DNA of 64,000 nucleotides from Bdellovibrionota bacterium (GCA_050952645.1 JBMNLI010000012.1:96001-160000), one strand, 5' to 3'. Counted from the stretch's first letter, positions 1 through 64,000 are shown. Numbers and translations: made by a program. Notes: generated from the sequence alone by a model not told the origin.

Positions 1-1
1 T

Positions 2-118
2 GAAATATTATTTATCGATAATTACCAAGATGCTAAAAAATTAGCTAATGAAAGATTTAGGCATGATGTAGCGCATGCTCTATATGTCGCTATATTAAAA
101 TATTTTAACCAAAAATAG
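2..118 (+). CDS. 3' end of N-acetylmuramoyl-L-alanine amidase (Amidase_3 family), partial
   Basis: Manual translation EILFIDNYQDAKKLANERFRHDVAHALYVAILKYFNQK* matches the Amidase_3 C-terminal pattern E-x-x-F-I-x-N-x-x-D/E-A...A-x-A-I/L. Confidence 0.65.
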   Translation, partial: EILFIDNYQDAKKLANERFRHDVAHALYVAILKYFNQK

Positions 119-143
119 TGAAACTTTAAAAAAAATAAAAGAT

Positions 144-914
144 ATGGACTATAAAGAGTGCAGAGATTTTTTTACTAGAGTTCTTCTTTTTGCTAAAAAA
201 GAGCGTGCTGAAATAAGTTTAGTCGGTGGATTTTTAAGAGATTTATTTATATTCGATGATTTTTATTCTAACGATATCGATTTTATAACTACTAGTAATG
301 TCGATAAGCTAGCTAAAAATTTTGCAGATGATTTTAAAGGGGAAGTTTTACTATTTAGCCAATTTTTAACTAGTAAGGTTAGAAATTTAAAAACTTTTAA
401 AAACGTTTATGAAGTAGACTTTGCAAGGTATAGAGAAGAAAGGTATTTAAAAAGTGGTGATTTTCCAAAAGTTAAAGCTGTTAGCGATATTAAGGAAGAT
501 TTAAAAAGAAGAGATTTTACTATAAATACATTAGTAATTCCTTTAGAAGATTTCATAAAAACTTTTGATGATAGCATAGAAAACATAGATCACATGCGTT
601 TAAGAAAGCATGTAAAAAATTATCTTTTTGCTCTAGAGGATATAGATAAAAAAATTATAAGAGTGCTACATAAAAAAAGTTTTCACGATGACCCTACTAG
701 GATTTTTCGTGCCTTTAGGTATAAGGCTAGAATTAGTGGCAGTTTCGATAAAGAAACTTTTAAACTTATTTTAGAAGCTCTTAGTAGTGGAGTACTTAAT
801 AATATATCAAAAAATAGAATTAAAAAAGAAATAGAAAAGATTAAAAAAGAGAGAGATTTTGAAAAGATTTTAAACGACCTAGAAGAGATAGGAATTAAAA
901 CCGATATAGAGTAA
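144..914 (+). CDS. cca: CCA-adding/poly(A) polymerase-family tRNA nucleotidyltransferase (short form)
   Basis: Motifs LVGGFLRD, DIDF, EDLKRRDFTIN and SFHDDPTRIFRAFRY. Confidence 0.85.
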   Translation: MDYKECRDFFTRVLLFAKKERAEISLVGGFLRDLFIFDDFYSNDIDFITTSNVDKLAKNFADDFKGEVLLFSQFLTSKVRNLKTFKNVYEVDFARYREERYLKSGDFPKVKAVSDIKEDLKRRDFTINTLVIPLEDFIKTFDDSIENIDHMRLRKHVKNYLFALEDIDKKIIRVLHKKSFHDDPTRIFRAFRYKARISGSFDKETFKLILEALSSGVLNNISKNRIKKEIEKIKKERDFEKILNDLEEIGIKTDIE

Positions 915-960
915 GCAAAAGATAAGAATAAATAAAAGTAATAGTTAGGTAATTTTAATA

Positions 961-2202
961 ATGTTAAATATTAAAAACATTGAAGCAGAAATTTCTAAAA
1001 ATGCAAAAGAGTATTTTAATACTAATATAGAAGCAAAATTTAATCCGTCTCTAGATTTAAATTTAGGAGATTTTTATTCAGATTATTGTATAGTGCTAGC
1101 TAAAGAATATAAAAAAAGCGTAAGTGAAATTTATAAGATTATTTCTAAAGACTTGTCTTTAAAAGATTACGATATTTTGCTTATAGGCGATTATATAAAT
1201 ATTAAACTAAAAAAGTTTATTATAAATAGTTTTGATATAATAAAGCCTAATGTTAAAACTAATAATGTAGAAATTAAAAGCGTAGTAATTTTTATTCCGC
1301 TACTTAAAACTTATACTAAACCGTTATTTTATAGATTATCATTTTTAGGTTTTTTAAATAAAATTTTATTTGAAAAACTAGGTGTAAAAGTAGAGTTTTT
1401 CTTAGGAAGTAAGGACTATAAGGCAAACGATTTAGGAAGTGATACGCTAAGCTTTAGCAGGCTATTAGAGAAAGTTTACGACGATTTAGACGCTAGAAAA
1501 GATATTTTAGAAAAAATATATGACCTAGATAAATTATATAATATAGAACTATTTTTAATTCATATAGGGCCAAGCACTTTTTACCAAAGAAGTTTGCCAA
1601 AAGCACTTTTCAAAACTACTAAAGCACGCACTCATTTTGCTTTAAAATTTCACTCTAAAGATTGGGGGGAGGTTTACAAAGAAGATATAGATGAGATGGA
1701 AGATTTTATAAAGAGCTTAAATAAAAACCAAAATAAGAGCCAAAATAAAAACGAAAATAAAAACGAAAATATCACTGCGCTAAACGCTCTTATGTATATG
1801 TTATCTACAAATAAAGATTTTAAAGAGATAAATTATTATGATGCTACGATAAATACACAAGAAAATTTTATATATTTTTTAAACTCCACTTTAAATAGAA
1901 TAAATAAGTTTTTTAAAGGCGATGCGAGTAAAGAAAAGGATGTCTTATATGAGTTTAGCAAAGATGATAAGCTTAGGAATATAATGCTAAGAGGCTACAC
2001 ACTAAACAGTGTTTTGTGTGATACTGTAAGGCATGGAAGAGTAGGAGACTTTTTATCATACTTTGATGAGCTACTAAGGGATGTAAATTACGTGTTGAAT
2101 ACTCCATCTTTTAGAAGTAAATTAGTAAATGGAGAAATTTCAAGCAAGACGAGTTTCGTGTTTAATTATATTAAAGTAGTATTTCAAGATTTTTTAAGAT
2201 AG
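961..2202 (+). CDS. Degenerate arginyl-tRNA synthetase-like protein (no HIGH motif)
   Basis: ArgRS N-domain-like GDFYSDYCIVLAKEYKK...GDYINIKL and DALR-domain-like ENFIYFLNSTLNRINKF. Lies directly upstream of a SPOR gene, as argS commonly does. Only 413 aa. Confidence 0.6.
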   Translation: MLNIKNIEAEISKNAKEYFNTNIEAKFNPSLDLNLGDFYSDYCIVLAKEYKKSVSEIYKIISKDLSLKDYDILLIGDYINIKLKKFIINSFDIIKPNVKTNNVEIKSVVIFIPLLKTYTKPLFYRLSFLGFLNKILFEKLGVKVEFFLGSKDYKANDLGSDTLSFSRLLEKVYDDLDARKDILEKIYDLDKLYNIELFLIHIGPSTFYQRSLPKALFKTTKARTHFALKFHSKDWGEVYKEDIDEMEDFIKSLNKNQNKSQNKNENKNENITALNALMYMLSTNKDFKEINYYDATINTQENFIYFLNSTLNRINKFFKGDASKEKDVLYEFSKDDKLRNIMLRGYTLNSVLCDTVRHGRVGDFLSYFDELLRDVNYVLNTPSFRSKLVNGEISSKTSFVFNYIKVVFQDFLR

Positions 2203-2275
2203 TGTAATATTTTTATTAGTGTTGTATTTTTTGTCTAAGTTATTTATTAAGTTATATTTAATATAAGCATTTATT

Positions 2276-3832
2276 TTGAAGCATTTATTTAGGAGCGCAA
2301 AGGAGATGATACCTTTTAAAGAGTATAGAATGAGCACACTTCAAGTAGTATGTCTAAGTGGAATAGTTATGGGATGTATGGTTTGTGCTTTTTATATAGG
2401 AACGTATTTCGGAAATAAGATAGGTTTCGAGAATGCTATGAAAGAGAATTTAGAAAACTTAGCAAAAGTTCCTATCGATTCTATCGATATCGGCAGCGAT
2501 GATACCGACGAAAAAATTTCTTTAGAAGTAGAAACGAAATTAAAACGAGATAGCTTAGCTAAGAATGAAGAGCCAACACTAGAAGATATCGTAAATAGCA
2601 AATCTCCTACAAAGAAAGAAAAAGAAGATGAAGCGATAGAAATACTTAATAAGAGATTGCTAGGAGATGTAGTTGGCGAGGATGGTAGCATTAGTCTAGT
2701 AGAAGATGTTAGCTTAGAAAAGAAGATAAAAAAGGAAGATGATAAAAACAATGAAATTATAGAAATTAGTAAAGAAGGTAATATCGATGATGTAAATGTT
2801 TTATCGGAAAAAGAAGAAGTCGAAAAAATAAGCAAATTAACTAATGTGGAATTTGAAAAAAATAAGCAAAAAAGCAAGGAAAAAGATAAAAATAAAGAAA
2901 AAGATGTAGCTAAAAGGAAAGATAAAAGGAAAGATAGAAAAGAGATAAAAGTAGATGTTAAAGAGGCTGTAGAGATTAAAAAAGAGATTAAAGAAGAGAT
3001 CAAAGATAAGGAAAGCGAAAAATATGAGGCGATTAAAAGACAGGAAGATAAAATTTTAGCAGAGGCTAAAAAAGATTTAAAAAAGGCTGATGATACCGTA
3101 AATAATCGATTTAAAGAGGAAGCTTCTAGGCAAAATGCGCTTAAAGTAGAGCCAGCTTTAATCCAAAGAGCAAATAGAGGAGTAGAACCAAGAATAGTAG
3201 AGCAAGTGCCTAGTCAATTACCTAGTCAATTACCTAGTCAAGCACCTAGTCAATTTAGAGAAGATATATTTGAAAGTCCTAATATTCAAGCAAGGCCGCA
3301 AGATAGATCTGTTCAAGATAGTTCTATGCAAGATAGATTAGTGCAAAAAAGGCAAGTAGCACCTCTTAAAGGCTATCAAGGTAGCAGGCAAGGCGCCAGC
3401 GGACAAGGCAGCGGACAAGGCAGCGACGTTAGCTACCAAGGAGGCTATAGAGGAGGTTATCAAGGAGGCGTGCAAGGAGGAAGACGAGCGCCACAACAAG
3501 TAGGCGAGTATCAAAGACCACAATTGCCACAAAGAGAGCAAGTCGGATCTCAAAATCCTAGTCTTGCAAGAACTCGGCAAGCAAGTATTCAAAAAGGCTA
3601 TTACGTGCAAATAGCTTCTCTTAGCAATGAGATGGATGCTAATATTTTAGTAAATAAAGTTAATAGTTCGGGTTTTAAAACTAAAGTGCAAACGACGATA
3701 GTGAGTGGGGTAAAATATTATAGAGTTCTTTCTGGCCCAGAGGATACGCATATCCACGCTCAAAGAATGGTTGAAGAGTTAAAAAGAGAGCCTTATATTA
3801 CGTCTAATCCTTTTGTAGTAGAGTTTAAGTAA
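2276..3832 (+). CDS. SPOR domain cell-division protein (FtsN/DedD-like)
   Basis: N-terminal TM helix, long charged and Q/G-rich linker, C-terminal SPOR (GYYVQIASLS...YYRVLSGP). True start may be a downstream ATG. Confidence 0.85.
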   Translation: MKHLFRSAKEMIPFKEYRMSTLQVVCLSGIVMGCMVCAFYIGTYFGNKIGFENAMKENLENLAKVPIDSIDIGSDDTDEKISLEVETKLKRDSLAKNEEPTLEDIVNSKSPTKKEKEDEAIEILNKRLLGDVVGEDGSISLVEDVSLEKKIKKEDDKNNEIIEISKEGNIDDVNVLSEKEEVEKISKLTNVEFEKNKQKSKEKDKNKEKDVAKRKDKRKDRKEIKVDVKEAVEIKKEIKEEIKDKESEKYEAIKRQEDKILAEAKKDLKKADDTVNNRFKEEASRQNALKVEPALIQRANRGVEPRIVEQVPSQLPSQLPSQAPSQFREDIFESPNIQARPQDRSVQDSSMQDRLVQKRQVAPLKGYQGSRQGASGQGSGQGSDVSYQGGYRGGYQGGVQGGRRAPQQVGEYQRPQLPQREQVGSQNPSLARTRQASIQKGYYVQIASLSNEMDANILVNKVNSSGFKTKVQTTIVSGVKYYRVLSGPEDTHIHAQRMVEELKREPYITSNPFVVEFK

Positions 3833-3993
3833 GGGAAGGTAGAAAGACTCGCTGCTAGCTATAACGCTGTTTGTTATAATTTTGCTACTAGTAAGAGCAT
3901 TAGTTTTAAAAAAAGCTTAAAGATTTTAGCACTTACCATCCGAAAATATATTAGATAGGAATAAATTGTTTTATAACCTTATAAATTTTTTAG

Positions 3994-5826
3994 ATGACTA
4001 ATTCTTTACTAGAACCGAACAAAGATATACTAGATCGCATTTCCCATTGTGTAATTACAGATGTCGGAAAAAAACGAGAGACTAATCAAGATAGTTTTAT
4101 CGCTGTCTGTGGCGAGAATTTTAAATTATTCGTCGTTTGTGATGGCATGGGTGGAACCGACGGTGGGGAGATAGCAGCAGGAATAACGATCTCATATTTA
4201 CAATCTGAACTTTCAGGAAAAAAAATAAATGATATAGAAGATGTTAAAGAGGTGGTGTTTTTAGCTAATAAGCACGTTTTCGATTATGGCGCTGAACATA
4301 AAGAGGTTCAAGGACTAGGAACTACCATTACGACTTTACTAGTAATGGCTAAAGGGTCTTGGATATTAAATGTAGGAGATTCTAGAGTTTATAAAATTGT
4401 AGCTAACTCCATGGAGCAAATAACGCAAGACGATACGGTTTTACAAGAGTTAATTAAGTCTGGTGCAGTATCTAAGGAAAAAGCTAAAAGCCACCCTATC
4501 GCTAATATGCTAACTAAAACCATAGGGCAAGGAGATAGCCTAGAGATAGAAAGTAAGAGAATAGGTTTTTTAGATGATAGCGAACTTTATCTACTTTGCT
4601 CAGATGGGCTATACAATATGCTCTCAGATGAGGAAATCTTAAAAATAATTAAAGAGAGTAGCCCTCAAGAGGCCGTAAAAAAATTAGTAGAAGAAGCGAA
4701 TGATAATGGGGGTGCCGATAATATTACAGTAATGATAGTAGGAACGTTTGAAGAAGAGCTTAATAATACTACTAATGTTGATAATGATTTTTCTTCTAAA
4801 GACAAGCCAAAAATAAAAAAGCCAAAGGAAATAGTAACTAGAATAAATTATAAGAATTTAAGTCAAAAAGTTTTTCAAGCAAAGCTAAATGAAGATGGTA
4901 ATGCTGAGCAAAAAAACGATGATTATAAAACTTCTCAAAATAATAAAAATATAGATAAAGAGAATATAGATAAAGAAAAACCTCGTGAAATTACTCAAAA
5001 AGATTTATATTTATCGAATACGGATTCCAAAAAATTTATTCGACTTTTTTTATTATCGCTTTCAATCATTTTATTATTAATTTTTATGCCTGCTAAAAAT
5101 AATAAAAACGCACCTAAGGAAAAAGAAAAAAAATTAGTGGGCATTATCGGTGATATAAAAGTAGTAGAGAAAGAATATAAATTTAAAATGAAAGATATAG
5201 AAAAAAAGGTTGATACAAATACCACAGTTAATTATATAAAAGTTAATTATACAGAAGAAGAAAAAAAAGCTTACGACGATATTTTAAATTTACTTCAAGA
5301 AAAAAAAGAACTATCTAAAAGATTTTTACAAAACGAGAAGAATATATTACTAACTTCGATTAAAGAAGCTGAGAGAAAAATAGAAAAACTTGCGAAAAAA
5401 GAAAAAGAACTCAGAGGCTATAATGGGCAAAGTCTGATAGATATCGCTAGCAAGATATCGCTAAAAGATAAGAAAAAAGGAAGTAGTGAAAATAATAATG
5501 AAAATAATGGCGTAAAAAAAGCGTTAGATGATTTTTTAAATTTTTCTTATAGCATTTTAGATAAAAACTTATCGCAAAAAGATTACGACAGTTTAATGAG
5601 TGCTAAAATTAAAGCTTTAAATGAACGAGTAGAAAAATACGTATATAATAATTTAATAAAGCTTAAAAAAAGTGTAAAAGAAACACAAGAAAAAATTTTA
5701 CTTAGTCGCCTTAATTTATCTCTAGTAAATTTAAAGTTAGAATACGTTCAAGTGCTACAAAGTGGCGATGAAGAAGCTCTTGAAAATTTTAAGTTAAAAA
5801 TAGAAGCTCTAAGAGAAAGGCTTTAA
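3994..5826 (+). CDS. PP2C-family Ser/Thr phosphatase with TM helix and C-terminal coiled coil
   Basis: TDVGKKRETNQD, VVCDGMGG, LNVGDSRVY, LLCSDGL, GGADNIT; TM at about aa 349-366. Confidence 0.9.
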   Translation: MTNSLLEPNKDILDRISHCVITDVGKKRETNQDSFIAVCGENFKLFVVCDGMGGTDGGEIAAGITISYLQSELSGKKINDIEDVKEVVFLANKHVFDYGAEHKEVQGLGTTITTLLVMAKGSWILNVGDSRVYKIVANSMEQITQDDTVLQELIKSGAVSKEKAKSHPIANMLTKTIGQGDSLEIESKRIGFLDDSELYLLCSDGLYNMLSDEEILKIIKESSPQEAVKKLVEEANDNGGADNITVMIVGTFEEELNNTTNVDNDFSSKDKPKIKKPKEIVTRINYKNLSQKVFQAKLNEDGNAEQKNDDYKTSQNNKNIDKENIDKEKPREITQKDLYLSNTDSKKFIRLFLLSLSIILLLIFMPAKNNKNAPKEKEKKLVGIIGDIKVVEKEYKFKMKDIEKKVDTNTTVNYIKVNYTEEEKKAYDDILNLLQEKKELSKRFLQNEKNILLTSIKEAERKIEKLAKKEKELRGYNGQSLIDIASKISLKDKKKGSSENNNENNGVKKALDDFLNFSYSILDKNLSQKDYDSLMSAKIKALNERVEKYVYNNLIKLKKSVKETQEKILLSRLNLSLVNLKLEYVQVLQSGDEEALENFKLKIEALRERL

Positions 5827-6015
5827 AAAAATTTTCCTTTTAAACTCTTGCTTTGAACTTTTTCAAAAGAAATGTTTTGTTAATTATTTCGACATACTTT
5901 ATATGTTATTTGATGTGATCTTTTAGTTTCGATTATGCTTTAGAGATTTTCTTTTATAAGTTCTCGTTCACATTATTTTTGTAATTTTTTTTGCAAAATT
6001 TTAAAAGGAATAATT

Positions 6016-7131
6016 ATGCAAATGTTTTATACAAAACTTACACTCTCGCTTATTGCGATGAGTTTAAAATCTGCGCACGTTAAAGAATATAGCGATTATC
6101 TTGCTAAAAATTTAATTTATGAAGATGATAATTTTTTAAGTTTAATTGAAGAAAATTTTCCAAATATTATAGAAAAATATAATGATAAATTAGTTATTGA
6201 TACGGTCGAAGAAAATATTGCAAAATGGGAAAAACAAGATATTAAATTTTTATTACTCGGCACTTTAGATTATCCTCAGGCGCTTAAAAATATTTATAAT
6301 CCTCCCTTAGTCTTGTTTTATAAAGGGACTTGGAAAAAAGATTACGATTATAATTTTTCAGTTGCCATAGTAGGCTCGAGAAAGGCTAGCGTTATGCAGA
6401 CTAAGTTTGTAAACCAGTTTGCTAGCGTGCTAAGTTTTTCTAATATATGTGTAGTAAGTGGGCTAGCGCAAGGTATAGATGCCGCTTCTCACATGGGCGC
6501 AATAAGTGGCGATGCAAATAAGTTTCCTACGATTGCAGTTCTAGGAAGTGGGGTAAATTATATATACCCTGCAGTTCATAAGTATTTAGCACACAAGATA
6601 ATAGACAAAGGTGGCATCTTGTTAAGCCATTTTTTGCCAGACACTGCCCCTTTTCCTTATAATTTTTTAGATAGAAATAGAGTTATCTCAGGGCTTTCAA
6701 GGATAGTAATAGTAGCGCAAGCCGCTGCTAGAAGTGGGGCACTTTCCACCGCTAGATATGCACTAGAGCAAGGAAGAGACCTCCTAGCAGTTTTAGGCCC
6801 AGTGTATGATGATAGTTTTGTAGGCTCTAATAATTTAATTACGCAGGGCGCTACGCCGATAGCGAGCGTTGAAGATTTTTTTAAATTATATCCAGAATAT
6901 TTACTAGATAAAAATTTAGATAAATTTGAAGATAATAAAATTATAAACTTTGAAGATGAGAAAGAAAAACAAGTTTATGAGTATATTAGAAAGCATAAAA
7001 AAGTTTCTAGAGAAGAACTGCACGAAAAATTTACTGATAGTAATTTATCGCTTACTGTTATAAATTTGTTAGCAAGAAATCTTATAGAGTCGCTCCCAGG
7101 GGATGAGTATTGTTTAGCACAAGGTTTGTAG
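6016..7131 (+). CDS. dprA: DNA-protecting protein DprA
   Basis: YPQALKNIYNPPLVLFYKG, VAIVGSR, VVSGLAQGID, FLDRNRVISGLS, SGALSTA. Confidence 0.95.
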   Translation: MQMFYTKLTLSLIAMSLKSAHVKEYSDYLAKNLIYEDDNFLSLIEENFPNIIEKYNDKLVIDTVEENIAKWEKQDIKFLLLGTLDYPQALKNIYNPPLVLFYKGTWKKDYDYNFSVAIVGSRKASVMQTKFVNQFASVLSFSNICVVSGLAQGIDAASHMGAISGDANKFPTIAVLGSGVNYIYPAVHKYLAHKIIDKGGILLSHFLPDTAPFPYNFLDRNRVISGLSRIVIVAQAAARSGALSTARYALEQGRDLLAVLGPVYDDSFVGSNNLITQGATPIASVEDFFKLYPEYLLDKNLDKFEDNKIINFEDEKEKQVYEYIRKHKKVSREELHEKFTDSNLSLTVINLLARNLIESLPGDEYCLAQGL

Positions 7132-7229
7132 AAAGAAAAGATTGTCGTTTTTTTATTTTTTCTATTTTCTTTATGTTTTATGTTTTATTTTTTTGAAATT
7201 TATTTTTATAATCTTCGATAACTTCTATT

Positions 7230-7805
7230 ATGAGTGTAATAATATTTTATCAAAATAGCGCATCGCTAAAAAATGAATATTTGCAAATAAGGGGCTTAGG
7301 AGGAAGTGTCGGGTTAGATAAGCGTGGAAGCATTGCTAGCGAAGATATCCTAGAGCATTATTTTCGAGTTGACGCTATAGGAAAAGAGTACGTTTTAAAA
7401 GTAGGAGAGCAAAACATACTTCTTCCTAAATATTTTAAAGCAAACATTAATAATATAGATTTTATTTTCTATACTACATCTCCTACTAGTGAGAGTTTAA
7501 CTTATACTTATTACGACTTAGATTCCTTTGATATTAAAAACAAGAAATTTATTACATTAAATTTAAGTTATAATTTAACGATGCTTTCAATAAAAATTTA
7601 TGAAGGGATAGAATATTATTTAGGCTCTTCAAAAGTTTCTTCTATTTGTATAGCAGAGAATTTTGTAGCTCCCTACCACTCGAAAATTACTTATGAAAAT
7701 GAGCAAATAAAAATTGTAGATGTAGCTGGAAGTTTAAAAAAAGAGGGAGAATATGCATATAGTTTAAATGATATTTCTCTAGTATTTGAAAAAGAGTTAA
7801 ATTAA
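7230..7805 (+). CDS. Hypothetical protein with degenerate C-terminal FHA-like domain
   Basis: YYLGSSKVSSICIAENFVAPYHSKITYENEQIKIVD follows FHA spacing, but the pThr-binding R and S are replaced. Confidence 0.45.
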   Translation: MSVIIFYQNSASLKNEYLQIRGLGGSVGLDKRGSIASEDILEHYFRVDAIGKEYVLKVGEQNILLPKYFKANINNIDFIFYTTSPTSESLTYTYYDLDSFDIKNKKFITLNLSYNLTMLSIKIYEGIEYYLGSSKVSSICIAENFVAPYHSKITYENEQIKIVDVAGSLKKEGEYAYSLNDISLVFEKELN

Positions 7806-7823
7806 GTTTTAGTTTTTTGTTTT

Positions 7824-9074
7824 TTAACCTTGCAATGCTTTATAGATGTTTTCTATCCAAACGACTGGCTTGTCGCATTTTGAAAACCAAGTGTCTGCAT
7901 TCGCATCTTTTGCTAACGTTTCTAAGTTTTGTTTTGATATATTAGAAAAAAGCGCTATTTTCAAGCTTGGCATAGTTTGCTTTAACATTTTACACAGATC
8001 ATTTCCGTTTATATTAGGCATATTAACGTCTGAAATTAGCAAGTCTATGTTTTCTTGAAATAGGTAGCTATGAATAGTTGATGGGTCTTGAGTAGTAAGA
8101 ACCTCAAAGCCTTCTTTCGTTAGTATATGGCTTAATATATTTAATATCATTTGATTATCATCTATACATAAAATTTTCGTTTTTTCTTGTTTGTTATTAT
8201 TTGAATTTTTATAAGTAGAGTTTTTATTTTCTTTTCCTAAAACTTCTTTGCAATCTTGCATAAAACTATCTGCCGTTTGGTATCTATTATTAGGTATTTT
8301 TTGTAGTGCCTTGTTTACGATATTTGCCACATCTTCTTTTATATTTAATGAGCTATCGAAAGGTGGCACTGGATTAGTTAAATGCATTAAGAGAGTTTGC
8401 ACTACCGTTTCTCCAAAGAAAGGAACTTTGCCAGCTAGAAGCTCGTATAGAACTATGCCTGCTGAATATATATCGATCCTCGAGTCGAGCTCCACCTCTC
8501 CTGCTGCTTGTTCTGGTGCCATATATTGAGGAGTTCCAAGGGCTGAGCCATCGATAGTTTTAGTATCGTTTAATTTTAAATCTTGCTTCATTTTAGCTAT
8601 GCCAAAATCTAGCACTTTTAATTCCGTGTAGTCATCAAGGGTATTATTAAAGTTTACTATAATGTTATCAGATTTAATATCTCTATGAACGATACCGTCG
8701 CTATGGGCGCAAGATAGCACGTCTAAAATATCTATTAAAATTCTTAGTGCTAAATGGTAATCTAAGGGGCCACATTTTTTTACGCATTTGCTAAGCGTGA
8801 TTCCTCTACAAAAGTCTGTAGTCATGTAGTAGCGACCATCTTTAGTTTTTCCGAAATCTCTAAGTTTAGCGGTATTTTTATGAGAAAATTTTTCTAGCAC
8901 TCTCGCTTCTTCTATAAAACGCTCTACAATCTGAGAGTTGTTCGATACTTCTTTTGATAGCAGTTTTAGGGCGTATTGTAGTTTTAAGTCCTCGTGTTCT
9001 ACAAGGTAGACATCTCCCGTTGCCCCAGAGCCTAATAGTCTAATAATGTTATATTTTTCAGCGATTTTTTCCAT
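7824..9074 (-). CDS. Hanks-type Ser/Thr protein kinase with C-terminal receiver (REC) domain
   Basis: LGSGATGDVY, ALKLL, HRDIKSDN, DFG, GTPQYMAPE; REC motifs ILCIDDN, DLLISDVNMP, WFSK. Confidence 0.92.
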   Translation of the reverse strand: MEKIAEKYNIIRLLGSGATGDVYLVEHEDLKLQYALKLLSKEVSNNSQIVERFIEEARVLEKFSHKNTAKLRDFGKTKDGRYYMTTDFCRGITLSKCVKKCGPLDYHLALRILIDILDVLSCAHSDGIVHRDIKSDNIIVNFNNTLDDYTELKVLDFGIAKMKQDLKLNDTKTIDGSALGTPQYMAPEQAAGEVELDSRIDIYSAGIVLYELLAGKVPFFGETVVQTLLMHLTNPVPPFDSSLNIKEDVANIVNKALQKIPNNRYQTADSFMQDCKEVLGKENKNSTYKNSNNNKQEKTKILCIDDNQMILNILSHILTKEGFEVLTTQDPSTIHSYLFQENIDLLISDVNMPNINGNDLCKMLKQTMPSLKIALFSNISKQNLETLAKDANADTWFSKCDKPVVWIENIYKALQG

Positions 9075-9107
9075 TTATTCGTTATGTTTTCGTAATGCTA
9101 AGGTATA

Positions 9108-9135
9108 TAGTCGGCAAAATAGAAAAAATTATTTA
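9108..9135 (-). promoter_or_regulatory. Putative sigma-28 (FliA)-type promoter for the kinase-REC gene
   Basis: Minus strand reads TAAA-N16-GCCGACTA, about 35 nt upstream of the start. Confidence 0.45.
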
Positions 9136-9239
9136 TAAAGTTTTTATAAAGATTTATAAAAGATTTTTAAATTTATCTATCTTTTTTGAAAGTTATAGCA
9201 TCAAAGCTATTAGGAAGTTTTTAAAAGGGTTAGTTTCGT

Positions 9240-9602
9240 ATGCAAGAAGAAAAAAAAGAAGAAATAATAAAAGAAAAAAGCAGAAAAGATAATCTAGACA
9301 ATTGTTCAATTCAAGATAAGGTTGGTACTTTGCAATTTTTTTACGATGTTAATCTAGTCGTATCTGTTGAGCTTGGTAGAATAGAGTGTACACTCGATAA
9401 GTTAATAAGGCTTAAAAAGGGCTCTATTATCGAACTCGATAAGCTTCCTGAAGAACCTTTAGATATAAGGGTAAATAATAAACTGCTAGCGCAAGGAGAA
9501 GCCGTAGTAGTAAATGATAAATTTGGAGTTCGCGTAACTCAGATAGTGTCCCCAGATGGCGAGCTAGATGCGCTAGCAGCTGTAAGCAATTCTGCTAAAT
9601 AA
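9240..9602 (+). CDS. fliN: FliN/SctQ-family SPOA domain protein
   Basis: DVNLVVSVELGR, GSIIELDK, PLDIRVN, QGEAVVVNDKFGVRVTQI. Confidence 0.88.
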   Translation: MQEEKKEEIIKEKSRKDNLDNCSIQDKVGTLQFFYDVNLVVSVELGRIECTLDKLIRLKKGSIIELDKLPEEPLDIRVNNKLLAQGEAVVVNDKFGVRVTQIVSPDGELDALAAVSNSAK

Positions 9603-9843
9603 ATTCATAAAATAAAATTTCTAAATAAAAAACGTAAAATAAAAAATCTAAAATAAATGATTCAATATAAATAACGCAAAATAAATTACAAACTGCTAAA
9701 GAATATAAATCCTGTTTTTTAAAACAGCATTATAATTTTAGCCTATAAAAAATTCTATATTGTCGGATTTTCATTTTCTTGATAAATTTGTAAACAGATA
9801 GGCGTATTGTGCCGTATAACTTTAAATTTAAAGGATTAAAAAG

Positions 9844-12131
9844 ATGTTAGAAATTTTAAAAAAGAAAAAATTATTTTTAAGTTTAACATTTAGTTTAGCA
9901 TTTCTTTTATTGCACTCAAATGGAAATGCGCTGATTATAGATGATTTTACAGATAAAGATGTTTCGGGTAGCGACGCTTCGCTTCAAACAAACATTGAGG
10001 GAGATGGCGATTTTAGTTGGAATAGTGTAAAGCTCTCTAATGTTGTAGGTGGTTGTAGAAAGGCTGAAATGAAAAGGGATGGTAAGGGGACTTTCGAATC
10101 GGGGCGTTATTCACATAACCAAGGCGCCACTAAAACGGCTCGCTCTACTATCACTTGGGGTGAGTGCGAAGATGGAATCACTATGCCACTAGTCGATTTA
10201 ACTATAGATGGTGGTGAGTATATAATCGTAGAAACTGAAGGTAGTGAACATAATGGGGACATATTTTTAGAGTTGCATGATGATGTTGGGTACAATGGTA
10301 GAGTTAATTGTAGTAAGGTGACAGATGTTCATGAGTATCGATGTGAGTTTTCAAAATTTTTAGGTGTAAACTTAAAAAAGATTGAAAAAATAATTTTAGA
10401 GATAGATGGAAGGCCTGGGTTTGACTTAGATGTAACTAAAGTCTTAACTGGCAATGAAGCTAATACCGTTTGTGGTGTTATTCCATCTGCTTTAAATGGC
10501 TATGGTGCAAAAGATGAGTGTGAAATATGCCCAGGGGAGACCGACTATGGATTAGGAAAAGATGAGTGTGGTTATTGCCCTAATGATACGCTTCCAAAAA
10601 ATTATAGTTATGGAGATGGAAAAATTTGTAAATATAGTTGCGATAAAAATCAAGTTTGTGGTTGGTGCCCAACGAGTACTAAGCATATAAAAGATGGGGG
10701 GTATACTTGTAGGCAGTGTGATGATGGCATAGACAACGATGGAGATGGAAAGATAGACTGTAAAGACCCACAATGCTTAAAAGGTGTAGGTGGAACCTGT
10801 GATAGAAATTACGATAGTGAAGCTCCGCAATGTAGCAATTTAAAAGATGATGATGGTGATGGATTAGTAGATGATGACGACCCTGCTTGTATGGATGAAA
10901 ATGGAGATTACGATCTAAATTTAGATAGCGAAGCGGATGATCCTGCGTGTAGCGATGGGATAGATAATGATGGGGATAAATTGAAAGACGATGAAGACCC
11001 AGGGTGTTACGCTAAAGACCCACTCTCTGGAAAGTACGTTTATAAGCCTTATAAAAGAAGCGAAAAAGGACCTGACACTGAGTGTTCAGACGGTATAGAT
11101 AATGATGGAGATGGTTATATAGATAGCAAAGACCCTGATTGTTGGCACCCAGATTCAACTAAGCTAGGTGGCACTAAAGACTACTCTAGCGTTGCTCCAT
11201 TTTACGATTGGAATCCTTGGCATGACTCAGAGGCTGGAGATAGAGTTTATGAGTGCTCTGACGGTATAGATAACGACCTTGATGGAACTTATCGATGCAG
11301 AAGATCCTGGTTGTCTAGTAAATGAGGAATGGGATCCAAGAGAGGGAAAGCGAGATAAACTCTCCTAATGGTAAGCCTGAATGTAATGATGGAATAGATA
11401 ATGATGGCGATGGGCTTATAGACTACCCTGCAGACCCTGGATGTATAAACAAGGATGATGATTCTGAGGGGGACGATTTAAAGAAACCTGAATGTTCAGA
11501 TAGAATAGATAACGATGGAGATGGAAAGATAGATAAGGAAGACCCTGCTTGTTGGACTTATGATGGCAATGGAAATCCTGTAAACTACGACCCTACTATC
11601 GATGATGAGTCTGGTTGTGCTGGAGTGTCTAGCTTTGGTAACCTTGCTGTAGATAATGAAAGATTAGCGGCTGTTGGGCAAAATGCAGCGCTATATTTAA
11701 AAAGATTTCATAGAAACTCTAGCAAGGAATTTAAGAGAACTACACAATCGGCAAATAGAGTAGGAGAAAAGATAGGAAAAGAAATTAATAAAGTTATGAC
11801 TAACTTAAAAAATTATTCAGTTTCTTGTAAGGATGGTAGCCAAGTTATGGGGACATCTTGTCGTAATAACAATGATGCTGAGTTAAATAAGTTTTCTAAG
11901 CGAGTAAGAAAATTAAATCAGCTAGTTAGAAGAGCACAAAGAAGAGGGTTGTTCTTTAGAAAAAATTATGAGAAGAAAGCTATATCTGCTAAAAAGCAAA
12001 AAAGAGCAAGGTATAAAGAGGTAAAGGATTTAATGCTAAATAATAGACGTGCTGGAACTAGAGGAAAAGTATTTAAAGAGATAAATCGTAAGGTTTCAAT
12101 AGTTAAAGGGTTAGCTATTTGTAACGATTAG
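9844..12131 (+). pseudogene. Secreted Cys/Asp-rich repeat protein (CSDGIDNDGDGxID-x-x-DP-x-C repeats), split by two +1 frameshifts (track ORFs 9844-11325 and 11322-12131)
   Basis: Signal peptide and about 7 repeats. Removing one A at 11286-11287 and one at 11338-11339 gives a continuous DLDGLIDAEDPGCLVNEEWDPERESEINSPNGKPECNDGIDNDGDG. Confidence 0.75.
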
Positions 12132-12202
12132 TCTTTTTGCTTTTAGTTTTTTACATTTAGTTTTTTATTTTCTAAATGGAACGCTTACGAAAGTTATAGT
12201 TT

Positions 12203-12277
12203 TTCACGTTTAAAGGTGGCTTACGCTTATGAGATGGCTTAAAAGAAAATTTAGCTTTAGTCATCTTTAAACGTGAA
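12203..12277. repeat. Palindromic dispersed repeat, short copy
   Basis: Inverted arms TTCACGTTTAAAGGTGGCT ... AGTCATCTTTAAACGTGAA. Confidence 0.7.
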
Positions 12278-12544
12278 TAACTGCTTTTTAAAAATTCTAA
12301 TAATGATTTTTTTAAAAAAAATTACGTAAAGAATTTTTTTTTATTTTCTTTTATTATTTTCTTACCTTATTTAAAACCTTATTTAAAATTTTTTCTCCTA
12401 TTTTTCCTAAAATAATGTTTTGATTTAACTATTTAATTTTTAATATAATATTTAAGTTTTTTCTAAAGTAGCACGATAGTATTTTTAAGTGGTATTAGAG
12501 TTTTGTTTTTTTATTAAAGACGGGTTTTTAACAATTAAAAATAT

Positions 12545-13789
12545 ATGAAATTATTAATTATCGATGTATCAACTGAAGCACAAGCGAGATGCGCTAAAAA
12601 AATAGAGCCATTTAACAGAAGTGATGTCGAAATGCTAGACTTAAAAATAAAGCTAGCAAACGATAAAAACTACAAGGAGATTTTAACAGGGGCCGATGTC
12701 GCAATTTTAGGTGCAGATTTAGGCCAGCAGGCTATCACGGTAGCTAGGGAAATATCGGGGGCTTGCCCTTGGATGAATATCATAATGTTCGTAAAAGATG
12801 AGTTTTATGGCGGAAGTTCTTTTAGGTCTGCTCATTCTGTGGGAGTTAGAAAAGTTTTTGCAGACACTGCTAGCTCGCTAGATTTTCTTCAAGAGTTAGT
12901 GGCTATCCATAGTGAATTTAGAAAAGAGGGAAGAGCAAGAGAAGGGGTGATAGTTGCAGTAAATCATGCTAAAGGAGGGGTTGGTGCTACGTCAGTTTGT
13001 GCAGCTTTAGCAGAGGTCTGCGGAATATATAACAAGAGGACTCTTCTTTGGGATTTAGATGTAGAAACTAGAGATTTAAGTAGGTCGCTAACTGCTAGTG
13101 GCATGGAGGCAAAGGTAGTGTCTTCTTGGATTAATGGCTCTAGAGAAATCACTAGAGAGTCTTTAAAAGATGCGCTTTTACCTATTAGCAACGATGTTTC
13201 AATTTTAATTCCCCCAGATAGTATGGCAGAATCTATGGACTTAGTATGTCATACTGATAGCATTTCACTTTGCAGTAGAGTGTTAGAGCTTTCTAGAGTG
13301 CTTTTCGATGTGATTATAATCGACACTGGCGGACGCATGGGGCCTGCAACGGGAAGTGTAGTTAGAAATAGTGATAAAACTCTTATAGTTGTAGATGATA
13401 CGATTTTAGGATTAACCGCAGCCGACCTATATTTAAATTTCGTAAAAAGCCTAGTTGGAACTCCAGAAAGAATACGCTTTTTAATAAATCAATATACGGG
13501 AAATTTGCTTACTAAATCGCAAATGGAAGCAGAGCTAGAGCCAGTGCATCAGCTAGGAGCAGAGGTTTGGGATATAGAGCCTATATATATGGATCCTAGA
13601 GCTAGCCTATGGCCTGCAAGCGGAAGAACGCTCTATAGCCTTGGAAGTAGAAATACTAAGATAGCTATAAAAAAACTAGCTATAAGCTTAGGAATAACTT
13701 TGCAAGGTGGAGTAGTAAAAAGAGATGAAGAGCAAAATAATTTTACCAAAACTAAAGATGGTGGTTTTTTTAAAAAGCTGTTTGGGTAA
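12545..13789 (+). CDS. cpaE: Flp pilus assembly protein CpaE/TadZ-like (atypical REC + MinD/ParA-like ATPase)
   Basis: AKGGVGATS deviant Walker A, LLWDLD, DVIIIDTG, C-terminal GGFFKKLFG membrane-targeting helix; first gene of the tad cluster. Confidence 0.8.
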   Translation: MKLLIIDVSTEAQARCAKKIEPFNRSDVEMLDLKIKLANDKNYKEILTGADVAILGADLGQQAITVAREISGACPWMNIIMFVKDEFYGGSSFRSAHSVGVRKVFADTASSLDFLQELVAIHSEFRKEGRAREGVIVAVNHAKGGVGATSVCAALAEVCGIYNKRTLLWDLDVETRDLSRSLTASGMEAKVVSSWINGSREITRESLKDALLPISNDVSILIPPDSMAESMDLVCHTDSISLCSRVLELSRVLFDVIIIDTGGRMGPATGSVVRNSDKTLIVVDDTILGLTAADLYLNFVKSLVGTPERIRFLINQYTGNLLTKSQMEAELEPVHQLGAEVWDIEPIYMDPRASLWPASGRTLYSLGSRNTKIAIKKLAISLGITLQGGVVKRDEEQNNFTKTKDGGFFKKLFG

Positions 13790-13998
13790 AACGTTTAGCT
13801 AAAAATAATTGAAACTTATTTTTTAGCTTCGCATCGTAATAGTTGTAAAGTTTGTATTTGTATTTTTATTTTTTAGCTTAAACTTATGCATCTTAAGTAG
13901 TAATCGATGCTCGATTTTTAAATTTAAAAATTTTTAAGCTAAATTTTTTTTAAAATAATTGTTTATATATAATTAATTATATTATGGAGATAATCAAA

Positions 13999-14166
13999 AT
14001 GTTAAGAACTTTTACAAAAAAACAAAAAGGTGCTTCAATGGTAGAGTACGCTTTAGTAGTAGCTTTAATCGCTATAGCTGCTGTTGTAGCAATTAGAGGT
14101 TTGGGCAATCAAATTAAAACTAATTTTGAAGATGTAGAATCTACATTAGAAAGCATAGACCAATAG
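13999..14166 (+). CDS. flp: Flp family type IVc pilin
   Basis: KG|ASMVEYALVVALIAIAAVVAI Flp motif. GGAG upstream favours ATG 13999 over 13984. Confidence 0.92.
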   Translation: MLRTFTKKQKGASMVEYALVVALIAIAAVVAIRGLGNQIKTNFEDVESTLESIDQ

Positions 14167-14209
14167 TATATATTTAACAAGCACTATAAGTATATAAGTA
14201 TATATTTTT

Positions 14210-15163
14210 ATGAAACCACTTAATAATATGCATCAAAATGATAGCAATGTTGGGAGACTAATCTTGATAATAGCATTAGTAGTAATGCTATTATTAGGTG
14301 GTTTCTTATTATTATTTTTTAGTGCTAAAAATAAAGTAGAAAAGCAGTCGTCTTTTGAGGTGACGCAAAAGACTAAAGGAGCTAATGGCGAGTTAGAAAA
14401 TGAGCTTATTCGCTTTGAAAACGTAGATGGTAAAAATGTTGAAAAGATATACCAAGTTTTAATGGCTGCAAGAGATATAAAAAGCGGTGAAAGGTTAAGC
14501 CCTGCTATGTTTAGAAAAGAACCGAGACCATCGAGCGTATTACTAGGAGGAGAGTTTAAAGATTTCTCAGAGCTTCAAGGGCTTTACGCTAAAGAGGATA
14601 TTAGTGCTAGTGATACTATCGATGCAAGCAAAGTAACTAATAAAAAACCCGTAAATACTATTACGGCAAATATCCCTGAGGGGTATAGAGCAGTTACTAT
14701 AAATGTGGACGTGACTAGTAGCGTTGAGGGCTGGGCACGTGCTGGTGCATTCGTTGACGTAGTTTGGAATTCAGTTTTACAAGGGAAACCGTCTGCAACG
14801 GTTATAGTTCAAAATGCAAAAATTTTATCCGCAGAAAGAGTAGTAGAAGGAAATACTCAAGAGGGACAAGTGTCGCAAGCGCAAGTCCCTAGCACAGTTA
14901 CGCTTTTAGTCCTAGCAGATGATGCTACTAAAATTCATTTAGCTGCGACTACTGGAAAATTAAGTTTACAATTAAGGGGCGATGATACCGATGAAAAAAG
15001 AGATGCCAATAGGTCCTCTCTTACTATAGACGATTTATTAGGAGGAGGAAAAACGGCTCGAGGGAAAAAAAGATACGATGCCATAGTAAAAATAAGAGGA
15101 AGCAATGGCAAAATGGAAAAGTGGGGCTTAAAAGATGGCGTTCTTGTCCCAGTAGAAGAATAA
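14210..15163 (+). CDS. cpaB: Flp pilus assembly protein CpaB/RcpC
   Basis: SAF-like VLMAARDIKSGE, IPEGYRAVTINVD, GAFVDV, VTLLV...GKLSLQLR. Confidence 0.9.
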   Translation: MKPLNNMHQNDSNVGRLILIIALVVMLLLGGFLLLFFSAKNKVEKQSSFEVTQKTKGANGELENELIRFENVDGKNVEKIYQVLMAARDIKSGERLSPAMFRKEPRPSSVLLGGEFKDFSELQGLYAKEDISASDTIDASKVTNKKPVNTITANIPEGYRAVTINVDVTSSVEGWARAGAFVDVVWNSVLQGKPSATVIVQNAKILSAERVVEGNTQEGQVSQAQVPSTVTLLVLADDATKIHLAATTGKLSLQLRGDDTDEKRDANRSSLTIDDLLGGGKTARGKKRYDAIVKIRGSNGKMEKWGLKDGVLVPVEE

Positions 15164-15197
15164 GGTTTAAGACGGCAATACGAATCTGGTTTTAGCT

Positions 15198-16679
15198 TTG
15201 GTTTTAGCAAGGTATAATGGGCGAGGTATAATGAGAAAGAATGATGATATAGATATAACAAGTTTATTTTCGACTAAGTTAAATAGAGATAGGGAAACTA
15301 AAGAAACTACCACTGAAGAAACCTCACTTACCACCGTTGATAATTCCACAAGAAGTTTAGCTAATACTAATAATGAAAATAAAGATAAAGCTAATAAAGA
15401 AGACCCCTTTAAAAAAGAACTTTCCTCGACAGGAAATAACGTCTTAAAAGAAGCAAGAAGTGAGCTTGGGGAGCTCATGAATAAATCTCAAGAGGCTCTA
15501 AAGCAAGTAAACGAAGAAACTATAATAAAAGCGGTAGAAAAGGTAATATTTAAAAATAGTGTTTCAATTCCAGACTTAGAAAAAGCTACAATTATTATCC
15601 ATTTACAAAAAGATTTATTAGGTTGGGGAGTTTTGCAACCGCTTATAGACAATCCTGAGGTTACGGATATTCACGTATACGATTATTCCACCGTAGTTTT
15701 ACAACGAGGTAAGGTAAGTGAAAGAACGCCTTATCACTGGCCATCGAAGCAAGTTTACGTTGCTTTTATCGATAGACTACTTTTAAGATTAGGAAAATCG
15801 CTATCTAACCAGCAACATACTATCGACGCTTCGCTTCCAAATGGAATAAGAATATGTGCTATTCACGAGAGTGTTTGTGGTTCTAGGGGGCCTCTTTTAA
15901 GTATTCGTGTGCCTAGAATCAGCAACGTATCATTAGAAAGTATAATAACTTACCAAATGGCTCCACCGTTAATCGTTAGGTATTTAGCAGCGCTAGTAAA
16001 ATGCGGAATATGCACTTTTATGATTGCTGGTGAAACTGGAACCGGTAAAACTACGCTTATGAAATGTCTTGCAACGCAATTTGGTAGCGATGAAGCGATA
16101 GTGGCAGTAGAAGATACTCCCGAGCTTAATTTACAGCACGAATATTTTAGATCATTAGTTTCACGTCCTGCTAATACTGAAGGGAAAGGTGAGGTTACGC
16201 TTCAAGAGCATATTAAAACTACGCTTCGCATGACGCCAAATAGAGTGCTTTTAGGAGAGATGAGAACTCCTTACGCAGCCGAGGCCTTTTTAGAGGGAGT
16301 TCAAACTGGGCACGTTGGAATGAGCACTATTCACGCTCGTAATGCTAGAGAAACTCTTACTAGGCTTGAAGGGCTTTTAGGTCGTGCTCAACATTCGGTT
16401 TCAATAGAAATTTTAAGGCAACAAATAGCACTCGCAGTCGATGTCGTAGTGTGGCTATTTAGAGAAAAGGAAACTGGAAAACCGAGAGTTGGGGAGATTA
16501 TAGAGGTTGGGCATTGTGTTGAGGGTGTAATTCAAACTCGCCCGATGTTTTCTATGCTAAAAACTGGAAAAGACCCTCTATGGAGAGTCGACTCTTGGGC
16601 TAGCTTTTTCGATGAGGAACTTGCAGAATACGGAATATTTTTAGGAGATGTGCCTCCTGAAATTAGTTTAAAGGATTAG
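15198..16679 (+). CDS. cpaF: CpaF/TadA pilus assembly ATPase
   Basis: GWGVLQPLIDNPEVTDI, GETGTGKTT, VEDTPEL, LRMTPNRVLLGEMR, TGHVGMSTIHA. True start probably ATG 15231. Confidence 0.93.
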   Translation: MVLARYNGRGIMRKNDDIDITSLFSTKLNRDRETKETTTEETSLTTVDNSTRSLANTNNENKDKANKEDPFKKELSSTGNNVLKEARSELGELMNKSQEALKQVNEETIIKAVEKVIFKNSVSIPDLEKATIIIHLQKDLLGWGVLQPLIDNPEVTDIHVYDYSTVVLQRGKVSERTPYHWPSKQVYVAFIDRLLLRLGKSLSNQQHTIDASLPNGIRICAIHESVCGSRGPLLSIRVPRISNVSLESIITYQMAPPLIVRYLAALVKCGICTFMIAGETGTGKTTLMKCLATQFGSDEAIVAVEDTPELNLQHEYFRSLVSRPANTEGKGEVTLQEHIKTTLRMTPNRVLLGEMRTPYAAEAFLEGVQTGHVGMSTIHARNARETLTRLEGLLGRAQHSVSIEILRQQIALAVDVVVWLFREKETGKPRVGEIIEVGHCVEGVIQTRPMFSMLKTGKDPLWRVDSWASFFDEELAEYGIFLGDVPPEISLKD

Positions 16680-16794
16680 AAAAATTAGTTTTGAAAATCG
16701 TTAAATTACAAAACGCCGTTAGAGGTATTTATGGGGTGCGTTTTTGGGTTTGTCTAGTTTAATTTGACAATCCGCTAAATTAAAGGTTTAAAAA

Positions 16795-17739
16795 ATGTCT
16801 ATCGGAATTATATTAGGTATTTTATTTATAGTTATATCCTTAGCTTTGCTAGTAGCCTTGCTACATTTAACTAAGAAAAATCAGATTAAAGATAATAAGT
16901 TAAGGAATTTTCAAACTTATAATCAAAAGACTAAGAGTAATGATGATTTTCAAGATAATGATGACTACACGATAGTCGAAAGGAAAGCTAATGGTGATTA
17001 CACTCTAAAACAAAAAATGATATATGCTAATTGGCATTTTCCTCCTATTCTTTTTAGCGCATTAAGATGGCTAGTCGCTTTTTTATGTTTTCTTTTAGCT
17101 AGTACTTATTTCAAAGTATTTTTATCGCTAGTATTTGGTTTTTTAGGTTATGCTTTCGTTAATAGTTTTTTAGATAGAGCTATAAATAAAAGATTTGAAG
17201 CTTTCGATAAAGATTATCCAACATTTTTACAGTCCGTTGTAAGTCTATTAAAATCTGGTATGAATATTCTTTCCGCTATTGAATCTGCCTCAGATGGGCT
17301 AGAACCTTCTTCTTTGTTAAGGCAAGAGGTAGGTATAATGCTAGAAAGATTAAGAATGGGAACTGGGGAAGAAAAAGCGATAGGGAATTTTGGTGCCTCT
17401 ATTAACCATCCTGAAATAGAGCTTTTTATCCAAGCCATAATTTTAGGAAAAAGTTTAGGTGGTGCGTTATCTAATACGCTTGATAGGCTTTCAGAACAAG
17501 TAAGAAAAAGGCAATACTTTAGAAATTCTGCGCAAGCTGCAATAGTGCAACAAAAAGGTTCTCTTTGGGTAATATTAATAATTTTAACGAGTATTTTAGT
17601 AATTATAGGAAAACAGGCACCAGATCTTTTTGAGGCGGCATTAGCTTCTAATCATGGGCGAATGGTGTTAGAGGTAGCTATTGGAGCTATATTAGGTGGT
17701 GTTTATTGGATAAAGCAGATAGTAAAGATTAAGGTTTAG
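16795..17739 (+). CDS. tadB: TadB (T2SS F-family) membrane protein
   Basis: AFDKDYPTFLQSVVSLLKSG, GGALSNTLDRL; multiple TMs; follows cpaF. Confidence 0.85.
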   Translation: MSIGIILGILFIVISLALLVALLHLTKKNQIKDNKLRNFQTYNQKTKSNDDFQDNDDYTIVERKANGDYTLKQKMIYANWHFPPILFSALRWLVAFLCFLLASTYFKVFLSLVFGFLGYAFVNSFLDRAINKRFEAFDKDYPTFLQSVVSLLKSGMNILSAIESASDGLEPSSLLRQEVGIMLERLRMGTGEEKAIGNFGASINHPEIELFIQAIILGKSLGGALSNTLDRLSEQVRKRQYFRNSAQAAIVQQKGSLWVILIILTSILVIIGKQAPDLFEAALASNHGRMVLEVAIGAILGGVYWIKQIVKIKV

Positions 17740-17743
17740 TTTT

Positions 17744-18610
17744 ATGGAATTTTTATATATAAGTGCAGCTATAGTTTCAGTTTTAATAGTTATATTATTA
17801 ATAGCTATAAAAATTTCTAGCAAAAAAAATAGCAAATTAGGTAATTTTAGAAACTCTCAAGGAGACACTAAAGATAAAGTAAAAAAAGTATCTGATAGAG
17901 AAAAGAAGGCGAAAGACAAAGAAGATTTAGAAACTCTTTTTGCAAGAGCTGGAATGTTTTCTCAAGATGAGAGAGCTAAGTTTAATATATTTAGAAAAAT
18001 TACGCCGATAGTATGTTTAGCGATAGGTATTATATTAGGATTAAAATTTGGTGGCATAGTTGCTCTACTTTGCATAATAGCTGCTATTTATTTAGGGCTT
18101 AAAATTCCAGATATAAGATTAAATAAAAAAATAAAAGATAGAAATGAGGATATATTATATTATCTTCCTTTAGTTATAGAGCAGTTAGTTATCGGTGTAA
18201 GTAGTGCGTTAGATGTGGGACCGTGTATAAGCTACGTGGTAGATATGGCAGAAAAGAGGGGAACTCACAACCCAGTTACTTTACTTTTAAAGCAAGTGCA
18301 AACTTACGTTCGTTTTGGAGCATCTTTAGATAATGCTCTTTCTGATATAGGAAGAGAGTCTGGTCATAATGAGCTTAAAAATAGCTTTCTTCAACTTGCG
18401 CAAGTAACGAAACACGGTGGTGAAATTACTAAGCAACTTCAAGATTTAGGCACAACGGTTGCAAAGCAAAGAGAGGTTATAATCGATGGAAGAATAAAGA
18501 CCCTAGAGTTAAAGGCCACTGGCCCTGTGTTTTTAGTATTTGCAGGCAATATGACCATTTTGCTCGGCTTCATAATACTTGGGCTTTTAAAAAGTATGAA
18601 AGAGCTTTAG
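17744..18610 (+). CDS. tadC: TadC (T2SS F-family) membrane protein
   Basis: YLPLVIEQLVIGVSSAL, HGGEITKQL, LELKATGP; follows tadB. Confidence 0.85.
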   Translation: MEFLYISAAIVSVLIVILLIAIKISSKKNSKLGNFRNSQGDTKDKVKKVSDREKKAKDKEDLETLFARAGMFSQDERAKFNIFRKITPIVCLAIGIILGLKFGGIVALLCIIAAIYLGLKIPDIRLNKKIKDRNEDILYYLPLVIEQLVIGVSSALDVGPCISYVVDMAEKRGTHNPVTLLLKQVQTYVRFGASLDNALSDIGRESGHNELKNSFLQLAQVTKHGGEITKQLQDLGTTVAKQREVIIDGRIKTLELKATGPVFLVFAGNMTILLGFIILGLLKSMKEL

Positions 18611-18722
18611 CATAAAAGAAAATTGGAGCTAGCTTTAGCTTTGCGGAGATTTTCTTTTAGGCTTCGTCGAGGTGAGTGATACTAATTCTTAAGGTTTAAA
18701 ACCTACTTTAAAACGTGAAGAG
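18609..18722 (-). repeat. Dispersed MITE/REP-like repeat copy
   Basis: Reverse complement CTCTTCACGTTTTAAAGTAGGTTTTAAACCTTAAGAATTAGTATCACTCACCTCGACGAAGCCTAAAAGAAAAT is shared with the 25108, 40958 and 43312 copies. Confidence 0.85.
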
Positions 18723-18734
18723 CTAAAAAATACC

Positions 18735-18762
18735 TAAATAAATCAATTTATTTGGCCGATAT
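18735..18762 (+). promoter_or_regulatory. Putative sigma-28-type promoter before sctV/flhA
   Basis: TAAA-N16-GCCGATAT ending 8 nt before ATG 18771, which would give a near-leaderless transcript. Confidence 0.5.
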
Positions 18763-18770
18763 CTACATAT

Positions 18771-20855
18771 ATGAAAAAATCATTAATCCAAGGACAAGAT
18801 TTTATGTTAGCACTTTTTGTGCTTTCTATTATGGCTATGCTTGTAATTCCTCTTCCTACAAGCCTGCTCGATTTTTTATTAGTTATAAATATTTCATTTT
18901 CATTACTACTTTTACTCGCTGGGCTTTACATGCCTAATGCCCTAGCACTACTTTCTTTTCCATCTCTTCTTCTTTTAACTACGCTTTTTAGGCTTGGGCT
19001 TAACGTGGCATCGACTAGACTTATCTTAAGCCAAGGAGATGCGGGACACGTTATTGAAACGTTTGGAACGTTTTTAATTAAAGGCGAAATTACAGTAGGT
19101 GTTATAATATTTTTAATTATAACGATAGTAAATTTTATCGTAATTGCTAAAGGTGCTAGCCGTGTATCTGAGGTAGCTGCAAGGTTCTCTTTAGAGTCTC
19201 TCCCTGGAAAACAGATGGCGATAGACTCAGACCTTCGCTCTGGAGTGATTACTACTAATCAAGCTAGAGAAAAGAGGGAAGACCTAAGAAAAGAGTCTCA
19301 ACTTTACGGTGCTATGGATGGTGCGATGAAGTTTATTCAAGGCGATGTTATAGCAGGTTTCTTTATTACGCTAACGAATATTTTTGGTGGTATGTTTATA
19401 GGCTTAAAACAGGGGATGCCTTTTAATGAAGCTCTGCAAACTTATACAATGCTAACCGTAGGAGATGGTTTAGTAAGCCAAATTCCAGCACTTTTAATTT
19501 CTATTTGTGCAGGTATCGTCGTTACTAGAGTAAGTTCGGGCGAGAATACTACGTTAGGAAAGGAGCTTGGGAGCCAACTTTTTGCAAGCCCTGGTATTAT
19601 GATTTTTACGGGGTTTGTGTTATTTCTTTTTGCAGCTTTGCCAGGGCTTCCAGCTTTTCAGTTTATATTAGTAGGTTTAGTATTTGTTTATATAGGTTTT
19701 CATATAAGACGTAAAAAAAGAATAGAATCTCAAAAAGCAGAGTTTTTACCAGTATCGGTTATGCATGCTAATAAAGAATTACTAGAAAGCGATAATGCTG
19801 AAAATTTAGATTGTTTTGAGATATGGATAGATAGAGATTTTGGAGATTATGTTGATTTAAATTCTCTTTTAATTTTACAAAAATGTAATGATTATAAAGA
19901 TAATTTTTTAAAAATGACTGGATTTAAATTTCCTACATTTAAGTTCGTTATAAAAAATGAGATCGCAAAAAATTCATTTAAGATATATAAATCTAATACA
20001 TTAACGGTAGAATCTGTTTTTGCAGATGATATGGTTTATATAAATGTTAATAAATCACAACTTCCAATTTTAGGGCTTAAGGAGTTAAAGGAAGAAAGAC
20101 ATCCAATTTATGGAAGTAAGCTTTATGGCGTTAAAAAAGATGCTTTTTCGAGTTTACTTTGCAAAGAGGCGGATATTATTAGTTATGATAAGATAGATTG
20201 GATATTATTAAATTTAGTAAATTTTTGTATAAATAATCCGATAGAATTTTTTAGTATTTCAGATATAACGATAATGCTTAAAGAGTTAGAAAAAATATAT
20301 CCTGCAACTGTAAAAGATTTATTTTCAATTCCTCAAGTAAGTAGTGCAAAAATTTTTGAAGTTTACAAAGAACTTATTAGGCAAGGTGTGTTTTATATAT
20401 CACATAGGGAAAAATTAGAGGGTATTATTTCATATTTTAATGGCTATAATATTTCTAGCGATAGTGATTTCGATGTTTTTAGTATTGTATCATCGATTAG
20501 AAAGGCTAAGAAACTACACGTTGTATCGAACTCTATATTTAGAGAAAAACGAATAAAACTTTGTAGCATATCTGATGAGTTGCAAGAAGTGTTCGAGGAG
20601 ATGATACCTCAAGTTTATGAGGGGAATATAAATTTAGATGCAAAAGATTTTTCTACTATAAAGAATAATCTTTTATCATTACAAAGAAACTATATAGAAA
20701 GGGGAATAGTTAGTTTTTCTATAATTAGCTCTAGAGATTTAATTCCCGTAATATACAATGTGCTTAGAATTTTTGAGTTAAAAATTAATGTAATAGATTT
20801 TGATGAGCTTACGCCAGATTTAAAAATAGAACATATAGGAGTTTGGAGAAAATAA
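18771..20855 (+). CDS. sctV: Type III export apparatus major subunit (FHIPEP family; SctV-like rather than flagellar FlhA)
   Basis: FPSLLLLTTLFRLGLNVASTRLIL, RVSEVAARFSLESLPGKQMAID, ESQLYGAMDGAMKF (flagellar FlhA is typically EADFYGAMDGASKF), TVGDGLVSQIP. Cytoplasmic domain divergent. Confidence 0.85.
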   Translation: MKKSLIQGQDFMLALFVLSIMAMLVIPLPTSLLDFLLVINISFSLLLLLAGLYMPNALALLSFPSLLLLTTLFRLGLNVASTRLILSQGDAGHVIETFGTFLIKGEITVGVIIFLIITIVNFIVIAKGASRVSEVAARFSLESLPGKQMAIDSDLRSGVITTNQAREKREDLRKESQLYGAMDGAMKFIQGDVIAGFFITLTNIFGGMFIGLKQGMPFNEALQTYTMLTVGDGLVSQIPALLISICAGIVVTRVSSGENTTLGKELGSQLFASPGIMIFTGFVLFLFAALPGLPAFQFILVGLVFVYIGFHIRRKKRIESQKAEFLPVSVMHANKELLESDNAENLDCFEIWIDRDFGDYVDLNSLLILQKCNDYKDNFLKMTGFKFPTFKFVIKNEIAKNSFKIYKSNTLTVESVFADDMVYINVNKSQLPILGLKELKEERHPIYGSKLYGVKKDAFSSLLCKEADIISYDKIDWILLNLVNFCINNPIEFFSISDITIMLKELEKIYPATVKDLFSIPQVSSAKIFEVYKELIRQGVFYISHREKLEGIISYFNGYNISSDSDFDVFSIVSSIRKAKKLHVVSNSIFREKRIKLCSISDELQEVFEEMIPQVYEGNINLDAKDFSTIKNNLLSLQRNYIERGIVSFSIISSRDLIPVIYNVLRIFELKINVIDFDELTPDLKIEHIGVWRK

Positions 20856-23173
20856 CAATGGATGATAATAAAAGTTTGTCACTTTTAGTTTCAATTAATG
20901 ATTTATTTAAAATAGAGTCGAGCATTGCCGTGTCGAACAACTCAGAGGCTTTCAAAGCTATTGAGATTAAAACTGGAAGAAGCGTTATTGTGTCGATTTT
21001 AAAAAGAAAATTCGATGCTTATAAAGATGTTGAAGATGCAAAAGAGTTTTTAGAAAGATTAAGAAAAATAAAATCTTTAGGGAGCTACGTATCAGATTTA
21101 ATAAATTTTGGAGTTGATAAAGATGGTGTTGGGTATTCAATAAGTAAGATTACATCTACGAATTCTATTTTATCGGGGAATATAAGCTTAGGGGAAGCTA
21201 GCAGAAGATTTGAAGCTATGCTAAGTCTTATAAGAAAATTGCACAAAGAGGGTATAATTCTTGGGGATATCTCGAATGATACTTTTTATATAAGTAGAGA
21301 TGGCAATATCGGCGTTCTTGCCCTTAATGGTTCTTATCCGACTAAGAATGTTTTTTATATGACTGAAAAAAGCTATTTATTACCTAGCGAAGAAGAGCCT
21401 ATTTCAAAGGCGAGTGATATATATAGGTTTGGTATTTTATGTTATAAATTATTTTTAAATGATAGCACTGCTTATCCGTTTGATGATAATAAAAATTATA
21501 TTCCAGTTTCAATGACTAAATCTGTGCCTAGGTTTATAGATATAGCGCTTAAAACATGTCTTTCTGAAACTCCTAAAGAAAGATTTTCAGATGTAGAAGA
21601 GCTTTATAATTACATAAAGGTTGAAAAAGAAAAGTTTTCTAATATTGACGAGGAGTCTTTTAATTTATCTAATGATGAGTTTAAAAAATTAAAAGTGTTA
21701 AATGAGTTAACGCTAAGAGAAGAAAAGGATGATAAGCATAGTAAGCACGCTTTAGCATATGTAATAGGGGGAGTTTTCGTATTTTTAATTTTAATATTAT
21801 TTATGTTTTTGCATTCGAGTAAAACTAGTAATAAAAATGTCGTTATTTCTATGAGTAGTAGTCAAACTAGTAAAGATAATTTAGAAAAAAGGGAAGCACA
21901 TTTAAAAAGAATTTATGATAGTGAAGACCCCGTAACGTACGTTGCAATAGTTAATATGGCGGCTAAAGCACCTACGCCACAACAAAGAGAGTTAGTAGAA
22001 AAGTATATATTAAAAAGATTTGTTAATTATCGGTTTGATAAAATGAGTGTGGTGTTAAGGGAGTTTTTTAATGGCATTACTCAAAATATAGTTCCAGACT
22101 TTTATGAAAAATTATTATTATCATTAGATAAGAATTATCCAATAGAAAAAAGGATAACATTGTTTAAAGAGCTAGTTAGAACTAATAGGAGTTTAATAGT
22201 TAATTTTGCTTTTGCATTATCACTAGATACGAATGATACGAAAGGGTATAGGGAAATTTTTACTTATATTTTAGATGATCAATATAAAGAAGATATATCT
22301 CGAAGAACGTTTGATGCTTTAGTAATTGCTGAGTATACGGCATGGGAAAAATATAAGGATATATTAAAAGAAAAATTAAAAACGCTCTCGGATGAAGATT
22401 TAATATGGGAGCTTCAAATTTTTGTTAAAAGAAACGATATGCATTTAGGGGAGCTTATCGATTTAATTACTAAGAGAGAGCTTTTAGATAATATTCAAAC
22501 GAAATTTTTATCTCTAGTAAATGAGCTTCGTCCACCAAGGGAGATTAAAAACATTCTATTAAGTGCAGGGACTGCGAAAATTACGAGGAAAGATATAGGA
22601 ACAGTTTCAAATTGGTTAAATGTTAATAAGGTAAAAGTTTTTTATGTAATGTTGTTAGCGCTTAAAAATGATGATTTATTAAAGAGAGAAATTTTTGATG
22701 TGTTATCTCTTATAAATTTAGAGAGCGAGGCAACGAATAATTATATAAGATATGCTAAACAAAAGGAGTGGGACAATAGGGGAGATTTAGCAACTCTTAT
22801 ACCTTATATGCAAAATTACGATGATTTTTCAGATAGAGAGATTTTAGACGTTATAAAATTTAGCATAAGAAATTTAAGTACTTCTAGTAAGCAACAAGTG
22901 CTTACGCTTCTAATAAAAAATTTAGATGATAATTATAAAAAGCTAATAATGGAGAATTTTTATAATGAACTTGGCATAGGAACGCTTGTAAATTATTTAT
23001 CGTATAGTGATAAGACTATAAAAAAGATGGCTATAAAGGGGTTAAAAGAAGCTAATATAAATGATGTGATAATTTCTAACTTAATAATAAATAAATATGA
23101 GGACGAAGACGATGAGGAGTTAAGGGAGTTATATAGGGAAAGTTTTTGGTTTATAAAAAAGCGTGGGATTTAA
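20843..23173 (+). CDS. Membrane-anchored kinase-like (pseudokinase) protein with C-terminal helical/HEAT-like region
   Basis: Kinase-fold remnants LHKEGIILGDIS, SDIYRFGILCY, CLSETPKERF, but no VAIK, HRD or DFG. TM at about aa 303-324. Likely start ATG 20858. Confidence 0.7.
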   Translation: MEKITMDDNKSLSLLVSINDLFKIESSIAVSNNSEAFKAIEIKTGRSVIVSILKRKFDAYKDVEDAKEFLERLRKIKSLGSYVSDLINFGVDKDGVGYSISKITSTNSILSGNISLGEASRRFEAMLSLIRKLHKEGIILGDISNDTFYISRDGNIGVLALNGSYPTKNVFYMTEKSYLLPSEEEPISKASDIYRFGILCYKLFLNDSTAYPFDDNKNYIPVSMTKSVPRFIDIALKTCLSETPKERFSDVEELYNYIKVEKEKFSNIDEESFNLSNDEFKKLKVLNELTLREEKDDKHSKHALAYVIGGVFVFLILILFMFLHSSKTSNKNVVISMSSSQTSKDNLEKREAHLKRIYDSEDPVTYVAIVNMAAKAPTPQQRELVEKYILKRFVNYRFDKMSVVLREFFNGITQNIVPDFYEKLLLSLDKNYPIEKRITLFKELVRTNRSLIVNFAFALSLDTNDTKGYREIFTYILDDQYKEDISRRTFDALVIAEYTAWEKYKDILKEKLKTLSDEDLIWELQIFVKRNDMHLGELIDLITKRELLDNIQTKFLSLVNELRPPREIKNILLSAGTAKITRKDIGTVSNWLNVNKVKVFYVMLLALKNDDLLKREIFDVLSLINLESEATNNYIRYAKQKEWDNRGDLATLIPYMQNYDDFSDREILDVIKFSIRNLSTSSKQQVLTLLIKNLDDNYKKLIMENFYNELGIGTLVNYLSYSDKTIKKMAIKGLKEANINDVIISNLIINKYEDEDDEELRELYRESFWFIKKRGI

Positions 23174-23534
23174 GTTAGGGTGTAAAATTTTTTTGCTATT
23201 TTTCGTCCGCTATTTTTACAATTTACAAATAGTGCGTGTTTTCTAAATAATTTTTCTGACCCACCTAAAACGTAAAGAACTAAATTTTATATGTTTTTTA
23301 CGAGTTTTAGCTATAAAATTCAATAGATTATAAAAAATTTCTTAAAAATTAAACTTTTTTAGAAGCATTTTAGTTTTTTTTGTAAGATTAGTGTTTATGC
23401 GTGCTAGAAGTCTATTTTTTTAGCATTCTGGGAAAAAAGCATTGTTAAAAAAGCAATGTGTAAAAGCTAAAGCTTTTTACAAAGGTTTTTTACTAGGTTA
23501 TTGCTAGCTAAAATTTTTGCTAGTGATAATATAA

Positions 23535-23736
23535 ACAGAAACTCGAGAAACACTTTATGAGTGTGATAGGGTATTACTAATGAAAAAATAATTTTTTATG
23601 TGATGCTAATCCTTCTGATTGTATTGCAGTAGTCGGAAGTATAGGAGCGGTGCATGTAACTCAAGAGATGTTAACAATCCTAGAAAACTTAGGAGACGTG
23701 TCTTTTCGAAGGCGCTCTCTCTTTAGCGTTTTTTTT
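23535..23736 (+). ncRNA. ssrS: Probable 6S RNA
   Basis: About 190-200 nt irregular rod. TCGAGAAACAC (23543-53) pairs with GTGTCTTTTCGA (23698-709), TAGGG with TCCTA, and TATGTG-ATGCT with AGCGGT-GCATGTA. A-rich central bubble and apical TTCTGATT/AGTCGGAA stem. TGnTAATAT upstream; hairpin plus T-run downstream. Confidence 0.6.
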
Positions 23737-23923
23737 ATTTTTTTAGACTATTTTCTAGATTTTCTAAATCTTTAGAATTTTCCATAGTCTCAGGTATTAC
23801 ATACTTTTCACTCGCCCAGGCACCTAAATCGATAAGCTTACACCTTTTAGAACAAAAAGGAAGCCAGCTTAAATCTTCAATCTTACTTTCAACGATTTCT
23901 TTTTTACAATAAGGACATTTCAT
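23735..23923 (-). CDS. yacG: DNA gyrase inhibitor YacG
   Basis: CPYC...[23 protein letters not shown]. Confidence 0.93.
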
Positions 23924-23961
23924 TTTTACTAATAATTACTAATAGATAGAGCATAAACTAA

Positions 23962-23991
23962 AAAAGAGGTTAAAACTATTAACCTCCTTTC
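23962..23991 (-). terminator. Intrinsic terminator-like hairpin between 24046-24336 and yacG
   Basis: GAGGTTAA-aacta-TTAACCTC followed on the minus strand by a T-run. Confidence 0.55.
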
Positions 23992-24045
23992 TAAAAAATA
24001 ATACTTAATTTGCTATTTAAAAATATAAATAAAAAATTATATAAC

Positions 24046-24336
24046 TTAAATAGCCATCTCTTTTAAACTACATAAATCTGAACAGTCTTTCTCTCCTTGA
24101 GAAATTATAGCACGCTTTAAACTGTCAGTATCTAAATCTAAAGCTTCACATATAAACTCGAATGTTAAAGGAGTCTCTGGGTCTTGACCAAGAATCCAAA
24201 GCTTTGCTGTCTCCCTTAAATCACCCTCGCCACTTATAAAATCCGTTATTGCACGTTGCAAAACGGCAGACAATAACTTCTTTTCTGGAAGATATTGATT
24301 GTGAGAAGGAATCTCAGAATTTGACCACCCTTTCAT
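24046..24336 (-). CDS. Small hypothetical protein
   Basis: 96 aa with RBS AAGGAA. PEKKLLSAVLQRAITD...W...TFEFICEALDLD resembles a conserved uncharacterised family (from memory). Confidence 0.7.
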   Translation of the reverse strand: MKGWSNSEIPSHNQYLPEKKLLSAVLQRAITDFISGEGDLRETAKLWILGQDPETPLTFEFICEALDLDTDSLKRAIISQGEKDCSDLCSLKEMAI

Positions 24337-24814
24337 AAAAATTTTCCTTTTAAAATATAAAATTAAACTACTAAAAATCTAAAAATCATACCAATCTTGA
24401 CACTTATAAACACTCGTAAAAAACTTTAAAAAATTACACAACCCCCCCCTAAATAAATATTTTAATAAATACTTATTTAAACAAACTTTTGATTTATTAT
24501 TTTGATGCTTATTTCATAAGATACTTTTATGAAATTGCCATTTTTAAAAACTTGTAAAACTCCCTTGCTAGCAAAAAAACTAACACTAAAAAAAAGCGTT
24601 TTTAAATTTTTAAATCTGACAACCAAAAAATTAAAATATTTTTACAACTATTTAAAACAAACTTAACTATCACGGAAAAAGTGTCACTTAAAGATATTTT
24701 ATATATAAATGTTTTTATAAACTCTGCTAAAAATAAACGACTACAAAATAAACACCTTTAAGCAAATATATAAAAAAAGAATATATAAAATTAAATGAAA
24801 CCTAAATATAGAAA

Positions 24815-24960
24815 ACACTTCACAAATCAAATTGCGAATTCACACAAGCCACTAAAAGAACTTATCTTAAATTAGCTTAGCTCTTATTTTGCTTTCAATT
24901 AGCCTGTCTGAATTCACGACTTAAAGATACTTTACAACTCTCTTTCCCTTGACGACTAGA
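24815..24960 (-). ncRNA. Putative structured sRNA or 5' leader
   Basis: Sigma-70-like TTGCAC-N16-TATACT (about 24966-24993, minus) followed by an approx. 95-nt stem with several G-U pairs: GTGAATTCA/TGAATTCGC, ACAGGCTA/TGGCTTGT, ATTGAAAG/CTTTTAGT. Confidence 0.45.
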
Positions 24961-25092
24961 GATTATAGTATAACAAAAGAAAGCAAAAGTGCAAGAAAAA
25001 AATGAAAAGAATGCGAAATTTCTTTAAAAATACAAATGCCGTTCTGAAAAGTAATATTTTACTTGACTAAGCTAAAAAAATAAACTTAAATC

Positions 25093-25195
25093 CGTTCTTC
25101 ACGTTTCGTTCTTCACGTTTTTAAGGTAATTTTAAATTCTCGAAAATTAGTATCACTCACCTCGACGAAGCCAAAGAAGAAAATCTTCGCTAGCT
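25093..25195 (+). repeat. Dispersed MITE/REP-like repeat copy (duplicated left end)
   Basis: CGTTCTTCACGTTT occurs twice, then AATTAGTATCACTCACCTCGACGAAGCC. Confidence 0.85.
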
Positions 25196-25208
25196 TAAAT
25201 CTTTCTTC

Positions 25209-26186
25209 TTACTCCTTAAAACTACCATTTATCGTTAAAATTAAACTTTTCATATTCTCTGTTATCTTACTTTTGTTAGCCTTTAAAATGTTTTTAGTCT
25301 GCTTTTTTTCTTTCTTAAGTAATTTTAGTTTATTTAAAATATCTTGGTGCTCAGCCCTCATGCTTTTGCTACTTTCTTGCAATGATAAAAGCCTGCCAGT
25401 AAATACCTCATAGGCATTATTAGATTGAATAGAAACATTGCCTCCAATTTTATCTAACTCTTCTTTTAATAAGAAAAGTGAGCCAATTCCATCTTTTAAA
25501 TCTTTTAAGATAGGAAGCCCAGCTAGAACTCCGCTAGTGTAAACATCAAACTCGGTGCCTTTCTTATAAGCTGGCTTTAACGATAAAAAAAGCCCAAATT
25601 CATCTGCTAGCAATAAATGTCTTCTAGCCACTCTAGTTTTTCTTGCTTCTAAATTATCGCACTCTAAGTCTTGCTTTTCTATATTCCCATTTTCTAATTT
25701 AGATGATTTTAATAACGCCTCCGTATCGCTTACTATATCTTTAATTTTTTTAACGTTTAATATGCCTAATTTTTGAAACTCACTAGTAATATTTGCAAGC
25801 TGCTCGCTAGCTTTTTTAATATCATTTTTTTCAGCGTAAGTATTTAATAAAAAAATATCTTCTTGCAATTTTTGAGAGAAAGTCATTTGCGGAAAATTAT
25901 TTTTTTTAGCATACGAAGATAAACTAGGAATAGTAAAAAATAATTTGCTCAATATGTTATTCGATATACTAGGCTCTAGTCTACTTACACTAATTTCATA
26001 AGCACTTTTATAGTTTCCACTATTTAGAGACGATTGTAAAAGCTCAAAACTTATTTGTGATTTGAAATAATTAAGAAATGTATCGAGAAAAACCCACACG
26101 AAAGATAGCAAAAGCATGCTAACTGCCGACATGATATAACCAGATTTTAATGTTAAAGTATTATTTGAGAGTTTGTAGTAATTCAT
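25209..26186 (-). CDS. Hypothetical membrane-anchored coiled-coil protein
   Basis: 325-aa ORF with an N-terminal TM and a helical body. Confidence 0.65.
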   Translation of the reverse strand: MNYYKLSNNTLTLKSGYIMSAVSMLLLSFVWVFLDTFLNYFKSQISFELLQSSLNSGNYKSAYEISVSRLEPSISNNILSKLFFTIPSLSSYAKKNNFPQMTFSQKLQEDIFLLNTYAEKNDIKKASEQLANITSEFQKLGILNVKKIKDIVSDTEALLKSSKLENGNIEKQDLECDNLEARKTRVARRHLLLADEFGLFLSLKPAYKKGTEFDVYTSGVLAGLPILKDLKDGIGSLFLLKEELDKIGGNVSIQSNNAYEVFTGRLLSLQESSKSMRAEHQDILNKLKLLKKEKKQTKNILKANKSKITENMKSLILTINGSFKE

Positions 26187-26266
26187 TTAAATTTAATGTA
26201 TATTGTATAAAACCTTAAACTTTAAGAATTTTATCAAAATAACTGTTTAAAAACAATAGAAAAATT

Positions 26267-27586
26267 ATGCAATTAACTAGTAATAAAAACCCAAAAAATA
26301 ATAAAGAAAATAATAAAGAAAATAATAAAGAAAATAATAAAAATAAAATCGCTTTAGGAGATGATATTAGGTGCGAATTTCCAATCTTTTCTAACTACCA
26401 AACTAATAATAAATTAAAAAGACTAAGCTTCTTAGACTCGGCTGCAAGCACTCAAAAGCCTTTTTGTGTGATAGAAAGACTGAAAAATTTTTATTCATAT
26501 GAATACGCTAATATTCATAGAGGGGCTTACGATTTAAGCGCAAATGCAACCTTGAAATATGAGGAAGCAAGGAAAAAAGTTGCTAATTTTTTAGGTGCGA
26601 GCGATAGCTTTAGCATAGTTTTTACTAGGGGGACTACTGAAAGCATAAATCTAGTTTCATATTCTCTTGAAGATTATTTTAACGCTAACGATACTATTTT
26701 GCTATCTATTGCTGAACATCATAGCAATATTTTACCTTGGCAATTCCTAGCTAAAAGAAAAAACTTAAAATTAGTTTTTGCTAACGTCGATAAAAATTAC
26801 AATCTCGATATAAAAGATTTCGATAATAAAATAAAAGAATATAAGCCAAAGTTAGTGTCTATAACTATGTGTTCTAACGTTTTAGGTTCCATTTTCCCAG
26901 TAAATGAAATTCTTGAGTGTGCAAAAAAAGTAAACGCTTTAGTGCTTTTTGATGCTGCGCAGTGCGTGCCTCACAAAAAAATAGATATGCAAAAACTAGA
27001 TGTAGATTTTCTGTGTTTTAGCGGACATAAAATTTATGGGCCAACGGGAATAGGGGTTTTGTGCGCTAAAAATGAGCTTTTAAATAGAATGAAACCTTTT
27101 GAAGGTGGGGGAGAGATGATAAGCAAGGTTTCTCTTTTTAATGCCACTTATGCAGATATCCCTTATAAATTTGAAGCAGGCACTCCTGCTATTTCAGAAG
27201 CTATCGGCTTAGGAGAGGCTATAAGGTTTATTGAAAAAATAGGATTAGAAAATATCGAAACACATGAAAAAAACATTTTTGAATACGCAGTTTCAAAATT
27301 AACACGGTTAAAAGATGTTGCTATATACTCTCCTTTGCTCTCAAATGAAAATTGTGGTGTAATATCATTTAATATAAAAGGAGTACACCCTCACGATTTT
27401 GCTAGTATTGCAGATAGCTTTGGAGTGCAAATTCGTTCAGGGTTTCATTGTGCTATGCCACTTTTAAATTACTTAAAAGTAGATGCTACTAATAGGTTAA
27501 GCTTAGGTGTGTATTCAGATACGCAAGATATAGATGCTCTAATAGATGCGATAAATGAGAGCAAAAAAATTTTTAATGTATTATAA
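26267..27586 (+). CDS. sufS: Cysteine desulfurase SufS
   Basis: [51 protein letters not shown]. Confidence 0.95.
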
Positions 27587-27669
27587 TACATACTAATATT
27601 AGTTTAAAAGATTTTCACGTAAAATGTAGAAAGTTTTTTTATAAAAGTTTTAAAAGAGATTTTTTTAAT

Positions 27670-28758
27670 ATGTCATTTAATAATAGCGATAGTAAAAGAA
27701 AAACATTAATTCCTAATAATGAAGATATGCAGTCTTGGAGTAGTCTATCTAGCGTAGCTTCATTAGCAGAAGATGGAAGTGAAGAAGAAAGCGGTATAAA
27801 ATCTTTAAGACCAAACGTATTTTTAGAATACATTGGGCAAGAACGAGTAAAAGAAACCGTAAAAATAGCTTGCAGTGCAGCGCTAAAAAGAGGGGATACG
27901 CTAGACCATATCTTATTTCATGGTCCCCCTGGGTTAGGAAAAACCTCCATGGCAAGGCTGATAGCTAATGAGTTAGGTGTAGGTTTTAAGACGACCTCGG
28001 GACCTGTGATAGAAAAACCTGGAGACTTAGCTGCTATATTAACGAGCTTAAATAAAAGCGATATTCTATTTATAGATGAAATTCATAGAATGCCAAGAGT
28101 AGTAGAAGAGGTGTTATATCCAGCAATGGAAGATTTTGAAATAGACATAATGATAGGAAATGGTCCCGCTGCAAAATCTATAAAAATAGATTTAAAACCT
28201 TTTACTTTAATCGGTGCGACTACTAGAACGGGGCTCTTAACTTCCCCTCTAAGAGATAGATTCGGGCTTGTTTTAAGGCTAGATTTTTATAAAATAGAGG
28301 AACTAAGAGATATAGTTTTACGCTCTGCAAAGATTCTTGCTTTAAAGATAGAGGATTTAGCCGCATTAGAAATTGCAAGGCGTTCTAGAGGCACTCCAAG
28401 AATAGCTAATAAACTTTTAAAGCGTGTAAGAGATTATGCTCAAACTAAAAATAAAGATATTATAGATAAAGAAATTGCTAAAAAAGCTTTAGATTTTTTT
28501 CAAATAGATAATATGGGACTCGATGAGATGGATAGGTATATTTTAAAGACTATTATTGAAAAGTTTTCAGGAGGCCCTGTAGGTATAGAGACGATATCTT
28601 CTGCGATAGGAGAAGAGAAAGATACTATAGAAGATGTTTATGAGCCTTTTTTAATACAAGAGGGGTTTCTAGTTCGCACTAGGCGAGGACGTATCGTAAC
28701 GGAGCTAGGATATAAACATTTAGGATTAGAGTTTCACGGTCAACTTTCATTCGTTTAA
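27670..28758 (+). CDS. ruvB: Holliday junction branch migration helicase RuvB
   Basis: [43 protein letters not shown]. Confidence 0.97.
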
Positions 28759-28810
28759 TTATAAACAAAGTTAGTATTTAAATTTTGTAAAAAAGTTTAT
28801 TTAAGGCGAT

Positions 28811-31111
28811 ATGGTAACTAAAAGATTAAAATTAGCTCTTTGGTGGGAAAGGATAGAAACTCCATTAAGGCTTGCACTATTTATTTTAGGAGCATCTCTA
28901 TTTGCTCTAATAGTATACTGGGTATATTGGCAAAGACCTGAGTTCGAGATCGAAAATTTTAGTAGCAACTTAACTTTCTTTATTCTAATCAATTTAAATA
29001 TCGCATTATTATTCGTTTTTGCTTTTCTAGTAGCGAGAAATATTGTAAAACTCGTTTTTGATAGAAGACGAAACATTTTAGGTTCAAAATTAAAACAAAA
29101 ATTAATTTTTGCCTTCGGTGGTTTAACTTTAGTCCCTACGATAATTATCTTCGTTCTTTCTAGTGGTATGCTTAGCCATTCGATGGAAGAAATTTTTTCT
29201 AATAATATTTTAGAAACTATAAGTAGTGCAAACGACCTAGCACAAAGTTATTGTGAGATTATAGAAAATAATTTTGAAAATATTAGCAAAAAAATTGAAA
29301 AGAAAATAAATGATTTACATGGCGCTAATAGTGCAAAAACAATAAATAAAAATATAATAGATAATAAAAATAAAGATAATAAAAATAATAGAAAAAACAA
29401 TAATAGAAAAAACATAGAGGAGATTTTTTCTAATGTAATTGCAAGCGAGAAGATTTTTAATATTTCATTAGTCGATAAAGATAGTAATATTATTGCTAAT
29501 AGTTCTAAAGAAAATATTTTTAAAAAATATAATTTGCCATTAGATTTTAAAGCTGTAAGTGAAACGATTAGCAAAGGAGTTTCGAGATCGGTTTTTAATA
29601 ATGTTAAAGAGGCTCAAGTTATAAGATTTTATTATCCTATAAAATTAAATGGAGTAAGTTATGGCATAGTTTTAATGGGGCTGTTAGATGAGAATATAAA
29701 TAAGGCGTTGCTCAAAGTAGAAGAAACGTATAATGAATATCAAAATTTACTATTTCATAAAAATCCAATTCGTTCGAGTTATTTGTTAACTCTTGCTATG
29801 ATGACTATGCTTATTTTATTTGCTGCTATTTGGATCGCATTTTATATCGCAAAAGAGATTACTATACCGATAGAAAAATTAGCTAATGCTACAAAGCAAG
29901 TAGCACTTGGAGATTACGATTGTTCTATAAAAATAATAGGGGATGATGAGCTTTCATATTTAAGCCGTTCATTTAACACGATGCTTTCCGATTTAAAGCA
30001 ATCGAAAAATGAAACTGAAAGACATAGGCTTTTTATGGAAACGGTTCTTTCAAATTTAGCGGTAGGAGTTATAACGCTAGACAAAAACAGGAAGCTTATA
30101 GCTGTAAACTCCGCAGCTAGCGATATTTTAAGTATAAAATCGGGAGTTCATGATGGGACTAAGTCGTTAAATGATATATTTGATAAACATATAGCAGATA
30201 AACTTATAAATTTATTAAACGATGCATCGCTTATTTTAGATGAGTTTAGCGCAGGTATGACCGATACTGAGTTTACTATAAGGGCAGAGGGGAGGGAATA
30301 TCAAATAGTATGCACGGCAGGAGCTATAGTCGATAATGTAGGAGATACGCTAGGAAGTGTTTTAATTTTTGATGACGTTACGGATTTATCTCATGCACAA
30401 AAAATGGCGGCTTGGAGAGAGGTTGCAAGACGTATAGCACATGAAATTAAAAACCCACTTACTCCTATAAAATTATCTGCACAGAGAATTAAAGGGAACG
30501 CCACAAAGGATAATCTTCCAAAGCTTTACGAAGAAAGCTCTACGATGATAGTTGAGCAGGTAGAAATTATTAAAAGACTTATAGATGAGTTTTCAAATTT
30601 TGCAAGAATGCCAACCTCTTCGTTTGAAAGGGTAGATGTAGTTTCATTTTTAAAAGAGATTATTAGTTCATTTTCAGAAAATAATAGTGATATAGAGTTT
30701 ATATCAGATTTTGAAGAAAACGAGTTAGAGGTTTCGATAGATGTAGGGCAGATGAGATTAGTTCTTTTAAACTTATTTGAAAATGCTATGCAAGCTTTAA
30801 GAAATGGGAAAGTAAGTAATCCTAAAATACACGTTAAACTATCTTATTTAAAAAAGATAAAATCTTTTTCCATAGAGGTAGCGGATAATGGTCCTGGAAT
30901 TTCCGATTTCGATAAGACGAGAATTTTTGAGCCTTATTTTACGACTAAAGAAACTGGCACTGGTTTAGGCTTAGCTATCGTTACCTCTGTAATCTCAGAC
31001 CATAGAGGACGAATAAGAACGTTTGATAATAAACCTAAAGGCGCTAAATTTATTATTACGCTTCCAATTTTTCAATCCGACGCTAAGACTAAGACTCAGA
31101 GATTTAATTAG
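28811..31111 (+). CDS. ntrY: NtrY-like sensor histidine kinase (HAMP-PAS-HisKA-HATPase)
   Basis: AWREVARRIAHEIKNPLTPIKLSAQR, EFSNFARMP, DNGPG, FEPYFTTK, GTGLGL. Confidence 0.88.
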   Translation: MVTKRLKLALWWERIETPLRLALFILGASLFALIVYWVYWQRPEFEIENFSSNLTFFILINLNIALLFVFAFLVARNIVKLVFDRRRNILGSKLKQKLIFAFGGLTLVPTIIIFVLSSGMLSHSMEEIFSNNILETISSANDLAQSYCEIIENNFENISKKIEKKINDLHGANSAKTINKNIIDNKNKDNKNNRKNNNRKNIEEIFSNVIASEKIFNISLVDKDSNIIANSSKENIFKKYNLPLDFKAVSETISKGVSRSVFNNVKEAQVIRFYYPIKLNGVSYGIVLMGLLDENINKALLKVEETYNEYQNLLFHKNPIRSSYLLTLAMMTMLILFAAIWIAFYIAKEITIPIEKLANATKQVALGDYDCSIKIIGDDELSYLSRSFNTMLSDLKQSKNETERHRLFMETVLSNLAVGVITLDKNRKLIAVNSAASDILSIKSGVHDGTKSLNDIFDKHIADKLINLLNDASLILDEFSAGMTDTEFTIRAEGREYQIVCTAGAIVDNVGDTLGSVLIFDDVTDLSHAQKMAAWREVARRIAHEIKNPLTPIKLSAQRIKGNATKDNLPKLYEESSTMIVEQVEIIKRLIDEFSNFARMPTSSFERVDVVSFLKEIISSFSENNSDIEFISDFEENELEVSIDVGQMRLVLLNLFENAMQALRNGKVSNPKIHVKLSYLKKIKSFSIEVADNGPGISDFDKTRIFEPYFTTKETGTGLGLAIVTSVISDHRGRIRTFDNKPKGAKFIITLPIFQSDAKTKTQRFN

Positions 31112-31126
31112 AGAAGATTTTTTTGG

Positions 31127-31388
31127 CTCTTCACGTTTTGAGTGGGTTAGAGTCTATCTTCTAATGTAAATTGACAAAATTATTTTATAAAACTGTTGTT
31201 GTTTTATTAAAATAATAGTTAATTTTATTGGTAAAAATAAACATTAGAGTTGTTAGGAAAAGTTATCCATAACTGATAGCAAGACCGAGCAATTAAAAGC
31301 TAAAGGTCAGGCTGTGGATAACTTTCACAAAGACCTTACTAACAAAAATGGTGTCTTATTTCTCTCAACCCACTTAAAATGTGAAGAA
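31127..31388. mobile_element. MITE-like element with terminal inverted repeats and an internal hairpin
   Basis: CTCTTCACGTTTTGAGTGGGTTAGAG ... CTCTCAACCCACTTAAAATGTGAAGA; same terminal motif as the dispersed family; no ORF. Confidence 0.6.
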
Positions 31389-31493
31389 GAGCTTAATTTA
31401 ATAATCCGTGAATCTATTTTTTATGTGATAGAAGGTCGTTTGATAATGCTCAAATATGTTTCTGATTGATTGTTAGTTAATTCAAAAAAATAG

Positions 31494-31524
31494 TTGACTA
31501 TATATATATATATATATATATAAT
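31494..31524 (+). promoter_or_regulatory. Sigma-70 promoter with (TA)12 tract, candidate phase-variable
   Basis: TTGACT (31494-99), 19-bp spacer, TATAAT (31519-24); (TA)12 spans 31499-31522. Confidence 0.7.
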
Positions 31525-31581
31525 TTTTTTGCTTGTATTAGAGTTAATAAAATTATTTTGAATTATATGGGAGAGAATATT

Positions 31582-31722
31582 ATGAATAGTAAGATATATG
31601 TAAGACCAGTAATTGTTGGGTGTTATGGTAAAAGTGGATGTTCAGTAGGAAATAAGTCTAATAAGACTGACAAAGATAACAATAAAGAAAGAAAAGACAA
31701 AAAAGATAATAATAAAAAATAA
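31582..31722 (+). CDS. Putative RiPP precursor peptide (46 aa, absent from the ORF track)
   Basis: MNSKIYVRPVIVGCYGKSGCSVGNKSNKTDKDNNKERKDKKDNNKK*. GGGAGAG RBS 6 nt upstream; YxxPxI leader motif; first ORF before rSAM/SPASM + RRE. Confidence 0.75.
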   Translation: MNSKIYVRPVIVGCYGKSGCSVGNKSNKTDKDNNKERKDKKDNNKK

Positions 31723-31974
31723 TAATATTTTTGCAACGAATTTTTTCCTATCAAATAAGGTGAACACTTCTTAATTAAGGTAAATTATTACGATAAGTTT
31801 TGCATTGAAATCTTTTTGATAAGAAGAATTTTTCTGTTATATGTTTTTGTGAATGAAGGAAAAATTTAGGTAATTATCATTAGTCAAGAAAATTTTTGTT
31901 TTTCTTATGCAAAACTAAGTTCTTTATTGTAATCAAGGTGTTTTAAAAAGAGCTTTGAAGAACTTTTCTGTTTT

Positions 31975-32994
31975 ATGAGTAAGTATAAACTGATGAGATT
32001 TGAAAATTTTAGATATTTAGACAGTTTTTACCCTTTTAAGTTGTCTTGGATGATTACAACACGGTGTAATATTAATTGTAATTTTTGCTTTCTTCCTTGT
32101 CTACTTAGGAAAGAAGAGATACATAGTATTCCAGTAAAAGATGTTTTGCAATGGTGTAAAAAGCATAAGATTTTTTCTTTAGAAGTTTTTGGTGGGGAGC
32201 CTTTTTTAGAGATTGATAGATTAATTGAGATAATAAAGAATACAAAAAAAGGAGAACCATATTTATCTAGAATTAGCACTAATGGCACGATTTACAACAA
32301 GAAAGTAGGGAAGCTACTCAGAGATTTGGAAAATTTTCAGCAGTTGCAGGTGAGTTTAGATGTTTCGGATAGTAATTCATATTTTGATATAAAAGGTAAA
32401 GATTATTTTGATAATGTTATAAACAATATCAAAAATTATGTTAGGGATAAAGTTCCTGTATCTCTAAGTGTTGTATTATCAACGCAAAATTTTCATATGA
32501 TAGTTGATTTAATTAAATTAGCAGAACAATTAGATGTAAAAAATATTAGTTTTGATGGGATGATGTGTAATAATGCTAATAGTGCCTATCATAATTGTCA
32601 TTTAACATATTTAGAAATGATTGAATTAAAAAACAAGCTAACAAATATGAAGAGTAGCAAAGTAAAGATAATATTGAATAATTCATATAATAGCAAAGGT
32701 CATAATTATAATAATTGTATGGCGGGTTTTACTGAAATGACTTTGCTTCCGAATGGCGATATTTATCCTTGTTCACTTTGCTTGTCAGATAACGATTTAA
32801 AGTTAGGTAGTATTTACAAAGGAATCGATAAGGAACGCAATGAAAAGCTGAAAAAATTTCTAAAGTATAGAGTATCTAGCAAGTGTCGCAATTGCGAGTT
32901 GCCATCTATTTGTGATGGTGCATGTAAACTTGTTCAACTGCAACGTGTTAAAAGTTTTTATAAAACCATAGGTTGTGATGATATTGGAAATTAA
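31975..32994 (+). CDS. Radical SAM/SPASM domain peptide maturase-like enzyme
   Basis: CNINCNFC (CxxxCxxC), FGGEPF, STNGT, QVSLD; SPASM CMAG...NGDIYPC...CRNC...CDGAC. Confidence 0.93.
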   Translation: MSKYKLMRFENFRYLDSFYPFKLSWMITTRCNINCNFCFLPCLLRKEEIHSIPVKDVLQWCKKHKIFSLEVFGGEPFLEIDRLIEIIKNTKKGEPYLSRISTNGTIYNKKVGKLLRDLENFQQLQVSLDVSDSNSYFDIKGKDYFDNVINNIKNYVRDKVPVSLSVVLSTQNFHMIVDLIKLAEQLDVKNISFDGMMCNNANSAYHNCHLTYLEMIELKNKLTNMKSSKVKIILNNSYNSKGHNYNNCMAGFTEMTLLPNGDIYPCSLCLSDNDLKLGSIYKGIDKERNEKLKKFLKYRVSSKCRNCELPSICDGACKLVQLQRVKSFYKTIGCDDIGN

Positions 32995-33184
32995 TACAAG
33001 TATTAAAATACGCGTGTTTAAAAAATTGGTATATATTTATATTCCACAAAATGATGCGATTTATGAGATGACAAATAATGATTGGAATAAAGTTAATTTA
33101 TTATACGGAGTTCCTATCAAAAAAAGTATTCTTAATTTTACAGAAAAAAAATTAGTTGAAATGAAAATTTTATTTTTAAAATGA
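32975..33184 (+). CDS. Small PqqD/RRE-like protein
   Basis: 69 aa with three beta-like segments then helices ending KLVEMKIL; overlaps both neighbours. Confidence 0.5.
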   Translation: MMILEINTSIKIRVFKKLVYIYIPQNDAIYEMTNNDWNKVNLLYGVPIKKSILNFTEKKLVEMKILFLK

Positions 33185-33912
33185 AAGATATAGAATTAAT
33201 CGAAATAAATTTAGGCATGTCCGATTGTCATTGTGTTGTGGATTCCAATTTTGACATAAAATTTAAACAACTTAAGATGATTTTTGAAAATTTACCTTGG
33301 AGTAATGCTGAAATTGGAATAGGTGGTCATCCATTTAGATATCCTTGGTGGAAAAGTATGCTATTTTTTTTATCAAATAGTGGTAGAAAGATTTATTTTG
33401 TAGATACTATTAACTTTTTGACTAAAGAAAAAATTGATGTAATAAACAGTTTTAATAATTTTCATTTGATTATTGAAGTAGAAAAACAAAAAGATTTAGA
33501 AGATATTCATAAAAATCAAATTAAGTATGAGGCTTTAATGTGTTCATTTAATAACATACAAAATATAATAATGAATGATAATATTGTAATAGAACAACCA
33601 GTAACTAATATCAATGCAATAATGGAAGAGTATGCAAAACAATTTTTCAAACATTATAAAAAAGATATTTGTAGGTTGAATGAACAAACTATTGTATGTG
33701 TTGCAATTGATGGTGATGTGTATCCTTGTGTTGCTTTGCAGCAAAAAACTTATTGTTTAGGCAATATATTTAATGATGATGAGAAAAAAATTAAAAAAGA
33801 ATATGGCTCGTTTATAAAAAAGATAAGTTGTAAATATTGTTGTCAAGGACGAAGTGTATCAAGATATAAAATTTTAAATTGTGATTTTTTATGTAACCAT
33901 AGAGAGATATGA
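33181..33912 (+). CDS. Degenerate radical SAM-like protein with SPASM/Twitch domain
   Basis: No CxxxCxxC (only DCHC) and GGHPF in place of GGEP; retains C...IDGDVYPC...LGNI...CKYCCQG...C. Confidence 0.75.
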   Translation: MKDIELIEINLGMSDCHCVVDSNFDIKFKQLKMIFENLPWSNAEIGIGGHPFRYPWWKSMLFFLSNSGRKIYFVDTINFLTKEKIDVINSFNNFHLIIEVEKQKDLEDIHKNQIKYEALMCSFNNIQNIIMNDNIVIEQPVTNINAIMEEYAKQFFKHYKKDICRLNEQTIVCVAIDGDVYPCVALQQKTYCLGNIFNDDEKKIKKEYGSFIKKISCKYCCQGRSVSRYKILNCDFLCNHREI

Positions 33913-34428
33913 ATGAATAATTTGTTTAGTAACGATAAAGATATAATTTATTTATTTGATGCAATAGATGAAAATGTATCCCATCAAATAATAAAAGAAA
34001 TAATTATAAAAAGCCAAATATCTAACAATATCTTTCTTTTTATCAATAGTCCAGGGGGAAGTGTAATAGATGCATTGGCAATATATGATATTATTCAATA
34101 TTATAAAGATAAAATTACTACTGTTGGGTTAGGTGTTGTTGGTAGTATTGCAACACTTTTGCTTTCTTCAGCAAGTTTTAAAAAGAGATATTTATTTAAT
34201 AATACTACAATTCATATACATTTGCCGTTTGGGGTTACTGAAATTGAGGAAAGCAAAAGCAACGAAGTAATCATGGAAGAATTAAGATTAGTAGAACTTG
34301 CCACTGGGTTATTTACGAAACATACTAATAGTAAATTAAACCTTGATAGGCTTGGAAAGCAAGAAAATTTAATATTCAATGCATATGATGCAGTAAATAA
34401 TTATGGGCTGGCAGACCATATTATTTAG
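33913..34428 (+). CDS. ClpP-like serine protease (S14)
   Basis: FINSPGGSVIDALAIYD, GVVGSIA (catalytic Ser position), IHIHLP (His), YGLADHII. The catalytic Asp position appears substituted (QENL). Confidence 0.85.
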   Translation: MNNLFSNDKDIIYLFDAIDENVSHQIIKEIIIKSQISNNIFLFINSPGGSVIDALAIYDIIQYYKDKITTVGLGVVGSIATLLLSSASFKKRYLFNNTTIHIHLPFGVTEIEESKSNEVIMEELRLVELATGLFTKHTNSKLNLDRLGKQENLIFNAYDAVNNYGLADHII

Positions 34429-34458
34429 TAGTTATTTAATTTTTAGGAAGGGTATAAA

Positions 34459-35481
34459 ATGTTTGAACAAGAAATAAGTATTGAGAAGAAAATTGATATG
34501 ATTATTTTAGAATATGTATCAAAAAATCTTTTAAAAAATAATAATGATATTAAAGCCGTGTTTCTTGTTGGTTCTGCCGCAAGAGGAGAGCTGTCAAGGA
34601 TATCAGATATTGATTTGTTGATAATTACAAATAAAAAACTTTCTGACGATCAGCAAGATAATATGCGTTCGGATGTTTATAAAGGATTGAGATTTTCTAT
34701 GCTCTATACTAATTTATCTTTATTGAAAGAGGGTGTAAGTCAAGAAATTCCTGCAACGATTACGTTCATTATTGATGCAAAGGTTATTTACGATCCTGAC
34801 GCTTTATTAAAAACTATAAAGTCACTTCTTAATGATTTTAAGTTGTCAAATAATTTAAAAGAAGAAATTATAAGTGCAGAAAACAGGTTAAGTATTTTAA
34901 AAGATGCAAGCTTAGAAAATCAAAATTTTAATATTTTAATGACATCAATAGATTTAGCGAGAGAGTTTTTATGTTTGAACAATGATCCTTATATGGCAGT
35001 TAAACATTTATATAAACATTTAAGCTTATATAATAATAGTTATGCTGAAAGTTTTAGAGAAATATGGAAATGTGAAGATGAATGCAAAGTAATTAAAATA
35101 TTTGAAAAACAAATTGCTAATTTAAATAAATTAAAGGATTGTAATCAATGCAAAAATAATAATATAAATATTATTCCAAGAATAGAAAATGCAGAAGAAG
35201 CTTTAAATACTGCAAAATATTTATTAAATAATAAAAATTTTGAAGCTGTGCCTATTGTGTTTTCTGAGACATACTATTTATATAGAGGTTTTATGGAATA
35301 TTTGGGGCATGATTTTGATATATTAACTTATGAAAATTTTTTTAGTCTTTTGAATATGGAATCTCCTAAATTGTTATTAAGTTTTAGTAAAATTTGGCAA
35401 TTTTTTGATCATATGAGTATTTTAAAAATTTTAAAAAAACAAATTGAATTTTTAAAAAATTTAAGTGGAATAATTTTATAA
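34459..35481 (+). CDS. Pol-beta superfamily (MNT-type) nucleotidyltransferase with helical/HEPN-like C-terminus
   Basis: VFLVGSAARGELSRISDIDLLII (GS...DxD); C-terminal ENAEEALNTAKYLL... resembles HEPN helix 1. Confidence 0.75.
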   Translation: MFEQEISIEKKIDMIILEYVSKNLLKNNNDIKAVFLVGSAARGELSRISDIDLLIITNKKLSDDQQDNMRSDVYKGLRFSMLYTNLSLLKEGVSQEIPATITFIIDAKVIYDPDALLKTIKSLLNDFKLSNNLKEEIISAENRLSILKDASLENQNFNILMTSIDLAREFLCLNNDPYMAVKHLYKHLSLYNNSYAESFREIWKCEDECKVIKIFEKQIANLNKLKDCNQCKNNNINIIPRIENAEEALNTAKYLLNNKNFEAVPIVFSETYYLYRGFMEYLGHDFDILTYENFFSLLNMESPKLLLSFSKIWQFFDHMSILKILKKQIEFLKNLSGIIL

Positions 35482-36522
35482 ATGTTAGTTTCATTAGTCG
35501 ATAAAAAATCTCAAAATACTATTTTAAATGGTGCATGTTATTCTTTAAAGGAATCAAACATTATATTTGATATAGGTCGTAGTTTTTATAAAAATGAAGA
35601 TTTTTATTTACAAATCAAAAATAATGAAAAGTTATTCGAACCACATTATAATCATTTTTCAAAAATAATAAATCTATTTATATCACATATACACGAGGAT
35701 CACTATGCTGGTATATTTAATATACCAAGTGATATTTTGATAAATTTATATATTGGAGAGGTTTCTTTTGATATTTTACAATACAAGGCACTCGAAATTG
35801 GCAAGCCTCTCCCCAGTTTTAATGAAGTTAATTTTTTTAAAAATAAAAATTTTGTTAATATAGAACACTGGAATATTATTCCTGTTTCAATTCCTCATAA
35901 TATAGTTGATACTTGGGGATTTGTTGTTAAAAGAAGTGGAAATGAAAATAAATTCATATATTCTCCTGATATAAGTGAATGTTTTTGGAATTATTTTAAT
36001 GTCCTAGAAAACGACACAGTTTTGATAGATATATTGCCGATGCTTCCAGATTTTATGTACAATAATGATTTAGATGCTATATCAAAATCTAAACAGAGAG
36101 AAATGGGATTAATATTATTTGTAGATTATGGTTGGGATTTTGATAGAATAAATTATTTTATGAATAATTATTTTTTTGAAAAGCGAGTTTTCTTCTCAAA
36201 AGAAATGTTTAATAATTCTAAAATAGTGAATTTTCAAAATAAAAGAAATTTTGATTTGCTAGATTTTTTTAATGCACAAGTATTGAGTGATGGAATTTAC
36301 ATTTGTTCAATTAGCGAATTATATGATGTTATTCTGAAGTACCCTAAATTAGAACTAAATGTAATATCAAATGTATTTGAATTAAGCATAAATAATAGAG
36401 ACATATTATCATTAACAAGTTATAAATTTTATAATTTTTTTAAAAGTGGACATTTACCTGCAAATAAAATAGAAGAATATAAAAGAACCCATCAAGGTGT
36501 TGATATAATAACCCATAATTAA
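35482..36522 (+). CDS. Metallo-beta-lactamase fold hydrolase (RNase J/beta-CASP-like)
   Basis: IIFDIG, ISHIHEDHYAG (HxHxDH), IPHNI, YSPD, C-terminal SGH. Confidence 0.82.
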   Translation: MLVSLVDKKSQNTILNGACYSLKESNIIFDIGRSFYKNEDFYLQIKNNEKLFEPHYNHFSKIINLFISHIHEDHYAGIFNIPSDILINLYIGEVSFDILQYKALEIGKPLPSFNEVNFFKNKNFVNIEHWNIIPVSIPHNIVDTWGFVVKRSGNENKFIYSPDISECFWNYFNVLENDTVLIDILPMLPDFMYNNDLDAISKSKQREMGLILFVDYGWDFDRINYFMNNYFFEKRVFFSKEMFNNSKIVNFQNKRNFDLLDFFNAQVLSDGIYICSISELYDVILKYPKLELNVISNVFELSINNRDILSLTSYKFYNFFKSGHLPANKIEEYKRTHQGVDIITHN

Positions 36523-36566
36523 TGTTTGTATTAAAAAGCTTAATCTTAGTTTCTATACACTATATA

Positions 36567-37415
36567 TTATATTTTAAATTTAGCTTCTATAAGGCATTCT
36601 TTAAGTATGTTTGCTTTTTTAGAAAGCATTTTAAAGTCGTTATCGCTAATTAGCTTTTGCTTAAAAGATGTTTCTATAGTTTTTTCTAAACGCTCATAGA
36701 CAAATTTTGCTAGGTAAAATTTGTTGCAAACATTTTTAGAATGTTCGTATTTTAAAAGTCTTATTATACATATCTCTATGGCTATGCCATCAAATATTGA
36801 ACGAGAAAGAATTTTTCCTTTAAAATGTCGCCCCTCAAGAGTAGCATTTATAATCTCATCTGAAATTATAGGCTCATAAGTTCTTTTTTCGTTTAAAAAA
36901 GTATAAAAAGTATTTTGTTCAGGAAATTTTTGTAAGTTTGCTACTATATCTGAGTCTTCAACGGCTTGAAGCCCGAGTGTTGCAAACTTTTTTTCTTCTT
37001 CATTTAAAGATTGAAAGAATGGCTCATCTTCAATTTTAGATTGTGCCTCATGGAGCTTTACAAAAAGTAGAATATACTCATCATCGAAATTTTCATCTTC
37101 TATTAAAATTTGCTTTCCCATATCTCCATGGTTTAAATGTCTTTGAATTTCATTGTTTTTAAATTGATAAAATCTACCTATATCATGAAGTAGCGCTCCT
37201 ACTAAAAGCCTAGTTTGGTTTTCCTTAGAAAGAGTGTTAAGCTTTTCTTCATTTTGTATAAGATTTACCATGCACATATAAACATCGATAGAATGTGCAT
37301 ACTTTAAATTAAGCCAATCCATTTCTAACTTAGTTTTAGCTAGTAAAAATTGTTTATTAAAATGTTTTTGTAAAATTTTATAACTATCGATTATTAAATT
37401 ATCTGTAATATCCAT
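36567..37415 (-). CDS. HD-domain phosphohydrolase
   Basis: HSIDV, GALLHDIGRF, HGDMG, LHE, DSDIVAN. Confidence 0.88.
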   Translation of the reverse strand: MDITDNLIIDSYKILQKHFNKQFLLAKTKLEMDWLNLKYAHSIDVYMCMVNLIQNEEKLNTLSKENQTRLLVGALLHDIGRFYQFKNNEIQRHLNHGDMGKQILIEDENFDDEYILLFVKLHEAQSKIEDEPFFQSLNEEEKKFATLGLQAVEDSDIVANLQKFPEQNTFYTFLNEKRTYEPIISDEIINATLEGRHFKGKILSRSIFDGIAIEICIIRLLKYEHSKNVCNKFYLAKFVYERLEKTIETSFKQKLISDNDFKMLSKKANILKECLIEAKFKI

Positions 37416-37421
37416 CTTGTT

Positions 37422-37982
37422 TTATCTCCCTTGAATTCTATCTAACATTATAGCACAAGCGGCTCTTACGGAAAGATGATTATAATCGGTCGGCCCCTTT
37501 ATCGGTTCTAAAAAATAATCGGCTCTTGAAAGTAGCTTATCACTCATTCCCCAGCCAGTGCCTAGCATAAGAAGATAAGGCGTGTTTACATCGCTATTTA
37601 TCATTTCTTTCATTAGAGTAAATGAAATTCTTTTTCCGCCGTCTTTTGCAGAGCTTGCTATAAGTTTAGGAAGTTTCCCATATTTTTCATCAAGAAAAGT
37701 TATAGCTTCATCTAGCTCTCGAATAATATGAACTTTTGTAAGCGCTTCTTTTCTATTTCCATTATATTTTTCTCCAAAGCCCGACATCCAATGAGCTTTA
37801 AGAGTGCTAGCAAGTTTCCTTAGCGATGGGGAGGAATGACACACAAAAGTATTTCCCACGCCATAAGTTCTAGTGCTTCTAGCAATATCGTGCAGGTCTA
37901 TCATAGTTAGAGAGGTAGTAGTAATGTTTTTTTGTTTATCTACCATATCATCGTGAAGTAAGATTATATTTAAGTTTGACAT
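37422..37982 (-). CDS. SPOUT-family RNA methyltransferase (TrmD-associated)
   Basis: TTSLTMIDLHDIARS, LGTGWGM, LEPIKGPTDYNHLSVRAACAIMLDR. Confidence 0.88.
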   Translation of the reverse strand: MSNLNIILLHDDMVDKQKNITTTSLTMIDLHDIARSTRTYGVGNTFVCHSSPSLRKLASTLKAHWMSGFGEKYNGNRKEALTKVHIIRELDEAITFLDEKYGKLPKLIASSAKDGGKRISFTLMKEMINSDVNTPYLLMLGTGWGMSDKLLSRADYFLEPIKGPTDYNHLSVRAACAIMLDRIQGR

Positions 37983-38091
37983 ATCTTTTTACTTTTTTAT
38001 TTTCATTTTTTATTTTCATTTTTTACTTTCATTTATTTTTATATTTATTTTATATTTATTTTTATATTTTATGAATAGCGAATTTATAAAA

Positions 38092-38772
38092 TTAAACTCT
38101 ATTTAATAACTCAGGCTTTACTTTAGTGGTTTTCTCTATGGCTTTTTTTTCTCTCCATTTTTTTATGTTTTCATGATGACCTGAGGTTAAAACCTCTGGA
38201 ACTTTTAATCCTTGAAATTCTAAAGGGCGAGTATATTGAGGGGCTTCTAAAAGATTTTCGGAAAACGATTCAGTTATTATAGACTCGGTGTTGCCTATAA
38301 CGTTAGGGATAAGCCTAGTTGTAGCTTCTATAACCGCCATGCAAGGCACTTCTCCTCCCATAAGCACGTAGTCTCCTATAGATATTTCTTCATCTACTAC
38401 TAGGTCTATCACTCTTTGGTCGACGCCCTCATATCTTCCACAAATGAAAATAATGTTTTCTTTTTTACTATATTTAATAGCTTCAGATTGAGTAAAAGTT
38501 TTTCCTGATGGAGTAAGTAAGACGATGTAAGGGTCATCTAAGGTTTTTTTTAATTCATCAATTGCATAAAAAATAGGTTCAGGCTTCATAAGCATCCCAG
38601 CTCCGCCACCGTATGGCTCATCGTCTACTTTAAAATGTGGTGGGGAGGCGTAGTCTCTAATGTTTACAATATCTATTGAAAAGATTTTATTGTCTAGCGC
38701 TTTTTTTAAAAGCCCAGTGCTTAAAAAACTTGAAAAAATTTCAGGAAAAATTGTAAGAATAGCTATATGCAT
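38092..38772 (-). CDS. trmD: tRNA (guanine37-N1)-methyltransferase
   Basis: LTIFPE, VDDEPYGGGAGM, CGRYEGVDQR, SIGDYVLMGGE, PQYTRP. Confidence 0.97.
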   Translation of the reverse strand: MHIAILTIFPEIFSSFLSTGLLKKALDNKIFSIDIVNIRDYASPPHFKVDDEPYGGGAGMLMKPEPIFYAIDELKKTLDDPYIVLLTPSGKTFTQSEAIKYSKKENIIFICGRYEGVDQRVIDLVVDEEISIGDYVLMGGEVPCMAVIEATTRLIPNVIGNTESIITESFSENLLEAPQYTRPLEFQGLKVPEVLTSGHHENIKKWREKKAIEKTTKVKPELLNRV

Positions 38773-38803
38773 TTTATTTAAGTAAATTTATATAATAAAA
38801 TTA

Positions 38804-38885
38804 GTTCCTCACGTTTAAAGGTTGAGTTTAAATTCTAAAAAATTAGTATTAACCACCAAAGCGGAGCCTAAAAGAAAATAGCTAG
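38804..38885 (+). repeat. Degenerate copy of the dispersed repeat
   Basis: GTTCCTCACGTTTAAAGG...AATTAGTATTAACCACCAAAGCGGAGCCTAAAAGAAAAT. Confidence 0.7.
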
Positions 38886-38930
38886 CAAAGAAAAATTTTT
38901 ACCTAAAAAAAATTTTACGCTCTTTCTTTT

Positions 38931-39257
38931 TTACGCTCTTTCTTTGGCTCTTTCTTTTCTAGCTTTTCTATTTTGTTTGATTTTTTCTAGTCTAGCTGCT
39001 TCTTTATCTTCGTAAATATTTGACATATTCGTTTTGATTAAGTTTCTAACTAAATTGCTAGGTTTTGCACCATTTTTAATATAAAAATTTATTCTCTCTT
39101 CATTTAAAACTACTACTGGTGGTTCTTGCATAGGGTTGTAAGTTCCTATGATTTCAATATATTTTCCATCTCTGCTAGCTGAAGTTTCCGTTGCTACTAT
39201 TCTATAAAAAGGGTTTTTCTTCTTTCCATGTCTTGAAAGTCTAAGTGTAACTGCCAC
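38931..39257 (-). CDS. rpsP: 30S ribosomal protein S16
   Basis: AVTLRLSRHGKKKNPFYRIV...RDGKYIEIIGTYNP; GTG start with GGAG RBS. Confidence 0.97.
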   Translation of the reverse strand: MAVTLRLSRHGKKKNPFYRIVATETSASRDGKYIEIIGTYNPMQEPPVVVLNEERINFYIKNGAKPSNLVRNLIKTNMSNIYEDKEAARLEKIKQNRKARKERAKERA

Positions 39258-39545
39258 GTTTTTAGTTCTCCAAATAAAATAAAAAATAATACAAAATTTA
39301 TAAAAACACTTTTTTGATTATAATTTTTTTGATTATAAATAGATGATTATAAGTTCGATTATAAATTATAATTATAAATTATATAAGTGTATATAAATTA
39401 AATTATAAGTGCATATAAATTAAAGTGCAAGTTTTTTAAAATGCAAATTATCTTAAATTTGCAAATAGTATAAAAAATTCATTTTCAAATTTATCATATT
39501 ACGGTATAATTTGCAAACACTTTGAAATTTTTTAGGTAAAAAAAT

Positions 39546-39977
39546 ATGAGAAAAAAATATAATAAAAATTTAATATTATTACAATTTTTTTTATTATTTA
39601 CACTTTTTATAAACGTTTCTCTAGCAGATGATAATATAAACAATAATATAAATAATAGTATAAATAATAGTATAAACAATGATGAAAAAGGGTTAGTAGT
39701 TTTTTGCACTGCCGATATGCCTTGTGATAAAGATGGGAATGTATTAAGAAAATATTTAGAGAGCGATTGTTTGGAAACTTATCAAAAAAGATGTTTAAAC
39801 TATAAATTGCAAGAATTATCTAAAGAAGCGTGTAAGTGTAAGGAAAGATTGAAGAAAAGAAATGAGAGGAACAAAAGAAAAGACTCTGTAATTAAAGAAA
39901 AAAATAAAAAAATTAGAGAAAAAAATAGAGAAATTCGTGAATTAAAAAAACGACTAAGGCTTTCTAAAAGGCGTTAA
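39546..39977 (+). CDS. Hypothetical secreted Cys-containing protein with basic C-terminal tail
   Basis: Signal peptide ending VSLA, Asn-rich repeat, 6 Cys, K/R-rich tail. Confidence 0.65.
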   Translation: MRKKYNKNLILLQFFLLFTLFINVSLADDNINNNINNSINNSINNDEKGLVVFCTADMPCDKDGNVLRKYLESDCLETYQKRCLNYKLQELSKEACKCKERLKKRNERNKRKDSVIKEKNKKIREKNREIRELKKRLRLSKRR

Positions 39978-40091
39978 AATATATATTTATAACGAGAAAT
40001 AGCGTCAACAAGTAAAAGGGGCTACAAAAAAAGGCTACAAACAAAAAAGGTTAAAAATAAAAAAGGTTAAAAATAAAAAAGGGTTAAAAAT

Positions 40092-40126
40092 AAAAAAGGT
40101 TGAAAGAGAGCATGTCAACCTTTTTT
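40092..40126. terminator. Bidirectional terminator hairpin
   Basis: AAAAAAGGTTGA-aagagagcatg-TCAACCTTTTTT between convergent genes. Confidence 0.75.
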
Positions 40127-40143
40127 TTGTTTCTCGACATCTT

Positions 40144-40806
40144 TTAAGATGTCTTTCCCATCGAATTCATCGAAGCTTGTTCATTAGCTTTAAGAGACTT
40201 TATCGAATGTTTTCGCCAAATCTCTACGTATCGTAGGAAGTAATTCCACCTTTCTCGTTCTATAGGAGTAAGAAATTTTTTGTCCGAGTTTTCGTCGGCT
40301 TCTTTAATTTTTCCTAAGAGGTCGATATATCGCCTAGCCGAAATAATAGCTTCAAAAAGCCAATAGATGACTGTTTCGTTTTTGATATTTTCTTTTAAAC
40401 TATTTTTATAAGCAAAAATAGTTCTCCAAAAATAGATTGCCAACTCTTTTTTTTCTTCTTTTCCAATGCGACTATTAAGGTTAGCACATGTAAGTTTGCA
40501 TTTTCCCATCAATAAGCCGACAAGGTTTAGCCAAATAGGCCGATTTCTAGCCCTTAAGAATTTATTATCATATCGTGAAACAGTTCGTCGAATACTTCTC
40601 CAAATTTCCCTTTGGCAACCTTTGTCTAGAGGCGTTCCTTTAGTTACGGTCAAAATCAAACGAGTTATATTTTCAAGAACACGTTCTTCAATATCTGGAT
40701 ATCTTTCTAATAATACTTCAATATCTGGATATCTTTCTAATAATGCTTCAATATCATCAGGATATTTTCCTAATAATGCTTTTTGCAAATCACTATTCGC
40801 AGTCAT
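40144..40806 (-). CDS. Hypothetical protein with N-terminal 10-aa tandem repeat
   Basis: YPDDIEALLER/YPDIEVLLER/YPDIEER; RBS AAAGG; own promoter and leader. Confidence 0.65.
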   Translation of the reverse strand: MTANSDLQKALLGKYPDDIEALLERYPDIEVLLERYPDIEERVLENITRLILTVTKGTPLDKGCQREIWRSIRRTVSRYDNKFLRARNRPIWLNLVGLLMGKCKLTCANLNSRIGKEEKKELAIYFWRTIFAYKNSLKENIKNETVIYWLFEAIISARRYIDLLGKIKEADENSDKKFLTPIERERWNYFLRYVEIWRKHSIKSLKANEQASMNSMGKTS

Positions 40807-40810
40807 ATAA

Positions 40811-40944
40811 AACCTTTCTACTTTCTAGTAGCTTTGCTCTCTTTATGTCCTTTTTAACTATATTGTCTTTAATAAAAGCTTAAACAAAAGCTTTATTAAA
40901 AGCAATTTTGTAAGACTATCATAAAATAATTTTACAAGCAAATG
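40811..40944 (-). repeat. Duplicated promoter/5' leader, copy 1
   Basis: Near-identical to 41694-41843 (TTTGCTCTCTTT-x-TGTCCTTTTTAACTATATTGTCTTTAA...AAGCTTAAACAAAAGCTTTATTAAAA). Minus strand carries TTGCTT-N17-TAGTCT. Confidence 0.85.
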
Positions 40945-40957
40945 TTTACTAAGTAAT

Positions 40958-41046
40958 TTTTCTTTAAAGTCAATTTTCTTTTAGGCTTCGCTTGGGTGAG
41001 TGATACTAATTCTTAAGGTCTAAAACCCACCTAAAAACGTGAAGAA
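40958..41046 (-). repeat. Dispersed MITE/REP-like repeat copy
   Basis: Reverse complement is near-identical to 43312-43400. Confidence 0.85.
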
Positions 41047-41122
41047 ATAAGAAAGATTAAATTTTTAAATCTTTTAAGTGAATAAGCTTTTAAATAAATA
41101 AGAAAAAAATCAATAAGAAATT

Positions 41123-41155
41123 AAGAAGGTTAAAAGAGAGCTTATTAACCTTCTT
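41123..41155 (-). terminator. Terminator hairpin, paralogous to 40092-40126
   Basis: AAGAAGGTTAA-aagagagctta-TTAACCTTCTT. Confidence 0.7.
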
Positions 41156-41204
41156 CTGTAAAAGCCTTTTAAGTGCCTTAGCGATCGTTTTCACTAAGGG
41201 TTAA

Positions 41205-41690
41205 TTAAGCAACCGTTACATGGGGGAGTCCCAATTCCTTAAGTGCATCATTAGCATATTCTTTTACGCACTCAGGAACATTTTCCCACTGTGAAAGATC
41301 CACCTCATCTGCTTTTTCGTAGCAAATGAGAAACTTCAAGCACCAAACAACGACTTCGCAATGCCAACGTGCAATGGCATGATCATTGTTTTTAGAGCCT
41401 GGCATTCTAGCATTACCACTTGCAAAGTCAATTCTGTAAGCGATAGCGGCTAGTGCGTAATTTGTGGGGTCGCTCACATCGTATTCGTATTCTTGAACGA
41501 ATTCGTTGAATTTCTCTCCAAAGCCGTTGAAGTTCGTAGCAACTTTTTCTCTCCAGTCTTCAACTGTTAATCCTGTAGCCTCAGTTACGAGACCAGCATA
41601 TTGCTTTTTGAGTTTTTGAAATGCTTGGTATCTGTTAAGCTCATCTTTAAACTCATAACCGTTAGGAGTATTTGCTTTGTTTCCTCCCAT
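41205..41690 (-). CDS. Hypothetical protein
   Basis: 161-aa ORF with GAGG RBS; visibly more GC-rich than the flanks. Confidence 0.7.
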   Translation of the reverse strand: MGGNKANTPNGYEFKDELNRYQAFQKLKKQYAGLVTEATGLTVEDWREKVATNFNGFGEKFNEFVQEYEYDVSDPTNYALAAIAYRIDFASGNARMPGSKNNDHAIARWHCEVVVWCLKFLICYEKADEVDLSQWENVPECVKEYANDALKELGLPHVTVA

Positions 41691-41693
41691 AGG

Positions 41694-41843
41694 GAACCTC
41701 TACTTTCTAGTAGTTTTTCTAGTAGTTTAGTTTTGCTCTCTTTCTGTCCTTTTTAACTATATTGTCTTTAACACAAGCTTAAACAAAAGCTTTATTAAAA
41801 ACAACCTTTAATAAATATCATAAAATAATATTTTGTGCAAATG
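41694..41843 (-). repeat. Duplicated promoter/5' leader, copy 2
   Basis: Direct repeat of 40811-40944; minus strand TTGCAC-N17-TATTTA. Confidence 0.85.
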
Positions 41844-41933
41844 GTTATTTTGAAAATCTATTTAAAATAAAAATTTAAAATAAAAAGGGAGTATCTTAAA
41901 AAAATTTAATCAAAAAAGAAGCTTTGAGTTTTA

Positions 41934-43274
41934 TTAAAATCTTAAATTCTTAAACGATTTCATCATATTGCCAACCCCTAAGGTGTTTATCTTTTTCATC
42001 ATTTGTTTCATTTGCATAAACTGTTTTAGTAATTGATTGACATCTTCAACCTTAGTACCCGAACCACGAGCTATTCTTAGTCTTCTACTTCCATTTATAA
42101 TATTAGCATTATTTCTTTCTTTTTTCGTCATAGAAAGTATTATAGCTTCAATTTTCCTCATTTCTTTGTTAGCATCTTCATCGTTTACTTTTTTAGTAAG
42201 ATCTCCTAACATAGGGATCATTCCTAGAATAGATGAGAAGCTTCCCATTTTTTTTATCATTTTTAATTGAGATAGAAAATCATCGAAAGAAAATTCATTC
42301 TTTTTAAATTTTTGTTCTAATTTTTTGCTCTCTTCTAAATCGAAATTTTCCGTAGCTTTTTCTATTAGCGTTAATACATCTCCCATTCCTAAAATTCTTG
42401 ATGCCATTCTGTCTGGGTGAAATATCTCTAGGGCGTCGCTCTTTTCCCCAGTTCCAATAAACTTGATCGGAACTCCAGTAACTTTTTTCATAGAAAGTGC
42501 AGCGCCTCCTCTAGCATCGCCATCTAACTTAGTTAAAATTAAGCCCGTAATAGGGACAGCTTCTAAAAACCCTAGGGCTACATTTACGGCTTCTTGCCCA
42601 GTCATGGCATCGGCAACGAGCAAAATTTCCGTTGGCATAATTTTTTTATTTATAAGCTTTAGTTCTTTCATAAGTTCTTTGTCGATTTGAAGCCTACCTG
42701 CCGTATCTACTATCATAACGGGAGTGCCTTGATTTTCCGCAAGCTTTTTAGCTTCACGTACTATTTTTACTGGTGCTTGCTTAGCGTTTGCATCGAACAC
42801 TTCGATATTGTTTTGCTTTCCTAAAGTTTTTAATTGCTCTATTGCAGCAGGTCTATAAACGTCTGCTGGGACTAAGAGTGAAGATTTTTTAAATTCTTTT
42901 TTTATGTATTTTGCAAGCTTTACACAAGTCGTGGTTTTCCCCGAGCCTTGAAGCCCTACAAGCATGATAATAGCAGGAGGAGCAACGCTTAGTTTTAGCT
43001 CGGAAGCGTTTTCTCCCATAATATTTGTTAATTCTTGATTTACTATTTTTATGATTTGCTTGTCGGGTGTTAAGCTTTTTAAAACATTTTCGCCTAACGC
43101 TTTAGTAGCAATATTATCGCAAAACTCTTTTGCTACTTTAAAATTCACGTCTGCTTCAAGAAGAGCCATTCTTACTAGTCTTAATGTATCATCTAACTCT
43201 TTTTGTGTTATTACGCTTTTTCCTCTAATCGCATTAAAAGCACCACGTATTTTCGTGTTTAATGTATCAAACAT
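41934..43274 (-). CDS. ffh: Signal recognition particle protein Ffh
   Basis: ALLEADV, GLQGSGKTTT, DVYRPAA, DTAGR, TKLDGDARGG, RILGMGD, RIARGSG. Confidence 0.97.
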   Translation of the reverse strand: MFDTLNTKIRGAFNAIRGKSVITQKELDDTLRLVRMALLEADVNFKVAKEFCDNIATKALGENVLKSLTPDKQIIKIVNQELTNIMGENASELKLSVAPPAIIMLVGLQGSGKTTTCVKLAKYIKKEFKKSSLLVPADVYRPAAIEQLKTLGKQNNIEVFDANAKQAPVKIVREAKKLAENQGTPVMIVDTAGRLQIDKELMKELKLINKKIMPTEILLVADAMTGQEAVNVALGFLEAVPITGLILTKLDGDARGGAALSMKKVTGVPIKFIGTGEKSDALEIFHPDRMASRILGMGDVLTLIEKATENFDLEESKKLEQKFKKNEFSFDDFLSQLKMIKKMGSFSSILGMIPMLGDLTKKVNDEDANKEMRKIEAIILSMTKKERNNANIINGSRRLRIARGSGTKVEDVNQLLKQFMQMKQMMKKINTLGVGNMMKSFKNLRF

Positions 43275-43311
43275 AAATATCCTTTTTTGATTTTTGTAGT
43301 TATTATCTAAT

Positions 43312-43536
43312 GGTTCTTCACGTTTTAAGGTAGGTTTTAGACCTTAAAATTAGTATTACTCACCCAGGCGAAGCCCAAAAGAAAATTGACTTTAAAGAAA
43401 TTTGCATAAAATAAATTACTTTAAATATAGTTGTAATTTTTCTTTAAATTATAGATAGTTTTCTATAAAAGCCAATTTTCTTTTAAGCTAACCTAAAAAA
43501 ACAATTTTTCTAAGCCCTCTTAAAATGTGAAGAACC
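43312..43536. mobile_element. Full-length (approx. 225 bp) MITE-like palindromic element
   Basis: TIRs GGTTCTTCACGTTTTAAG / CTTAAAATGTGAAGAACC; nested inner IR AAAAGAAAATTG / CAATTTTCTTTT; non-coding. Confidence 0.7.
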
Positions 43537-43622
43537 TTTTTAATGTTTATAAAACAAACATCACTTCTTAATTATTTTGTAATTTAATTATCTTATAATT
43601 TCTCTTTATTATTTAAAATTAT

Positions 43623-44906
43623 TTAAAAACTTTCAAAACTGTTTTGCCCTATGGGTTCTTTTTTCGTGCGTTGTTTTCTTTCTCTAAGCTCGAAAGTGTA
43701 TTTTGATTTAACGTATGGTCCCCAAGCCTTTAGGGCGTTAAGACAGCTAGGAGAGTAGGGACCTTTAAGCTTGCAAATGGAGCTAGGATAATTAGGTTCA
43801 AATCTTGAAACTTCTTCTAAAAAATTTTGGCAATCCTTAGATACGTGTATAATTTTATCTACTTGCTTTACGTTAATTTGCGGTTCTTCTTTTTTCGTTA
43901 AATCGCTATGTTCTTTTTTAAGTTTATCTAAATCACTACGAATATCAGCAAAAAAATCGATTTTTTCTATATTAAGCTCATCTTCTGTATTTTTACAAGT
44001 TTGGCATTTATCTGAATAACTTTCCGTTGTAGAATTGCAAATAGCTTTTACTATTTGGTCGCTAATAGCGATAACATTCATAAAATTTTTAGTCGTTATT
44101 TTTAAATTATAAATATTTCTAGCTTTCGTAAAATCATCTTTTAATTTTGAAATTTTAATATTATCTATTTTATCTAGGAATTTAGATAGATCTGAAAGAG
44201 TGTTATCATCATTTTTAGGATTGGAGTTTGATATAACTATATGCTCAAAACTTTCTACGCATTTTCTATCTTCATATCCATATTTAGCACATAGTGCTAT
44301 AGGAGAATATGGATAAATGCTTAGTGCATCATCCGTTAAAGTTTGGCAATCTTTACTACTTTCATTAGGATTGTAAGATAATTCTTTAAAAAAATTTGGC
44401 ATACATACAAGAGGAATAGTTTTTTCATACTCGTAAATAAGAGTGTTTCTAGCACTTAAAGCTAATTTTTCATCCTTGCCTTGAAGCACATTTTCATAAT
44501 CTCTTTTAGCTCTTTCGAGAGCTAATTTTTGCACGGATAAGGTAGCACTAAGTTCTTTATCGTTAGTTTTTTTATTATCGCTAAGGCTATCGTCTATTTT
44601 AGTTCCGTTATTTGTTTCGTTATTTGTTTCGTTATTTGATTTGTTGTTTGTTTTGCTACTTTCACTTTCTATTTTATCGGTTATTTCACTATTATTTTCT
44701 CTCGTAATAGTCGCTTTTAATAAAGAGCTATTAGAAGTGCTAATAGAAGTGCTAATAGAAGAGCTACTAGAAGAATTACTAGGCGAACTATTAAGCGAGA
44801 TGATATCTAAATTTTGAGAATAATCGCCTTGATTTAAATCGTTTGAAAAAGCTTTTAAAACGAAACAAAAGCTTAAAAGCAAAAATAAAAAAATTTTCTT
44901 AAACAT
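43623..44906 (-). CDS. Hypothetical secreted Cys-rich protein
   Basis: Signal peptide, Ser/Asn-rich linker, and two copies of a C...P-x-x-P-x-x-x-C-x-x-x-G-x-x-x-x-x-C pattern. Confidence 0.7.
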   Translation of the reverse strand: MFKKIFLFLLLSFCFVLKAFSNDLNQGDYSQNLDIISLNSSPSNSSSSSSISTSISTSNSSLLKATITRENNSEITDKIESESSKTNNKSNNETNNETNNGTKIDDSLSDNKKTNDKELSATLSVQKLALERAKRDYENVLQGKDEKLALSARNTLIYEYEKTIPLVCMPNFFKELSYNPNESSKDCQTLTDDALSIYPYSPIALCAKYGYEDRKCVESFEHIVISNSNPKNDDNTLSDLSKFLDKIDNIKISKLKDDFTKARNIYNLKITTKNFMNVIAISDQIVKAICNSTTESYSDKCQTCKNTEDELNIEKIDFFADIRSDLDKLKKEHSDLTKKEEPQINVKQVDKIIHVSKDCQNFLEEVSRFEPNYPSSICKLKGPYSPSCLNALKAWGPYVKSKYTFELRERKQRTKKEPIGQNSFESF

Positions 44907-45069
44907 ATAAATCTTAAAATCCTTTTTTAATATGAGACCTAGAATACAAATCTTACATTATTTAATGTTTATCATATTTAATATTTATCATATTTAAGTT
45001 TATCATAAAATTTTTATGAAAAGAACTATAAAAGAATTAAAGCTCGTTTTTTTTATTATAAAAAGAAAA

Positions 45070-45933
45070 TTATAATTGAAAGATAGCAGTGCTGTTTAGA
45101 TTATTAGCATTAGCCATAAGAGCCATTTTGCTATTGTTTCCTATTTGTTCTTGTAAAGCATTAGTTAATTTAATCGCTTCATCGATATCTCTTAGAGTTT
45201 CTTCTTCATTAAATGTTTCATTAAATGTTTCTGCCGATATATTTGCTAGGTCGTCATAGTTTTTTGATATAGTATGTTTTAATAACATAATTCTAGCTTC
45301 GGTAATTTTTACATTAGCAACAGTATTTATAATAGAGTCTTTTTCTGAAAAATCAAACTCGGTCATATTAAATCCATTCTTAATATCATCTCTAAAAACT
45401 GCATTAAGAGTATAACCAATTTTACTTTCAACATATTTTTTAGCATCTTCATCGGTTAAGGCTCTTATGTTTTCAAAATCTGTTTCATTAGTTAAAGTTT
45501 TTATTCCAGAAAGGAGACTATTTGCCTCAGTTTGAAGAACTTGAATTTTTTTAGGAGAAATATTTTTCTTGGTTGCTACTTGCTCTACGATACCTTTAAT
45601 GCTTCTAAGCATATTTTCGATTTTCTCCGTAGCATCGTTAGCAATATTTAATAAAGAAATATCGTTATTTACTTTTTTACGTTTTTTAGTGTTAACCTCT
45701 TTAGACCTTGAACTTATAGATATTACATCTGTTAGGGAGCTAGTAGCATTTTGAACCGTATTTTGCACTCTTTCATTAGCAACACTAGCTACAGAGCTAG
45801 TAGAATTAGTAGAACTAGTGCCGTTAGCGTTATTGTTAGCGTTATTGTTAGCATTATTAATAGCATTGCTGTTGTTTGATTGTTCTACCGCTGGTTTTAG
45901 TAATATGTTATTATTAGTTCCTTCTATTTTCAT
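45070..45933 (-). CDS. Divergent flagellin-like protein
   Basis: Flagellin_N-like ISLLNIANDATEKIENMLRSIKGIVEQ...LQTEANSLL...TNETDF; Flagellin_C-like LRDIDEA...ALMANAN...AIFQL. Confidence 0.72.
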   Translation of the reverse strand: MKIEGTNNNILLKPAVEQSNNSNAINNANNNANNNANGTSSTNSTSSVASVANERVQNTVQNATSSLTDVISISSRSKEVNTKKRKKVNNDISLLNIANDATEKIENMLRSIKGIVEQVATKKNISPKKIQVLQTEANSLLSGIKTLTNETDFENIRALTDEDAKKYVESKIGYTLNAVFRDDIKNGFNMTEFDFSEKDSIINTVANVKITEARIMLLKHTISKNYDDLANISAETFNETFNEEETLRDIDEAIKLTNALQEQIGNNSKMALMANANNLNSTAIFQL

Positions 45934-45974
45934 GGTTTTTTAAATAATTTCCATTTTCCTTTCCCGCGAGTAGA

Positions 45975-46001
45975 ATGTCGACACGATATAAAAAAACTTT
46001 A
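45975..46001 (-). promoter_or_regulatory. Sigma-28 promoter of the flagellin-like gene
   Basis: TAAAGTTT-N11-GTCGACAT (consensus TAAAGTTT-N11-GCCGATAA), about 40 nt before the start. Confidence 0.7.
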
Positions 46002-46016
46002 GTGTTTTTTTAGGTA

Positions 46017-46913
46017 TTATAATAAAAATTTTCTTATATTGTTGATTTGGTTATTATTTTTTTGAAGTTTCTTAGCTTTTTTCGATTTTTTAGGGAGAAT
46101 TTTCTGTATATTATCTAAGTTCAAAATATTAGGGTCTTCCTTTGCTAAGTATGAAATAACGTCTCCGATGCTTTTCCCAAAAAGAAAATCTGGTAAATAC
46201 TCGTATTCTATACACTCGTCTATATATTCTGCTGCCACTCTGCTATTTAAGCTTAAAGCTCTATCTAAATTAAGTGCGATATGAAAGCCCGTAACTTTTG
46301 GATTATATCTATCGATAGCAATAGTAAACTCTTCGCCTGAAATACTTGCGAGCGCTTGTAATCTTATCATTTTCATAGTTATTTTAGGGTCGGGTTGTCT
46401 AAATTTATCTAAGACGAACTCCGTTGGTCTTAAAATGCCATTATATAAATCTGTAAGGCATGCAACTGTAAAATAGATAGTGTTATTTATAATAAGAATT
46501 TCATTTATAGTTATATCTCTAGTTTGGAAATATTTTTCTATACTTTCTAAAATCTCAATGCCGTGTCCATGAGTTGCGTCATCTTTCATAAAAACTTTTT
46601 CTAGTTCTTTATCTATTTTCGACAATTTTTTATTGCCAAATCTTACTATGTCGATATCTCTCGGGCGTCTAAAAGAAAAGTTATAATTAAGTGCTAAGCC
46701 TAGTGCTAGTCTTGCAGCACCACCTTTAAATCCGTATTGAGCTGGCAAAGTAGGGAGTAGGTCGATATTTGGCATTTTTATTGAAAGAATGTTGTCGACA
46801 AAGGATTCAAATTTTACTTTAGGAGCTAATTTTAATATATAGCTTGGGATATCTACTAAATCATACGACTCTTTTATAGTTTTTATTTTATTTATTTTAT
46901 CACTTTCACACAT
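46017..46913 (-). CDS. Divergent class II (CCA/poly(A) polymerase-like) nucleotidyltransferase
   Basis: GFKGGAAR...RPRDIDIV...YFQTRDITINE parallels GGxVRD...DxD...RRDFTIN. Confidence 0.6.
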   Translation of the reverse strand: MCESDKINKIKTIKESYDLVDIPSYILKLAPKVKFESFVDNILSIKMPNIDLLPTLPAQYGFKGGAARLALGLALNYNFSFRRPRDIDIVRFGNKKLSKIDKELEKVFMKDDATHGHGIEILESIEKYFQTRDITINEILIINNTIYFTVACLTDLYNGILRPTEFVLDKFRQPDPKITMKMIRLQALASISGEEFTIAIDRYNPKVTGFHIALNLDRALSLNSRVAAEYIDECIEYEYLPDFLFGKSIGDVISYLAKEDPNILNLDNIQKILPKKSKKAKKLQKNNNQINNIRKFLL

Positions 46914-47574
46914 AATAATTAACCTTAATTACTAAGCTAAAAATTAATTTAAAATATAATTAAAAATTTTTAAAACCTTTGTCTTTAAAACCCTTAAACT
47001 TTACTTTTAAAAAAATTACTCTTAAAAAATTACTCTTAAAAATTTACCCTTAAATTTTATTCTTAAACTTTAAAGCGTTGTCCATTGCGAGTGGGAGCCT
47101 TTAGTCATAGCTTAAATTTTTTTATTTAAGTTTGAACTTGATAATAAAGTCGCACTTTAACCGCATTTTGCTTCTAAAAAAATTATACTAATTTTAAAAA
47201 TTTAAAACCACCTTAAAATATGAAGAATAAAAAATTTTATTAAGATTTATTTTTAAGTTATCTTTTAAGAGTTGTCTTAAAGCAACTTTTAAAAGGTTCT
47301 TATACGTTTTCCATATGCGTTTTAAAAGTGGATTAGTATAGCAGTTAAATTTTTGCTTAACTTTATTATTAAACTTCTTTATTTAATTTAGCCTAAAGAA
47401 AACTGCCTTTAGTAGTTAAAACTTTAAGAAGAAATCTCTTATAATTATTATTATAACTATAATTTTAAAAATAAGAAAATTTTTAATTCCTTCGACTAAG
47501 GGGCAATTTTTTTTAAGCTAAAGTCAAGCAAAATTTTATACTACCTACTTTAAAACTTTAAAAAAATATTTTTA

Positions 47575-47769
47575 GTGGAGATATTTATGGCACAAGATGT
47601 AAACTTAGTTAAATTAAACGGTAGTGAATATATTTGGAATGGCAATTTTTGGTATGATGTAAAAACTTTTATGATCCCTTCGACGATAATCTCATGTAAT
47701 TTAACTAAAGAGTTAAATAAAAAATTAGGAATTAAACCAAATATAATTATTAAAAACTCTACAAATTAA
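47575..47769 (+). CDS. Small hypothetical protein
   Basis: GGAG RBS suggests ATG 47587; followed by a terminator-like hairpin at about 47770-47807. Confidence 0.55.
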   Translation: MEIFMAQDVNLVKLNGSEYIWNGNFWYDVKTFMIPSTIISCNLTKELNKKLGIKPNIIIKNSTN

Positions 47770-47893
47770 AAAGGCACTAAAGTTTAAAACTTTAATGCCC
47801 TTTTTTATTATTTATAATTTTTTTATCTAATATTACGATATTATATTACATAAATTTATATTACATAAATTAGAATACTAAAATGCTAGAGCG

Positions 47894-50800
47894 TTACATG
47901 CTAGCAAGCTTCTTGTAATACTCAAAGCGTTCCTGAACATTTTTTTGAGCTACATTAGCTAGTTGCTCGGCTCTTTCTGGGTTAGATTTAACTAGCATCT
48001 TATATCTATTTTCATTATAAATATAATTTGTAAGAGGAATGCTTGGCTCCTTAGAGTCTAGAGTTAATGGATTTTTCCCTTCATTAACATTCGCTGGATT
48101 ATATCTATACAGTAGCCAATGCCCAGAGTTAACTGCATTCTTTTGTTGAGTTAAACCATTTCTTAAGTTTATACCATGAGCTATGCAGTGAGCATAACAA
48201 ATAATTAGCGATGGTCCATCGTGTTTTTCTGCTTCTATAATCGCTTTAAGAGCATGAGCATCATTAGCACCTAAAGAAATACTTGCAACGTAAACATTCT
48301 TATAACTCATAGCATGAAGCCCGATGTCTTTCTTTCTATTTGCTTTACCAGCAGCAGCAAACTGAGCAACTGCGCCCGTAGGTGTAGATTTAGACATCTG
48401 CCCACCAGTGTTTGAATAAACTTCCGTATCGAGCAAAAGCACGTTTACATTTTGCCCAGATGCAAGCACGTGGTCTAAGCCACCATAGCCAATATCGTAA
48501 GCCCAGCCATCACCGCCAAATATCCAAACGCTCTTTTTAATTAAGTAATCCGAAAGGGAAACAAGTTCTAGAGCATCGTCAGAATTATCGTCTTTTAACT
48601 TATTTTTTAACTCTTCAACTCTAGCTCTTTGTGCTGTAATTTCCTCTTCAGTTTCCTGTGAAGCATTTAATATATCGTTTGCTAAGCTTTCACCAACCTG
48701 TGATTTTAATTTTAAAAGGAGTTCTTTAGCTTGAACTTGTTTTTTATCTACAGCTAACCTAAAGCCTAATCCAAACTCAGCATTATCTTCAAATAGAGAG
48801 TTTGCCCAAGCAGGTCCTCTGCCATCCTTGTTTTTAGCATAAGGCGTAGTAGGCAAGTTGCCGCCATAAATAGAAGAACAACCAGTAGCGTTAGCGATAA
48901 GCATTCTATCACCGAAAAGTTGAGTTACTAATTTAACGTAAGGAGTTTCACCACAACCTTGGCAAGCTCCCGAGAATTCAAATAATGGCTCGAGTAATTG
49001 AGAGCCTTTTACAGTGTCGTGTTTAACTTTGCTTCTATCAACGTAATCGATACTATTAAAGAATTCCCAATTTTCAACCTCTCTTTCTCTTATCGGTTCA
49101 AATGGAACGAAATTAAGTGCCTTGCCACCTTCGATTTTCTTGCTCTTAACTGGGCAATTTTCTACGCAAAGTCCGCAACCCGTGCAGTCTTCGGTTGAAA
49201 GTTGTAAAGTAAACTTAGTGCCTTCAGGGAAAGTTTTATCTAAAACATCACAAGACTTAAAACCACTAGGAGCATCTTTTAATTTAGCTTCATCGTAAGC
49301 TTTCATTCTTATTACGCCGTGAGGACATACTATAGAACACTTGCCACATTGAATACAAGCCTCAGGATCCCACTCAGGAACTGAAAGTGCGATTGCACGT
49401 TTTTCCCACTTAGTTGTAGCACTAGGGAAAGTTCCATCTGCTGGAAGCTCACTTACTTTTAAGTTTTCTCCATCTCCAACCATCATAGGAGCAAGCACTT
49501 TCTTTACAAACTCTGGAGCTTTATCGGAAACTGCTTTTTTACGAGTGATTTTACTAGTTGCCTCTTTAGGATAATCTATCTTATGTAAGTGAACTAGGCT
49601 TTCATCGACTACCTTAAAGTTCTTTTGAACTACCTCATCGCCTTTTTTACCGAAAGTCTTCTTTATAGCTTCTTTAATTTTTTCGATAGCTTCATTTTTA
49701 GGCAAAATATTAGCGATAGCAAAGAAGCAAGTTTGCATAATGGTATTAGTCCTAGTTCCCATACCATTTTTTAAAGCTACATCGTAAGCGTTTATTGCAT
49801 AAAACTCTATTTCTTTATCTATAATATCTTGTTGTAATTCTTTAGGAAGCTTGTCCCAAACCTCATCTTTATCATAAGGAGCATTTAAAAGGAATGTAGC
49901 CCCTTTAGCCGCTTCTCTTAATACATCGAGTTTTTCAACAAAACTAAATTGATGGCAAGCAACAAAGTTTGCATTATCGATTAAGTATATAGATTTGATT
50001 TTATTTTTACCAAAACGAAGATGCGATTTAGTAAGTCCGCCAGATTTTTTTGAGTCGTAAACGAAATAACCTTGAGTGTAATTATCCGTTTCTTCACCAA
50101 TAATTTTAATCGAGTTTTTATTTGCTCCAACCGTTCCATCTGAACCAAGTCCGATAAAAATGCCACGAAATGTGCTTTCATCCTCGGTTCTAAAGTTTGG
50201 ATCGTAGTCTAGACTAGTGTGAGTTAAGTCATCGTTGATACCTACGGTAAAATGATTTTTAGGATTTTCTTTCTTTAACTCATCGTACACGGCTTTTATC
50301 ATAGCAGGAGTAAACTCTTTAGAGGATAAACCATAGCGCCCACCGATAATTTTTACCTTTCTATCAGACTCGGCAAAAGCCGCTACGGTATCTAAGTATA
50401 AAGGTTCCCCAAGAGAGCCAGCCTCTTTAGTTCTATCTAGAACTGCAATGCTTTTTACACTAGTTGGAATAGAGTCTATAAAATCTTTTACTGAAAACGG
50501 TCTATATAAATGAACTTTTAGAACGCCAACTTTTTCGTTCATTTTTGAGTTCATATAGTCGACTACCTCCTGTGCGGTTTCAGCTCCAGAGCCCATAAGG
50601 ATTAAAATTCTATCTGCGTCTTTTGCGCCATAATAATCGAATAAATCGTAGTGGCGCCCAGTAAGTTTTTCTAGCTTTTCCATCGCTTCTTTAACTATTT
50701 GCGGAGTTTTCTCGTAGTAAACATTTGCAGCTTCTCTAGATTGGAAGAATACGTCTGCGTTTTGTGCCGTTCCTCTAATGCATGGATTATCAGGAGAAAG

Positions 50801-51421
50801 ACCTCTTTTTCTATGAGCTAAAATGTCTTTTATATCGATTAAAGACCTTATTTCTTCTTGGCTGATAGTATCTATTTTCATGATTTCGTGAGATGTTCTA
50901 AATCCATCAAAGAAGTGCATAAAAGGAACACTAGCTTTTAGAGTAGCCATATGTGCTATAAGCCCCATATCCATGCTTTCTTGAACCGAGCTAGAAGCTA
51001 GCATTGCAAAGCCAGTTTGCCTGCAAGCGTAGACGTCACTGTGGTCGCCAAAAATTGATAGAGCGTGAGCTGCTAGCGTTCTTGCAGCAACGTGAAATAC
51101 CGTTGGAGTAAGTTCTCCAGCGATTTTATACATATTTGGGATCATAAGCAGTAAGCCTTGAGAGGCAGTGTAGGTTGTGCTTAATGCTCCAGCTTGCAAA
51201 GCTCCGTGCACAGCGCCTGCTGCACCTCCTTCGCTTTGCATTTCGTAAACTCTTGGAACCGTTCCAAATACATTTTTCATATTTTTTGCGCTCCATACAT
51301 CTGAAAATTCTCCCATTGGAGATGATGGAGTAATTGGATATATAGCGATTACCTCGCTTAAATTAAATCCAATATGAGCGGCTGCTTCATTTGCGTCCAT
51401 TATTGCTTTTTTATTACTCAT
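47894..51421 (-). CDS. nifJ: Pyruvate:ferredoxin (flavodoxin) oxidoreductase
   Basis: YPITPSS, EMQSEGGAAG, two 4Fe-4S motifs (CIQCGKC, CTGCGLC), FSGACQGCGE, GGDGWAYDIG. AAGGAA RBS favours ATG 51421. Confidence 0.97.
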   Translation of the reverse strand: MSNKKAIMDANEAAAHIGFNLSEVIAIYPITPSSPMGEFSDVWSAKNMKNVFGTVPRVYEMQSEGGAAGAVHGALQAGALSTTYTASQGLLLMIPNMYKIAGELTPTVFHVAARTLAAHALSIFGDHSDVYACRQTGFAMLASSSVQESMDMGLIAHMATLKASVPFMHFFDGFRTSHEIMKIDTISQEEIRSLIDIKDILAHRKRGLSPDNPCIRGTAQNADVFFQSREAANVYYEKTPQIVKEAMEKLEKLTGRHYDLFDYYGAKDADRILILMGSGAETAQEVVDYMNSKMNEKVGVLKVHLYRPFSVKDFIDSIPTSVKSIAVLDRTKEAGSLGEPLYLDTVAAFAESDRKVKIIGGRYGLSSKEFTPAMIKAVYDELKKENPKNHFTVGINDDLTHTSLDYDPNFRTEDESTFRGIFIGLGSDGTVGANKNSIKIIGEETDNYTQGYFVYDSKKSGGLTKSHLRFGKNKIKSIYLIDNANFVACHQFSFVEKLDVLREAAKGATFLLNAPYDKDEVWDKLPKELQQDIIDKEIEFYAINAYDVALKNGMGTRTNTIMQTCFFAIANILPKNEAIEKIKEAIKKTFGKKGDEVVQKNFKVVDESLVHLHKIDYPKEATSKITRKKAVSDKAPEFVKKVLAPMMVGDGENLKVSELPADGTFPSATTKWEKRAIALSVPEWDPEACIQCGKCSIVCPHGVIRMKAYDEAKLKDAPSGFKSCDVLDKTFPEGTKFTLQLSTEDCTGCGLCVENCPVKSKKIEGGKALNFVPFEPIREREVENWEFFNSIDYVDRSKVKHDTVKGSQLLEPLFEFSGACQGCGETPYVKLVTQLFGDRMLIANATGCSSIYGGNLPTTPYAKNKDGRGPAWANSLFEDNAEFGLGFRLAVDKKQVQAKELLLKLKSQVGESLANDILNASQETEEEITAQRARVEELKNKLKDDNSDDALELVSLSDYLIKKSVWIFGGDGWAYDIGYGGLDHVLASGQNVNVLLLDTEVYSNTGGQMSKSTPTGAVAQFAAAGKANRKKDIGLHAMSYKNVYVASISLGANDAHALKAIIEAEKHDGPSLIICYAHCIAHGINLRNGLTQQKNAVNSGHWLLYRYNPANVNEGKNPLTLDSKEPSIPLTNYIYNENRYKMLVKSNPERAEQLANVAQKNVQERFEYYKKLASM

Positions 51422-51588
51422 AAATAATTTCCTTTTTAACAAAAATAATTTAACAAAAATAAATTAAATCATAACTCATTTAAATTTTTTCATAAGTTCT
51501 TTATTTAAATTATCCTATATCATAAAATTAAAAAATTCTAGTAATCGGTAATTTAAAAAAGAATGAGATTTAATTTTATTTAAATTTT

Positions 51589-52377
51589 CTATCTAAAATC
51601 TAGCAACTCTATCTCAAAGATTAAAAGAGAATTTGGTTCGATACCACCAGTGCCATTTTCGCCGTAAGCAAGTTCAGGTTTGATATAAAACTTAAACTTA
51701 GAGCCTTTATTCATAAGTTGCACACCTTCTGTCCACCCTGCGATTACGCCTTGAAGTGGAAACTCTATAGGCTCATTTCTTTTGTAAGAGCTATCGAACT
51801 CGATGCCATCTATCGTCGTTCCTTTGTAATGAACTTTTACCGTGCTTTCTTTTGTAGGGTTTTCCCCTTTACCTTCCTTTAAAATTTCGTATTGAAGTCC
51901 CGAAGCAGTTTCTTTAACTTTTGAATTTTTCTTATTTGTTTCTAAGAATTGTCTTGCCTCTTTTAAGTTTTTTTCTTTCATTTCTTCAAAAGCTTTCATT
52001 TGTTTTTCTTGAAGTTCTTTAGTAGCAGCTTCTCTTACTCTTGTCATTTCTTCTTCAGATAAAGCTAGCGTTTTTCCCTCTAACTCATCTATTAAGCCCT
52101 TTTTAAAAAACTCTCTATCTATTTGCATAGGAATGGCTTTTAGCGATTGAGCAGTATTAACTCCAACTAAATAGCTAAATTTTTCATTATCCGTTTTCAT
52201 ACTTAACTCCTTGTCGTTTTTTGAATTTTGATCGCATGCGCAAATAGCACTACTTTCTAGTGCTATATCTTTATTGTTATATTTATTGTTATCTTTATTG
52301 CTACCTTTTTTATCTTGATTGCACGCACAAACTAATAAAACTAAAAAAACGGTAGGCAAAAGTAATGCTTTTTTCAT
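51589..52377 (-). CDS. FKBP-type peptidyl-prolyl isomerase (FkpA/FklB-like), probable lipoprotein
   Basis: SGLQYEILKEG, VKVHYKGT, FDSSY, VIAGWTEG, PELAYG, LIFEIELL; lipobox-like VCAC. Confidence 0.93.
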   Translation of the reverse strand: MKKALLLPTVFLVLLVCACNQDKKGSNKDNNKYNNKDIALESSAICACDQNSKNDKELSMKTDNEKFSYLVGVNTAQSLKAIPMQIDREFFKKGLIDELEGKTLALSEEEMTRVREAATKELQEKQMKAFEEMKEKNLKEARQFLETNKKNSKVKETASGLQYEILKEGKGENPTKESTVKVHYKGTTIDGIEFDSSYKRNEPIEFPLQGVIAGWTEGVQLMNKGSKFKFYIKPELAYGENGTGGIEPNSLLIFEIELLDFR

Positions 52378-52600
52378 AATTTATACTCCTTTATCAACTT
52401 TAACTATCAACTTTAACTTTTAATCGATTTTTTATACTAATATTTTTTTTAAAACATTATTAAAAAATTTTAACAACTATATTTAAGATACTACTACATT
52501 TATTTGCATATAAAAATAGCAGAATTTCATAAGGAAGTTTTTATTTTGCAAAAAAATCAAAATAAAATTAAAATGAATTTAAAATAAATTTAAAATAAAT

Positions 52601-52924
52601 TTAAAATGAATAGGGGGAAGCTTTATTTTTCATAATTTCTAAAATTATATCTAGGTTATCATCTTTAGATACTTTATTTAATTTTTCCGCATTACATTTA
52701 AGACACTTATGAACGATATAATCTTTTCCATTTTTTCTAATAAAATCGATAGGTTCCATTAATCCAAGACAAGAGTTTTCTCTATCTCCTGGGTTTATAT
52801 CGACGTGTTTAGAGTACAGACACTTAGGGCAGTGGTTAGTATAGCCGCTTCCAATTACGTGAAACCCACAGTTTTCGCATATGAAATCTTCTTTGTTTTT
52901 TATAAACCGTTGTTTTTTAAGCAT
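52601..52924 (-). CDS. RNHCP domain-containing zinc-ribbon protein
   Basis: FICENCG...GYTNHCPKCLYSKHVD...PGDR...CLGLMEP...HKCLKC. Start probably ATG 52924 rather than 53026. Confidence 0.85.
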   Translation of the reverse strand: MLKKQRFIKNKEDFICENCGFHVIGSGYTNHCPKCLYSKHVDINPGDRENSCLGLMEPIDFIRKNGKDYIVHKCLKCNAEKLNKVSKDDNLDIILEIMKNKASPYSF

Positions 52925-53241
52925 ATTTTGTTTTTTGATAAATAGTTTATTACGTAAACTAGAATATTCTATTTTATTTAGCAAAAAAAGTGAAGCATTT
53001 TCATTAGTTGTGCCGATACTAAGCATAAGCAGTAAAGCTTTTGCTACAATAGTTTTTTAATGTTTTTACTTAAAATAAAATTTAAACTAAAAACTTTAAT
53101 TAAAGATTTTTGTATTTTTGTTTGAATATAATGCTTTTTCATACTAATATAATTATATAAGTGTGTAAAATGTGTTAAAAGAAAAACTAAAAATTTATAA
53201 CTAAATAAATTATTATTAAGTAAATTTAAGGAATAAATAAG

Positions 53242-54057
53242 ATGGGATTTAATCCAGTAGATAGAGATAGAAAGATACCAACCGAGCCAAAAGCAGAACA
53301 ACAACGAGCAGGTTTAAGCGGTGTTAATATAAGTGTGCAAAATAGAGATCTAGTAAACGGCGAAACTGTATCTGTTAAGGCTAATAAGGCTAATTTAAGA
53401 CAAGATTTAAGACAAGAAAGAGCAGTAGGGGCTAAAGAAGTTAAAGCTGAAAATAAAAGTAGAAGAAGTAGGGCAATCTCTGTTTCTGTTGACAATCTTG
53501 TTAGGAACTCAAATGCAACAACGCAAGCTAATGTAAATAATAAAGACGCAAATGCTAATATAAGCGTAGAAGCACAAAATGCTTTTAAGGCTTCTGAAAG
53601 TTCAACAATTGACAGTCCTAGCAATTCAGTTTCAGAAGATAGGTTAAGAGCTTCAAATTCATTAAATGAAATTACTAATCAAGATACTTCTGTAGTAGTA
53701 GATGGGAATCTTAATATTAATAATAGCACTCCATACACAGTGGAGAATTCTAATATTCTCGGGCGATACGATGTTGTTAACAAAGATGGAACAGTTTATA
53801 CTTTAGCAAATTATAATGGACCTAAGGCTAATAGAACTGAATTGGCTATGAGTATTATTGGGGCTCTTGCAAAAGGTTATGCTAATTCTGTTATTCAAGT
53901 AGCTGCTCAAAATGTTGGTGGTCCATTAGCTGGCGCTGCAGCTAGTGTCGCGATAGATGCTACTGGTGCCACGATAAGAAGAGCTTGTCAAAGCGGTCTT
54001 TTTAAACAAGGTAATAATCAAGGCACAGGCATTAAATACATGACGACATCAGCTTAA
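53242..54057 (+). CDS. Hypothetical protein: polar N-terminus, Gly/Ala-rich hydrophobic C-terminal helices
   Basis: 271 aa with AAGGA RBS; no signal peptide. Confidence 0.7.
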   Translation: MGFNPVDRDRKIPTEPKAEQQRAGLSGVNISVQNRDLVNGETVSVKANKANLRQDLRQERAVGAKEVKAENKSRRSRAISVSVDNLVRNSNATTQANVNNKDANANISVEAQNAFKASESSTIDSPSNSVSEDRLRASNSLNEITNQDTSVVVDGNLNINNSTPYTVENSNILGRYDVVNKDGTVYTLANYNGPKANRTELAMSIIGALAKGYANSVIQVAAQNVGGPLAGAAASVAIDATGATIRRACQSGLFKQGNNQGTGIKYMTTSA

Positions 54058-54150
54058 AGTTTTTTTAAATAGTTTTATTTTTTTATTTGATTTTAATTTT
54101 TTTAAATTTTGAGGTTATTTATTATATATTAAAAAAGGAAATAGGTTTTA

Positions 54151-54561
54151 ATGACGCTAGGCACATATACTCAAGATATATTTGACCTCGAGATACAGGC
54201 ATGGTGTTACGGATTAAAAAACTATCCTGGAGAAATTTATACAGACTTAGTTTTAGCCGTTATAGATGAGGTCACTCCCTGCTTTATAGAAGCCTTAAAA
54301 TCAAACTTACAGTTTAGCGTCGTCGATATAGCTAATAAGTTCGTAGAAGCTAGCCATTACGTAGTCGACCATTACACGATCACAAAACTTATCTGTCAAA
54401 AACTTCCTAATCCAAACGAATTAACTGATAATGCTAATGATATGGACGAATTATATTTAATAGCAAATATTCTAAGCGAAATAGAAGAACACTACGTAGG
54501 CTTTCACGCAGTGATGGAAGATTATTGGAGCCAAGCCCCGGCAGACGAAAGCGTCGCCTAA
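54151..54561 (+). CDS. Small acidic hypothetical protein
   Basis: 136-aa ORF with RBS; DLEIQAWCYGLKNYPGEI. Confidence 0.7.
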   Translation: MTLGTYTQDIFDLEIQAWCYGLKNYPGEIYTDLVLAVIDEVTPCFIEALKSNLQFSVVDIANKFVEASHYVVDHYTITKLICQKLPNPNELTDNANDMDELYLIANILSEIEEHYVGFHAVMEDYWSQAPADESVA

Positions 54562-54585
54562 AATTATCAAATTATTTTTGTAATC

Positions 54586-54653
54586 AACACTTATAAATAA
54601 TCCTTATAAACAATCCTTATAAACAATCCTTATAAACAATCCTTATAAACAAT
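54586..54653. repeat. 13-bp tandem repeat AATCCTTATAAAC x4 plus one degenerate unit
   Basis: Perfect units start at 54599, 54612, 54625 and 54638. Confidence 0.95.
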
Positions 54654-54758
54654 TTGAAGCTATTTAGTCTTTTACTACATCTAATTTTAAAATTAAGAGT
54701 TTTTGTTAAAAGATATACGTAAGAAAAAATTCTTTTTTTAAAAGAGAGGTAAAGTTTT

Positions 54759-55076
54759 ATGACTAGTAGTAGTAGTAGTGATGAGTTTTCAGAGAATTAT
54801 TACGTAAGAGAGTTCTTAACTTATTATGCAGGGTTTGTGGCAAACTTAACCGACGGATTGGAAAAAGAGGCTAATGAAAATTTAAAACAATTAAATTTTT
54901 TAGATAAGAAAGCTAAAGATATATTGACTACCTCTATTTATAAAAAATTTAAAAAAAGAAAGGGAGACTTAATAAAATCATTTAATAAAAAATTAATTTT
55001 AAATTTAAATGATGATAAAATTTTAGCTGCGTTAGATAAAGCACAGCTATCACTTAAAAAATTTAATATACAATAA
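54759..55076 (+). CDS. Hypothetical protein
   Basis: 105-aa ORF with GAGG RBS. Confidence 0.6.
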   Translation: MTSSSSSDEFSENYYVREFLTYYAGFVANLTDGLEKEANENLKQLNFLDKKAKDILTTSIYKKFKKRKGDLIKSFNKKLILNLNDDKILAALDKAQLSLKKFNIQ

Positions 55077-55173
55077 TAAAAGCTAGAATAAAATAGCTAG
55101 AATAAAATAGGTAGTGTTTAGTTTTTTCACGAATTTTAAGTAAAATTTTATTTATATAAAGGATATAAAATAT

Positions 55174-55545
55174 ATGTTATTAGCTTATACGTATAACCAT
55201 AAAATAAAACCCGATAAACCTTTTCTTGCAATAATACCCGATCGTGGATTAGATAAAGAAGCAGAGCCAGTTCCAGTAGATAAGCTTGCGATTTCAGATG
55301 CAGCCGTTTTTTATATAAGTAATCAAGAAGCCGTAAGCGTTAAAACCGAAAATGGAGGACTAGTAATAAAACCATTAGCAGGGCAACAACTATACATTAC
55401 GACTAACCTTTCAGATCGCCCAGGGATTTCTGCAAAAGAAATAAAGATAGAAAAATCTCAAGCAAAAGGAAACTATACTAGCTTTTACAAAAAAGAAAAA
55501 GACACTACTTGGAACGCTTGGACGCCTCAAAGCTTGCAAATATAA
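55174..55545 (+). CDS. Hypothetical protein
   Basis: 123-aa ORF with AAGGA RBS. Confidence 0.6.
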   Translation: MLLAYTYNHKIKPDKPFLAIIPDRGLDKEAEPVPVDKLAISDAAVFYISNQEAVSVKTENGGLVIKPLAGQQLYITTNLSDRPGISAKEIKIEKSQAKGNYTSFYKKEKDTTWNAWTPQSLQI

Positions 55546-55932
55546 GAGATACTTATTTTTTATTTTATTTCTTTTATTTCTTTTATTTTCTTTTCTTTCT
55601 TGTTTTCTTTTATTTTCTTTTCTTTCGTTTTATTTCCTGTTTTCTTTTATTTTCTTTCTTTCTTTCTTTCTTTCTTCTTTTTTTTCTCCTTTCTCTTTCT
55701 CCTTCTCTTTTTTCTTTCTCTTTATCTTATTTAAAGAGTGATTATAAAGAGCAAATTATAAGGAGCAAAAAGCAATATCAAGAATAAAAACTCCTTAAAT
55801 AAATCTTGAATTTCCTATATTAATGATTACTTAAAATAGTTAGAGTGCCTAGCTTTAAGTTTAAGAGCGTTTTTTCTAAATGAGCTTAGCGTGTAAAACT
55901 AAAGAAATAAAAATAAAAAGGAAGTTTGTAAA

Positions 55933-56925
55933 TTGCAATACCAAGATTACTATAAAACATTAAATGTAGATAGAAAGGCTACGAGTGATGAAATTCAAAA
56001 AGCTTACAGAAAACTTGCAAGAAAATATCACCCCGATGTTAATAAAGAAAAAGGAGCTGAGGAAAAATTCACGCAAATAAATGAAGCTTACGAAGTTTTA
56101 AAAGACCCTGAAAAAAGAAGACTCTACGATTCTCTTGGTTCTAATTGGAAAGCTGGTCAACAATTTGGCGCTGGTGGGGCTAATAAAGGATTTGCTAACT
56201 GGCAAGATTTTATGAAAGGAGGTCAGAAAGGCTACACTTATAGGACATCTACAAATTTTGACACTGGCGGTTTTAGCGAGTTTTTTAGTTCTCTTTTTGG
56301 TGGGGGAGGCTTTAGTGGGGGAGATGGAAGTGATATCTTTTCTAATCTAGGCGGATTTTCTAAAGCTAAAAGTGGGGTAAATGCGTCAAACTATGGAAGT
56401 TCTAGCAGCGATAATAGTCAAGTTTTTGACATTTTTATAAGCGCTAAGGAATGCATCTTAGGCACTGAAAGAATCCTTACTATTACTAAAGGGGAAACGC
56501 AAAAGAAATTGAAAATAAAAATCCCTAAAGGCACTACTGATAAAAAATATATAAGGATAAAAGATAAAGATTTAGGAATTATTAAAATAAGAGTAAACGT
56601 AACGGATGATGCTAATATTTTAATTAAAGGAAAGGATATCTACTTAACGGTTCCTATCGAAGCTTACGAGGCGGCGCTAGGCACTACGCTAGAGTTTGAT
56701 TCGTTTTTTGGAAAAGTTAACGTAAAGCTTCCAGCAGGTTCGGGAAGTGGAGCAAAGTTAAAATTAAAAGGCAAAGGCATAGAAGCTAAAGATGGCGTAG
56801 GAGATTTATACATAGTAGTGCAAATTAAAGTGCCAAAATCTTTAACTAAAGAACAAAAAGAATTGTATGAAAAGATAGCTAAAATTTCAGATAATCTAGC
56901 TAAGAAAGAAAGGAGTAAATTATAA
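55933..56925 (+). CDS. cbpA: DnaJ-class chaperone without Zn finger (CbpA-like)
   Basis: DYYKTL, KYHPD J-domain, G/F-rich region, DnaJ_C (EAALG, LKGKG, GDLYI); TTG start. Confidence 0.88.
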
Positions 56926-56969
56926 AAGTTAAATTAAAAATTAAGAATTCAATTTATAAGGAATAAATT

Positions 56970-59564
56970 ATGATAAATTTAAATAACTATACGATAAAAA
57001 CTAGAGAATGCTTAGAGCTTGCGCAAAAAAAGCTCGTTAAAATGTCTCATCAAGAGCTTTCATCTGTGCATATTTTTTATGCGATGCTAGAGCAAGGCGA
57101 GGATATTATAAAAGATATTTTTGCTAAAAATAATTTAAATATAAGCACATTAAAAAGAGAAACTGAAGAACTTTTAAAAAAGATTCCAAGTGTTAAAGGC
57201 TCTTCTAAAGAACTAGATAAGATATACGTAACCTCAGAGCTTCAAAAAGTTTTTTTAGAGGCTGAAAATATTAAAAATAACTTTAAAGATGAATACGTTT
57301 CTTTAGAACATCTTTTGCTAGCAATAATAACTATAGATAATCCTATAAAAGAATATTTAAATGAGAAAGGATTAACTCAAAATAAAATTTTATCATCTTT
57401 AGAAGTGCTTAGAGGAAATCAACAAATAACATCGCAAAACCCTGAGGGTACTTATAACGTTCTAAAAAAATATGGAAGAGATTTACTAGAAGAAGCAAAG
57501 CTAAATAAACTAGAACCTATCATCGGGCGAGATGAAGAGATAAGAAGAGCAGTGCAAATTCTTTCAAGGAAAACTAAAAATAACCCAGTGTTAATAGGAG
57601 AGCCAGGGGTAGGGAAAACTGCGATAGTCGAAGGACTAGCTCAAAGAATCTTAAAAAATGAAGTCCCAGAATCTCTTAAAAATAAGACTATATTTGCACT
57701 CGATATGGGGGCGCTAGTAGCAGGGGCTAAATATAGAGGGGAGTTTGAGGAAAGATTAAAGGCGGTTTTAAATGAGGTAAAAAACTCTAATGGCAATATT
57801 ATATTATTTATCGATGAACTCCATTTAATAGTAGGTGCAGGAAAAACCGATGGTGCCATGGACGCAGGAAATATGCTAAAGCCTATCTTAGCTAGAGGGG
57901 AGCTTCACTGTATAGGGGCTACTACTTTAGATGAGTACAGAAAGTATATAGAAAAAGATAAGGCGTTAGAGAGACGTTTTCAGCCTATTATAGTAAGAGA
58001 GCCTAGCATAGAAGATACGATCTCAATCTTAAGAGGTATTAAGGATAGGTATGAACTTCACCATGGGGTAGTTATAAAAGATGCCGCTTTAATTAGTGCT
58101 GCCAAAATGTCTGCTAGATATATTGGAGATAGATATTTACCAGATAAAGCTATAGATTTAGTAGATGAGGCTTGTGCTAGAATAAGAACCGATATCGACT
58201 CTATGCCTTATGAGATAGAAGAGATAAACAGAAAAATTGTAGAGCTTCAAATAGAAGAGGTCGCTTTAAAAAGAGAAATAGAAACGGATTCGGAAAAAAG
58301 GCTAAATGAAATAAAAAAAGAATTAGAAGATTTACAGGAAAAAGCAAGTAAACTTAATACTCAGTGGAATACCGAAAAAGCTTTACTTCTCGAAGTGCGA
58401 GAGATTAAAGAAGAAATAGAAAATGTAAGGTTTGGAATTGAACAAGCACAACGCAAGTTTGATTTAGATAAAGTTGCTAAATTAAAACATGGTACTTTGC
58501 CTGAATTAAAAGCTAAGTTAAAAGAAAAAGAAGAAAAGATAGAAAATTTTGATACTAAACTTTTAAGAGAAACGGTTGGAGAAGAAGAGATAGCTAATAT
58601 AGTTTCAAAATGGACTAATATTCCATTAGATAGATTAGTAGAAACTGAAAGACAAAAACTTTTAAAACTAGAAGAAAGACTTCAAAAAAGAGTGATAGGT
58701 CAAGATGAAGCTACGAAACTAGTATCGAATGCTATAATAAGAGCTAGGTCGGGTATAAAAGACCCACAAAAGCCTATAGGTAGTTTTATGTTTTTAGGTT
58801 CTACTGGTGTTGGTAAAACTGAACTTGCTAAGGCGCTTGCAGAATGCTTGTTTGATAACGATAAAAATATAGTGCGTATAGATATGAGCGAGTATATGGA
58901 AGCTCACACGGTGTCGAAACTTATAGGAGCACCTCCAGGGTATGTGGGGTTTGATGAAGGAGGGCAACTTACGGAAGCTATAAGAAGAAATCCATATTCG
59001 ATAGTGCTTTTTGATGAAATAGAAAAAGCTCATGGTGATGTTTTAAATATATTGCTTCAAGTTTTAGATGATGGAAGATTGACCGACTCGACTGGGAAAA
59101 TAGTCGATTTTACGAATACTATCGTAATTATGACATCTAATTTGGGGGCTGAGTATTTAACGGCTGCAATTAATGGAGAAATTTCCCTAGAGAAAGCAAA
59201 AGAGAAACTTATAAAGAGTTTAAAAACGAAATTTAAGCCAGAGTTTTTAAATAGAATAAATGAGATAATAGTATTTAATCCTTTAACTAAAAATGAGGTC
59301 TTAAGTATTGTAGAAAAGATGTTAAATGAAACTAGAGTGCGTTTAAAAGATATGGATTTATCTTTAGAGGTTTCTAAAGAAGCAAAAGATTATATAGCAA
59401 AAGTTGGCTTCGACCCTATCTATGGGGCTAGACCACTTCAAAGATATATTCAAAATACTCTTGAAACTATGCTTGCTAAAACCATAGTAGCTGAGAATTT
59501 AGGAAAAGGCTCTAGGCTTTTTGTAGATGTAGAAAATAAAGAACTTAAAGTTTCTGTAAAATAA
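56970..59564 (+). CDS. clpB: ATP-dependent chaperone ClpB
   Basis: Two AAA+ domains ([16 protein letters not shown]), coiled-coil M domain, RIDMSEY, YGARPL. Confidence 0.96.
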
Positions 59565-59735
59565 CTGATTTTCACGTTTTAGGTGGGGTGAAGAAAGTTG
59601 CTAGGTAAAAATTTTAAGCATTTTAAGTTAAAGCCTCTTAAAATATAAAGGAGTAAAATACCAAGAACTAAAATACAAAGAACTACAATGCGAAGAACTA
59701 CAATGCGAAGAACTAAATAGTTTAAAGATATAAGT

Positions 59736-61403
59736 TTAAGGGGCGACTTTCACATAGCTTAATTCATATTCCCTTAAATCGTGAGCAGGGTCTTTTACAG
59801 TGATTAGCTTTAAATTTTTTTCTTCAAATAATTTTGCATATATTTTAGTTTTTCTAGAGTTTTTATGTCCGATAATGGTAATGTTCTTACCAGATTGCTT
59901 TGCTAAATTTATATAATTATTTATTAGTCTCCTATTAGGAGCAGAAGGAACGTACATAACGATAGCATCCTTATTAGAGTTATTTATACTATTTATAAAT
60001 GAGCCGCCCCACTCAGTGTGTATTAAAAGAGACTGGTTTGAATAATATCTATCTAATGTATCTATAAGAGTAGGGAGTGCAAAATCGATAGGTCTACTAG
60101 GTTCTAAGTGTAAGAATTTATACGTTAAAAAACATTGAGACATGCTAAAGGTAATAATAAATATGTTTTTTATAGTATAGTTATATTTAGAAATTATTTT
60201 ATAAGAGTAAAAAATTGCGAGAAGCAAAAAAGGATAGCATAAAACCACGTGATGCATAGCCCAGCTCCTTGGTGAAGCACTAATAGTATATAAAGTCGTT
60301 AGCGTTAAAAAAATAAGAAACAAAATAAGAAGTTTTTTATTTTTATGCACTCTTTTACTAAATATAACGTATGATATAAGGAGTATTATCGGAAGCCAAT
60401 TTAAAAATGCAAACAAGTAATTAGTAGCATGATAGTTAAAAAATTCATGCGACAATGTAAGTGTAGGATCTAGAACAAATTTATGTAAAACATCAAAATA
60501 GTGCTTAGAAATCGCCTTTATATCGTATATGGCGTTAGATGGCGTATTTTTCGTAATAATTTGAAAGTAATAATTATTCCACTTGTCTTTAGCAGTAAGT
60601 AGCAAAACCGTCGGAATTAAAAAAGTAAAAAAACAAATTATCAAACCTTTAAAAATTTTACTTATCCTAGAAAAGTTTTTATATTTTATTGCATCTTTAT
60701 AAAAAGTTTTTATCATAAATAATAAAGCTAAAATACCTAGCGCAGGATAATAAAAAGAATAACTAAGTCTAATAAAAATTCCAATAAAGGCAAGTAGACC
60801 TATAATAAACGAGTATAGATATATTTTCTTACTAGAGGTGGTTATAAATAATTTTTTAAGTAAATAATAAATAATAAATATAGAAGTGCATTGAAAAGAA
60901 AGTTGACCTAAATCGTATACGTGCTGAGATGAATATTGTAAAAATAATGTAAGAAATAGAAAAACACCCCATTTGTTAAGTTTGAAAATCTTTGATATAA
61001 TTAAAGCTTGAACGCCTAGCATTAAAAAGCCGACTAATCTTACCGAAAAAATGCTTTTCCATAATAACCATACGGGAAGAAAAAAAACATTCCCAAAAGA
61101 GCCTAAATAAAGGCAGCTTCTAAGTGGTAGATAAGGGCTACTCGGAAAAAAATCTTTTAAAACCGCAAGGTCTAGCTCCGAACATATTTTCCAATAAATA
61201 GTATCCTTTGGAGCAGAGCCGTAATAATTACAACCAAAAGTCCAATATTGAATATGCTCATCCATTTCAGCTGGAATATATTTAGAAAAGTAAACTATAC
61301 TAATAACACCAAAAACTATTACAAAAATAGGGAATGAAAAATGCTTAGTAGCTGTTATAAAAACTTTTTTTAAAGATAATAAAAACTCTGAAAACTTTAA
61401 CAT
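59736..61403 (-). CDS. Polytopic membrane protein, probable GT-C (ArnT/PMT-like) glycosyltransferase
   Basis: About 11-12 TM segments, DE dipeptide after the first TM (EMDEH), soluble C-terminal domain. Confidence 0.55.
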   Translation of the reverse strand: MLKFSEFLLSLKKVFITATKHFSFPIFVIVFGVISIVYFSKYIPAEMDEHIQYWTFGCNYYGSAPKDTIYWKICSELDLAVLKDFFPSSPYLPLRSCLYLGSFGNVFFLPVWLLWKSIFSVRLVGFLMLGVQALIISKIFKLNKWGVFLFLTLFLQYSSQHVYDLGQLSFQCTSIFIIYYLLKKLFITTSSKKIYLYSFIIGLLAFIGIFIRLSYSFYYPALGILALLFMIKTFYKDAIKYKNFSRISKIFKGLIICFFTFLIPTVLLLTAKDKWNNYYFQIITKNTPSNAIYDIKAISKHYFDVLHKFVLDPTLTLSHEFFNYHATNYLFAFLNWLPIILLISYVIFSKRVHKNKKLLILFLIFLTLTTLYTISASPRSWAMHHVVLCYPFLLLAIFYSYKIISKYNYTIKNIFIITFSMSQCFLTYKFLHLEPSRPIDFALPTLIDTLDRYYSNQSLLIHTEWGGSFINSINNSNKDAIVMYVPSAPNRRLINNYINLAKQSGKNITIIGHKNSRKTKIYAKLFEEKNLKLITVKDPAHDLREYELSYVKVAP

Positions 61404-61436
61404 TTTAAATACTCTTAACTTAAGCTAGATAAAAAA

Positions 61437-61516
61437 CTCTTCACGCATTTTTAAGAGACTTTAAGCTCATTAAAAATATAACCTTTTAAAAAATTATTTT
61501 TAAACGTGTGAAGAAC
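61437..61516. repeat. Degenerate palindromic copy of the dispersed repeat
   Basis: CTCTTCACGCATTTTTAAG ... TTTAAACGTGTGAAGAAC. Confidence 0.6.
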
Positions 61517-61559
61517 TTAAATAAATAAAACAAGTCTTTAAGAATTAGCCTAGGATTTT

Positions 61560-63080
61560 TTACTTCTTAAATTCCCTTAGTGAGTTAAAAAGCTCTTCAT
61601 TATTTATAATTCTAGGGACTTTGTTTTGTCCTCCAAGTTTCCCTCTGCTTGCCATCCACATAGCAAACGTGCCAGGCTTAACAGCCTTTATTTTTGGTGG
61701 GTTTAGTCCATAGCCCTCTGCTCGATGCGCCTCATAGTCTTCATTTCTTTTACATAGCACCTTGTCGATTTTATCTGCAAACTTTTTAATATCTTCATCG
61801 TTAGGTATCTCACCTTTAAATTCCACTATGTAAAGATGCCCTCCGAGTTCGGAGGTATCCTTAGGAAAAAGAGTCCCAACGCTATAATCCGCAATTTGCT
61901 TATCTATCGATTTTGCAGCACTTACTACCGCATCTTCTACTTCCTCTAATATAAGATGCTCTCCAAAAGATGAAAGATAGTAAGAGGTTCTTCCAGTTAT
62001 GAATAATCTTGGGGGGTTAGTCTCGATAAATTTTACGGTATCTCCTAAAATATAACGCCAAAACCCAGTGCAGTTTGTCATTACAATAGCATAGTTTATA
62101 TCCTTTTCAATATTGCCAACATGGTGCACCGTTGGATTTCTTGAACCTAACTCCTCTAATGGCACAAACTCATAAAAAATGCCACTATCTAAAACCATTC
62201 TTAGCCCTTCCCCATACCCTCTGTCTTGCATTGCAATAAAGCCTTCGCTCGCAGGGTAAACCTCCCTTAGAGTTGCTTTGCTTCCTACCATTAAAGTTTT
62301 AAAAGCATCGTAATACGGAGCAAAATTAACTCCTCCATGGACAATCATTTCTAAGTTAGGAAAAATATTTTTAAATAAAAGCTCTCTATCTGGAAAAATC
62401 TCCTTATACTTATTCATAAAAATTAACATCCAACTAGGAACGCCACTAAAGAGCCTAATATCTTCATCTAATGCCATTCTTGATAAAACATCTATTTTTT
62501 CTTCCCAGTTTTTTATTAGTGCAGTCTTTTCATCTGGAAAATATCTGCTTTTTACCCACCAAGGAATATTTATGGTAGTAACGCCACTTAAATCGCCACT
62601 ATAAATATTAGGAGCTTCCTCAACTAAATCAGTGCTTCCGCCTAGCAAAAAACTTTTACCACTTAGTAATTTAGCATCAGGATTATTTATATAGTGGTAG
62701 CTAAGTAGATCTAGCCCAGCTATAACGTTGCTTCTTATCATCTGTTTAGTATATGGAATATATTTTGTAGTGCCACTGCTCGTCCCAGAACTTACTACAA
62801 AATATGGCACTTTGCCTCCATAAGTAATATTTTCAAGGTATGGAAAAGCATCTTTCCAATATTCATCCCATAAATCTTCATACGTTCTTAAGGGAACATT
62901 ATTTTGAAAATCTTTAATCGAATTAATATGGGAAAAAGAGTGTTCTTTTCCGAATTTAGTATTTTTTGAAAAATTTACTAATTTTTTTAATTGTCTTTTT
63001 TGAACTTCAGCTATATCTTGTCTTTGAAGTGATTTAAATCTAAACTTTGCATACTGTTTAATTAAGAAATTATTTATCAT
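61560..63080 (-). CDS. GH3 auxin-responsive promoter family acyl-adenylate ligase
   Basis: SSGTSSGTTKYIP, YPASEGF, FYEFVP, WRYILGD, GRT, GGQNKVPR. Confidence 0.92.
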   Translation of the reverse strand: MINNFLIKQYAKFRFKSLQRQDIAEVQKRQLKKLVNFSKNTKFGKEHSFSHINSIKDFQNNVPLRTYEDLWDEYWKDAFPYLENITYGGKVPYFVVSSGTSSGTTKYIPYTKQMIRSNVIAGLDLLSYHYINNPDAKLLSGKSFLLGGSTDLVEEAPNIYSGDLSGVTTINIPWWVKSRYFPDEKTALIKNWEEKIDVLSRMALDEDIRLFSGVPSWMLIFMNKYKEIFPDRELLFKNIFPNLEMIVHGGVNFAPYYDAFKTLMVGSKATLREVYPASEGFIAMQDRGYGEGLRMVLDSGIFYEFVPLEELGSRNPTVHHVGNIEKDINYAIVMTNCTGFWRYILGDTVKFIETNPPRLFITGRTSYYLSSFGEHLILEEVEDAVVSAAKSIDKQIADYSVGTLFPKDTSELGGHLYIVEFKGEIPNDEDIKKFADKIDKVLCKRNEDYEAHRAEGYGLNPPKIKAVKPGTFAMWMASRGKLGGQNKVPRIINNEELFNSLREFKK

Positions 63081-63172
63081 AAAAATGGACTCCCTAATAA
63101 CTAGCCAACATAATATTTATTCTATATAATAAATGCATTTGTGAAAAGTTTAAATTTTTAAAAGTTTTAATT

Positions 63173-64000
63173 ATGAAATTAAATCCAATATCTGGTTTTC
63201 CTGAAAGATTACCTGAAGAAAGAATTTATGAGCAAGAAATCATAGAGAAAATTAAGAAAATATACGAGTCTTACGCTTTCGTTCCTATTGAAACTCGTGC
63301 GATAGAATATTTAAGCACACTAGCTTCAAAAGCTTCGGACTCTAAAGAAATTTACTCTTTAAAGAGAGCTTTTGCACCAGAGGAAGAAATAGAAAAAGAT
63401 GCGTTTTCACTTCACTTTGATTTAACTGTGCCATTTGCAAGATACGTTGCAGAGAATTTAGCAAAACTTAATTTTCCTTTTAGAAGATACCAAGTGCAAA
63501 AAGTGTGGCGTGGTGAGCGTCCTCAAAAAGGAAGATTTAGAGAGTTTTACCAGTTTGATATCGACGTTATAGCTAGAGAGGAACTCCCTTTATCATTAGA
63601 AGCAGAGGTTCTAGAGGCTTACGTTAAGGCTTGGGGAGTGTTCGACTTTTTAAACTATAAAATATTTTTTAATAATAGAAAAATATTACTAGGATTTTAT
63701 GAAGCTTTAGGTATAAGTGAAGATAAAAGAAAAGATGTGATAAAAGCGGTCGATAAAATTAGTAAAATTTATGAAGATGGCGTTAGAGAAGAACTAATAG
63801 CTTTAAATATTGATAGCGAAAGTATAAATAAGATTTTAGAATTTTCTAAAGGGCGTTTTACGCATAGCGATGCCATAAAATATTTAAAAGAAAAATATTT
63901 AAAAGAATTAAAGATAACTTCTAAGTTGTTCACATTAGGAATAGAAGAGATGGAAACTATTTTTTCTTTGCTTTCAGATGAGGTGCTATCGAAAATTATA
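63173..64000 (+). CDS. hisS: Histidine--tRNA ligase, 5' part (runs off the window)
   Basis: Manual translation MKLNPISGFPERLPEE..., LHFDLTVPFARYV, RRYQVQKVWRGERPQKGRFREFYQFDID. Confidence 0.95.
   Translation, partial: MKLNPISGFPERLPEERIYEQEIIEKIKKIYESYAFVPIETRAIEYLSTLASKASDSKEIYSLKRAFAPEEEIEKDAFSLHFDLTVPFARYVAENLAKLNFPFRRYQVQKVWRGERPQKGRFREFYQFDIDVIAREELPLSLEAEVLEAYVKAWGVFDFLNYKIFFNNRKILLGFYEALGISEDKRKDVIKAVDKISKIYEDGVREELIALNIDSESINKILEFSKGRFTHSDAIKYLKEKYLKELKITSKLFTLGIEEMETIFSLLSDEVLSKII

Follow-up and report, generated by a model that had tools for sequence, protein, structure and literature searches.

A rare seven-gene operon in a Bdellovibrionota bacterium that probably matures a ribosomally made peptide

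A compact group of genes in a Bdellovibrionota bacterium, contained in the stretch of 64,000 nucleotides that was analysed (GCA_050952645.1, JBMNLI010000012.1:96001-160000; hereafter the window), raises the question of whether these genes constitute a pathway of RiPP type and, if so, whether this pathway belongs to a described family. The reading that we consider probable is that of a horizontally acquired operon maturing a ribosomally made peptide through a RiPP-type pathway of no named family.

The gene block and its peptide

ORF calling of the window revealed seven co-oriented genes on the + strand, overlapping or abutting, that span positions 31582-36522. The ORF of the radical SAM (rSAM) enzyme (31975-32994) overlaps by 20 nt with a 69-aa ORF (32975-33184), which is joined in turn to a 243-aa ORF (33181-33912) by an ATGA overlap at 33181. 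The ClpP-like ORF follows the 243-aa ORF from 33913 without any intergenic nucleotide; a 30-nt gap separates it from the nucleotidyltransferase (NTase) ORF (34459-35481), which is directly abutted by the MBL ORF (35482-36522). These coordinates confirm the single co-oriented block, with junctions at 32975/32994, 33181, 33912/33913 and 35481/35482, that had been described in the sequence-only reading, and the seven genes form a genuine operon-like unit in the window. The view of this block as one unit headed by a precursor-like peptide was also upheld, by the seven-gene synteny in a related locus (L008) and by the peptide motif in the three close rSAM loci described below.

The gene heading the block (31582-31722, + strand) encodes a 46-aa precursor-like peptide, consisting of MNSKIYVRPVIVGCYGKSGC followed by a Lys/Asn/Asp-rich tail. 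ORF calling gives this small ORF as 54 aa with a TTG start at 31558; the 46-aa form corresponds to the ATG at 31582, which is preceded at 6 nt by an RBS (GGGAGAG, 31569-31575). Alignment of four peptides from four loci showed eight invariant residues (K4, Y6, P9, C14, G16, K17, G19 and C20) within the pattern K-x-Y-x-x-P ... C-[Y/F]-G-K-x-G-C. The leader-motif segment is YVRPVI in the window and YVRPIV in L008, residue 15 is Tyr in the window and Phe in L010, and C-x3-[D/S] is present in all four peptides. Among metagenome loci, a peptide gene with YxxP...C[Y/F]GKxGC was found directly upstream in all three whose rSAM enzyme is at least 30% identical to that of the window, and the motif was found upstream of the rSAM gene in none of the remaining 77. 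Furthermore, a six-frame scan of 103 records for C[YFW]GK.GC gave matches only in the window (plus L001, the copy from its own genome), L008, L009 and L010, in each case immediately upstream of the rSAM gene; the two genes lie 252 bp apart in the window. The search with Pfam and NCBIfam models assigned the 46-aa peptide to no Pfam family, including that of the SCIFF peptide (PF13165). Judged by its sequence conservation, the peptide gene is real, and the RBS and the eight invariant residues support the earlier placement of a small RBS-bearing ORF at the head of the block.

Predicted functions of the encoded proteins

The six remaining products had been named from sequence as an rSAM/SPASM enzyme, an RRE, a degenerate SPASM protein, a ClpP-like protease, a nucleotidyltransferase and an MBL hydrolase. 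Most of these assignments were borne out by the data given below, that of the RRE weakly.

The rSAM/SPASM peptide-maturase-like enzyme (31975-32994, + strand; 339 aa) matched Radical_SAM (PF04055, 55 bits) and SPASM (PF13186, 27 bits), both above cut-off. It carries CNINCNFC at residues 31-38 and no N-terminal RRE domain, and C31, C35 and C38 of the CxxxCxxC motif, together with SPASM residues C248, C266, C304 and C307, were invariant in the alignment. The nearest solved relatives include CteB (5wgg, E 2.6e-23), SuiB (E 1.2e-19) and SkfB. By sequence, the protein is a full SPASM-type peptide-maturase relative devoid of an RRE domain of its own.

The 69-aa protein (32975-33184, + strand), whose gene overlaps both adjacent genes, occupies the slot of an RRE/PqqD protein. 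It gave no match to any Pfam or NCBIfam model, RRE/PqqD models included, so the name RRE had been deduced by the earlier reader rather than observed. Its counterpart in L008 is a 76-aa protein with 27% identity and equivalent gene overlaps, and a true PqqD protein (Pfam E 2e-9) occupies this slot in L009 and L010. Comparison by hhalign gave E 0.58 against two PqqD proteins and a weak match, E 0.0042 over 43 columns, against four. Gene position, the PqqD proteins in the same slot and the weak hhalign match speak weakly for an RRE, whereas the family models do not recognize it.

Alignment, structure model and Foldseek search describe the 243-aa product (33181-33912, + strand) as a radical-SAM-fold protein with a SPASM/twitch-like C-terminal domain and no CxxxCxxC motif. 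Its SPASM Pfam score was 22.5 bits (cut-off 21.5). In an 11-member alignment of this family, C164, C183, C217, C220, C221 and C238 were invariant and a GIGGxPLRF motif was conserved, with no conserved N-terminal Cys triad. The model (pLDDT 85) matched SuiB, CteB, BtrN and anSME in Foldseek at E 3e-7 to 1e-4. Alignment and Foldseek results agree, and support the prediction of a degenerate radical-SAM/SPASM protein without a SAM-cleaving cluster.

The following gene (33913-34428, + strand) encodes a truncated ClpP-like serine protease of 171 aa (PF00574, CLP_protease, 103 bits). The catalytic triad is retained, S78, H103 and D168 aligning with the Ser, His and Asp residues of the canonical ClpP that the same genome encodes on another contig; its N terminus is shorter than that of this ClpP by about 16 residues. 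The score for the ClpP equivalog TIGR00493 was 78.8 bits against a cut-off of 308.6.

The NTase (34459-35481, + strand; 340 aa) is of Pol-beta type (PF18765, PF01909), with scores of about 36 bits for each of Polbeta and NTP_transf_2, and residues G38, S39, D50 and D52 were invariant in the alignment. Its helical C-terminal domain looks partly duplicated from the sequence, with an internal repeat of E 2e-5 over 31 aa. The nearest solved relative was Hailong HalB (E 2.4e-7 over ca. 95 residues), followed by kanamycin NTase. HalB is also close in size to the 218-237-aa family members. The similarity is limited to the N-terminal catalytic part, the HalB model NF051895 gave 24.9 bits where its cut-off is 190, and a gene for a HalA-like membrane channel was absent from the island ORFs.

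Metal ligands, structure model and Foldseek search assign the last product (35482-36522, + strand; 346 aa) to the MBL-fold metallo-hydrolases of RNase J/CPSF73 (beta-CASP) architecture. The Lactamase_B_2 Pfam score was 20.2 bits, under the cut-off of 27; nevertheless, the HxHxDH motif (H69, H71, D73, H74) plus H139, D163 and H324 were invariant in five sequences, and ligands and model together confirm the predicted MBL fold. The model (pLDDT 80) matched RNase J1/J2, CPSF-73 and INTS11 at E 1.7e-13 to 1e-10 (TMq ca. 0.6-0.68), the best 50 Foldseek matches were all RNase J, CPSF73, INTS11 or Cas14-complex chains, and RMMBL, Beta-Casp or Apyc1 families occur in the structural neighbours from Atlas. 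The metal ligands are thus accompanied by an inserted CASP-like alpha/beta domain, as judged by the fold match. The protein is shorter than its matched Foldseek chains (404-616 residues), gave no Pfam match to Beta-Casp (PF10996) or RMMBL (PF07521), and in NCBIfam showed only weak RNase J/Z matches (RnjA, 30.6 bits against 820). A PqqB-like identity was rejected, since the model matches RNase J/CPSF73 beta-CASP nucleases and PqqB had no entry among the Foldseek matches listed; of the earlier claim, the MBL fold stands and the analogy to PqqB does not.

Proposed pathway and comparison with known systems

Most likely, the enzymes of this 5-kb operon cross-link, trim and nucleotide-tag the peptide; we infer this chemistry (cross-linking, cleavage and nucleotidylation) throughout. 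The 69-aa protein would act as a discrete RRE binding the N-terminal YxxPx[I/V] leader motif. In this respect, excerpts of PMC13381572 describe the recognition of [Y/W]xxPx[L/V/I/F/A] by discrete lasso RREs and an essential role of YxxP in LppB binding. The rSAM/SPASM enzyme would then modify the invariant C-Ar-G-K-x-G-C segment, most likely by forming a Cys thioether or C-C cross-link. The C-x3-[D/S] of the peptides resembles Cx3D, the type of site found in PapB substrates. The cluster-less 243-aa protein may assist as a partner without catalysis of its own or relay electrons through Fe-S, and the ClpP-like protease, devoid of N-terminal axial-loop residues, may trim off the leader, the charged variable tail or both. 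Against this scheme, everything conserved in the peptide could belong to the leader, with the core in the variable tail, as is the case in LPP precursors.

The HalB/ANT-like NTase would add a nucleotidyl (phosphodiester-linked) group to the peptide, to be processed or removed by the beta-CASP MBL phosphodiesterase. PsmN offers a precedent for NTase-fold tailoring in RiPPs (PMC6993621), and the window NTase may be likened to it by description. HalB starts synthesis from a tyrosine hydroxyl as primer, as stated in an excerpt of the review PMC13434031, which by analogy could offer a mechanism for O-nucleotidylation of the peptide Tyr. The change from Tyr15 to Phe in L010 implies that the aromatic hydroxyl of residue 15 cannot be a universal acceptor. 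An exporter or immunity gene was found neither among the window ORFs of the island nor in the L008 locus, so the product may act intracellularly.

The claim that the locus falls in no named RiPP class agrees with the NCBIfam results, in which no cut-off was reached for PQQ, mycofactocin, PapB, SCIFF, GeoRSP or Hailong; the upstream peptide proved to be conserved and no described family was matched, two of the points on which the sequence-only reading had exposed itself. The rSAM/SPASM architecture, with CxxxCxxC and the full set of SPASM cysteines, is common to the ranthipeptide/sactipeptide maturases PapB, CteB, SkfB and SuiB. However, the window enzyme has no N-terminal RRE domain, its score for PapB (NF047865), the best NCBIfam match, was 103.4 bits against a cut-off of 340, and the window peptide has a single two-Cys motif instead of the repeated Cys motifs of those systems. 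To our knowledge, the PapB, CteB, SkfB and SuiB systems contain no ClpP-like protein, NTase, beta-CASP MBL or cluster-less rSAM paralogue. PQQ biosynthesis (PqqA/B/C/D/E/F) likewise combines a peptide, an rSAM-SPASM enzyme, a protein in the PqqD slot, a protease and an MBL-fold protein, but the score for PqqE (TIGR02109) was 62 bits against 381, the locus has neither PqqC nor a peptide with E-x3-Y, the PqqA motif, and its MBL protein is beta-CASP/RNase J-like. Scores were also low for mycofactocin MftC (TIGR03962, 75.2 bits against 265) and the SCIFF maturase (TIGR03974, 50.3 bits against 425). GeoRSP, judged by its model names, resembles the locus in joining an rSAM/SPASM enzyme to a second SPASM-bearing protein, but its models scored 52.9 bits against 400 (TIGR04303) and 13.6 against 300 (TIGR04304).

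Paeninodin-type lasso/LPP clusters share several features with the locus, according to excerpts of PMC13381572 and PMC6993621: a leader motif YxxPx[hydrophobic], an RRE encoded as a separate protein (putative in the window), an unusual peptidase of their own and, for tailoring, an NTP transferase paired with a kinase, which in the LPP and paeninodin clusters is HprK-like (PMC13381572). They differ from the window, where lasso cyclase, B2 peptidase, HprK kinase, SipW-type peptidase and MsbA exporter are absent, and have no rSAM enzyme, the term "radical SAM" occurring 0 times in PMC13381572.

Distribution, alternative readings and the upstream region

Locus L008, whose proteins are named Parcubacteria by public sources, contains the peptide, the rSAM enzyme, the 76-aa protein, the SPASM-only protein, the ClpP-like protein, the NTase and the MBL within 4.4 kb, the MBL gene being inverted with respect to the other six; its proteins are 27-41% identical to those of the window. 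The co-occurrence of ClpP, NTase and MBL with the peptide proposed earlier thus extends beyond the window, although full seven-gene synteny was seen in DNA in these two loci only. The archaeal-looking variant (L009/L010) has the core of peptide, rSAM and PqqD with a PPDK_N/PEP-utilizers protein, another ATP-using transferase; these loci contain none of the ClpP, NTase, MBL and SPASM-only genes, indicating that the peptide/rSAM core can do without them. On the basis of equal longest-contig size only, one set of an rSAM, an MBL and a SPASM-only protein (P0002, P0008 and P0053; 5344 bp each) is likely co-located, as is a second pair of MBL and SPASM-only proteins (P0009 and P0050; 8333 bp both).

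The gene set is very rare, with a handful of public sequences. Each marker protein has 5 to 11 relatives in billions of sequences, the NTase 5 at E<=1e-10 among 1.84 billion representatives, and homologue searches found the NTase and MBL families to be as rare as the rSAM family. None of 185,579 species genomes was found to carry the set, and a SPASM-only profile matched a single one (G000) of 124 genomes of the phylum. In a genome of the same genus, the corresponding flanking genes are present without the cluster between them. GC content is 0.22-0.29 across the island and 0.28-0.34 in its flanks. A repeat element adjoins the island.

A reading that we regard as rather unlikely takes the locus as composite, with a minimal RiPP core (peptide, rSAM, the small and SPASM-only proteins and perhaps the ClpP-like protein) beside an independent NTase/beta-CASP pair which, in the manner of a module for defence, signalling or toxin-antitoxin function, would make and degrade an (oligo)nucleotide signal or act on RNA, leaving the peptide untouched. 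As judged from sequence and model, the HalB relation and the beta-CASP fold speak against the proposed pathway by pointing to nucleic-acid rather than peptide chemistry; HalB is the best solved NTase relative, the PADLOC candidate-system models PDC-S09 and PDC-M05A match the NTase weakly, and the RNase J/CPSF73-like MBL has Apyc1-type phosphodiesterases among its Atlas neighbours. The absence of both genes from the archaeal-looking variant, the inverted MBL gene of L008 and the island position beside a repeat element also fit a composite origin. Against it, NTase and MBL have been kept with the rSAM set in L008 despite 30-40% identity and strand inversion, and probably on the 5344-bp and 8333-bp contigs too; they are rare to the same degree as the rSAM family, and in the window the NTase gene follows the ClpP gene at 30 nt and is abutted by the MBL gene, in a single transcription direction. 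Moreover, HalB similarity reached only 24.9 bits against 190 with no HalA-like membrane gene, and no PADLOC model was matched by the MBL or SPASM-only proteins.

The invariance, rather than hypervariability, of the core motif in bacterial and archaeal-looking loci and the lack of transporter and immunity genes would also suit a peptide-derived intracellular cofactor or metabolite, PQQ- or mycofactocin-like. In such a pathway the protease would cut out the cross-linked C-Ar-G-K-x-G-C core, and tailoring would turn it into a small molecule, redox-active or metal-binding, kept in the cell. PQQ and mycofactocin follow a similar gene logic (peptide, rSAM/SPASM, RRE, protease and tailoring enzymes), and the hosts include the lineage named Parcubacteria. 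We hold this reading to be improbable in view of the low PqqE and MftC scores, an MBL fold that is not PqqB-like, the lack of a linked dependent oxidoreductase gene and a patchy, island-like distribution unlike that of a core cofactor. It is highly improbable that the small ORF is open by chance and that the genes are decaying or have lost their function: short ORFs abound in AT-rich DNA, the peptide tail is of low complexity and 252 bp separate the peptide and rSAM genes, but the eight invariant residues and the RBS, the six intact enzymes with conserved catalytic residues and the sequence identity in other samples argue against decay. Matches from runs belonging to four other studies include at least 28 contig pieces inside the cluster; the 28 listed, with 222 further pieces outside the listing, were without exception identical to the window.

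Upstream of the peptide gene, a promoter-like element on the + strand (31494-31524) was read directly as TTGACT, (AT)10 and TATAAT, with 17 nt from TTGACT to TATATA and 19 nt to TATAAT; its function as a promoter is presumed. A consensus promoter scan of the window did not include this element among its matches. Position 31494, given earlier as the start of the block, is noncoding and lies inside the element. In the same relative place, L008 has TTGACA followed, after 17-19 nt, by TATATATAAT.

Organization of the gene cluster and its upstream region

The ORF listing of the window revealed seven co-oriented ORFs on the + strand spanning positions 31558-36522. The first is a small ORF, listed from 31558 and ending at 31722, whose 46-aa form starts at an ATG at 31582; a GGGAGAG sequence ends 6 nt before this codon. 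It is followed by the genes encoding a 339-aa radical SAM protein (rSAM, 31975-32994, Pfam Radical_SAM and SPASM), a 69-aa protein (32975-33184) whose gene shares 20 nt with the rSAM gene and an ATGA with the next gene, and a 243-aa protein (33181-33912) matching Pfam SPASM alone, barely above the cut-off. Abutting the latter gene is that of a 171-aa ClpP-like protein (33913-34428; CLP_protease, 103 bits), followed by the genes for a 340-aa nucleotidyltransferase (NTase, 34459-35481, Pfam Polbeta/NTP_transf_2) and, abutting it, a 346-aa metallo-beta-lactamase-fold protein (MBL, 35482-36522), with a sub-threshold Lactamase_B_2 match of 20.2 bits vs a cut-off of 27. The Pfam scan found no family match for the peptide and the 69-aa protein. 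The ORF listing and the sequence bore out the co-oriented block of overlapping or abutting genes, headed by a small RBS-bearing ORF, that a sequence-only reading of this DNA had described. The resulting operon is compact, with seven genes in 5 kb.

Upstream of the peptide gene, a TTGACT at position 31494 is followed by (AT)10 (31500-31519) and then by TATAAT. Judged by its bases, this arrangement is only promoter-like, and it is absent from the list produced by the consensus scan, in which promoter-like sites in the window showed no excess (59 vs 50.6 ± 8.7 in shuffles). The (AT)10 tract exactly fills the spacer between the −35-like TTGACT and the −10-like TATAAT, and slippage of such a dinucleotide repeat could switch the expression of the peptide gene. 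A shorter TA run occurs at the equivalent place in L008 (208-217), a metagenomic relative carrying all seven genes, and metagenome contigs show breaks at 31491-31535, around the AT tract. The non-coding gap between the peptide and rSAM genes measures 252 bp (31723-31974) and only 6 nt in L008. The terminator scan returned no terminators and no terminator-like hairpin in this gap, and an Rfam scan of the whole window gave no matches. The true start of the rSAM gene may be the second Met, as in its relative P0002.

Relatives of the locus and a conserved precursor-like peptide

A word-indexed search of 5.8 billion clusters returned only two rSAM relatives with E < 1e-30, P0002 (54% identity) and P0003 (32%). 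In addition, a metagenome scan yielded 80 rSAM loci, headed by L008, L009 and L010 with 38%, 31% and 30% identity, respectively. L008 reproduces the full seven-gene order and the overlaps of the window, the MBL gene alone being inverted, and pairwise identities between the proteins of both loci are 27-41%. In public sources, the L008 proteins are attributed to a Candidatus Parcubacteria / Patescibacteria bacterium. The longest contig is 5344 bp for each of rSAM P0002, MBL P0008 and SPASM-only P0053, and 8333 bp for both MBL P0009 and SPASM-only P0050; these equal lengths suggest, without proving, two further linked gene sets. A second, unrelated radical-SAM-like ORF with the Cys motif CYGNCSFC lies beside the L008 cluster (4834-5142) and runs off the contig end.

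L009 and L010, archaeal-looking by gene content, carry the peptide, the rSAM gene, a PqqD gene and a gene for a PPDK_N/PEP-utilizers protein of 744-745 aa. Co-occurrence of the peptide with ClpP, NTase and MBL genes, a check suggested in the sequence-only reading, was observed in L008, which has them all, and did not extend to L009 and L010, whose peptide loci carry other accessory genes. The archaeal-looking cluster (L009 2827-7920; L010 1-4860) is inserted between the genes for S-adenosylmethionine decarboxylase and spermidine synthase, the start of the latter overlapping the end of the PPDK-like gene, and a link of this variant to polyamine metabolism is possible. Upstream of the cluster in L009 (1453-2790), a 445-aa ORF whose C-terminal part contains CxxC...CxxC looked, by eye, like TnpB/IS605.

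The conserved upstream peptide on which the sequence-only reading hinged was present in all three closest loci (L008, L009 and L010), each with a small ORF of the same pattern directly upstream of the rSAM gene. Alignment of the four peptides gave the motif regions KIYVRPVIVG-CYGKSGC (window), KLYVRPIVVG-CYGKDGC (L008), KVYTNPDMVGIYTACYGKDGC (L009) and KIYTHPEMINIYTACFGKDGC (L010), with eight invariant residues (K4, Y6, P9, C14, G16, K17, G19 and C20). The C-terminal tails vary in length and charge, those of the window and L008 being basic and those of L009 and L010 acidic. When 103 records were scanned in six frames, C[YFW]GK.GC occurred only in the window and these three loci, and in none of the 77 more distant rSAM loci. 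The locus defines a new precursor family, composed of a YxxP leader and a C-Ar-G-K-x-G-C motif.

Features of the encoded proteins and proposed pathway

The rSAM enzyme contains CNINCNFC at residues 31-38, a position that leaves no space for an N-terminal RRE (leader-binding PqqD-like) domain, together with the SPASM cysteines. Among solved structures, its nearest relatives are CteB, SuiB, SkfB and anSME. The best NCBIfam match, PapB, reached 103 bits vs a cut-off of 340, and every system-specific NCBIfam model scored far under its cut-off, in agreement with the earlier impression that no named system was involved; the locus proteins did not reach the membership cut-offs of PapB, PQQ, mycofactocin, SCIFF, GeoRSP, Hailong or canonical ClpP. 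The model of the 243-aa protein (pLDDT 85) matches SuiB, CteB, BtrN and anSME, and an 11-member alignment showed no conserved CxxxCxxC, a GIGGxPLRF motif and, in the C-terminal part, six invariant Cys. The protein has the radical SAM fold and cannot carry out the usual cleavage of SAM.

The 69-aa protein, taken for an RRE in the sequence-only reading, is at most a candidate RRE: a true PqqD protein occupies the slot of its gene in L009 and L010, and the protein itself has no Pfam match. In hhalign comparisons, it gave E 0.58 against two PqqD proteins and a weak E of 0.0042, over 43 columns, against four. An Atlas search returned no usable match, a PDB profile search with the 69-aa protein pair gave chance-level matches only (E 0.19 and 1.7), and complex prediction with the peptide (score 0.02) speaks neither for nor against an RRE role. 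Among 121 small ORFs extracted from the neighbourhood of distant rSAM loci, only two PqqD proteins were found in the 68 scanned with Pfam, a selection that omitted most ORFs shorter than ~65 aa as well as repeated copies from near-identical loci.

Regarding the remaining proteins, an alignment with the canonical ClpP of the same genome places S78, H103 and D168 of the ClpP-like protein on the triad, and about 16 N-terminal residues are absent in comparison with the canonical protein. In ClpP, the region missing here forms the axial loops. The NTase keeps the GS...DxD ligands and, among solved structures, is closest to HalB and next to kanamycin NTase. The end of its helical domain recurs in the 110 aa that follow at the C-terminus (35146-35478), with E 2e-5 over 31 aa; relatives are mostly 218-237 aa long, the long form being also found in P0051 (337 aa). 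The MBL protein keeps HxHxDH, H139, D163 and H324. It had been likened to PqqB, which it does not resemble: its model (pLDDT 80) matches RNase J, CPSF-73 and INTS11 with E values down to 1.7e-13; its structural neighbours in the Atlas carry RMMBL, Beta-Casp or Apyc1 domains.

Radical-SAM RiPPs are a major source of new peptide chemistry, and the locus appears to work like one of their pathways, the steps of which we infer as follows. Both variants, bacterial and archaeal-looking, share a core made up of the peptide, the rSAM enzyme and a small protein in the PqqD slot. PapB modification sites are of the Cx3D type, which the C-x3-[D/S] spacing of the peptide resembles, and the rSAM enzyme would introduce a thioether or C-C cross-link into the invariant C-Ar-G-K-x-G-C. 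Residues 1-13 would act as leader, a reading derived from Y-x-x-P-x-[I/V] in the two bacterial peptides (window and L008), which equals the motif [Y/W]xxPx[L/V/I/F/A] recognised by discrete lasso-peptide RREs and essential for LppB binding, according to PMC13381572. Each variant encodes an ATP-using transferase, the pol-beta NTase in bacteria and the PPDK_N and PEP-utilizers protein in L009 and L010, which suggests that a phosphoryl-type group may be placed on the peptide. Precedents for NTase-fold tailoring of RiPPs are PsmN (PMC6993621) and the NTP transferases of the LPP and paeninodin clusters (PMC13381572). Subsequent cutting or trimming of a phosphodiester would fall to the beta-CASP MBL, and removal of the leader and/or the tail to the ClpP-like protease.

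The nature of the product admits several readings. That it is a peptide-nucleotide or peptide-oligonucleotide conjugate is the boldest and an unlikely proposal, in which the NTase would prime on a hydroxyl of the cross-linked peptide, at the invariant Tyr6 or a core residue, by analogy with HalB on its own tyrosine (priming on a tyrosine hydroxyl is described in the review PMC13434031); the RNase J-like beta-CASP enzyme would trim the nucleic-acid part and the ClpP-like protease the peptide part. If true, the product would represent a class of ribosomal 'nucleopeptide' whose synthesis involves radical SAM chemistry, its hosts being a lineage to which public sources give the name Parcubacteria and one anaerobic-digester bacterium, with a kinase-bearing cousin in the archaeal-looking loci. 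It is unlikely that the NTase and MBL pair instead constitutes an independent nucleic-acid module, and slightly less likely still that the product is a cofactor-like small molecule; the cluster contains no exporter gene, which makes an intracellular role, as cofactor or signal, a live alternative. An origin of the small ORF by chance, or a dead locus, is very improbable.

We rate the locus as a new RiPP-type family with an unprecedented accessory set, comprising an rSAM paralogue without the CxxxCxxC cluster, a shortened ClpP, an NTase of the HalB/ANT type and a beta-CASP MBL; no description of the gene set was found in Pfam, NCBIfam or PADLOC, or by full-text searches of an open-access library. 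Together, an NTase and an RNase J-like hydrolase suggest that a ribosomal peptide is tailored through phosphodiester linkages; if true, such chemistry would be new. Furthermore, the presence of the peptide and rSAM core in both the Parcubacteria-named lineage and the archaeal-looking loci, with polyamine genes as neighbours in the latter, hints that the module is old and mobile and that its role is cellular and not antibiotic.

Rarity of the cluster and its genomic context

Profile searches returned five proteins for the MBL and 11 for the SPASM-only protein, and a set of 1.84 billion representatives contained five relatives of the NTase with E<=1e-10. Pattern scans with rSAM and MBL over one genome per species (185,579 species) found no relative: the 62 pattern matches for rSAM included none, and the MBL-alignment scan gave eight distant MBL matches (23-54% identity over short segments), none related to the system. 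The rSAM query against 40 relatives retrieved distant paralogues alone, with identities of at most 28%, and the SPASM-only profile matched solely the genome of origin among 124 genomes of the phylum.

In a genome of the same genus (G001), the cluster is absent, and the histidine kinase gene adjoins the HD and RNA-methyltransferase genes with ~0.8 kb of repeat-bearing DNA between them. The HD-domain gene at 36567-37415 was considered as an eighth member and ruled out, since it occupies the equivalent position in G001, which lacks the cluster; it thus belongs to the backbone. GC content is 0.22-0.29 over the cluster vs 0.28-0.34 in the flanks. Among the metagenome contig pieces listed from runs of four further studies, all 28 of those inside the cluster were identical to the window. 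Joints and loose ends in these contigs had short sides of 20-34 nt.

An intergenic repeat of ~270 bp with terminal inverted ends (31120-31388) was observed in the interval from the histidine kinase gene to the island. In its own genome, this MITE-like element occurs in about 10 long copies (77-92% identity) alongside over 30 short fragments of its ends, and depth in other sequencing runs was raised over 31100-31286. One copy (G000:C10:341122-341344) lies ~1.5 kb from another SPASM-domain gene (C10:342811-342993), probably by coincidence. At the empty site of G001 (L102, G001:C69, 286-610), a unit of ~150 bp is repeated in tandem, as seen in near-identical ORF translations.

Follow-up and report, generated by a model that had tools for sequence, protein, structure and literature searches.

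A small open reading frame (ORF) coding for the 46-residue peptide MNSKIYVRPVIVGCYGKSGCSVGNKSNKTDKDNNKERKDKKDNNKK is probably, with a probability that we put at about 80%, the gene for the A-peptide precursor of an uncharacterized radical-SAM RiPP pathway encoded by 31975-36522. According to this reading, the product is a RiPP precursor made of a leader, a core, and a tail, and it is served by a RiPP recognition element (RRE) and a radical SAM/SPASM enzyme. The ORF lies in a 64,000-nucleotide stretch of DNA, hereafter called the window, which was analyzed as a whole and from whose first letter all coordinates are counted (Table 1). Translation of the + strand frame agreed letter for letter with the peptide quoted in an earlier sequence-only reading of this DNA. 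The exact sequence already exists as a predicted protein in a protein collection.

Table 1. Coordinates of the peptide gene, its signals, and the adjoining operon in the window
Feature	Coordinates	Strand	Basis or remark
Promoter-like pair, TTGACT (31494-31499) and TATAAT (31519-31524)	31494..31524	+	Read from sequence; 19-nt spacer
(TA)12 tract	31499-31522	+	Tandem Repeats Finder
Shine-Dalgarno-like GGGAGAG	31569..31575	+	6 nt ahead of ATG 31582
Probable precursor peptide gene, 46 aa plus stop	31582..31722	+	Translation, 14-sequence alignment, leave-one-out profile, adjacent homologues in L016, L017, L018, and L096
Leader, about residues 1-13, including Y6-V-R-P9-V-I11	31597-31614 (motif)	+	
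Core, C14-Y-G-K-S-G-C20	31621-31641	+	
Nonconserved K/N/D tail, residues 21-46	31642-31719	+	
252-bp spacer, peptide gene to maturase gene	31723..31974	+	Free of terminators and Rfam families; ordinary fold
Radical SAM/SPASM maturase, 339 aa	31975..32994	+	Pfam Radical_SAM 1.2e-14, Fer4_12, SPASM 4.8e-6
Putative shortened PqqD-like RRE, 69 aa	32975..33184	+	Predicted fold; overlaps maturase gene end by 20 nt
SPASM-only protein, 243 aa	33181..33912	+	Pfam SPASM 1.4e-4
ClpP-fold peptidase, 171 aa	33913..34428	+	Pfam CLP_protease 1.7e-29; alignment to ClpP chain 8r04_A
Nucleotidyltransferase (NTase), 340 aa	34459..35481	+	Pfam; Pol-beta/NTP_transf_2 head, KNTase-like helical domain, duplicated
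Metallo-beta-lactamase (MBL)-fold protein, 346 aa	35482..36522	+	HxHxDH-like 'HIHEDH'; Lactamase_B_2, weak RNase J/Z matches

The ribosome-binding site GGGAGAG named in the sequence-only reading was found just upstream of the gene. The peptide frame is open further 5', where an ATG (31567) and a TTG (31558) lie in frame. Translation likely starts at 31582, because the ATG at 31567 overlaps GGGAGAG and has no Shine-Dalgarno sequence of its own, and because the peptides of the relatives begin 5 to 7 residues ahead of the motif Tyr. We infer from the sequence that the TTGACT/TATAAT pair functions as a promoter; the promoter scan allows only spacers of 16 to 18 nt, and the pair was not in its output. 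Downstream of the gene, a terminator scan of the spacer that leads to the maturase gene returned nothing, and the fold of this spacer was not unusual (z = +0.87). A lone sub-threshold snoRNA match in an Rfam search of 31050-32050 was rejected. A DnaA-box-like pair at 31263 and 31313 was also dropped, the count of such boxes in the window being 13 against 14.0 expected by chance.

The length of the ORF alone is not beyond chance. The gene sits in an 863-bp spacer with a G+C content of 25% (31% for the genome), and an ATG-initiated ORF of at least 46 aa occurred on the + strand in 216 of 2000 dinucleotide shuffles of this spacer, or in 510 of the 2000 when either strand was counted. Such figures would suit a frame open by chance in this AT-rich spacer, or an unmodified small peptide with a Cys pair (metal binding or regulatory) that merely adjoins the operon. 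So would the 252-bp distance to the operon, in which the window differs from its relatives, and the lack of terminator or promoter signals beyond chance.

The conservation of the peptide speaks against both. A leave-one-out profile made from the 13 other family members was compared with 45,779 six-frame pieces of the genome, and the window ORF (39.9 bits; E 5.7e-10) was the sole significant piece, the runner-up reaching 11.4 bits. The best of 2000 shuffled versions of the peptide scored 9.5 bits against the same profile. At the sequence level, the conservation of the window ORF is far beyond chance. We then considered position, for which 175 loci were fetched and their six-frame translations were scanned with the peptide profile. 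The matches were the window copy, L016, L017, L018, and L096 (E 1.6e-22 to 7.7e-5), and the next one had an E value of 3.4. These four other loci are exactly those whose maturase is 30-38% identical to that of the window over most of its length. The sequence-only reading had pointed to short ORFs upstream of homologous radical SAM genes as a check, and a homologous small ORF was present directly 5' of the maturase gene at all four loci with a maturase at least 30% identical and at 0 of 170 more distant loci. It is co-oriented with the maturase gene, which it overlaps in L017 and L018; the gap is 0 nt in L096 and 6 nt in L016. The two signature elements in which the same reading had placed its trust, YxxP and the Cys pair, were kept as [Y/F]xxP and both Cys residues in 14 of 14 family members. 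The idea of a precursor-type peptide beside its maturase is therefore supported by conserved motifs and by position at orthologous loci.

Codon differences added to this picture. Over the core and the first tail residues, L017 and L018 differ by four synonymous codons versus one nonsynonymous codon, and replacements in their leaders are mostly conservative. We reject the chance ORF because the sequence and position of the peptide are conserved, the leave-one-out profile gives an E value of 5.7e-10, and the core shows a synonymous excess; on these sequence comparisons, that version appears close to refuted. The unmodified peptide would likewise have to accommodate conservation across domains at four of four other loci with context, together with the co-occurrence of an RRE, the only known role of which is precursor peptide binding. 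We consider an accidental or unmodified product highly improbable.

The family appears thinly spread. Peptide profiles run against protein databases gave further members, P0021-P0026 in a first search and P0027-P0031 in a second. P0021 has the same sequence as the L016 peptide; its NCBI name is hypothetical protein, Candidatus Parcubacteria bacterium. An exhaustive protein search returned seven representatives at an E value of ≤0.001 among 1.84 billion, and by this count the family is very small, although short genes are under-called in protein databases. Across 124 genomes of the phylum, the peptide profile found no carrier besides the genome of the window; a match in G050 (19 bits over 10 residues, in an 18-aa frame) was rejected as chance. 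Neither the window peptide (at E values up to 10) nor nine family members matched any Pfam or NCBIfam family. No description of the family was met in the parts of the radical-SAM RiPP, DPANN, and Parcubacteria literature that were covered; members may be listed in genome-mining supplementary tables. The core heptamers, used as literature text, gave a single match, to an unrelated curli paper. The family is rare, undescribed, and common to a few uncultured bacteria and archaea.

The window belongs to a genome of 1.95 Mb in 17 contigs that is 94% complete. The RuvB that it encodes shares 65-68% identity with its best named matches, which come from metagenome-assembled genomes labeled Deltaproteobacteria, Oligoflexia, or Bdellovibrionales. 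Four additional sequencing runs, from four studies of digester, bioreactor, or unspecified metagenomes, had contigs with identical DNA. These contigs were identical wherever they covered the stretch and were broken at the TA tract. Compared with the genome, the cluster is somewhat richer in A+T, and its base composition and distribution would make horizontal acquisition plausible. Its flanks are housekeeping genes, those for a cysteine desulfurase, RuvB, and an NtrY-like histidine kinase upstream and those for a convergent HD-domain protein, an RNA methyltransferase, and TrmD downstream, with no transporter among them.

In the alignment of the 14 peptides, P9, C14, G16, G19, and C20 were invariant. 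The leader follows the pattern K-[I/L/V]-[Y/F]-x-x-P-x-hydrophobic, with YxxP in 13 members and FxxP in 1 (L096). According to PMC13381572, discrete lasso RREs read the motif [Y/W]xxPx[L/V/I/F/A], and the binding of LppA by LppB requires YxxP. This confirms the earlier suggestion that the YxxPxI-type motif serves as an RRE handle. The second residue after the leader Pro is I, V, or A in eight peptides, M in five, and Y in one, so the last position of the motif is looser than the published [L/V/I/F/A] set.

The core reads C-[Y/F]-G-[K/R/N]-x-G-C. Position 15 is Tyr in 11 peptides and Phe in 3, and position 17 is Lys in 11, Arg in 2, and Asn in 1. A nonconserved tail comes after the core, which bears out the prediction that the conserved segment lies in the middle of the peptide. 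The tail is long and basic in the window peptide, P0023, P0030, and P0021; archaeal-type tails are short and acidic (D/E), and that of L096 is neutral. The tail had also been taken for a removable follower. The sequences are compatible with this reading, because the tails vary in length and charge and because a ClpP-like peptidase is encoded at two loci with long basic tails. The K/N/D richness of the window tail may reflect AT-rich compositional drift, since the adjacent histidine kinase has an N/K-rich insert of similar makeup.

The 69-aa ORF at 32975-33184 had been named as the RRE in the sequence-only reading. It matched no Pfam or NCBIfam family even at an E value of 10. A confident AF2 model based on a five-sequence alignment (pLDDT 88.1) consisted of four strands followed by helices, and its 10 best Foldseek matches in the PDB were all RRE-bearing RiPP proteins, at E values of 0.09-0.5; the predicted model thus takes an RRE fold, as the earlier assignment would have it. 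After realignment, the N-terminal RRE of TigE (a radical SAM enzyme) gave a Z score of 7.5, TbiB1 with bound leader 7.2, lasso B1 (6jx3) 6.8, the PbtF RRE 6.5, and PqqD 4.7; MadB, ThcOx, MccB, and McbB also matched, with Z scores below the 6.5 of PbtF. Being below 8, these Z scores would not be decisive alone. The positional counterparts in L017 and L018 exceeded the threshold of Pfam PqqD (E 2e-9 and 1.6e-9), that in L096 matched PqqD TIGR03859 at E 3e-6, below its cutoff, and that in L016 gave a faint PqqD match (E 0.17). An hhalign comparison of two bacterial with three archaeal RRE-like proteins was weak, with a probability of 19.6% over 23 columns. We accept the ORF as a putative shortened RRE because the structural matches combine with its position and with the archaeal PqqD matches.

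This arrangement recalls lasso B1/LppB systems. The protein would be a stand-alone PqqD-like RRE with TbiB1 and lasso B1 among its best structural matches, and all 14 family peptides carry a [Y/F]xxP leader. However, the RRE described here is about 15-20 residues shorter (69 aa, compared with 84-94 aa for the solved RRE chains matched), and its partner is a radical SAM protein; no lasso cyclase, B2 protease, or HprK-type kinase was found among the window ORFs scanned. By analogy with lasso B1/LppB, the RRE would bind the leader segment YVRPVI as an added beta-strand. It would then present the core to the maturase, which itself has no RRE, and the radical SAM/SPASM enzyme would cross-link the seven-residue core.

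In the window maturase, the cluster motif reads CNINCNFC, and an N-terminal RRE domain is absent. Its Pfam SPASM match reached 27.2 bits (cutoff, 21.5), and C248, C266, C304, and C307 were invariant in six maturases; the branch formed by L017, L018, and P0004 lacks the last Cys block. None of the NCBIfam families reached its cutoff. PapB (NF047865) came first with 103.4 of 340 bits, followed by WgkB with 82 of 650; MftC obtained 75.2 of 265, PqqE 62 of 381, the SCIFF maturase (TIGR03974) 50.3 of 425, and StsB 48.6 of 625. AlbA and SkfB were not among the best 25 of the 63 NCBIfam families. Going by these scores, the enzyme is placed outside the curated thioether families, and PapB, SCIFF, and StsB would be its nearest relatives but not its family. 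The best NCBIfam match was WgkB for the L016 maturase and MftC for that of L096. When a six-member maturase profile was run against the PDB, the matches were, in order, CteB (7.6e-27), SuiB (2.5e-21), SkfB (2.1e-20), anSME, and PqqE (7.7e-12). The triceptide synthase ChlB (9gm3) was marginal at E 2.5e-4, in a search where it was the one triceptide synthase represented by a structure.

Close relatives of the maturase were few. Among 5.8 billion proteins, P0003 was 54% identical, P0004 was 32% identical, and the rest were at most 29% identical. No maturase exceeded 28% identity in 40 related genomes, and a single-sequence maturase scan of genome contigs gave no match. Among 80 of 480 relatives on metagenome contigs, only L016 (38%), L017 (31%), and L018 (30%) reached 30%; among 80 of 248 relatives in species-representative genomes, only L096 (32%), from a metagenome-assembled genome labeled Candidatus Iainarchaeum, did so over most of its length.

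Which bond would the enzyme form? One or two Cys-derived thioethers are our leading guess, because both Cys residues are invariant and because the nearest characterized relatives are PapB, CteB, and SkfB. We hold this assignment tentatively, at somewhat less than even odds, and the fact that the maturase reached no curated thioether-family cutoff is a point against it. The pathway resembles those of ranthi- and sactipeptides (PapB/freyrasin, SCIFF/CteB, SkfB) in pairing a radical SAM/SPASM maturase with a short Cys-bearing ribosomal peptide, PapB being the best NCBIfam match and CteB and SkfB the first and third solved relatives. It differs from them in having a discrete 69-aa RRE, with none fused to the maturase, in scores far below the family cutoffs, and in a single C-x5-C unit with invariant Gly instead of repeated Cys motifs. 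A set of a SPASM-only protein, a ClpP-fold peptidase, a KNTase-like NTase, and an MBL protein is not known to be part of ranthi- or sactipeptide pathways.

The same precursor and pathway could alternatively lead to a C-C cyclophane-type cross-link from ring 15 to side chain 17, as in triceptides or WGK/streptide-type products, with the two Cys residues serving elsewhere, for example, in a disulfide or in metal ligation. The triplet [Y/F]-G-[K/R/N] at positions 15-17, present in 14 of 14 peptides, fits the triceptide aromatic1-X2-X3 motif in form only. In PMC11499958, triceptides are defined by aromatic1-X2-X3; YDR occurs natively, and HTK and FTK are also accepted. Exchange of Tyr for Phe retains the ring and loses the hydroxyl. 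Of the residue at position 15, which the sequence-only reading had proposed as a cross-link site (Tyr15), only the aromatic ring is always kept, and a phenol-specific role is thereby weakened: chemistry that needs the phenol oxygen is disfavored because Phe occupies position 15 in 3 of the 14 peptides.

The relatives of the maturase point both ways on this question. WgkB is the second NCBIfam match for the window enzyme and the best for that of L016, and SuiB is the second-best solved relative, which places both among the nearest characterized maturases. On the other hand, WgkB is far from its cutoff, ChlB is marginal next to CteB, and no family cutoff is reached. In comparison with triceptides and other cyclophane RiPPs (XncB, ChlB, and HtkB; WgkB and SuiB), the core shares the aromatic-X-[K/R/N] triplet but holds a single copy of it between two invariant Cys residues, which are the most strictly conserved side chains and yet would be superfluous to the C-C model. 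That model stays a live rival because the triplet fits the triceptide form and resembles the WGK motif; we regard it as unlikely, and clearly less so than a chance ORF.

Six tightly packed + strand genes make up the operon, their starts and stops overlapping or abutting except for one 30-nt gap. Counterparts of all six occur in L016, with identities of 38% for the maturase, 27% for the RRE, 31% for the SPASM-only protein, 41% for the ClpP-like protein, 38% for the NTase (E 4e-39), and 31% for the MBL protein (E 5e-38). Three of the six, the genes for the NTase (23% identical; E 6e-19), the SPASM-only protein, and the RRE, are kept at the archaeal locus L096, which also encodes a CbiR-like TIM-barrel phosphodiesterase homologue. 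In L017 and L018, the cassette consists only of the peptide, the maturase, a PqqD protein, and a 744-aa PPDK_N/PEP-utilizer enzyme. It is flanked by the genes for AdoMet decarboxylase and spermidine synthase.

The SPASM-only protein, which aligns with its L016 and L096 counterparts, still has a GGHP motif and, at its C terminus, a SPASM-like Cys region, but no CxxxCxxC motif; its AF2 model (pLDDT 50.9) was too poor for a fold search. The ClpP-like protein lacks about 28-36 N-terminal residues of ClpP, aligning from about ClpP residue 37. Of its catalytic triad, Ser and His align, and Asp is replaced by Asn. Neighbors of the NTase in the ESM Atlas were NTP_transf_2/KNTase_C clusters. The Pfam Lactamase_B_2 match of the MBL protein (E 4.8e-4; 20.2 bits) was below the cutoff of 27.

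On the strength of co-occurrence in two or three loci, the ClpP-like peptidase may trim the leader, the long basic tail, or both, and the KNTase-like NTase and the MBL protein may add, and possibly process, a nucleotidyl/phosphoester decoration. A PEP-utilizing phosphotransferase would carry out the decoration instead in the archaeal branch. LPP clusters (PMC13381572) show a related combination: next to their peptide-modifying enzymes, they too have an NTase, a peptidase for the leader, a discrete RRE, and a precursor with a YxxP leader. According to the same source, deletion of the NTase LppN had no detectable effect in LPP. An HprK-like kinase domain was absent from the 14 window ORFs scanned, and L017 and L018 carry the PPDK_N/PEP-utilizer enzyme in place of such a kinase. 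Unlike LPP-type cassettes, the present ones have an NTase of the Pol-beta/NTP_transf_2/KNTase type, a different peptide core, and a ClpP-fold peptidase rather than an S24/S26 or SpI enzyme.

These accessory genes also bear on the role of the product. It might be an intracellular peptide-derived cofactor or signal like PQQ or mycofactocin, possibly carrying a nucleotide, and not a secreted antibiotic-like RiPP. Such a product would fit the presence next to the maturase gene of an NTase (window, L016, and L096) or a PEP-dependent phosphotransferase (L017 and L018) and of phosphodiesterase-type folds (the MBL protein, and the CbiR-like protein in L096). The location of the L017/L018 cassette between the two genes noted above, the carriage of the family by lineages labeled Parcubacteria and Iainarchaeum, and the rank of MftC among the top NCBIfam matches (the best for L096) would fit as well. 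No transporter or immunity protein was found among the neighboring ORFs scanned in five loci, but exporters can be encoded elsewhere. The peptide itself argues against a close parallel. A C-terminal Val-Tyr is a feature of MftA, and E-x3-Y is a feature of PqqA; the window peptide has neither and ends in the K/N/D tail. The MftC and PqqE cutoffs were missed by the maturase, and a patchy, rare distribution (1 of 124 phylum genomes) suits an accessory trait better. We judge a cofactor-like product to be a minority prospect, on a par with the C-C cross-link.

Taken to its furthest point, the proposal would be a new product class in which a radical SAM enzyme, teamed with a SPASM protein that is catalytically "blind," cross-links a seven-residue ring, C-[Y/F]-G-[K/R/N]-x-G-C. 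The ring would then be O-nucleotidylated at the bacterial and Iainarchaeum-type loci, or phosphorylated in a PEP-dependent manner at the other archaeal loci. Instead of being a classical bacteriocin, the product would serve inside the cell as a cofactor or pass between cells as an effector. Its carriers would be microbes with reduced genomes or dependent on a host (an Oligoflexia-like digester bacterium and the lineages labeled Parcubacteria and Iainarchaeum). We offer this full scheme as speculation, and it is doubtful that all of its parts would hold together.

As a precursor of the pathway, the peptide would define an experimentally tractable new RiPP family, with a core of 7 residues, five constrained positions, and a maturase of 339 aa. 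Its RRE would be shorter than the solved RRE chains that it matched. The accessory set of a SPASM-only pseudo-enzyme, a ClpP-fold peptidase without the ClpX-docking N terminus, a KNTase-like NTase, and an MBL-fold protein is without described precedent. The family spans the boundary between bacteria and archaea, yet it is extremely rare. The carrier lineages are thought to be poor in secondary metabolism. The structure of the product would reveal the bond made by this branch of SPASM enzymes and would tell whether a radical-SAM RiPP pathway includes peptide nucleotidylation.

The sequence upstream of the peptide gene carries a promoter-like element in which the TTGACT and TATAAT hexamers are separated by a 19-nt spacer occupied by a perfect (TA)12 tract. 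Were the tract one TA unit shorter, the spacer would have the optimal length of 17 nt. Slipped-strand, phase-variable promoters, such as those of Haemophilus fimbrial genes, have a repeat within the spacer in this way, and by analogy the promoter-like element is arranged like them. Logan contigs from other runs end at the tract, so that variation in repeat length could not be read from them. Downstream of the peptide gene, 252 bp separate it from the maturase gene, unlike in the four related loci (L016, L017, L018, and L096), where they are directly adjacent or overlapping. Scans of this 252-bp region found neither a terminator nor an Rfam family, and its predicted fold is not unusual.

Features of the peptide locus, its upstream flank, and related loci
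Feature	Locus	Coordinates	Position or content
NtrY-like histidine kinase	Window	28811-31111	Upstream of peptide gene
Two DnaA-box-like 9-mers	Window	31263-31321	Upstream of peptide gene, in the 863-bp spacer; 50 bp apart, one perfect, one mismatched
TTGACT-(TA)12-TATAAT, promoter-like	Window	31494-31524	Upstream of peptide gene
Peptide gene-maturase spacing	Window	31723-31974	
ClpP-fold protein	Window	33913-34428	
Nucleotidyltransferase	Window	34459-35481	
TIM-barrel protein, CbiR-related	L096	3529-4233	Between RRE and SPASM-only gene
Archaeal-type cassette	L017	2827-7920	Peptide, maturase, PqqD, 744-aa PPDK_N/PEP-utilizer enzyme
Archaeal-type cassette	L018	1-4860	As L017

Further upstream, the histidine kinase has no adjacent response regulator. 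It contains a low-complexity N/K-rich insert, showing that K/N-rich runs are a genome-wide compositional trait. The DnaA-box-like pair was discounted as probably meaningless because the window as a whole contains as many such sites as expected by chance.

Within the operon, the ClpP-fold protein is missing the N-terminal segment found in canonical ClpP, and its catalytic Asp is replaced by Asn. It probably acts as a peptidase on its own, or as a Ser-His dyad enzyme, independently of ClpX and ClpA. The nucleotidyltransferase has two copies of a helical substrate-side domain, as residues 129 to 222 and 235 to 333 both match one same part of the 230-aa protein of the bacterial locus L016. In the two archaeal-type loci, a PEP-dependent enzyme takes the place of the nucleotidyltransferase, and the cassette is flanked by an AdoMet decarboxylase gene on one side and a spermidine synthase gene on the other. 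The TIM-barrel protein of the Candidatus Iainarchaeum locus, L096, scored 57.5 bits against CbiR, under the cut-off of 105. CbiR is a cobamide-remodeling phosphodiesterase. The presence of this CbiR-related protein in L096 and of an MBL-fold protein in the bacterial loci hints that the pathway involves phosphodiester chemistry.
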